Below are positions 1-64,000 of a stretch of 64,000 nt of DNA, piece by piece (position 1 is the first letter of the stretch; each line of letters begins with the position of its first letter). A model generated the notes under the pieces. The model searched no databases. It saw nothing but the letters and a program-made list of their open reading frames with translations, and had not been told where the DNA came from. The translations under genes and the position numbers were made by a program. This DNA is from the human T2T-CHM13v2.0 reference genome, Homo sapiens, in the NCBI RefSeq assembly GCF_009914755.1, contig NC_060931.1, one strand, 5' to 3'.

Positions 1-140
1 GTAAAATTTAGTTTCTAGTGAACTAGGGTAACAAAAAAGGCAAGGATGAGCTCATGAAGAACACCAGTCTAACCAGAAAATGTTATGTATTAGCATCTAT
101 AAATGATAAACTACAAACATTGACAAATTATTCAACTTTG

Positions 141-436
141 GGCTGGGGATGGTAGCTCATGCCTGTAATCCTAAAGCTTTGGGAGGCCAAGGCATGAGTC
201 ACCAGGGCAGGAGTTTGAGACCAGCCTGGGCAACATGGCAAGACTCCACTTCTACAAAAATTAAAAGAAAAAAATTAGCTGAGTGTGTGGCACATGCCTG
301 TGATCCCAGCTAGTTGAGAGGCTGAGGTGGGTAGAGAACTTGAGCCCACGAGTTCAAGGCTGCAGTGAGCTATGTATGATTGTGTCACTGCTCACCAGAC
401 AGGCAACAGAACCAGACTGTATCTCTAAAAAAAAAA
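141..436 (+). mobile_element. AluJ-like
   Basis: Diverged dimeric Alu; TSD aaattattcaa. Confidence 0.9.
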
Positions 437-476
437 TTATTCAATGTTGCTGGATTTAACCCAGTAATATATAGTA

Positions 477-643
477 TAATTGTTCTCAAAGTGTGATCCT
501 TAGACCACCAGCATCAGCATCACTTGGAACTTGTTAGAAATGTATTCTCACCACCACCCCAGACCTGCTGAATCTGACACTGAGGGTGGGACCTACAAGC
601 GCTCCAGGGGATTCTGGTGCATACTGAAATTTAAGAACCACTG
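477..643. mobile_element. MER5A (hAT-Charlie MITE)
   Basis: GTTCTCAAAGTGTG...CAGCATCAGCATCAC...AGAACCACTG, with an 8-bp TSD atatagta/gtatagta. Confidence 0.85.
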
Positions 644-706
644 GTATAGTATATGCTGCAGTGCACAGTCCAGAGCCCACGTATTCCTTATAAAACTGGA
701 GCACTT

Positions 707-1021
<315 letters not shown>

Positions 1022-1029
1022 TTAGCTCC

Positions 1030-1384
1030 TGGAAGTGTTGACTGATCATTACTCAGGGATCTCTACCCAGGAATTGGACTTGGCCAAAGGAAGCTGTATC
1101 GCCCAAGTTTACACTCCTTTTTAGGGGGCCTACCTCCAGTGACTGGTGGATGTAGGATATAGTGCCTAGCTCTTTTGCCTTAATTTGAGACAATTCTGAA
1201 GGGCCATTCCAGCTCCAGAGTTTCTTGTGTGATTAGTTTTGACTTGATCTAACTGCATTGAAGTTCAACTTCTGCGTAATCCTACTTCCTCTATTTTCTC
1301 CTAGTAATGTCCCCAAGAGCATTCCATACTATTACCTCTTGAAAGCAAATCCCATTTGTTTCCTGGGAAACCTGAACTAAGACA
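1030..1384 (+). mobile_element. ERVL solo LTR fragment (LTR16-like)
   Basis: GGCCATTCCAGCTCCAGAG motif and terminal TTCCTGGGAAACCTGAACTAAGACA, typical of the LTR16 family. Confidence 0.6.
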
Positions 1385-1487
1385 ATGACTTTTCTCTGCA
1401 AAAATGTAGTCAATTTTTGAGTAGGCAAGATATTCACACGTACAAAATTTCAAAATGTACAAAGGGTATACAGTGAAAAGACTCCCC

Positions 1488-2065
<578 letters not shown>

Positions 2066-2243
2066 ATACACACAGACACACAAACTCCTCCCATCCTTGC
2101 CCTTAGTCATCAGTTTCACCTCTGCAGAGGTGTTGCTGATACAGTGAAGTGTGTTAGCATTTAGAGACTTCAGACTTAAAGATTACTATACATAGATTGC
2201 AGGAGCTTTTTATCCCTGTGTTCACTTTTAAATTCCATTTTAA

Positions 2244-2608
<365 letters not shown>

Positions 2609-2657
2609 TCTTTTGGCTACTTTTGTAAAGGATAGCCAAATTCTCCTTTTTAAAGTA

Positions 2658-5061
<2,404 letters not shown>

Positions 5062-5089
5062 TATTATTATTATTACTATTATTTTGTAA

Positions 5090-5471
<382 letters not shown>

Positions 5472-5843
5472 AAGCCTGGCCAGTTCTAAATGAGGTCAAT
5501 CAGGATGCACCCACCCTTCTATACTCAGCTGTGATGCCTGGGACTCTGCAAAACACACTTCTGCTTTGCCTTTGCTTCCCTGCTAGGCTTTGCCAATAGG
5601 GGGAACTAGAGGGAAATGGAAAGACTGAAGGCGCCCTCCAGTCCGCTTTCTGTTTCTCTGAGTGTCACTTATTCAGGACTTCACTCTGGCTGGAGCAGTT
5701 CGTTAGGTAGCAGCAGCTGACTCAGTTTTTCCAACTCTTGAAAAGCCAGCCTAATTGTCTCTAACCCCCTCACCAGCACCAGCCGGCTCCTTCCTCAGAG
5801 GTTTGAGTTGCAGCTCTAGAGGTCCCTTTCTCTAGGTTTCTAA

Positions 5844-12075
<6,232 letters not shown>

Positions 12076-12528
12076 TGACCTGTTATTTCAATTTTGAACC
12101 ATGCAAATGTATTATCTATTTTAAAGTTAGACTAAAAAAAGAAAAAAAGACATAGAATAGTGTATAGAATGCCAACATCTGTGGGCATCTGTTTATATAA
12201 AAAAAAAGACCTACTTATTTATAATTTACTTTATTTATTTATTTTTTTGAGATGGAGTCTTACTCTGTCACCCAGTCTGGAGTGCAGTGGCGCAATCTCA
12301 GCTCACTGCAACCTCTAGTCTCCTGGGTTCAAGTGATCGCCCTGCTTCAGGCTCCCAAGTAGCTAGGACTACAGGCATGTGCCACCATGCCTGGCTAATT
12401 TTTTTTTTTTTTCGTAGAGATAGGGTTTTACCATATTAGCCTGGTCTTCAACTCCTGAGCTCAGGTAATCCACCTGCCTCAGCCTCCCAAATTGCTGGGA
12501 TTACAGGTATAATTTACTCTTTTTAAAC

Positions 12529-13003
12529 TAGCAGTCTCCAATGTTTTTGGCACCAGGGACCGATTTCATGGAAGACAAATTTTCCATGTCCTAGGCGGGG
12601 GGATGGTTTGGGGATGATTCAAACGCATTACATTTATTGTGCAATTTATTATTATTACATTGTGATATATAATGAAATAATTGTACAATTCATCATAATG
12701 TAGAGTCAGTGGGAGCCCTGAGCTTGTTTTCCTGCAATTAGACAGTCCCATCTCAGGGAGGATGGAAGACAGTGACAGATCATCAGGCATTAGATTCTCA
12801 TACAGAGCACACAACCTAGATCCATTGAATGCAAAGTTCACAATAGGGTTTGTGCTCCTATGAGAATCTAATGCCACTGTTGATCTGACAGGAGGTGGAA
12901 CCAGTGGGAACTCAGGCAGTAATGTTCACTCGTTGGCTGCTTACTTTCTGTTATAGGCCAAGGACCCAGTACTGGTCTGTGGCCCAGGAATTGGGGAACC
13001 CTG
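12529..13003. mobile_element. MER1A (hAT-Charlie)
   Basis: TTTTTGGCACCAGGGACC...CATCAGGCATTAGATTCTCATA...GGGGAACCCTG; TSD ttttaaac at 12521 and ~13313. Confidence 0.8.
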
Positions 13004-13444
13004 TTTTTAGTTTTGTTTTGTTTTTTGAGACGGAGGCTTGCTGTGTCACGCTGGAATGCAGTGGTGCGATGTCAACTCACTGCAACTTCTGCCTCCTGGG
13101 TTCAAGCGATTCTCCTGCCTCAGCCTCCTGAGTAGCTGGGACTACAGGCACACACCACCATGCCCAGCTAATTTTCGTATTTTTAGTAGAGACAGAGTTT
13201 CACCATGTTGGCCAGGATGGTCTCAATCTTTTGACCTTGTGATCTGCCCTCCTCGGCCTCCCAAAGTGCTGGGATTACAGGCATGAGCCACTGTGCCCAG
13301 CCGGGAACACTGTTTTAAACAATATTCTGAGGCTCTTCATATTTTACTTGTAGTCAGTGAAGAGAAGATCTAAAAATAAGGAAATGCCTTTGTCATTCCA
13401 AGTACAAAATTTCTTAGCTTGCCATAAATGAAGAGGGTTAGAAT

Positions 13445-15330
<1,886 letters not shown>

Positions 15331-15401
15331 AGAACACACCCCAGCAATGATGTCAGGCGTAGCCTCAGAGGGTGGATGGGAGCAGCTTGCAGGGAAATTG
15401 A

Positions 15402-15599
<198 letters not shown>

Positions 15600-16423
15600 T
15601 AATAGAGGTGAGGTCTCACCATGTTGCCCAGGCTAGTCTTGAACTCCTGAACTCAAACGATCCACCCACTTCAGCATCCCAGAGTGCTGGGATCAGGAGC
15701 CACCTGCCTGGCCCTGGCTCCCTTAAAGTGTGACCTTTGAAGGCAAAATGGTAGGTACAATATAAAACACTGCAACAAACCCTGATAATTCCCACGCTTG
15801 TTTCTATCCTAAGTCTTGCCCACAAAAGAGAAAACCTATAGCTGACAAAGGTTTGGGAGAGTTCAGCAGGTGTAATCAAAATAGAGTTTGCAGTCCCCAC
15901 CAGAAAAGATGTGGTGTCAGATGAGGAGCAGATAAATGAGAGCACTGCTCTGATGAGTCACTTGCCTAAGTGATGTCACCAGCTGGGTTTTCACTGCCAG
16001 AAAATCAGCAGCTGCTGGACTAGAACATTCCACATCGCTGACAACAGCTCTTCTTCCTTCAGAAGTTTGTTTTCTGCCATTCTGCCAGAACACCTAGCAT
16101 GCTTTCTCTTTTTATGTTATTTATACTAGAAGGTGAGGAACCTGCCTTTATGTTCTGAACTATGCATGATAGAGGACCCAATTAAAAAAAAAAAAACTCT
16201 TTCAGAATTCCAAGCCAAAGCTTCAAGGCCAGAAGCAGCTAGATGTAAATAAGGGCAGGGATTTTTTTATGCAGAGAAACAACTCACTTAAGGTCATACA
16301 ACAAGCCAGTAAAGACAATACATTTTCTTATTCTTAAACTTAGCCATCATCTCATAAGGCCAATTGGATCCCAGTACTCCTTCATCCAGTGAATTATCAG
16401 CAGAGAATCACTTCATTTAGTGA

Positions 16424-16794
<371 letters not shown>

Positions 16795-16797
16795 TAG

Positions 16798-16980
<183 letters not shown>

Positions 16981-17188
16981 TAAGTTTTAGTAGAGACGGG
17001 GTTTCACCATATTGGCCAGGCTGATCTCGAACTCCTGACCTCGTGATCCGCCCACCTTGGCCTCCCAAAGTGCTGGGATTATAAATGTGAGCCGCCACGC
17101 CCGGCTGAAGACCAAGAATTTTCATTTTACCATTACATGAGATGTACTTACCTGAGTCTGATTAAATGGGGCCTAGAAGAAAGAATGA

Positions 17189-17382
<194 letters not shown>

Positions 17383-17617
17383 TAGTAGAGACGGGGTTTC
17401 TCCATGTTGGTCAGTCTGGTCTCGAACTCCTGACCTCAGGTGATCCGCCCTCCTCGGCCTCCCAAAGTGCTGGGATTATAGGCCTGAGCCACCGCGCTGG
17501 GTCTGAAATTAATTTTCAATTTATTTCTGCAAAAGAAAAAAATCTCGGCATGGTATAGCGCAAAAAAAAAATTATTTCTGCCTAAGATTTGTGGGCCTTG
17601 TGCACAGCTCAATATAA

Positions 17618-17722
<105 letters not shown>

Positions 17723-17819
17723 TGAGACCAGCCTGGCCAACATAGCAAAACCCCGTCTCTACTAAAAATACAAAACTTAGCCGGACATGATGGTGGGCAC
17801 CTGTAGTCCCAGCTACTCA

Positions 17820-17951
<132 letters not shown>

Positions 17952-18184
17952 TCAGGAAAAAGCCATCAGTGTGCTCCACATAAATTCATTATCATTTTAT
18001 TTACTGAGCTAATACAATTTTTTTCAATATATATTAATACATACATAAATGTGATGGCCACTTAACACTGTGAGATTTAAAAAATACTTCATTAAAAAAC
18101 TACAAAAGGATGCATACTAAATTGTTTAACAGCAGTTATCTTTACAGAGTAGGTTTGGGGAAAGGAGGCACATTCATTTATGTC

Positions 18185-18795
18185 TTTTTTTTTTTTTTTT
18201 TCTAAAAATCATTTGGGCAATTTTATTTTTTTATTTTTATTTTTTTCTATAAGAAACTACTTTTATTTCAAAAATAAATCTTAAGACTGATATGTAGCTT
18301 CATCTATTCAGTAAACATTTGATCCAGTATCTACTATGCTGGATACCTAGCAGATACAAAGATGAATCTCATGTGGGTGGACCTTGATCTCAAGAGGCTT
18401 AGAGTCTAGAAAGACACATACATGTTACATACATATGTATACATTCCTATACATACCTACATATTACATCCTTTTTACTCTATTAAACAGGTAAAATGCA
18501 AGGGGAATTCAGAAGAGAGAAGATAGTCATTTTGGATGTGTAGTGCTGAAAGGCAGAGTGACATTATGGCTTTGGGCTCTGGAGTCAGAATGCTTGGATT
18601 CTGGCGGGGCACAGTGGCACAACCCTGTAATCCCAGCACTTTGGGAGGCAGATCACTTGAACTCAGGAGTTTGAGACCAGCTTGTGAAACATTGCGAGAC
18701 TTCATCTTAAAAATATATGTATTTTTTTTTTTTAAAAAGAATGGCTGGATTCAAATCCTGTTTTAGAATTTATTATCTTAGGGTCCTTGTATGAT
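18185..18795 (-). mobile_element. SVA 3' transduction (foreign flanking DNA with its own poly(A) tail)
   Basis: TSD TCATTTATGTCTTT at 18174-18187 and 21072-21085; poly(T) 18185-18201; AATAAA (minus) at 18222-18227. Confidence 0.85.
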
Positions 18796-21071
18796 TATTT
18801 TATTTTATTTTTTTTTTAGTATTTATTGATCATTCTTGGGTGTTTCTCAGAGAGGGGGATGTGGCAGGATCATAGGATAATAGTGGAGAGAAGGTCAGCA
18901 GATAAACACGAGAACAAAGGTCTCTGGTTTTCCTAGGCAGAGGTCCCTGCGGCCTTCGCCCTGTTTGTGTCCCTGGGTACTTGAGATTAGGGAGTGGTGA
19001 TGACTCTTAAGGAGCATGCTGTCATCAAGCATCTGTTTAACAAAGCACATCTTGCACTGCCCTTAATCTATTTAACCCTGAGTTGACACAGCACATGTTT
19101 CAGAGAGCAGGGGGTTGGGGGTAAGGTTATAGATTAATAGCATCCCAAGGCAGAAGAATTTTTCTTAGTACAGAACAAAATGGAGTCTCCTATGTCTACT
19201 TCTTTCTACACAGACACAGCAACAATCTGATCTCTCTTTCTTTTCCCCACATTTCCCCCTTTTCTTTTTGACAAAACTGCCATCGTCATCATGGCCCGTT
19301 CTCGATGGTCGCTGTCTCTTCGGAGCAGTTGGGTATACCTCCCGGACGGGGCGGCTGGGCAGAGGCACTCCTCACTTCCCAGACGGGGCGGCTGGGCAGA
19401 GGCGTTCCTCACATCCCAGACGATGGGCGGCCGGGCAGAGGCGCTCCTCACTTCCCAGACGAGGTGGCCAGGCAGAGGTGCACCTCACCTCCCAGACGGG
19501 GTGGCGGCCGGACAGAGGTGCTCCTCACCGCCCAGACGGGGTGGTGGCTGGGCAGAGGCTCTCCCCATATCCCAGACGATGGGCGGCCGGGCAGAGGCGC
19601 TCCCCACCTCCCAGACGGGGCGGCCGGGCAGAGGCGCCCCTCACCTCCCAGATGGGGCGGCCGGGCAGAGGCGCCCCTCACCTTCCAGACGGGGCGGCCG
19701 GGCAGAGGCGCCCCTCACCTCCCAGACGGGGTGGTGGCCGGGCAGAGGCGCTCCTCATTTCCCAGACAGGGCAGCCGGGCAGAGGTGCTCCCCACCTCCC
19801 AGACGGGGTGGCGGCCGGACAGAGGCACTTCTCACCTCCCAGATGGGGTGGTGGCCGGGCAGAGGCGCTCCTCACTTCCCAGATGGTGCGGCGGGGCAGA
19901 GGCACTCCTCACCTTCCAGACGGGGTGGCCGGGCAGAGACGCCCCTCACCTCCCAGACGGGGTGGCTGGGCAGAGGCGCCCACTTCCCTGACGGGGCGGC
20001 CGGGCAGAGGCGCTCCCCACCTCCCAAACGAAGGGCGGCCGGGCAGAGGCGCCCCTCACTTCCCAGGCTGGGCGGCCGGGCAGAGGCGCTCCTCACCTTC
20101 CAGACGAAGAGCGGCCGGGCAGAGGTGCCCCTCACTTCACAGGTGGGGCAGCCAGGCAGAGACGCTCCCCACCTCCCAGACGGGGCGGCCGGGCAGAGGC
20201 GCTCCCCACCTCCCAGACGGGGCGGCCGGGCAGAGGCGCCCCTCACCTCCCAGACGGGGCGGCCGGGCAGAGGCGCTCCTCACCTCCCAGACGGGGCGGC
20301 CGGGCAGAGGCGCTCCTCACCTCCCAGACGATGGGCGGCCGGGCAGAGGCGCTCCTCACATCCCAGACGATGGGCAGTCAGGCAGAGACGCTCCTCACTT
20401 CCTAGACGGGGTGGCGGACGGGCAGAGGCGCTCCTCACTTCCCAGATGGGGGTGGCCAGGCAGAGGCACTCCTCACTTCCCATTCGGGGCAGCCGGGCAG
20501 AGGCGCTCCTCACTTCCCAGATGGGGCGGCCGGGCAGAGGCGCTTCTCACATCCCAGATGATCGGCGGCCAGGCAGAGACTCTGCTCACTTCCCAGACGG
20601 GGTGGCGGGTGGGCAGAGGCTGTAATCTTAGCACTTTGGGAGGCCAAGGCAGGCGGCTGGGAGGTGGGGGTTGCAGCGAGCCGAGATCACGCCACTGCAC
20701 TCCAGCCTGGGCAACATTGAGCACTGAGTGAGCGAGACTCCGTCTGCAATCCCAGCACCTCGGGAGGCCGAGGCGGGCAGATCACCCAAGGCCAGGAGCT
20801 GGAGACCAGCCTGGTCAACATGGCGAAACCCCGTCTCCACCAAAAATACAAAAACCAGTCAGGAGTGGCAGCGCGTGCCTGGAATGCCAGGCACCCGGCA
20901 GGCCCAGGCAGGAGAATCACCGGAGCCCGAGGCAGGGAGGTTGCAGTGAGCCGAGATCATGGCAGTACAGTCCAGGCTCCGCAAGAGAGGGAGACTGTAG
21001 AAAGAGGGAGACGGAGAGTGAGAGCGAGAGCGGGAGGGAGAGAGACGGAGAGGGAGAGGGAGAGGGAGAGC
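18796..21071 (-). mobile_element. Full-length SVA retrotransposon (older, SVA_A-like)
   Basis: Read on minus: (CCCTCT)n hexamer ~20990-21071, Alu-like domain ~20616-20990, GC-rich VNTR ~19338-20615, SINE-R ~18818-19337 with AATAAA (18822-18827) and a short poly(A). Subfamily is inferred from the retained GGAGCCCGA segment in the Alu-like domain. Confidence 0.95.
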
Positions 21072-21919
21072 TCATTTATGTCTTTACAGAGAATCTATAC
21101 TGTTCATCTTTGTAAAAATGAGTTGCATTAATTTTGTAATAAAAGAAAGTTTGGAGACTATAACTTCAAAAAAGAAAAGAAATGGCCACCAACTATAAGG
21201 GGTACTGAGTAAATGAGGCAAAGGATAGGATGATTTTGAGTGTGAGGACAGTGTAGGGTTGCGTGGAGGAATTCCTGGTACAGTCCTGCATGTGAGAAGG
21301 TGGGGAAGTGTGTGTGAGGGTTGAGTCTAGGGCAATCTCTGTGTTACCCACAGGCTTGAGAGACTTAGTCCATTCTCTCCAACCTCTGTTCTACAAACTA
21401 CCAGTGGATTTGTTGTGTCATCTCAGACACACAGTATAGGAGTAAGAAGTTTGTCCTTTCTATAACAACATGGTGTCATGTCAAGAGAGCTAATTTAGAT
21501 GTATGTTTGCTGTTGTCATTAACTAGTTTGGAGACCTTAATTAGGTCCACTGAGGGGTCTACATAAGGTACCATGGATGTCTAAGATAAGTTAAACATCT
21601 GTCTTGTGTAGGGAGTATTTCCTTTTCTTTTAAATTTAAATGGGGCTGTCTCTTGTAAGGAGCAAATGTCTGGGTCAGGAACGATGTTGCAAATCAAATT
21701 ATCTATTGCTTGAATGGAGGCCTGGTTAGTAGCTAGGGAGACTAGTTCTTCCTAAAAGCTTTCTCTTCTTTCTCCCGACCCACTAAACTATAAGTCCCAT
21801 ATGAACGACAACCGTATCCTCTACCCTAGTACAATACCTGGAATATAGCAGCTACCCAATAATTAACTGAATGAATTTACAAACGATCTGAGCTAAGAAT
21901 TGTTATTAAAAGATTTTGG

Positions 21920-22226
21920 GGCTGGGCGTGGTGGCTTACGCCTGTAATCCCAGCACTTTGGGAGGCTAAGGCAGGTGGATCATGAGGTCAGGAGTTCAAG
22001 ACCAGCCTGGCCAACTTGGTGAAACCCAGTCTCTACTAAAAATAAAAAGAAAAAATTAGCTGGGCATGGCGGCGGGCGCCTGTAATCCCAGCTACTCAGG
22101 AGGCTGAGGCAGAAAATTGCTTGAACCCAGGAGGTGGAGGTTGCAGTGAGCTGAGATCACGCCACTACACTCCAGCCTGGGTGACAGAGTGAGACTATGT
22201 CTCAAAAAAAAAAAAAAAAAAAAAAA
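21920..22226 (+). mobile_element. AluS
   Basis: Full Alu; TSD aaagattttgg. Confidence 0.92.
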
Positions 22227-22579
22227 GATTTTGGTACTGAAGGTACTTGCCCAAAATCAGACTGTTAGTTTAGAACAGTCAGGGATAGTCATGACATGAA
22301 AAAATACAAAAACTATAAAGGTAATAGCCCTGTTCCTGCAGGCATTTGCTCTAATGCAGCTCTTCAGGCTGTAGCCTGGCTGCATCTATTGTTTAAACTT
22401 GTACAGTAACAAACTTCACATGAATCTGAAAAATTCAAACCATCTACAGGGTTTCTAGTGAACCAAACCCAGCCTCAGCAGCACTACAGCAGACTAACTC
22501 ATCAGGGCAAATACTTCCTGAGACCTGTGTCAGTTGGCAACTAAGCTAATTCTTTCCATAACTTTTGTTGATTTCTGCA

Positions 22580-23060
<481 letters not shown>

Positions 23061-23669
23061 CGTGCTAGTAAAACCCCAGATTTTCCCAGGGAGGGACTAC
23101 TAATATCAATACTGAAGGATTCCATTTACAAACTTTTCTCAAGATGAGTTATTTTAGAGGTTTAAGTGGTAATTTAGGCACAGTGGTTGGGAGGTGAAAG
23201 CCATACATTCAAGGAATGTTCTGCTATACTCTTTTGTTTTCCTCTGGCAGAGATTCCCAACCCTTTTCCCTTCTTTATACCTTAAAATCCCACAGGCCAC
23301 TGGTTTCACCCCTGACTGTAGGCTAGAATCACCTTGGGGAACTCAAAAAGGCAAAGCATTACCAAAAAACTCCATGTCTGTGTCTCAAAGATTGATTCAG
23401 TTGGTCTATGGTGGTGCCTGGGCATCAGTATTCAAAGCTTTCCAGGTGGTTCTGCAGCCAGCATTGAGAACCACTTAAGAGATTGTAGAAATGGACAATC
23501 ACAGGAAAGTTATGTATGTTGTGTGTTGGGGGGGCTGGGGGCGGTGTAGGCATTTCGTAGCAGGAGCTTCTAATATAAAGAAAATATACGAGAACTAAAG
23601 GATTAAGCTATCTATACATAAAAAACCATCCCTCATTTTCAGAAAGGCACTATTTACTTATTAGTCTAG

Positions 23670-24290
<621 letters not shown>

Positions 24291-24680
24291 GCCAGGATAA
24301 ATGGACACAATTCAGTTTTTTTCTTAAACATTAGGGCAAGAAAAGGCTGCCCTAATTTACCTCCTAAGCAACTACAATGTTGATAAACAATGAATGAAGA
24401 CTTAGCAGTTTCTTTCAAGCCATTGTAAATGATGGAAGAAATTAAGGGAACCAAGTGGCTGTCTAGGTTATCAACCAAAGCATAAAATTAATTTGCAGTT
24501 TTGATTTACTCCACAAATTGCTTACTAGAAAAGGGTTACGGCAACCCAGAAGTTCTAGAACAGGCTATAGTTCAGATGAAATGTGCAATGACTTATGTCA
24601 TTTTAAGTGGGAACTCCTGATTCCATACCCATTCGTGAGCCCCAACAGATGGGATTTCCCTCCCCTATCACCACATAATT

Positions 24681-24750
24681 ACTTAGAGACACAAGCACAA
24701 GATTGTCATTCACTTTTCTGCATACTTTATTTGTTACAAACATACAATTT
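24681..24750 (-). terminator. Distal PURB cleavage/polyadenylation site
   Basis: AATAAA on minus (TTTATT at 24726-24731), two upstream TGTA elements (TTGTATGTTTGTAAC) and a GU-rich downstream element (TTGTGCTTGTGTCT, ~24687-24700). Confidence 0.8.
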
Positions 24751-25930
24751 TTTTTAAATATAGACTGTAAAACTCCATTTGCAAAAGTCTATTGTAAGGA
24801 GTGCACACCAGCAGGAAGGATTCTTACATTTTTTCTCTGTGAGTTTTTCTGTCAGTTTTGCTAGTTAGTGGTAAATACGGGACCCGCCATTTTTACAGAC
24901 CAGTCTGAAGCTTCTGACTGTATTCACATTGCTCTTTTGAAGCAGCCCTGCTCCTCTCAAAATTGATCAGAATCTGAGCTTCAACCTACAGGCAGTGAGA
25001 TCAACAGCCCGTCTGGACTCTGCTTTTGAACGGTTTTCAGGAAGTGTGATTTCTGAATGGGTACTGCACTTCACAGATTTGTTTGAATTGCCCATGCAGC
25101 TCTATGTTTGTTAAAGTGCATTCTTCTTTAAAAAATAAGAGGAATAATCTTTACTCTTTAACCAAGGTACTTAAAAAAATGAACTTTTTGGTCTCTCAGC
25201 AGATATTCCCAAATTGATCCTATCACTACAAATTTTAGTGTTTTATTTACAGACATTTATAGGGTTACAGGTGGAGGGGACCTTATAAAATTAAAGGTGC
25301 AGCTTCTCTTGAAGCAGAAATCAGTTCTACAAATTCATACACAGGAATACACACTTGGTTTACAATGCATAAGCATGTGGGTATTTACACAGAGATTGAA
25401 GACATCCCCAAAAAACACATTTTAAAGTAATTTCCAACCTAAACTCTAATTGTACATCTAGATCAGGAAGCTGTCTCCTGCTATCAAGATTTGGTTTTAA
25501 TTCATTCAAATTATTTCTGTAGATTCTCTACTGGCAGGACATCAGTCCCAGCTTTGGAGTGAATAGTCTAAGAAAGCCACTGGTAGATACTATGATTGGC
25601 AGTGAAGATTCCTATAGAACGGAAAGTATGTTATCTGGAAACAGAAGACAAATGAATTTTAAAAATGATCTTGGAAAAACATCTGGATGGAGGCCCAAAA
25701 TAATAAATCCCTACTATAATTGTTTTAGAACTTCAAAAAAAGAAGTCCAGATACACTGACGATCTTAGTTACTATTCAAATATTGGTAAGTCATTGAAAA
25801 ATAACTCAGATTTACTTGTCTACCGAAACGTGCAAAACCATGGACTCTTTATAAGTACGTCCCATACTGACTTAAAGCCAGTTTCTAGACTTTTTGGTCA
25901 ACCTACTGACTTTTAGAAATTCAGAGAGTA

Positions 25931-26299
<369 letters not shown>

Positions 26300-27415
26300 T
26301 TATCAGTTCAAAATGAAACTCCCAAATTCCTACAACACAAATGTGTTTAATGATATAATCCAGTTCTTCAGTTCTCTTGGGACTCTCCCTGCAGTTATGT
26401 CTCTGAAAAAGGAATTTTACAAGAGAATAAACAAACCACTCACCATCCTATTTCTAAATATAAAGATTCTTCCAACCAGCCTGATCTTGCAACTCAGAGT
26501 TAAGACTGGGGACGAAATATTTGGCTTTAAGAAATAAGAGATGGCCTAAATGGATATTTTGGAAAAAGTTAGCTATTGAAGTGTTATTTAAGGTAAGGGG
26601 GAAAAAAGGACAAACTCATGCCTTCTGCAATATCCATCCTAGTGGACACTGAATAGGGCTATTGCTTTCTTTCCAATACTCTGGGCCCACATTTCATCAT
26701 ACTAAAAAGACATAATTAGTTTTCTTACCCATGTCAATGGATATTAGATATAACACAAGGAAAATGAAATTTGCTTCTAGACTCAAAATCTGTTGACACT
26801 TAAAGTATAATTATACTTTTTTATTAAACTGTTAGAATCATCTATGGAGAAAAATGAGTTTTAGCTTCCAATAAAGCTCTGCTCTTATTAGAAATCATAT
26901 TGAGCAGTGAAACTACCAATATGGCAGTTGCTATTCTATTGTTTTAACATGACTCTACCTATCCCAATTGGAATGTCTAATTCAAGAGACATGAGTTAGA
27001 TTTTCAAATTAAATGATTGTGAATAGAGGTGATTACACTGATGGCATATTCCCTATTTCTTTAGGAAATATAAAATACATTCATAAAGGCCTTACTTGGA
27101 TCAGGGGTACAGATATCAATTGGGAATCTCTAAGGTAATAAGTTTTCTTGATGCGATTTTATTATTTTTTCATTTTCCAAATCTAATTTTCAGTACTGAT
27201 AATTGGACAATTTTCAAGTAAGAGTCTGTTAAATCCGTCAGTAATAAAACTGAGTTTTAAGACTGAGGGCTGGGAAAGGAGACTTTAAATAGCAAAGTCA
27301 GACATATCAAAAGAAATCATTATTCAAGAGTCCAGCTATCTGCTGAAACTTCTGGGGGGCTAATACTTGAAAATTAAGGACTTTGTTTTTTCTAAGTTAA
27401 AAATGGGGGAAATGA

Positions 27416-27736
<321 letters not shown>

Positions 27737-30160
27737 GCATTTGGAATCTCAAATGGAGCATATGACACATACTTTATTCTTTTTTGTCTGTATTTTCTTA
27801 AGGTAAATGTGTTTTTTTTTTTTCTTTTTTCTTTTCTACAAACTATCTCCCGCCCTCCCCAGCCCCACCCACACACCCATTATCCAGTATACTGAATGGG
27901 AGTTGTAACTCTTTAGGAAGACAGCTAATTGATTTACAGTACTCTAAAACCAACCCTGAAAACTGATAATCTCATTCACTTACTATAACTTCAGTGCTGT
28001 AGTTGACAGAAAAGAAAAAGTTACCTTAAGGCTCAAGGGAAAGTAACTTATTAAATTGTGAATGCAGCATTATTTACTCTCCCATCCATTGGAAACTAGC
28101 AAAATGCATTCTGGATCAATAATACAAACCTTCTAACATTAGCAAAGATTTCTACTCTTCTTACACAGAGTTAGAACAATATTCATAAGCAATTATCTAA
28201 GGGAGCCTGAGAAACTATGATCCACATCACACAAAGATTTCATGTATTTCATGATCAAAAAGTGCTTTATCTTTGAGAAATGTCAGGGTTACAATGGAAA
28301 TATACAATGTAAAGTCACTTGATATTTTTTCAAGTGAAGTACAAAGTAGAAAAGGAGCAAAAAGATGGAGGCTCTGCTCTCTGAACAGGCCTTATGCATG
28401 TGACTTTTAGGGTGTACGAAATTAAAGTTGTTTTAAGAATTAAAAATAGTGGGACTTTACACCACTATATTCTAAAACCTGAGATTGGACATCAAAACAG
28501 TCAACTTTGTTATTCATCAGAGCAATTCTGATACTTCCTAAAAATATAAGATAACTCAACTGAATTAACTCCAGGGTCAAAAACATTAACTTTCCCCAAT
28601 CAAAAAGGAGACCGATCACTAACATTATACCAAGAGTGCTGCAGAAAGACAAACTCTCAGCAAATGAGTCATTTCTACATAAGCAAAAAAGTCACTTTTC
28701 TCCTTCCCTTTCTCACTGATCAAGGCCACACTATTTTCAAATGAATATCTACTGAGAGATCAGTTGTGCATTGGATAAAGTACCATAATTGGGTTAAAAA
28801 TGAAAACAAAATTTACAGTGAAGAATACTTATGTGCATGGCTTACACACTCCAGCTTCTCAATTTCATCCACCTCAAGAGCAAGATAGATGCAAAGTCAC
28901 CTTGTGTAGATTACATTCTACACCCCTGTAAAGCCAGTCAAGGTCACATTTAACAAAGCATCTTCAGCAACTACAGTGCCTGAAGTGTGCAGCCGTTTAC
29001 AGACCACTCAATATGAGGGCATTATTATAACCAGCCTCTTTTGCCCACAACCCTGCATCTTCAGATAAGACAGGATAATTGTTTTGTTTTGAGAAAACTG
29101 AAGCTTAAATCTCTTAAAAGACCTGCAATTTACTGCAAAGTAATCCAGAGGTAACAAAGGAAGCAGGAGGTTAACGGCTGCCTGCACCAAAAGCCTCTCA
29201 ATCATTTTGCAGTAAATAATTATGGAAAGTGATGTGACAAGTAGCCATGTGTGTATCACAGCTACAGTCATTTATACCACGTATATGCCTCCGATAGTTA
29301 CATAGGGTGTTTGGGTTTTTGGTTTGGTTTTCACTTTGATTTTTGGTGCCATACAGATTTATATTTTGTTCTTGTGCAGCATATGCACTGAAAAACTTGC
29401 TGCTGTTCCACTTGCTGAAATGATAGGGACAATAGAAACCAAAACCAAAACATAGAAGGAAGAGTAGTAGGATCTCTTCACAGATTTTTATTCTTTTGAT
29501 TCTGTTCCTAAAATTTGGCTTTTCACCTTTGTAACTATGGTAGTTTGGGAAACAAACCTTCTAACAATTATATGAAAAGAAGTTTTAGTTTCCTACTTCT
29601 CAGGAATATGACTATTTTGATTAGCTGGGATGTTTGCCAAGCTTAAAAAAAAAGGCTCAAAATCATTCATAGCAACAACTGAAAAACAAAAAAATTGGTT
29701 GTTTCCCATGTCTGTACAATGCCATTATCTGACTGGAATTAACAAAGACCATTTCCTTTAATAAGCTATTAATAATATTTACGAATGAATCTGTGTTTTG
29801 CAGGTTTCTATTGTCCCTAGTGACTGGAGTGAAGATCAGTGAAATGCTACAATTAATCCACAGCCTTCTGCAATCTTCCTGCAGTGGGAAGAGAGGCCAT
29901 GAACCATCCCTTGCAGGAGAAACAAACCTTAGAGATTGGTTAAGACTTAAAAACCCACCACTATGACATTACCACTTAATCTTACATAGGCAGGTCAAAA
30001 TTTTAATATAAATTACTTTTGCCAACACATAGCTTATGCATTCTTTGCTCCTTTTTTTGGAGGATTTTCAAATTGATATCTAAAGATTTACATATGATAT
30101 ATTACTGTTACATGGTCTAATGACTAAGAAAATTTCTCTGGTAACCAAAGCTGATGCCAT

Positions 30161-30213
30161 ATATGGTAGTGTTCTTGGCATATACTCTATATGCCTCAGA
30201 CCACTTCCACATT
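30161..30213 (-). ncRNA. MIR4657: miR-4657 precursor hairpin inside the PURB 3'UTR
   Basis: Minus strand reads AAUGUGGAAGUGGUCUGAGGCAU (recognised mature miR-4657, 30191-30213), followed by a complementary arm (GGCAUAUA-GAG-UAUAUGCC stem). Confidence 0.85.
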
Positions 30214-32822
30214 CTTTCTATTCAGCTAATTATAGCTTAGTAGCCACTGGTGAAGGATTGTGAAGACCCTGTCATTTCTACAGAATAGAAAGGCAAGGCT
30301 AGTTACTGCAATTCAGCCAAACAAAAAGAAAAAAGAATAAACCAACCCCTTAAAAAGGAGAGGTACTGCACCTTTGCAAAATTGAACTGGCTCACTGCAG
30401 CTGAGCAACAGAACCACCACTGAAGCAAGAAAACAAGTTGGTCTATACAAGAATTGTACATGGTTTGAAAATGAAAAAGTTACAGCAATCAACTAATAGC
30501 TGCAACTTAAATTTTCATTGCTGCCTCAGAGTTGAAACTTAAATAGTTTCTGCAAACCTAATGCTAGCTTCTCAGCTCCTTTACTAAAACTATTTAGGAA
30601 TTTGTTCTCCGCAGCAAAGAAATAGACACTCAAAACACGTAGGTAAATACAGCAGGACATTATTGAAAAACAGCTGCCTTGTAGTACAAAATACAGTACA
30701 AGTATACGGATGTCATTAAAACATCAAAAATACTATTGCTCCCATACAATTTAGGAAACATTCTTTGCAACGGAGAAAAATTTAAAAGAAAAGCTTTAAA
30801 AAAATCTGTTTAAAAATTCTACTGTGGATGATGAGAGTAGAGAAATAGTCTGAAAAGGGCACCAATGTTTGTGGCTCTTCCACTTTTTAATCTAAGATCA
30901 ACAATATTCTGCATCATAATCTATTTTTTTAAAAAAGCCTAATTTTATGTACACAATTATTTCCCGCCCTCTCAGCCACAAATACATGAAAACCTTTTTG
31001 TATATTACTCATTTCCCAATAAATACAAAAAGATTGTATAGATTGAATAATACCAAAATAAGATAATAAAAAGGATATGCAATAAATTAAAAAGGCAGCT
31101 CAAATAAGGGGCAGGCATGCAGTTTAAAAAAAATACTAAGATTGTGGAGGCGGGGTTACTTGCCTCCTGGTTGAGAAGGTGTCACACAAAGAATACCTGA
31201 AAACTTTGGAAAGAACGTTAGCTCCCATTCAATTCAAAGTTACCTAGGTCTATGACATTTCTAGGAATACCTTTTGATGGGGTGGGATTAACTTGATTAG
31301 TAAAAATCATTTCTACTGAAAATCCATTTAAAATATAGAAGAGGCGATCCTTGAAAACCCCAACTTTTATTCTTGAAAGACAGCTGGATTAACTGGCAAA
31401 AGCCAGTTTGTTGAAATTTCAAGATGGTATAAAAATGCTTCCAGGATATAGTCAGCATATTCACGTTCACTTCAGTTCCATTCACAGATGGATTTCAGCT
31501 TCCACCGGGTGCACTGCTTGAATCACTCATCCATCATTTGCCAACTCTGACTGTGAGGTACTGATACAATGGATCAAGTTCTTAAAAATTTTAAAAGAAT
31601 AAATGATGCTGGAATTCTGGACCTGAGGATCTTTAGTATTTGAACAAATCCACAGATTAAACTGAAGGTAAATTAAGACTTCAGTTTTGGTTATTTCCAA
31701 CTTTTCTGTGAGGATGTATATCCATTAAAGCTCAGGCTTATAGCCACACTGTTACTTTTGTAGGTAATCTTCAAGTTTTATGGTTTAAAATCCAGCCAAC
31801 CAGTGGCTGTAACAGCCGAATTAGCCATAATTCACTGGCTCACACAGTGGAGATCTGGCTCTCATTCATACCAAAGCATTTCTTGGTAATGACCTCCATA
31901 TTTAGAGATCAGGGGAACAACTTTAGTGAGCAGCAACCAATCCACTCAAACAGTCTGCCTTGTGCTTTATGCCTGACTTTTTCTTGTGCCTACCTCAGCA
32001 ACCCCCAATGTAAAACTGCTTTTATCTTTGAAAATTTTTTGTCAACTTTGAAACTATTTTAGTAACGGATTCTACTCCAAGCATTGCTATCTGAATCCAC
32101 TGGCATCCTGGAAAACAATTCTGCGAAGAAAAGACATTTGCCTTGGTCCAGGTTCCATGCAAAACCATTTTTTTAAAAAAATGGATCCAATTTGGTTCTG
32201 TATTCTTAGATGGCTTCTTGAAATCTTATCTTTAACCTGTTCATGATTATCCCAAGTTGCATTTCTTTTCGTGAACCTGAACCCTCAGAACTGGGTAATT
32301 GTAAAGGCCTCTCTTCTCAAGGATTCCATGAAGACCTAGATCCAAAATGCTGATTTCAATGGAGGTGAAGGGATAGACACCGCAACAGTGAGGCCTAGAG
32401 AGATCTTTTATGCCAGATTACCCAGGTGCAACCTAAATGCAACTGTTATCAATGGTCTGGGTAACTTGGACATGTTTCTTGCCCTGGATGTGCAAGGATC
32501 TATTCCCTCCAGGGATTATCCTGATGGGTTTACGAACCTCAGTTGAGAAACAACAGAAGCTGAGACAATTTTACGCAGGTGAGGAGATGCTGTTTTCCTC
32601 TTTGCAGGTTGCTGTCAGTTCCTTGGAACTTGACTGCTTTTCTCAAGTTGTCCGTCACTGTTCTCTTACGATTATTTCTCTTAACTGTGTTACGTTTTGT
32701 TTTTTCCCTCTGCGGCCTCCCTTGCTCCCTCTCCACTAGCTCACTGGGGATGAGCAGGAAAGGGAATTCTCTAGCCAAGGGGATGGTGGTTGGGTGGAGG
32801 CCTGTAGGGGAAGCTGCCCGTT

Positions 32823-33761
32823 TCAATCCTCATCCACCTCCTCACCCTCTGACTCTTCGCCGCCGCCGCTGCCCCCACCACGTCGCTCATAAAGCTTATC
32901 CCTCTGTCGTTCCTGGATTTCTTTCATCTCATCCGCATACCGGCAAAAGGCGCCTCCGAACTTGCCCCAGGCTTTGAAGGGTACGGTGATGGCATTGCGG
33001 TAGGACGGCTTCACCTCGCTCACTCGCAGAAACACCCCGTATTTGTTGCAGCCCACATCGAAGAAGAAGCGCTTGGAGTCCACGGTGATGGAGGTGCCCT
33101 CCGGGAGCTCTCCATACAGGCCGCCCCCTGGGCCCCCGGCGCCGCCTCCCGGGCCGCCTGCCAGCTCGTCGTCCTCGCCTCCGTAGTCGTCTATGAGCTT
33201 CGCCAGCGCGTCGCGGAACTCGATGAGGCCCTGCGCAGGCAGCGCGATGGTCTGGCCGCTCTGCAAGCCGCCCGGCCCGGGGCCCGCGCCGAAGCCGCCA
33301 CCGCCGCGGTTGACCGTTTGGCGGATGCGCAGGAAGCGGCCGCGCTGGTTCTCCTTGAGGTCCAGGTAGTACTTGCGGTTCTCACGCACCAAGAATTCGC
33401 TCTTGAGCGCGCGCCGCGGCCCGCCGCCCTCCTCGGCGCCCGCCGCCAGCTGCTCGGGGCTGCTAGGGCCCAGCTGCGCGTAGTGTTCTATGAAGTCGCC
33501 CAGCGAGTCGCGGAACTCGGCGGCCACCGCCATGGACAGCGTGAGGCGGCTCTTGGAACCGCCCGCGCCCACCTCGGCGATCTTGAGGAAGCGGCCCTTG
33601 GCGTTCTGCTTCACATCTAAGTAGAAGCGCTTGTTCTGGATGTCCAGCCGCTTCGAGGCCAGCTCCTGCGTCTCTTGCTCGCCGCCGCCGCGGGACGCGG
33701 GCTGGAACCCGCACGGCCCACCGCCGCCGCCGCGCTCGCTGCCGCTGTCGCCGTCCGCCAT
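32823..33761 (-). CDS. PURB: Transcriptional regulator Pur-beta (purine-rich element binding protein B), intronless, 312 aa
   Basis: [18 protein letters not shown]...EEVDED with three PUR repeats ([21 protein letters not shown]; [28 protein letters not shown]; [25 protein letters not shown]), Gly-rich linkers and an acidic C-terminus. Strong Kozak context AAGATGG, with an in-frame TAG two codons upstream. Confidence 0.99.
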
Positions 33762-33859
33762 CTTCTAGGCCGCCGCCTCGCCGCCACCGCCCGCCGCGCT
33801 CGCGCCCCCGCCCTCCGGCTCGCGCTCCGGGGCCCCCCAGCCTCGCCCGCCCGGCTCGC

Positions 33860-33904
33860 TCACGCGCTCCCGCCGCTCATCGCCGGCCGCCGCCGCCCCC
33901 CCAT
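33860..33904 (-). other. Upstream ORF in the PURB 5' leader (MGGRRRPAMSGGSA*)
   Basis: ATG at 33904 in context GAGGCGATGG, second in-frame ATG at 33880, TGA at 33862-33860. Out of frame with the main CDS. Confidence 0.55.
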
Positions 33905-33909
33905 CGCCT

Positions 33910-34240
33910 CCGCGCCCCGCCCCCGCGACTTCCGTGCAGCCCTAGCCACTTCCGGCGCGCGATTTCCCGTGAAGTCACTCCGTCCCGCCCTCCGCGGCCT
34001 CGCGGCCGGAAGCGCCGCGGCGGCGTGGCGCAGAGGGGTGACGTCAGGGGCCGCGCCGGGCGGGCGGCAAGCTGAGAGTAGGCTAGTGTTACTGCTCGGT
34101 TTCTAGCCCTGGGGACTTGCCAGCCTTAGCGTGACTCAGCCGCCCGCTGCGTCTGTCTACGCGCCTCTTCCCGTGACACTTTTACTTTAGACTCCGGTGT
34201 CGTCCACTTCCCTCCTTCTCGCTTCCGGGGCGTTAGCTGA
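33910..34240. promoter_or_regulatory. TATA-less, probably bidirectional PURB core promoter
   Basis: ETS/GABP-type sites ACTTCCG 33928-33934, ACTTCCGG 33948-33955, CCGGAAG 34006-34012 and CTTCCGG ~34222; GC box ~33915; full CRE TGACGTCA 34039-34046; AP-1/ARE TGACTCAGC 34132-34140. Confidence 0.75.
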
Positions 34241-34956
34241 GCATACTCAGGCCCCAGCCTGCTCGCGCTGGTTGTGTGCTGGGAACAGAGTTCCAGTCTA
34301 TATACTGGCGACCGGGGGGAGGGAGATCCTTTGGAGCACTCGGAAGCGGGTTCTGACCAGCCTGTGGGGTTCCCTAGAGGAGGCATGAGCTGACTCTGAA
34401 GGGCAAACTGCAGTTGGCCTGGCAACTCTGGAGAAGAGCCACCCAGCATAGGAGACGGCAGTGCAGAGGCACCCAGGGCCTGATGCTTGGAGCTCAGAGC
34501 AGCTGGGGGTGTGTATGCCTGAAGAATGGTCGTAGATGACACTGGAGGGTGGATTAGATCAAGGAAAGCCATTTGCAGTGCGGGAGAGTTAGTGCCTACC
34601 CCAGAGTCTGGAGCCACCGTATGTGATCAGGTTCACATTTTGGAAAGATCACTGTGGGAACAATATAGAAAGAAGATGATTTAGGATGAGGTTAGATTTG
34701 GGATCCAGAGATCAGTTAACTGTCCCCACAGTTAGCCATATTAAAGTGGTTAAGGAAATTGACTGCCAATCTTTAGTTTCTTTATCAATAAAATGAATAA
34801 TTCCTATGAGGTCTTTTTGTTGTAAGCATTGAGGTGTAACAAGAGGCAGAATTGGAATAGTGTTAAAAAGTGTAGGCTCTGCAACTGCACTGGGTTTGAA
34901 TCTGTGACCTTGACCAGTTACTTGATTTTCCAAAGCCAAAATGTCCTCATCCTTAA

Positions 34957-39174
<4,218 letters not shown>

Positions 39175-40503
39175 GAGGATTATTTTGAAGTAGGTGCTCA
39201 GATGATGAGGGACCAAGGCTAACCTTAGCAAAATAAGGCTAAGAGGATGAACTCTTTAGATGAAGATGATATCAAACACTGAATTGAGGCTTTCACAGTT
39301 CCCCTTGCTGCAGATGTTAGGTACTTCTCCCCTGTGTAATTCACAATACATGGCACATAACAGGATGAGCTGCTTTGATGCATTTTTGGAATATCAAATA
39401 CTTTCCTCAGAAGTTTTTTACTTCTTAGTGGCCTTGAGTCCCTGCTTTGACTGCTTTTTGGCAATTTGAGCGTAATTGAGGATGGATCTCACTGTTGGCA
39501 TGTTAAATTTGAGGAGCTGGCCGAATGCCTGAGAGGATATTTCCAAGTGTCTCTGGAACTCAGAGAATCAGAGTCCAGAAAAGAGGCAAGTAACAGAGAT
39601 GCAGGTTTGGGAGCCACCAGCAGACAGGTGGAGTGGACATCAGGCTCAGAGAGGGTTGTGTGGGGAAATCAGGGAAAGATGAAGAGGATGAGGAGAGAGA
39701 AAGGCCAAGGGGTCAGAAGACTGTGAGGTCACAGGTGATAGTTCATAGTGAGCTGTATATGAACTATGTACTTGGGCTTCCCACAAGTTTTGGAAACACA
39801 TCACAAATCACCCAGCTCTTAGGAGGTGGAGCAGAGACTGGAACTCGAGTCTTCTGATTCTAAATTCTGTGTCTCTGGCACTGTGTCACTTTGGGGCCCC
39901 AGGGGATGGAAGCCAGATGTCAGAACGCTCACAAGTAAATGCAGGGGCAGGAAGTGTAGATTGAGGAGGTATTTCATGTGGCAGAAGGTGACAAAAGATG
40001 GGTACTGGCAAAGGAAGGCAGGATGAAGGCTGTTTTACCCCAGAGAAACCTGAGCCAGCTCTGAGGCTGAGGAGAGGAGAGGGGTGCTGAGGGGTCATGA
40101 CAGAAGCCTCTCAGTGAGGCCTGGAGTAGGCACAGAAGTTGGGCACTCAGGAAAGGAATTGGGTCCTAGAACATGAGAAGGCATCCTTTTTCTTCTGAGA
40201 TCAAGGAGAGAAAAGGAGATACTGGAGCTTCCAGTGGAGAGGAGGGAAGTTGGAGGAGTTCTTGGTGAAAGGGCCTAAGAGTGAGGCCACACTAAGGAGG
40301 AGGCTGCAAAGACCTGTGAGGCCTGGGCTGGACTAAAAGCCTGCTGAACAGCCCCAGGGCCTGGCCAAGACTAGGGCAGAAGCAGGATGGGCTAGATCTG
40401 CACCTTGGAGGAGCTGGGAGTCTGGGCTGGAGGCAGCAGATGGAAGTGGGCCTTGCCAGGGCTGGGAGATGGTTGTGGGGTTGCCAGATCCTGGGGACAG
40501 TAG

Positions 40504-40965
<462 letters not shown>

Positions 40966-41056
40966 TAATAGTATTCTTCACACAGATTCCCCAAAATGTT
41001 AACATCACGGTGTTTGTGTCATTACGCTTTTCATCTTTATGTTTCTTCATCTCTGT

Positions 41057-41060
<4 letters not shown>

Positions 41061-41100
<40 letters not shown>
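41061..41100. repeat. (AC)20 microsatellite
   Basis: Perfect AC run. Confidence 0.95.
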
Positions 41101-41103
<3 letters not shown>

Positions 41104-41252
41104 ATTTGACATTTTTCTTTCTCCTGAACCATTTGAGAATAAACTGAAATATGATGACCACTTACCTTTAAACACTTCAGTGTCTATTCAAGGTCATTCT
41201 CTCACCTATCTAGAGCACAACAATCAAAATCGAGAAACCAGCACAGATCTGA

Positions 41253-41600
<348 letters not shown>

Positions 41601-42585
41601 TGATCTGCCCACCTTGGCCTCGAAAAGTGTTGGGATTACAGATGTGAGCCACCGCGCCCAGCTACCCCACTCTCTTTAATCTGGAGCCATCCCTGGGTCT
41701 CTCTTTGTCTTTCACATGAGTGACATTTTGAAATATGAAGGCCGATTATTTTGTAGTTTGTCCCCATTTGTGTTTGCCGGGAGTGCTTCCTGACCACAAT
41801 CTGAAAACTCCTCACGTCCTGGCTGGCTCAACTTCCCGTAGTGAGTGAGACGTTGCCTGTTGTGCCTGATGCTGAGAAGAGGACGAGGAGATGGTTGAAG
41901 GTCCCAGGGTCAGGGACAGGCTGGCAGGAGAGCTTGGGGATGGTCAAAAGGGGATTGCGATGGATGGAGACTGCATATGTGCTTCCTGGGCCCTCCTGCT
42001 TTGAGCTGCTTAGAAGCTGCAGTCTTCTTTGCCTTTCCTGCCCATCAGGCATTAAACTGAACTAGAGGGAACAAGACAAGATGACAGTTAGGAGAAACTG
42101 GTGTCCAGGATATGCCATCCTAGCGGGTGCTGACACTGAGATTCCCAGGCCAGGCACCCCGTGCTGCAAATGCTTTGCAGCTTGACACTCTGGGCCAAGT
42201 ATCCAGCTGGCTTGCTTTGAAGCCTCCAGTGATGTTTTTTGGATTTGTGTGGCTGAAAGGAAGTTTGTGCATCTTGCACAGTCTAAAGAGATTGCCTAAT
42301 TCTGGCTCTGGGCAGAAGGCCCACACCTGCCGTTTATTCTGGGGATTTTTGTCTTATGTAAGGTAGAAAATCAATTCCTTGTGTTAGTATTGGGTTCCAG
42401 GAAGCGGAGTTCTCAGCCTCAGGGCTTATCAATCAAATCAGCTGCCCTCCATGATTTGTAGTTCCTCTTCTGGCACGCCCAGAGGTTGGGAAGCTGCGTT
42501 AGGCACAGTTGCTGTGCCCTGTGGAGTCTGCACTCACCTAGTGCTCCCTGGGGGCCTCATGAGCCCCTGGAAGATTGATATGTTA

Positions 42586-42969
<384 letters not shown>

Positions 42970-43929
42970 TTACTTCACTTCTGTGGGTCATGCCCTCCTG
43001 GAGGGCAGGCACTTGCACCTTACAGAGCTGCCTGAGCAGTAAGGAAGGTATTGTGTGCAGGCCACTTGTGGATGTGTTTGGTACATCCATGCTCAAATAT
43101 GTTGCTGCTGTTATTGATGTTATTCATGAATATGGTTGAGCTTTCTCCATAAATCTCCTGGCTGGCTCCATATTCTATAAGACTCTACTGGTTTCAGCTA
43201 ATGTTGGGTGGAGAGAACCTGCAAATAAAACACAGATGTACTTGGATGAGGGAGTTGAAACCCCCAAATGCAATGATCTTCAAGGGAACAGGATGCCTAG
43301 GAACAAGTGGTTGGAAAGCATATCAGCTGGTGATGAATAAGCAGGTCTGAGGCAGTCATAACCAGGGTCACTGGTGTTTGAACCCACTCATTTATATCCT
43401 GAAACAATAGGGGAAGGACTTACACACATGGCCTTCTGTGGGGTGGCTTCTGCCCTTCATGCCCTGTCTCTCAGCCAACAGCTGAGTATGAGAAGCCTCC
43501 TCCTAGACTCCCAGCTGCCCCTGACCCCTGGCCAGGGCCAGCTGTTGTGCCAACAAAGCCTCCAGTCAGGGACTCTGGTCCCAGCTGCTGTGGGGAACAG
43601 GTTTGACCTTTCCAAGCGCCCATAGGTCACTTGTGGTCTTTCTGTGGAGACAGCCAACAGCCCATCTGTTCTTGCTTCTCATCTCACTCAGAAAATCCTA
43701 GCGCTCCCCCTGCTCCACTGGAACCCCTCATTTCCTGGGGATTCTATTTCTGCCTCCCCTGAACCTTCCAGAAGGGCCTTCTGGCTCAGAACCAGACCCC
43801 TGCCTGGTTACTCCGTCTGCCCTTCTGCCTGATTAGAGCAAGGGTCTCGCACAGGCTGGACAATGCCCAAGTCTGTGCTGAGCACAAAACAAGGCCATGT
43901 GATGGAGGGGCAGGGTTTCTGGATGCTGT

Positions 43930-47580
<3,651 letters not shown>

Positions 47581-48102
47581 ACCTTCAACTTCTTGAAATG
47601 TTTTAAAAATGATTTAAAATAAATTTTGTTAGTGCTCTTTTTCCCATTGTATTCTTTTCGTTTTCACTGTCTAGTTTAGCATGAAATCCTTGTAATTGGT
47701 CCCTTGCCTATTTAGAATCTCTATGAAGATCTTCTAAGGGCCTCTGAGCCATGGTGAGTTCTCTCTGGACAGAGACACACAGCCCTCTGGTATACTCTTA
47801 AGCATTTACCATGTTCTGCCTTAGGATGCAGCTATTTCTGAAGTCTTCTTTTCCTGCATACTTGCAAACTCCTTAGGGTCAGGGACTATCTCTTATTTTT
47901 GTATCTTCGTTGTAAACACTCACTAAATATTTAATGGAATTAAATTGAAAAGTAGTACACAATTTTCAACTTTCCATTCATTAAACATGAAAATGAACGC
48001 ACATTAGACAATCATAACTGAGTTTCAACAGAACATCCTGATGATGTCACTATGTTTCTTCTCCTATTTAAAAATGTGTTCTTGGCTGGGCGTGGTGGCT
48101 CA

Positions 48103-48484
<382 letters not shown>

Positions 48485-48947
48485 TCAGAATGCTGCGTGC
48501 TACACAGAGATATTAGTGTCTAGCCTTCTGAGTTTTTCCTATGCAAAATTTTAAATGCAAATTTACACATATATGGGTGTATAAATATATATATGTATAT
48601 ATATTTGTATTACATAACTAAGATCCAACCATGCATACTGATGTGTAACATGAAATTTTTATTTTATGCACAGGATTAGACTGATCAAAATCTTTGGTTC
48701 ATGATACACTCTCATTGTTAATCCATTTATTCATTCATTCATTTGCTAATAATGTTTTCATAAAACTTCTTGAATTACCAGCCAACTCAAGAACTAGAAC
48801 ACTGACAATAATTCAAATCTACTATATGTCTTCCTTCCATATTTTATTCTTCCCCCACCTCTCAGGTGGCCAAAATCCTAAATTATTTTTAAAAAATCAT
48901 TTAGTTTTATTTTTTAAACATTATAAAAAGAGAATCATATTATACAT

Positions 48948-50001
<1,054 letters not shown>

Positions 50002-50654
50002 ATATGCTTGATGGACTTGATTTTTTTCACTCCACATTATGGTTTAAAAGTTTACCCATGCTTTTTGTGTTTAGCTAAAGTTAATTAATGTTCACCACTG
50101 TATACTATTTCTTTTCTTTTTTTTATTTTTTAGACAGAGTCTCACTTTGTTGCCCAGGCTGAGTGCAGTGGCGTGATCTCGGCTTACTGCAACCCCCGCC
50201 TCCTGGGTTGTATATTATTTCATCATGAGCAAATATCACCACCATATCATCTGCCCATGGGCATAGGGTTGTGAATGTTCTCACTCAGTGGAACTTGTCT
50301 CCTGCGGCAGATGTGTGGGGCTTGTCATAGGTACGCACCTGAGAGTGGTTTTCTGAGTTGTCAGGCATGTGAATTTCAGAGTTTGTGAGAAAATGCCCAG
50401 TGGTTTTCCCATATCATTATAACTTTTCACTTCCCTCATGTATATATAAGTGATGTCTTTAATCCAGAACCTTTTCAGCTCTTGGCATTGTCAGATTTTT
50501 AATTATTGCCAGTGGAATGAATGAAAAGTACTATCTCTTATCTTGGTTTACATTTCCCTGATTACTGAGGAGGCCAAGCATCCCTCTGAGTGCCTGTTGG
50601 CTGTATGTGTTCCCCCTTTGGTGAAATGCCTCTTCATGTCTTTTGCCCATTTAA

Positions 50655-50882
<228 letters not shown>

Positions 50883-51004
50883 TAGCCAGGATGGTCTCGA
50901 TCTGCTGACCTCGTGATCCACCCACCTTAGCCTCCCGAAGAGCTGGGATTACAGGCATGAGCCACTGTGCCCAGCCACATGTTCTTTAAATATTTTTTTA
51001 ATTA

Positions 51005-52198
<1,194 letters not shown>

Positions 52199-52289
52199 TG
52201 TACCTGTTATTAGTGCAATCATTTGTTGATTATGTCTTCTCTTATTTGTAGCTTATCTTTTATTTCCTTTAGACTATTATTTAAAAACA

Positions 52290-53170
52290 TTCTTTAAACA
52301 TTTTTTAATTGTAGTAAGAACACAATGTATCTACCCTCTTAACAGATTTTTAAGTGCATAATACTGTATTGTTAACTATAGGGAAAATGTACAGAAGATC
52401 TCTAGGGCTTTATATGCATTGATTAGCAATTCCCCTTTTTCCCCTGCCCCTAGCCCCTGGTAACCACATTGTAATGGCTTATTTCACTTAGCATAATGTT
52501 CTCAAGGTTCATCCGTGTTGCTGCATATTGTAGAATTTCCTTTCTTTTTAATATGTCATTGGATTTACACACCACATTTCCTTTGTCCTTTCATCCATCA
52601 ATGGACATTTAGGTTATTTCCACAGCTTAGCGATTGTGACTAGTATTGCTATGAACAGTGAGTGCAGACATCTCTTCAAGATCCTGATTTCAATTCTTTT
52701 GGATAAATACCCAGCAGTGGGATTGCCAGATCATATGGTAGTTCTGTTTTTAATTTTTTGAGGAGAGGTCAAAGCAGGTGTATCTCTTGAGCCTGGGAGT
52801 TCAAGACCAGCCTGGGCAACATGGCAAAACTCCGACTCTACAAAAAATACATGCACACCTGTAGTCTCAGCTACTTGGGGGGCTGAGATGGGACGGTCAG
52901 TTGAGGCCAGGAATTCGAGACCAGCCTGGGCAACATGGTGAAACTCTGTCTCTACTAAAAATACAAAAATTAGTCTTGGCAGGTGCCTATAATCCCAGCT
53001 ACTGGGAGGCTGAGGTGGGAGGATCACTTGAGCCCAGGAGGCAGAGGTTGCAGTGAGCAGAGATCACGTCATTGCACTCCAGCTTGGACGACAGAGCGAG
53101 ACTCTGCTTAAAAAAAAAAAAATTTTTTTTTGAGGAACCAAACCTCCATACTGTTTCTATAGAAACTGCA
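52290..53170 (-). mobile_element. L1MA/MB 3' fragment with an inserted Alu (52765-53122)
   Basis: TTTCACTTAGCATAATG...CATCAATGGACATTTAGG...GGATAAATACCCAGCAGTGGGATTGC. Confidence 0.8.
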
Positions 53171-54887
53171 TGAGGCTCTTCAGGATATTCTTAATAACAG
53201 CCTATTAATTTACCAATATATCACAAAGGATGTACAGTGTATCACTGAATTCCCGGTTCTCGTCTCAGAATCACCCAGTGAATCTGTCACATTCTGATTT
53301 AATTACCTGGGATGAAGCTGGGGCATTGCTATGTTGCAAAAGTTCTCCAATTGAGTCTAATGTGCAGCTGGAGTGGAGAACCATGAACCACTTCTAGCTG
53401 TTGAGAGGCTCCTCAATTTGAGTAAGAAATAAAGAAAATGTGTATTTATTAAGACAGCACTCAGGCAGTTTCAGCAAGGTGGACGGGGAGTGGAGCATGA
53501 GCATGGGAAACCTTCCAGCATCGAATCAACTGTGTAGAAGCTGAGAAGGATGCACCTGCAGGTGGGAGCTGGGAGGTAGGCCCTGGGTCCCGGTGACTCT
53601 TTGGTGTAGTTTACAGCTGAGCAGTTCCCGCCTGCTTCTCAGCAAAGGTCCCTTATGCATCTCTCATGTGCTTCTCCCACTCATCTTGCAAGACTCTGAA
53701 GTGTGAGTGCCATCTTTTCAGTTAAGTGAGCAGTATATGGAAACTTTCTCATGGGAAAGAACCGCATGTGGCGCACCCTGGACGTCACTCCTTGGCTGGT
53801 CCTGGATGCCCACCTCACCCCACCACACTCATGCCCCTCCCAGGAGGCGCCTTCTTGACAGTGTGGTCCTTCCTGGCTGACAATGACTTGGGTTTTCGTC
53901 GCCTCAGTTCCTGGCAGAGCTGTTCCCGTGCCCCGGTGCCACTGTGTGCACCTGCTTTAATCACCTCCCACTGCAGCTTCTGTCCTGCCACCCCTTGGGC
54001 TTCCTGATCTTTCCTTCATGCTTGCCCTTGAGCATCTTATGGCCTCTTTGAGCTTTCACTGTTTCTGCAATGGGGCCATTTCCATATCGACAGCTCTAGT
54101 GTTTCTGTCACTACTGGATTCTCCCATTCGCTTTGTGATGCATCATGGCTCTAGCTACACATCCTGCCTCTGTCTCAGACTCCATGTGTCTGTGACCAGC
54201 CCCCTGACTCCCTCCAGCCACTCACCCTGGCTGTCCCCACCATCAGGGGCCTGGCCACACCATCTGCTGCTGAGCTGCAGGACATGGCTGATCAGAAATG
54301 GAGCACAACAGTCAGGGGCAGAGCCCATTGACCAAAGCCTTGAATATACCATGATTTCCAAGATGTGTCTTGCTCTTCTGTCTTCAGAGTACAAAAAGGT
54401 AAACTCCTCTCAGGCAAGGATTCTACTTTCTCTCTTTTTGATAAATTAGCAGCATAGTTATTTTCCTGCTTGCTAGGTTAGATAAGCAGTGAGATCTGTC
54501 ACCTCTTTGTCCTCCTCTGGTTGAATTGCTTCTTTAATTCAAGTTTTAGTTTAGGAGGTAGAACTTTTTTTTTTTGTTTTTTTGAGACATGGTCTCATTC
54601 TGTCGCCCAGGCTGGAGTGCAGTGACACGACTACAGTCCACTGCAGCTTCTACCTCCCGGGCTCAAGTGATCCTCTCACCTCAGCCTTCTGAGTAGCTAG
54701 GACCACAGGTGCACACTACCATTCCTGGCTAACTTTTTTATTTTTTATTTTGTAGAGAGGGGGTTGCCCAGACTGGTTTCAAACTCCTGTGCTCAAGCAA
54801 TCTTCCCACCTTGGCCTCTGAAAGTGCTGGAATTATAGGCACAAGCCACTGCACTCGGCCAAATATTTTTAAGGTATATTTTATTAA

Positions 54888-55163
<276 letters not shown>

Positions 55164-55836
55164 TGATCTGCCTGCCTTGGCCTCCCAAAATGCTGGGATC
55201 ACAGGCGTGAGCCACTGCACCTAGCCAGACAATTTTAAGTGAACAAAATTTCATACACAATCTTACCATCCTAGTGCACCTGTTGTCTTCATTTTTGTTT
55301 TTTCTGGTTTCCTTCTACTTTCTACTAACATGTACATCTGTTTTTACATTGTAATTATAGTATGTAGCTGCATATAGTATAATGAAACAAAATTGTTTTC
55401 TGTTTTTCCTCCTGCTTTACATTATTGAGAAAACATGGTGCCATGTTTAATGTTGTCTTAGTGATTACCAATTTAAATGAGCTGATGTAATATATTTGCA
55501 TGCTCTGTGGTTGAAGATTTAGGTTGTTTCCAGGTTTTTGTTTGTTATAAGTAATACTCATATGGGCAGCTGTTTTCACTCAGTAAATCTGCAGGGCTGA
55601 CCACCAGGTCAGAGGCGTTGGAAGTTGGCCTTTCCACAGTGGTTTCGTCCACATCCTCTGGCGAACGTTGTTGATCGCTGAATCTGCTTTCCCACGACTG
55701 TAGAATCCCCCGGCCCCACAACTATAGTTTGATCACTTCCCTCCAAATGTAGATGTTAAGAGATCAGCAACGAATAACTATATGGGAAAACGTGAGGAGA
55801 AAATAGAAATACATGCGGGAAGAAGAATCGGGACTA

Positions 55837-56494
<658 letters not shown>

Positions 56495-59160
56495 TATTCG
56501 CTCTCCCATGTCCCTGCACACGCTGTGCCATGGGGCATCCTTTCCTGCCGTCCTGGCTCCCTGTCTGACTTCTCTTATTCTCTCCAGGTTGAGTTTGAAT
56601 TGCCTCCTGTGTGACCTGGGCCCAGCATCTGTGCCGCACTGTGGTGGTCTTGCTGCAGGGTGCAGGCCTATCCTCACTAAGTCCCACTTAGCATCTCTAG
56701 TTAAGACTTGAATAAAACACGATTATAAAGTGTGCAGATCCACAGATTGACCCAGCTCTTGTTTGCTCCCTGTCTGGTTCCTCCAGCATCGTATCTATGA
56801 AGAAAGTGGCTGAAATGCTCTGGCTAGAGGATGGTCTCCACTGTGTAAAAGCTTCCCAGGCAGCTGCAGTCTTAAAACAATTGTCTGCAGAATGCTCAAC
56901 GTGACCCTCTGCTTCCTGGAGTTTCTTCAGGTACAAATACCTCAGACCCCAGAAAGTGTGTTCCCAAACCGCTTCTCATGAACCATTGAATATTCAAAAG
57001 AGAGCTAAATTTCAAGCCTACTATATAAAAGCGTATCCCTGTAACACATGTGCCATAATACATAACTCTACTTTTGTCAGTCCTTACCATCTACCTCTCT
57101 GAATTTTCATGAATTTCAATTTCACAAGGGTAATTGTTTTACATATACAGGCAGTAGCATACAATAAAATACTCAGTATGTGTGCTGAGCACAGTGGCTT
57201 CTTCCTTTTTTTTTTTTTTTTTTTTTTTTGAGAGAGAGTTTCCCTCTTGTCACCCACTTTCCCTCTTGTCCACTGCACTAGAGTGCAGTGGCGACATCTC
57301 TGTTCACTGCAACCTCCGCCTCCCCGGTTCAAGCAATTCTCCTGCCTCAGCCTCCCAACCAAGTAGCTGGGATTATAGGCATGTGTCACCACGCCCGGCT
57401 AATTTTTGTATTTTTAGTAGATACGGGGTTTCTCCATGTTGGTCCGGCTGGTCTCGAACTCATGACCTCAGGTGATCCACTTGCCTCAGCCTTCCAAAGT
57501 GTTGGGATTACAGGTATGAGCCACCGCACCCGGCTGGCTTGCACTTGTTATACAAACGCGTTGAGAGGCCAAGGCAGGAGGATTGCTTGAGGCTAGGAGT
57601 TCAAGACCAGCCTGGACAATATGGTGAGACCATATCTCTACAAAAAATAAAAAATTGTCCAGGAGTGGTAGTGTGCACCTATAGTCTCAACTACTTGGGA
57701 GGCTGAAGCGGGAGGTTTGCTAGAGCCCAGGAGTTTGATGTTACAGTAAGCAATGACGGCAACACTACAACATTGCCACTTCAGCTTGGACAACAGAGTG
57801 AAACCCTGTCCCCCTGAAAACTCCCAAAAACCTCAGCATAAAAATAAGTAAATAAATAAATAAAATGTGCAGACAAACTAAAGCCAGCCGGAACGGCTAA
57901 TAAGAGAGAAAATGAATCAAGATTTGAAAAAAACACAGGAGGCTGGGTGAGATGTGAGATGGCTCACACCTGTAATCCCAGCACTTTGGGAGGCTGAGGC
58001 AGGAGGATCGCTTGAGCTCAGTAGTTTAATATCAGCCTGGCCATGGTGGAGAAACCCCGATTCTACGAAAATTTAAAAAAAAAAGAAGAAGAAGAGGCTG
58101 AGTATGTGGTGCGTGCTTATGGTCTCAGCTACTCATGAGGCTGAGGTAGGGAGATCACTTGAGCCTAGACATTTGAGGCTGCAGTGAGCTGTGATTGCGT
58201 CACTGCACTTCAGCCTGGGTGACAAAGTGAGACCTTGCCTCAAAAAACAAAGCAAAACAAAACAAATCCACAAGAGACCCTGGCAAAGATCTCTGTGCGA
58301 GGCAGAGAACTTCAGTGGTTCAGCTGCACCCCCACAATGTTTATTAAAATTAATCTATGAACATAGACAAAGATTCAAAGGCAGCACAGAAAATGATTTT
58401 ATTCGTAGGCATGGTAGAATTGTGGGTGCCTTTTTCCTTTTCCTTAAAATTCCTATGTTTCCCAATTTAACTACTGTGCAAATACTACTAATAAAGAAAT
58501 CCTGTATGAAAGACAAGATTGGAGAAACCAGGTTGACAGCAGCTCAAGAGAAGGAGGCTCAGAAAGGCCTGGCCTCAGGCTCTGTCATTGTGGGTGGGGC
58601 CCGCAGAGCAGTTCAGGAGGATGAGTCCAGACTGGGCAACACAAGAAAAAAGGAAGACCACAGAATGGGACAAAATAATTGCAAAGCATACATCTGATAT
58701 GGGATTAATATGCAGGCTATCATATAAAGAATTAAAGCTGAGGTTGGGCATAGTGGCTTGTGCCACCATGGATCACCTGAGGCCAGGAGTTCAAGACCAG
58801 GCTGAGCAACATAGTGAAACCCTGTTTCTACAAAAGATAAAAATAAAAATAAGGCCAGGCACGGTGGCTTCCACCTGTAATCTCAGCACTTTGGGAGGAC
58901 AAGTGGGCAGATGAGTTTCAGACCAGCCTGGTCAACATGGGGAAACCTCGTTTCTACTAAAAATACAAACATTAGCCAGGCATGGTGGTGCACACCTCCT
59001 GGTCTTGGGAGGCTAGGCCCGAGAATCACTTGAACCCTGGAGGTGGAGGTTGCAGTGAGCACTCCAGCCTGGGTGACACAGTGAGACTTTGTCTCAAAAA
59101 TAAATAAATGAATAAATAAAAATAAAAAGTAGAAATTAGGTGGGTGGGTATGGTGGCTCA

Positions 59161-59722
<562 letters not shown>

Positions 59723-59839
59723 TCACTAAAAAAAAAGAAAAAAAGCGGCGGGCGCGCTGGCTCACGCCTGTAATCCCAGCACTTTGGGAGGCTGAGGCGG
59801 GCAGATCACGAGGTCAGGAGATTGAGACCATCCTGGCTA

Positions 59840-60142
<303 letters not shown>

Positions 60143-62015
60143 CTACAGCACATGAAAGGACCTAGTGCTCACTTTGCATAAGTCACCGACTGAATACTTA
60201 GGATATATATCTGTTATACTTCAATTAAAAAGTTTAAAATGTATTACGGGGACCCTGGGGGGTCATTTAGATGGTAATGATTTGGCTGACCAAACTTCTA
60301 GATCCTAGAAATCCATGCGTCTTGATTGCCAAACTTCAGGCCTGGCCTTGGAAGAAAGACGTTGGCAGGAACCCAAGGAGGTTCAGGGGTCAGGGGTCAG
60401 CAGTCAGGGTGAATGGGGATCCAGGCTGCAGCCCATACAGCCAGGGCTAGTGCTGGGCTCAGTCCCAGCAGGAAGTCACAAGGCCAGGAGGCAGATGGCC
60501 TCTGCAGCAGGGCAGAGTGGGGCTGAGGCCCGGGCCCGTGTGGTGTCTCAGTCTGGGGTGACCGTTGAAGCTGCCCGTGTCCTGCCCTGATCTCTCATGG
60601 CTTCTGGCCGGTGGTCCTGGGCCTGCAGCCAGCAAGGCAGAATGACAGGCAGGGACTGTGTCCCGGTGGGTTCTTGCCAAGAAGGGACCCAGTCCCCCAC
60701 TGTGGCCCATGCCTTTCCATCTGTGACTTGTGACCCAATTCCATAGTCTTCCCACGGACCTGGGAAATTGCTTCATTCCCAATAATGGGAACTTTTTATG
60801 ATGACTTTGCTGGTCTCAGAGGTATGCCAACTCAGCTCTCCAGAACTATAGGGAGAGACTGACACCCAGAGAGATGGCATGATTTGTCCCTGGGGGCAGA
60901 GTGAGAGAGAAAAGCCAGGGTTTCTAACAGCTGGGGCTCTCAGGCTCACTGCCCACCCCAGGGAGGGCAGTTTCAACTCTGCTCAGGACGGGTCAACACC
61001 TCTCCAAGTGCATTGTGGGCTGAGCCATATCTGAGAAACTGTTTAAAAGGAGGCATAAGAACATCATTTCTTTTAATTAAAAAAAAAATCTCAATTGCAA
61101 AACAAAATTGAGAGCCCAGGGGCTCATCACATTCCTGGTGCTGATGAAGTACAGAACTACAAGGCGGGGTTCTGTGCTTAAGGTCAGCTTTCTCTGCCAT
61201 CTTCCCGACCCTTGCATCTACTTTCTCAGCTCTGGACAGTGTGGGATATTAGGAAAGGGCCGACTCCCATCCCATTTCCAGAAGCTGCAGTCTCTGCTCC
61301 TCACCAGCTGTGTGTTCTTCCATGTGGCTTGGCCAGATTCAGCAAATAGAGGCACCAGGAAGCACCAGGCACCCTGCTGCCCTCCCTTCAGCCTCGGGGG
61401 ACATAGGCCCTGGCATGAGGAGGACCTGCATAGGCTTTCAGGAAGGAAAGCAGGAAATGGGCCCTGAGATAGGAATGTTTCTAAGGGCAGAATGGCCAGG
61501 CCGAGGTGAGGCAGGTCCTGGATCTGTCCAGGCCTCTTTCCTACCTGCCCTCCCACCCCCAACCCCCAGGCCCAGCCCCCGCCTTCAGATCAGCTGTCTA
61601 CCTGAAGCTCCTTTCCTCCTGGCTGGTCACTGACTTCTGGCCACCACCAAGCTCACCACGTGGCTCTCTTTACAAACCTGCTTCACACACAGGCTGCTTC
61701 ACACGCATGGTCCATTAGAGAGCCTGCTCCTGATGGCACACTTTGGGACACAGACACAAGCTGTCATTTGTTCAGACAGTATGGGAGTGCTCAGATTTAG
61801 AACCACTCAAAAATCATCCACAGTTATTGAGCACCTACTCTTTGTTGGATTCTGGGTCAGTAAAACCTGTATAGGACGGAGGTAGACAGGCTGTGAGAGT
61901 AGGGTGACTGATGGAATCCCGTAGTCGCTGTGTCCAGCCATCTAACTGAGCTGTAGGTAGCGTGGTAACTCAGTTTGTATTCAAAATATTGCTTCTCTGG
62001 CCAAGTGCACTCTGA

Positions 62016-62297
<282 letters not shown>

Positions 62298-63391
62298 TGA
62301 TCCATCCTCCTCAGCCTCCCAAAGTGCTGGGATTACAGGCATGAGCCACTGCACCTGGCCTTTAGATGAGCATTTCAACTATGCCAGGCCCTCTGGCATG
62401 GCTCCCAAGCCCTGAGGGAGATGGTTTGGCCTGGAGCCCTGAGGGAGATGGTTTGGCCTCTTCTCCTGGCCCTCCAGCCTCCACACACTCCTGCCCTAGC
62501 TCTGCCTTCTCACCTGGAGTTGCCTCTTCCCACCCCTGGTTGTGCACCTGCCCCAGGCCTTCACCCATGGTCTCCTCAAACCCTTTCCCTCCCTCCCTCT
62601 TTGGGTGCCTTCAGAGCCCAGTTTCAATGACACCTACTCCAGGACCCCTGATCTGCCTGAAAACTTGGTGGCTAAAAGCAACATCACATTGATTTTGCTC
62701 ACAAATCTGCAGTTTGGCAAGGCTCAGAGGGGATGGCTCAAGACTGAGGCTGGAGCCATCTGACATCTCACTCACTTGCCGGCTGGCTTTTGATGGCCTG
62801 CTGCAAAGGGGCAGAGTCGCCTCCATTTCCACATATTCCTTAGCCACACACTAGGCTGCCCCAGACTGGAGGCCACAAAAGGGCCTCTTTCTTTCCATGC
62901 CTTCGGTTTCTTCCAGTGAGCATGCATGATTTCTATATTTTAAAAGGACAGAAAATAAAACATAATTCTAATTTCCTTTTACTTTCATGTCAGGTTTACA
63001 TCTCTAATTGTAATGTCTTCAAACCATGGTATCTGAACATCCCATATTTTGCCCACTCATCTTCCCAGGTACCATTTCTAATTATTTGATAAAAATAGTA
63101 GAGTGGGCTGGGCATGGTGGCTCACACCTGTAATCCCAGCACTTTGGGAGGCTGAGGTGGGTGGATCACCTGAGGTCAGGAGTTCGAGACCAGCCTGACC
63201 AATATGGTGAAACCCTGTCTCTACTAAAAATATAAAAACTAGCTGGGCCTGGTGGCATGTGCCCGAAGTCCCAGCTACTGGGGAGGCTGAGACAGGAGAA
63301 TTGCTTGAACCCGGGAAGTGGAGGTTATAGTGAGCCAAGATTTTGCCACTGTGCTTCCAGCCTGGGTGACAGTGAGACTCTGTTTCAAAAG

Positions 63392-63452
63392 TAAAATAAA
63401 ATAAAATAAAATAAAATAAAATAAAATAAAATAAAATAAAATAAAATAAAAA
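63392..63452 (+). repeat. (TAAAA)~12 pentanucleotide Alu tail
   Basis: Perfect TAAAA units; TSD aaaaatagtagagtg flanks the Alu. Confidence 0.9.
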
Positions 63453-64000
63453 TAGTAGAGTGAATTAATACTCCACATTTTGAAAGCTTATCGGTTTAAG
63501 GCTGAGTGAAAACATTTCTGCTTAGAAATGCTGCTTCTGGTGATCTCTGTGCTATTGAAGTGGGTTCTGGCCCACATTTCAGCCCAGACACGCGAGCGCC
63601 CATTTGGGGCTGTCCCAGGAAGTGTGCTCGTATGTGTGCGTAAGCATGCATAAGTGTGCGTAGCTTGTGTTGCCATAGTGATTTGGTTTGGGAGAAGTAA
63701 CAGAGAGCTCAGGCTTTTATGGACAGTTATGTGGTTTAGACAAGTAGTCTTTCTTTTTCCTGGAATCATAGAAAAGCAGCCTTGTGTGATGGTGAAGTCT
63801 GCATCTTCTCCAGTCCCCCAATTCTGCCCCCACAGGCTCAGCGCTGCCTGTGGCTGTCACAACCACATACTGTTCCAAATGGGAATCTGTACCAGTAAAT
63901 GGATTTGGGTAAATCTATAAGACTGGCTTGACTTTTTAAATATCAAACAATATAAACACCTCAATGATTAATATAATAGATCTTTTGAAAAATTATAAAA

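What the first reader, a model, noticed from the sequence alone, without database searches (positions are those of the whole stretch)
18174..21085. SVA insertion carrying a ~600-bp 3' transduction from another genomic locus
Seen: no TSD abuts the SVA poly(A) at ~18796. Instead the 14-mer TCATTTATGTCTTT occurs right after the hexamer end (21072-21085) and again at 18174-18187, where it is followed by a second poly(T) (18185-18201) with a minus-strand AATAAA ~20 nt away (18222-18227). The intervening DNA is a mosaic of L2-like, (CATA)-rich and MIR sequence, the MIR carrying a FLAM. The MIR is cut off at the SVA tail and does not resume on the other side, whereas the outer flanks (~18050-18187 and 21086-21150) read as one continuous old L1M-like 3' end. 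Established: L1-driven TPRT of SVA read-through transcripts mobilises 3' flanks. Inference: 18202-18795 was copied from a source SVA elsewhere and is a lineage tag for an active master element, possibly with sibling insertions.
Basis: partly seen in the sequence, partly recalled or inferred. Interest (0 to 1): 0.8.

Follow-up and report, generated by a model that had tools for sequence, protein, structure and literature searches.

The report
SVA carrying two stacked 3' transductions
A full-length SVA retrotransposon downstream of PURB carries pieces of chromosomes 6 and 14 picked up in two successive jumps, an ordinary but tidy example of a known process.

Summary
A minus-strand, full-length SVA (18818-21071) and about 630 bases of extra DNA are enclosed by an exact 14-base target-site duplication (18174-18187 and 21072-21085), which ends in a second A-run.

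The extra DNA comes from two places, not one.
- 18247-18802 (556 nt) has one other copy in this genome, on contig C6 (chr6, about 34.76 Mb). It is 96% identical. An old dispersed repeat runs unbroken across the junction there, and no SVA is present.
- After a 14-nt A-rich tail remnant, 18198-18232 matches 35 of 35 bases at a single-copy site on C14 (chr14, about 22.76 Mb). That site also has no SVA.
- Each piece ends 15-24 nt after an AATAAA.

The best reading is a serial ("concatenated") L1-driven 3' transduction, chr6 to chr14 to chr7, with both source copies absent from this assembly.

About 4% divergence from the chr6 donor points to an old event, roughly 10-20 million years by my rough arithmetic, not a currently active master element. 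No sibling insertions exist in this genome.

3' transduction, concatenated transductions, ultra-short TSD-sized transductions and missing sources are all in print for SVA. Interest is low. The orthologous empty site in other primates could not be checked with these tools.

The parts
21072..21085 (.). Target-site duplication, the copy at the SVA 5' end
   Evidence: Exact 14-mer. There are only two copies in the window, and 0 of 100 shuffles gave 2 or more. It directly abuts the hexamer end.
18818..21071 (-). Full-length SVA body. It comprises the hexamer array (21003-21070), the Alu-like region (about 20607-20996), the VNTR (19337-20606), the SINE-R (about 18819-19330) and its own AATAAA near the 3' end.
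   Evidence: TRF period 6 x 11.7 copies and period 37 x 33.5 copies. (similarity to neighbouring Alus, in plus-strand sense and therefore antisense to the SVA). (SINE-R 96-97% identical to 39 scored copies of 2595 candidates). (3' end view).
18803..18817 (-). The SVA's own A-tail (15 nt, one T interruption). It would have been carried over from the lost chr6 source copy.
   Evidence: C6 homology ends at 18802.
18247..18802 (-). Transduction 1: 556 nt copied from C6:34759711-34760272. It contains a CATA-rich stretch, an Alu-type monomer and part of an old dispersed repeat. Its AATAAA (18267 down to 18262) lies 15-17 nt before the end of homology.
   Evidence: the only other copy in the genome; 97% over the non-Alu 354 nt. 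(534 matches, 22 mismatches, 2 indel events). (boundaries; C6 continues without an A-run).
18233..18246 (-). A-rich tail remnant (14 nt, two T interruptions) between the two transduced pieces. It would be the poly(A) of the lost chr14 intermediate.
   Evidence: It matches neither C6 nor C14.
18198..18232 (-). Transduction 2: a 35-nt exact match to C14:22758452-22758486 (converted by me's L012 1489-1523's locus offset). The unambiguous core is 18202-18220. It includes an AATAAA native to C14 (18227 down to 18222), 20-24 nt before the final A-run. Its size is that of a source target-site duplication.
   Evidence: one other exact 19-mer hit in 3.1 Gb; backwards control 0. (35-nt exact extension). 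(the C14 site is single-copy). (chance expectation 0.059 for the 19-mer and 2e-10 for the 35-mer).
18188..18201 (-). Final poly(A), read as a T-run on the plus strand. Its last 4 bases could equally be C14-derived, and its first bases merge with the T's of the target-site duplication.
18174..18187 (.). Target-site duplication, the copy at the 3' end of the composite. On the priming (plus) strand the site reads CTTT/A, close to the L1 endonuclease TTTT/A preference.
   Evidence: The endonuclease preference is established knowledge (recalled).

Best explanation
This is a serial (concatenated) 3' transduction carried by a full-length SVA that the L1 machinery mobilised three times.

Step 1 (inferred). 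An SVA sat on chr6 (C6, about 34.76 Mb), inserted in an old dispersed repeat at a TTTT/A-type site. A transcript ran through the SVA's own AATAAA and tail. It was cleaved 15-17 nt after a downstream AATAAA, which added 556 nt of chr6 flank.

Step 2 (inferred). That RNA inserted into an A-rich site on chr14 (C14, about 22.76 Mb). A transcript of this copy ran through the new tail. It was cleaved 20-24 nt after an AATAAA that is native to the chr14 target, adding 19-35 nt, about the size of its own target-site duplication.

Step 3. That RNA inserted by target-primed reverse transcription at a CTTT/A site, 3.6 kb downstream of the PURB 3' end. This gave the 14-bp duplication seen now.

Shown directly: the composite structure, both donor matches, the signals and the duplication. 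Inferred: that SVAs once sat at the chr6 and chr14 sites. Neither is there in this assembly, so both source copies were presumably never fixed and were lost.

The event is old. The chr6 piece differs from its donor at about 4% of sites.
For: - One exact 14-bp duplication encloses the SVA plus all the extra DNA. No duplication abuts the SVA's own tail.
- Window 18247-18802 has a single other genomic copy, on C6. The search found 2 candidates and scored both. Divergence is 22 mismatches in 556 aligned bases.
- At C6 the sequence continues on both sides without an A-run. An old dispersed repeat is unbroken across the junction: 32 other loci match at 72-87%, and 11 of those 32 cross the junction. 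C6 is therefore the original and the window holds the copy.
- The C6 break lies 15-17 nt after an AATAAA.
- The SVA-proximal C6 boundary reads TTTT/A on the priming strand, as expected if a source SVA's tail abutted it.
- Window 18198-18232 matches a single-copy C14 site at 35 of 35 bases. The chance expectation is 0.059 for the 19-mer core and 2e-10 for the 35-mer.
- The serial model predicts that the 19-nt core should abut an A-rich L1-type target on its SVA-proximal side. C14 natively has that tract, including the AATAAA.
- A-tracts separate SVA from piece 1, piece 1 from piece 2, and piece 2 from the duplication. This is the anatomy described for 3' and serial transductions by Hancks and Kazazian 2016 (PMC4859970, passages).
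- Kirby et al. 2025 (PMC12593883, passages) report 27 concatenated SVA transductions, ultra-short transductions equal to the source's duplication, and origins without an SVA.
Against: - No SVA sequence is present within 1.5 kb of either donor site. The only matches of the donor loci to the SVA body are ordinary Alu-to-Alu-like hits; C14 gives none. The two source copies are therefore inferred, not seen.
- No sibling insertion carrying either tag exists in this genome, so the chain rests on one element.
- The orthologous pre-insertion site could not be examined, and the flanks have no paralogues to stand in for it.
- Both inner junctions lie in A-rich sequence. Reverse-transcriptase template switching guided by microhomology would also favour such sites.
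- The tail remnants carry T interruptions, so the exact limits of the chr14 piece (19 to 35 nt) are ambiguous.
Confidence: 0.85

Rival explanations
1. Template-switch chimera. During one or two retrotransposition events, L1 ORF2p began on a polyadenylated chr14 (and/or chr6) transcript and jumped to the poly(A) end of the next RNA, finally the SVA RNA. No SVA would ever have resided at chr6 or chr14.
For: - Both donor sites lack an SVA.
- All the junctions are A-rich, which would favour microhomology-guided switching.
- Kirby et al. 2025 propose template switching for one SVA-pseudogene chimera (PMC12593883, passages).
Against: - Kirby et al. inferred switching from the absence of a poly(A) between the pieces. 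Here A-tracts separate every piece.
- It needs a chr14 RNA copied for only 19-35 nt, plus two independent switches.
- The SVA-proximal chr6 boundary is a TTTT/A site and the chr14 boundary is a long native A/T-run. Prior insertions at those sites predict exactly this.
- The 19-35-nt piece fits the reported class of ultra-short transductions equal to the source's duplication.
Confidence: 0.08
2. Single-step 3' transduction. All of 18202-18795 was copied in one read-through from one source locus.
For: One duplication and one terminal A-run enclose everything. Most of the segment does come from one locus.
Against: - C6 homology stops at about 18247. C6 continues there with unrelated sequence.
- The outer 35 nt match a different chromosome exactly.
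- An internal A-rich tract separates the two pieces.
Confidence: 0.03
3. Two independent neighbouring insertions. A retrocopy of a chr6 transcript inserted at chr7, and an SVA later, or earlier, landed exactly beside it.
For: The chr6 piece has its own AATAAA and A-rich end.
Against: - Each insertion would carry its own duplication. None flanks the SVA alone or the chr6 piece alone.
- The only flanking repeats of 10 or more bases within 200 bp are the 14-mer, which encloses both, and an 11-mer that is not next to any A-run.
Confidence: 0.02

Closest known systems
L1-mediated 3' transduction by SVA elements (reference-genome survey of Xing et al. 2006, recalled and not read here; polymorphic survey of Kirby et al. 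2025, PMC12593883, passages read)
   Same: Read-through of the element's own AATAAA. Extra unique DNA lies between the element's tail and a second poly(A). One target-site duplication encloses the whole. The donor is traceable by sequence search.
   Different: This is an old, evidently fixed-age insertion (about 4% diverged from the donor), not a polymorphic young one. The source copy is absent at the donor.
Serial or 'concatenated' 3' transductions (Hancks and Kazazian 2016, PMC4859970; Kirby et al. 2025 report 27 SVA cases)
   Same: Pieces from two different loci are stacked 3' of the element, oldest innermost, with A-tracts between them.
   Different: Both intermediates are missing from the assembly. 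The second piece is only 19-35 nt, and its AATAAA is native to the A-rich target site.
Ultra-short 3' transductions that equal the source element's target-site duplication (Kirby et al. 2025)
   Same: The chr14-derived piece is the size of a target-site duplication and starts in the A-rich target.
   Different: It cannot be confirmed against a source copy, because none survives in this genome.
Template-switch chimeric retrocopies (the SVA-CKS1B pseudogene case in Kirby et al. 2025)
   Same: Composite of SVA plus sequence from elsewhere, within one duplication.
   Different: That case lacks a poly(A) between the pieces and has a 5'-truncated partner. Here every junction has an A-tract, and each piece ends at a normal distance from an AATAAA.

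Membership tests
SVA retrotransposon | 5' (CCCTCT)n hexamer array | tested here: met
   Period-6 array at 21003-21070, 11.7 copies. It abuts the duplication.
SVA retrotransposon | Alu-like region antisense to the element | tested here: met
   Window 20607-20996 aligns in plus-strand sense with the flanking Alus and with Alus of locus L002. It is therefore antisense to the minus-strand SVA.
SVA retrotransposon | GC-rich VNTR of 35-50-bp units | tested here: met
   19337-20606, period 37, 33.5 copies, 82% matches.
SVA retrotransposon | SINE-R module followed by AATAAA and poly(A) | tested here: met
   18819-19330 is 96-97% identical over its full length to 39 scored copies of 2595 candidates. 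AATAAA and the A-tail are seen. Descent from HERV-K was not tested. The subfamily (A to F) was not assigned, because no consensus library is held.
L1-mediated 3' transduction | Non-element DNA between the element's tail and a second poly(A), all inside one target-site duplication | tested here: met
L1-mediated 3' transduction | The transduced DNA maps to a unique donor locus that lacks a poly(A) after the match and has a poly(A) signal before the break | tested here: met
   For C6: with the AATAAA 15-17 nt before the break. For C14: with the AATAAA 20-24 nt before the break.
L1-mediated 3' transduction | A source element present immediately upstream of the donor sequence | tested here: not met
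   No SVA lies at C6 or C14 within 1.5 kb. The literature accepts such cases as lost or low-frequency sources (Kirby 2025), so this lowers certainty and does not exclude membership.
L1-mediated 3' transduction | Empty orthologous site in an outgroup, with a single copy of the duplicated target | not testable with these tools
   No primate genomes are held. The flanks are single-copy, so paralogues cannot substitute.
Serial (concatenated) transduction | Two or more pieces from different loci, separated by an A-tract, with the inner piece older | tested here: met
   The C6 piece and the C14 piece are separated by the 14-nt A-rich remnant at 18233-18246.
Template-switch chimera | No poly(A) between the joined pieces (the criterion used by Kirby et al. 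2025) | tested here: not met
   A-tracts are present at 18803-18817 and 18233-18246.

The most novel reading that the evidence does not exclude
The element is the only surviving record of a chain of at least two short-lived SVA source copies (chr6, then chr14) in a great-ape ancestor. Each retrotransposed before being lost. In the second step, the A-rich L1 target site itself supplied the AATAAA that ended the next transcript, so insertion into A-rich targets would automatically seed TSD-sized transductions. Through incomplete lineage sorting, one of the lost sources might still be present in gorilla or orangutan.
Probability: 0.35. Interest if true: 0.3.

Novelty: new member of a known kind. 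Interest (0 to 1): 0.22.

Why it matters
It matters little beyond correct annotation. About 590 bases next to this SVA are chr6- and chr14-derived copies, not native chr7 sequence. This affects repeat annotation, read mapping and orthology calls near the PURB 3' end. The stacked tags give a small, clean lineage record (chr6 to chr14 to chr7) for an old SVA lineage. They also give two precise sites where ape assemblies could reveal lost source copies. The mechanism, the concatenated form, TSD-sized transductions and missing sources are all already described.

Tried and rejected
- **Flank continuity through paralogues.** Both flanks are single-copy by the genome search, so the 'continuous L1M-like 3' end' claim stays untested.
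- **Homology of 18202-18246 to C6.** MAFFT found no convincing alignment, and by eye only about 10 of 16 bases match. I rejected this in favour of the exact C14 match.
- **A repeat family behind the 19-mer.** The five one-mismatch loci share nothing with C14 around the site. In the blastn, L013 and L015 hit only an Alu piece at L012 903-962. The C14 site is single-copy.
- **The 61-nt gapped match.** C14 aligns to window 18172-18232 at 84%, which reaches into the T-run and the target-site duplication. Beyond the 35 exact bases I judged this low-complexity noise, at roughly 10 of 16 by eye.
- **An alternative duplication.** An 11-mer is shared by both flanks (18139 and 21081). I rejected it as the duplication because no A-run abuts it.
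- **Splicing from a distant SVA into the chr6 piece.** Rejected, because the SVA's own A-tail sits at the junction and no pyrimidine tract precedes it (by eye).
- **Literature that could not be used.** Xing et al. 2006 is not held. The one supplement of Chu et al. 2023 is a PDF that I listed but did not open. I therefore do not know whether this element is already listed in a catalogue.
- **Subfamily assignment (SVA_A to F).** Not possible without a consensus library.
Full report
**1. Observation**

The window's stretch 17900-21300 holds a minus-strand SVA. Its parts are as follows.
- The hexamer array is at 21003-21070 (period 6, 11.7 copies), and the VNTR is at 19337-20606 (period 37, 33.5 copies, 82% matches).
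- The Alu-like part is at about 20607-20996. It aligns in plus-strand sense with the neighbouring Alus, so it is antisense to the SVA.
- The SINE-R part, 18819-19330, is 96-97% identical over its full length to the 39 other copies scored, out of 2595 candidates.
- Its own AATAAA and a 15-nt A-tail (18803-18817) close the element.

The expectation is 0.02, and 0 of 100 shuffles gave two matches. The right copy abuts the hexamer end. The left copy is followed by a T-run reaching 18201. The minus-strand AATAAA at 18222-18227 is present. Nothing resembling the 5' flank abuts the SVA's own tail. The core observation is therefore confirmed.

**2. Donor of the main piece**

I searched the window's own genome (3.1 Gb, 24 contigs) with 18202-18795. 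This gave the window itself, one long match at C6:34759709-34760272 (94% over query 44-594), and 41 short matches at 71-90% identity. All 41 lie within query 393-516, which is an Alu-type monomer (40 of 2088 candidates scored). Repeating the search with the non-Alu 354 nt (18247-18600) gave exactly 2 candidates, both scored: the window itself and C6 at 97%. The segment therefore has one other copy in this genome and no siblings.

A global alignment of 18247-18802 against the C6 stretch gives 534 matches, 22 mismatches (15 transitions, 3 in CpG context) and 13 gap columns in 2 events. That is 3.96% substitution divergence. Seven of the 22 mismatches lie in CATA, TA or T-run low-complexity sequence.

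**3. Which copy is the original**

At C6 the sequence continues on both sides without any A-run and without an SVA. Across the SVA-proximal junction, a 201-nt C6 query matches 32 other dispersed loci at 72-87% identity. All 34 candidates were scored, the other two being C6 itself and the window. Eleven of the 32 cross the junction position. An old interspersed repeat is thus unbroken at C6.

The window holds only the part up to the junction. The continuation is nowhere in the window: blastn at E up to 10 gave a best E of 0.059, with nothing next to the insertion. C6 is therefore the donor and the window holds the copy.

**4. The outer 45 bases are not from C6**

Homology to C6 stops at about 18247. 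Beyond it lie a patterned T-rich tract (18221-18246), 19 bases of complex sequence (18202-18220) and then the terminal T-run. The 19-mer has one other exact hit in the genome, at C14:22758456-22758474. There are also five one-mismatch hits, and none, exact or one-mismatch, for the backwards control. The one-mismatch loci share nothing else with C14 around the site.

The exact match extends to 35 bases, window 18198-18232. C14 is single-copy around it: 2 candidates, itself and the window. My composition-based chance expectation is 0.059 for the 19-mer and 2e-10 for the 35-mer. C14 natively carries the A/T-run and the AATAAA next to the 19-mer, and it has no SVA.

**5. Anatomy in SVA sense**

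Reading in the SVA's sense, the order of parts is:
- target-site duplication;
- full-length SVA;
- 15-nt SVA tail;
- 556 nt of chr6, ending 15-17 nt after an AATAAA (18267 down to 18262);
- 14-nt A-rich remnant (18233-18246);
- 19-35 nt of chr14, ending 20-24 nt after the chr14-native AATAAA (18227 down to 18222);
- final A-run;
- target-site duplication.

On the priming strand, the chr6 boundary reads TTTT/A, the chr14 boundary lies in a long T-run, and the chr7 site reads CTTT/A. All three fit the L1 endonuclease preference (established knowledge, recalled).

**6. Mechanism**

The most economical reading is serial read-through transduction, chr6 to chr14 to chr7, each step using the next downstream poly(A) signal.
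- Hancks and Kazazian 2016 describe the expected anatomy: two A-stretches, with the source's duplication inside the transduced part. [quoted passage not shown]
- Kirby et al. 2025 report, for polymorphic SVAs, 27 cases of transductions from several source loci on one element. [quoted passage not shown]
- The same paper infers template switching where no poly(A) separates the pieces. Here A-tracts separate all the pieces.

Evidence against my reading: neither source SVA is seen, there are no siblings, and the A-rich junctions would also suit microhomology-guided switching. I put serial read-through at about 0.85 and template switching at about 0.08.

**7. Age (inference)**

Divergence between the two copies is 3-4%. 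At roughly 1.0-1.5e-9 substitutions per site per year (recalled rates), that gives about 10-20 million years. This fits the 3-4% distance of the SINE-R from its nearest relatives. It does not fit an active master element. The subfamily could not be assigned.

**8. What stays open**

- The empty orthologous site in other primates.
- The L2 and L1M labels, and the continuity of the outer flanks. Both flanks are single-copy.
- Whether this element is already in the Xing et al. 2006 catalogue, which is not held, or in the unopened PDF supplement of Chu et al. 2023.

**9. Verdict**

This is a real and well-supported feature of an ordinary kind. The refinement is that it is two-step, old, without siblings, and with both sources missing from this assembly.

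Noticed in passing
window 18139-18149 and 21081-21091: An 11-mer (TCTTTACAGAG) is shared by the two outer flanks. The right copy overlaps the end of the target-site duplication. In the reconstructed empty site the two copies would be a direct repeat with starts 43 bp apart. It is not next to any A-run, so it is not an alternative duplication. It is either chance or a small pre-existing local repeat.
   Followed up: partly
window 18803-18817: The SVA's own tail, read with the first bases of the chr6 piece, looks like a short TAAAA repeat in SVA sense. This suggests microsatellite-like slippage at the old tail, so the last base of chr6 homology (18802) is ambiguous by a few bases.
   Followed up: no
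window 18645-18646 versus L002 about 1902-1911: The Alu-type monomer inside the chr6-derived piece lacks 10 bases that the C6 donor has. The A/T-rich run after it differs in length by 3 bases. These are the two indel events between copy and donor.
   Followed up: partly
window 17646-17949 and 21920-22227: Two full Alu elements in plus-strand sense flank the SVA composite at a distance of about 230 bp on the left and 830 bp on the right (families D3 to D8). They are unrelated to the insertion.
   Followed up: no
window 18174-21085 relative to PURB (24709-33943, minus strand, hub table): The composite lies about 3.6 kb downstream of the PURB 3' end, on the same strand as the gene. None of the RefSeq functional elements listed by the hub overlaps it.
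   Followed up: no
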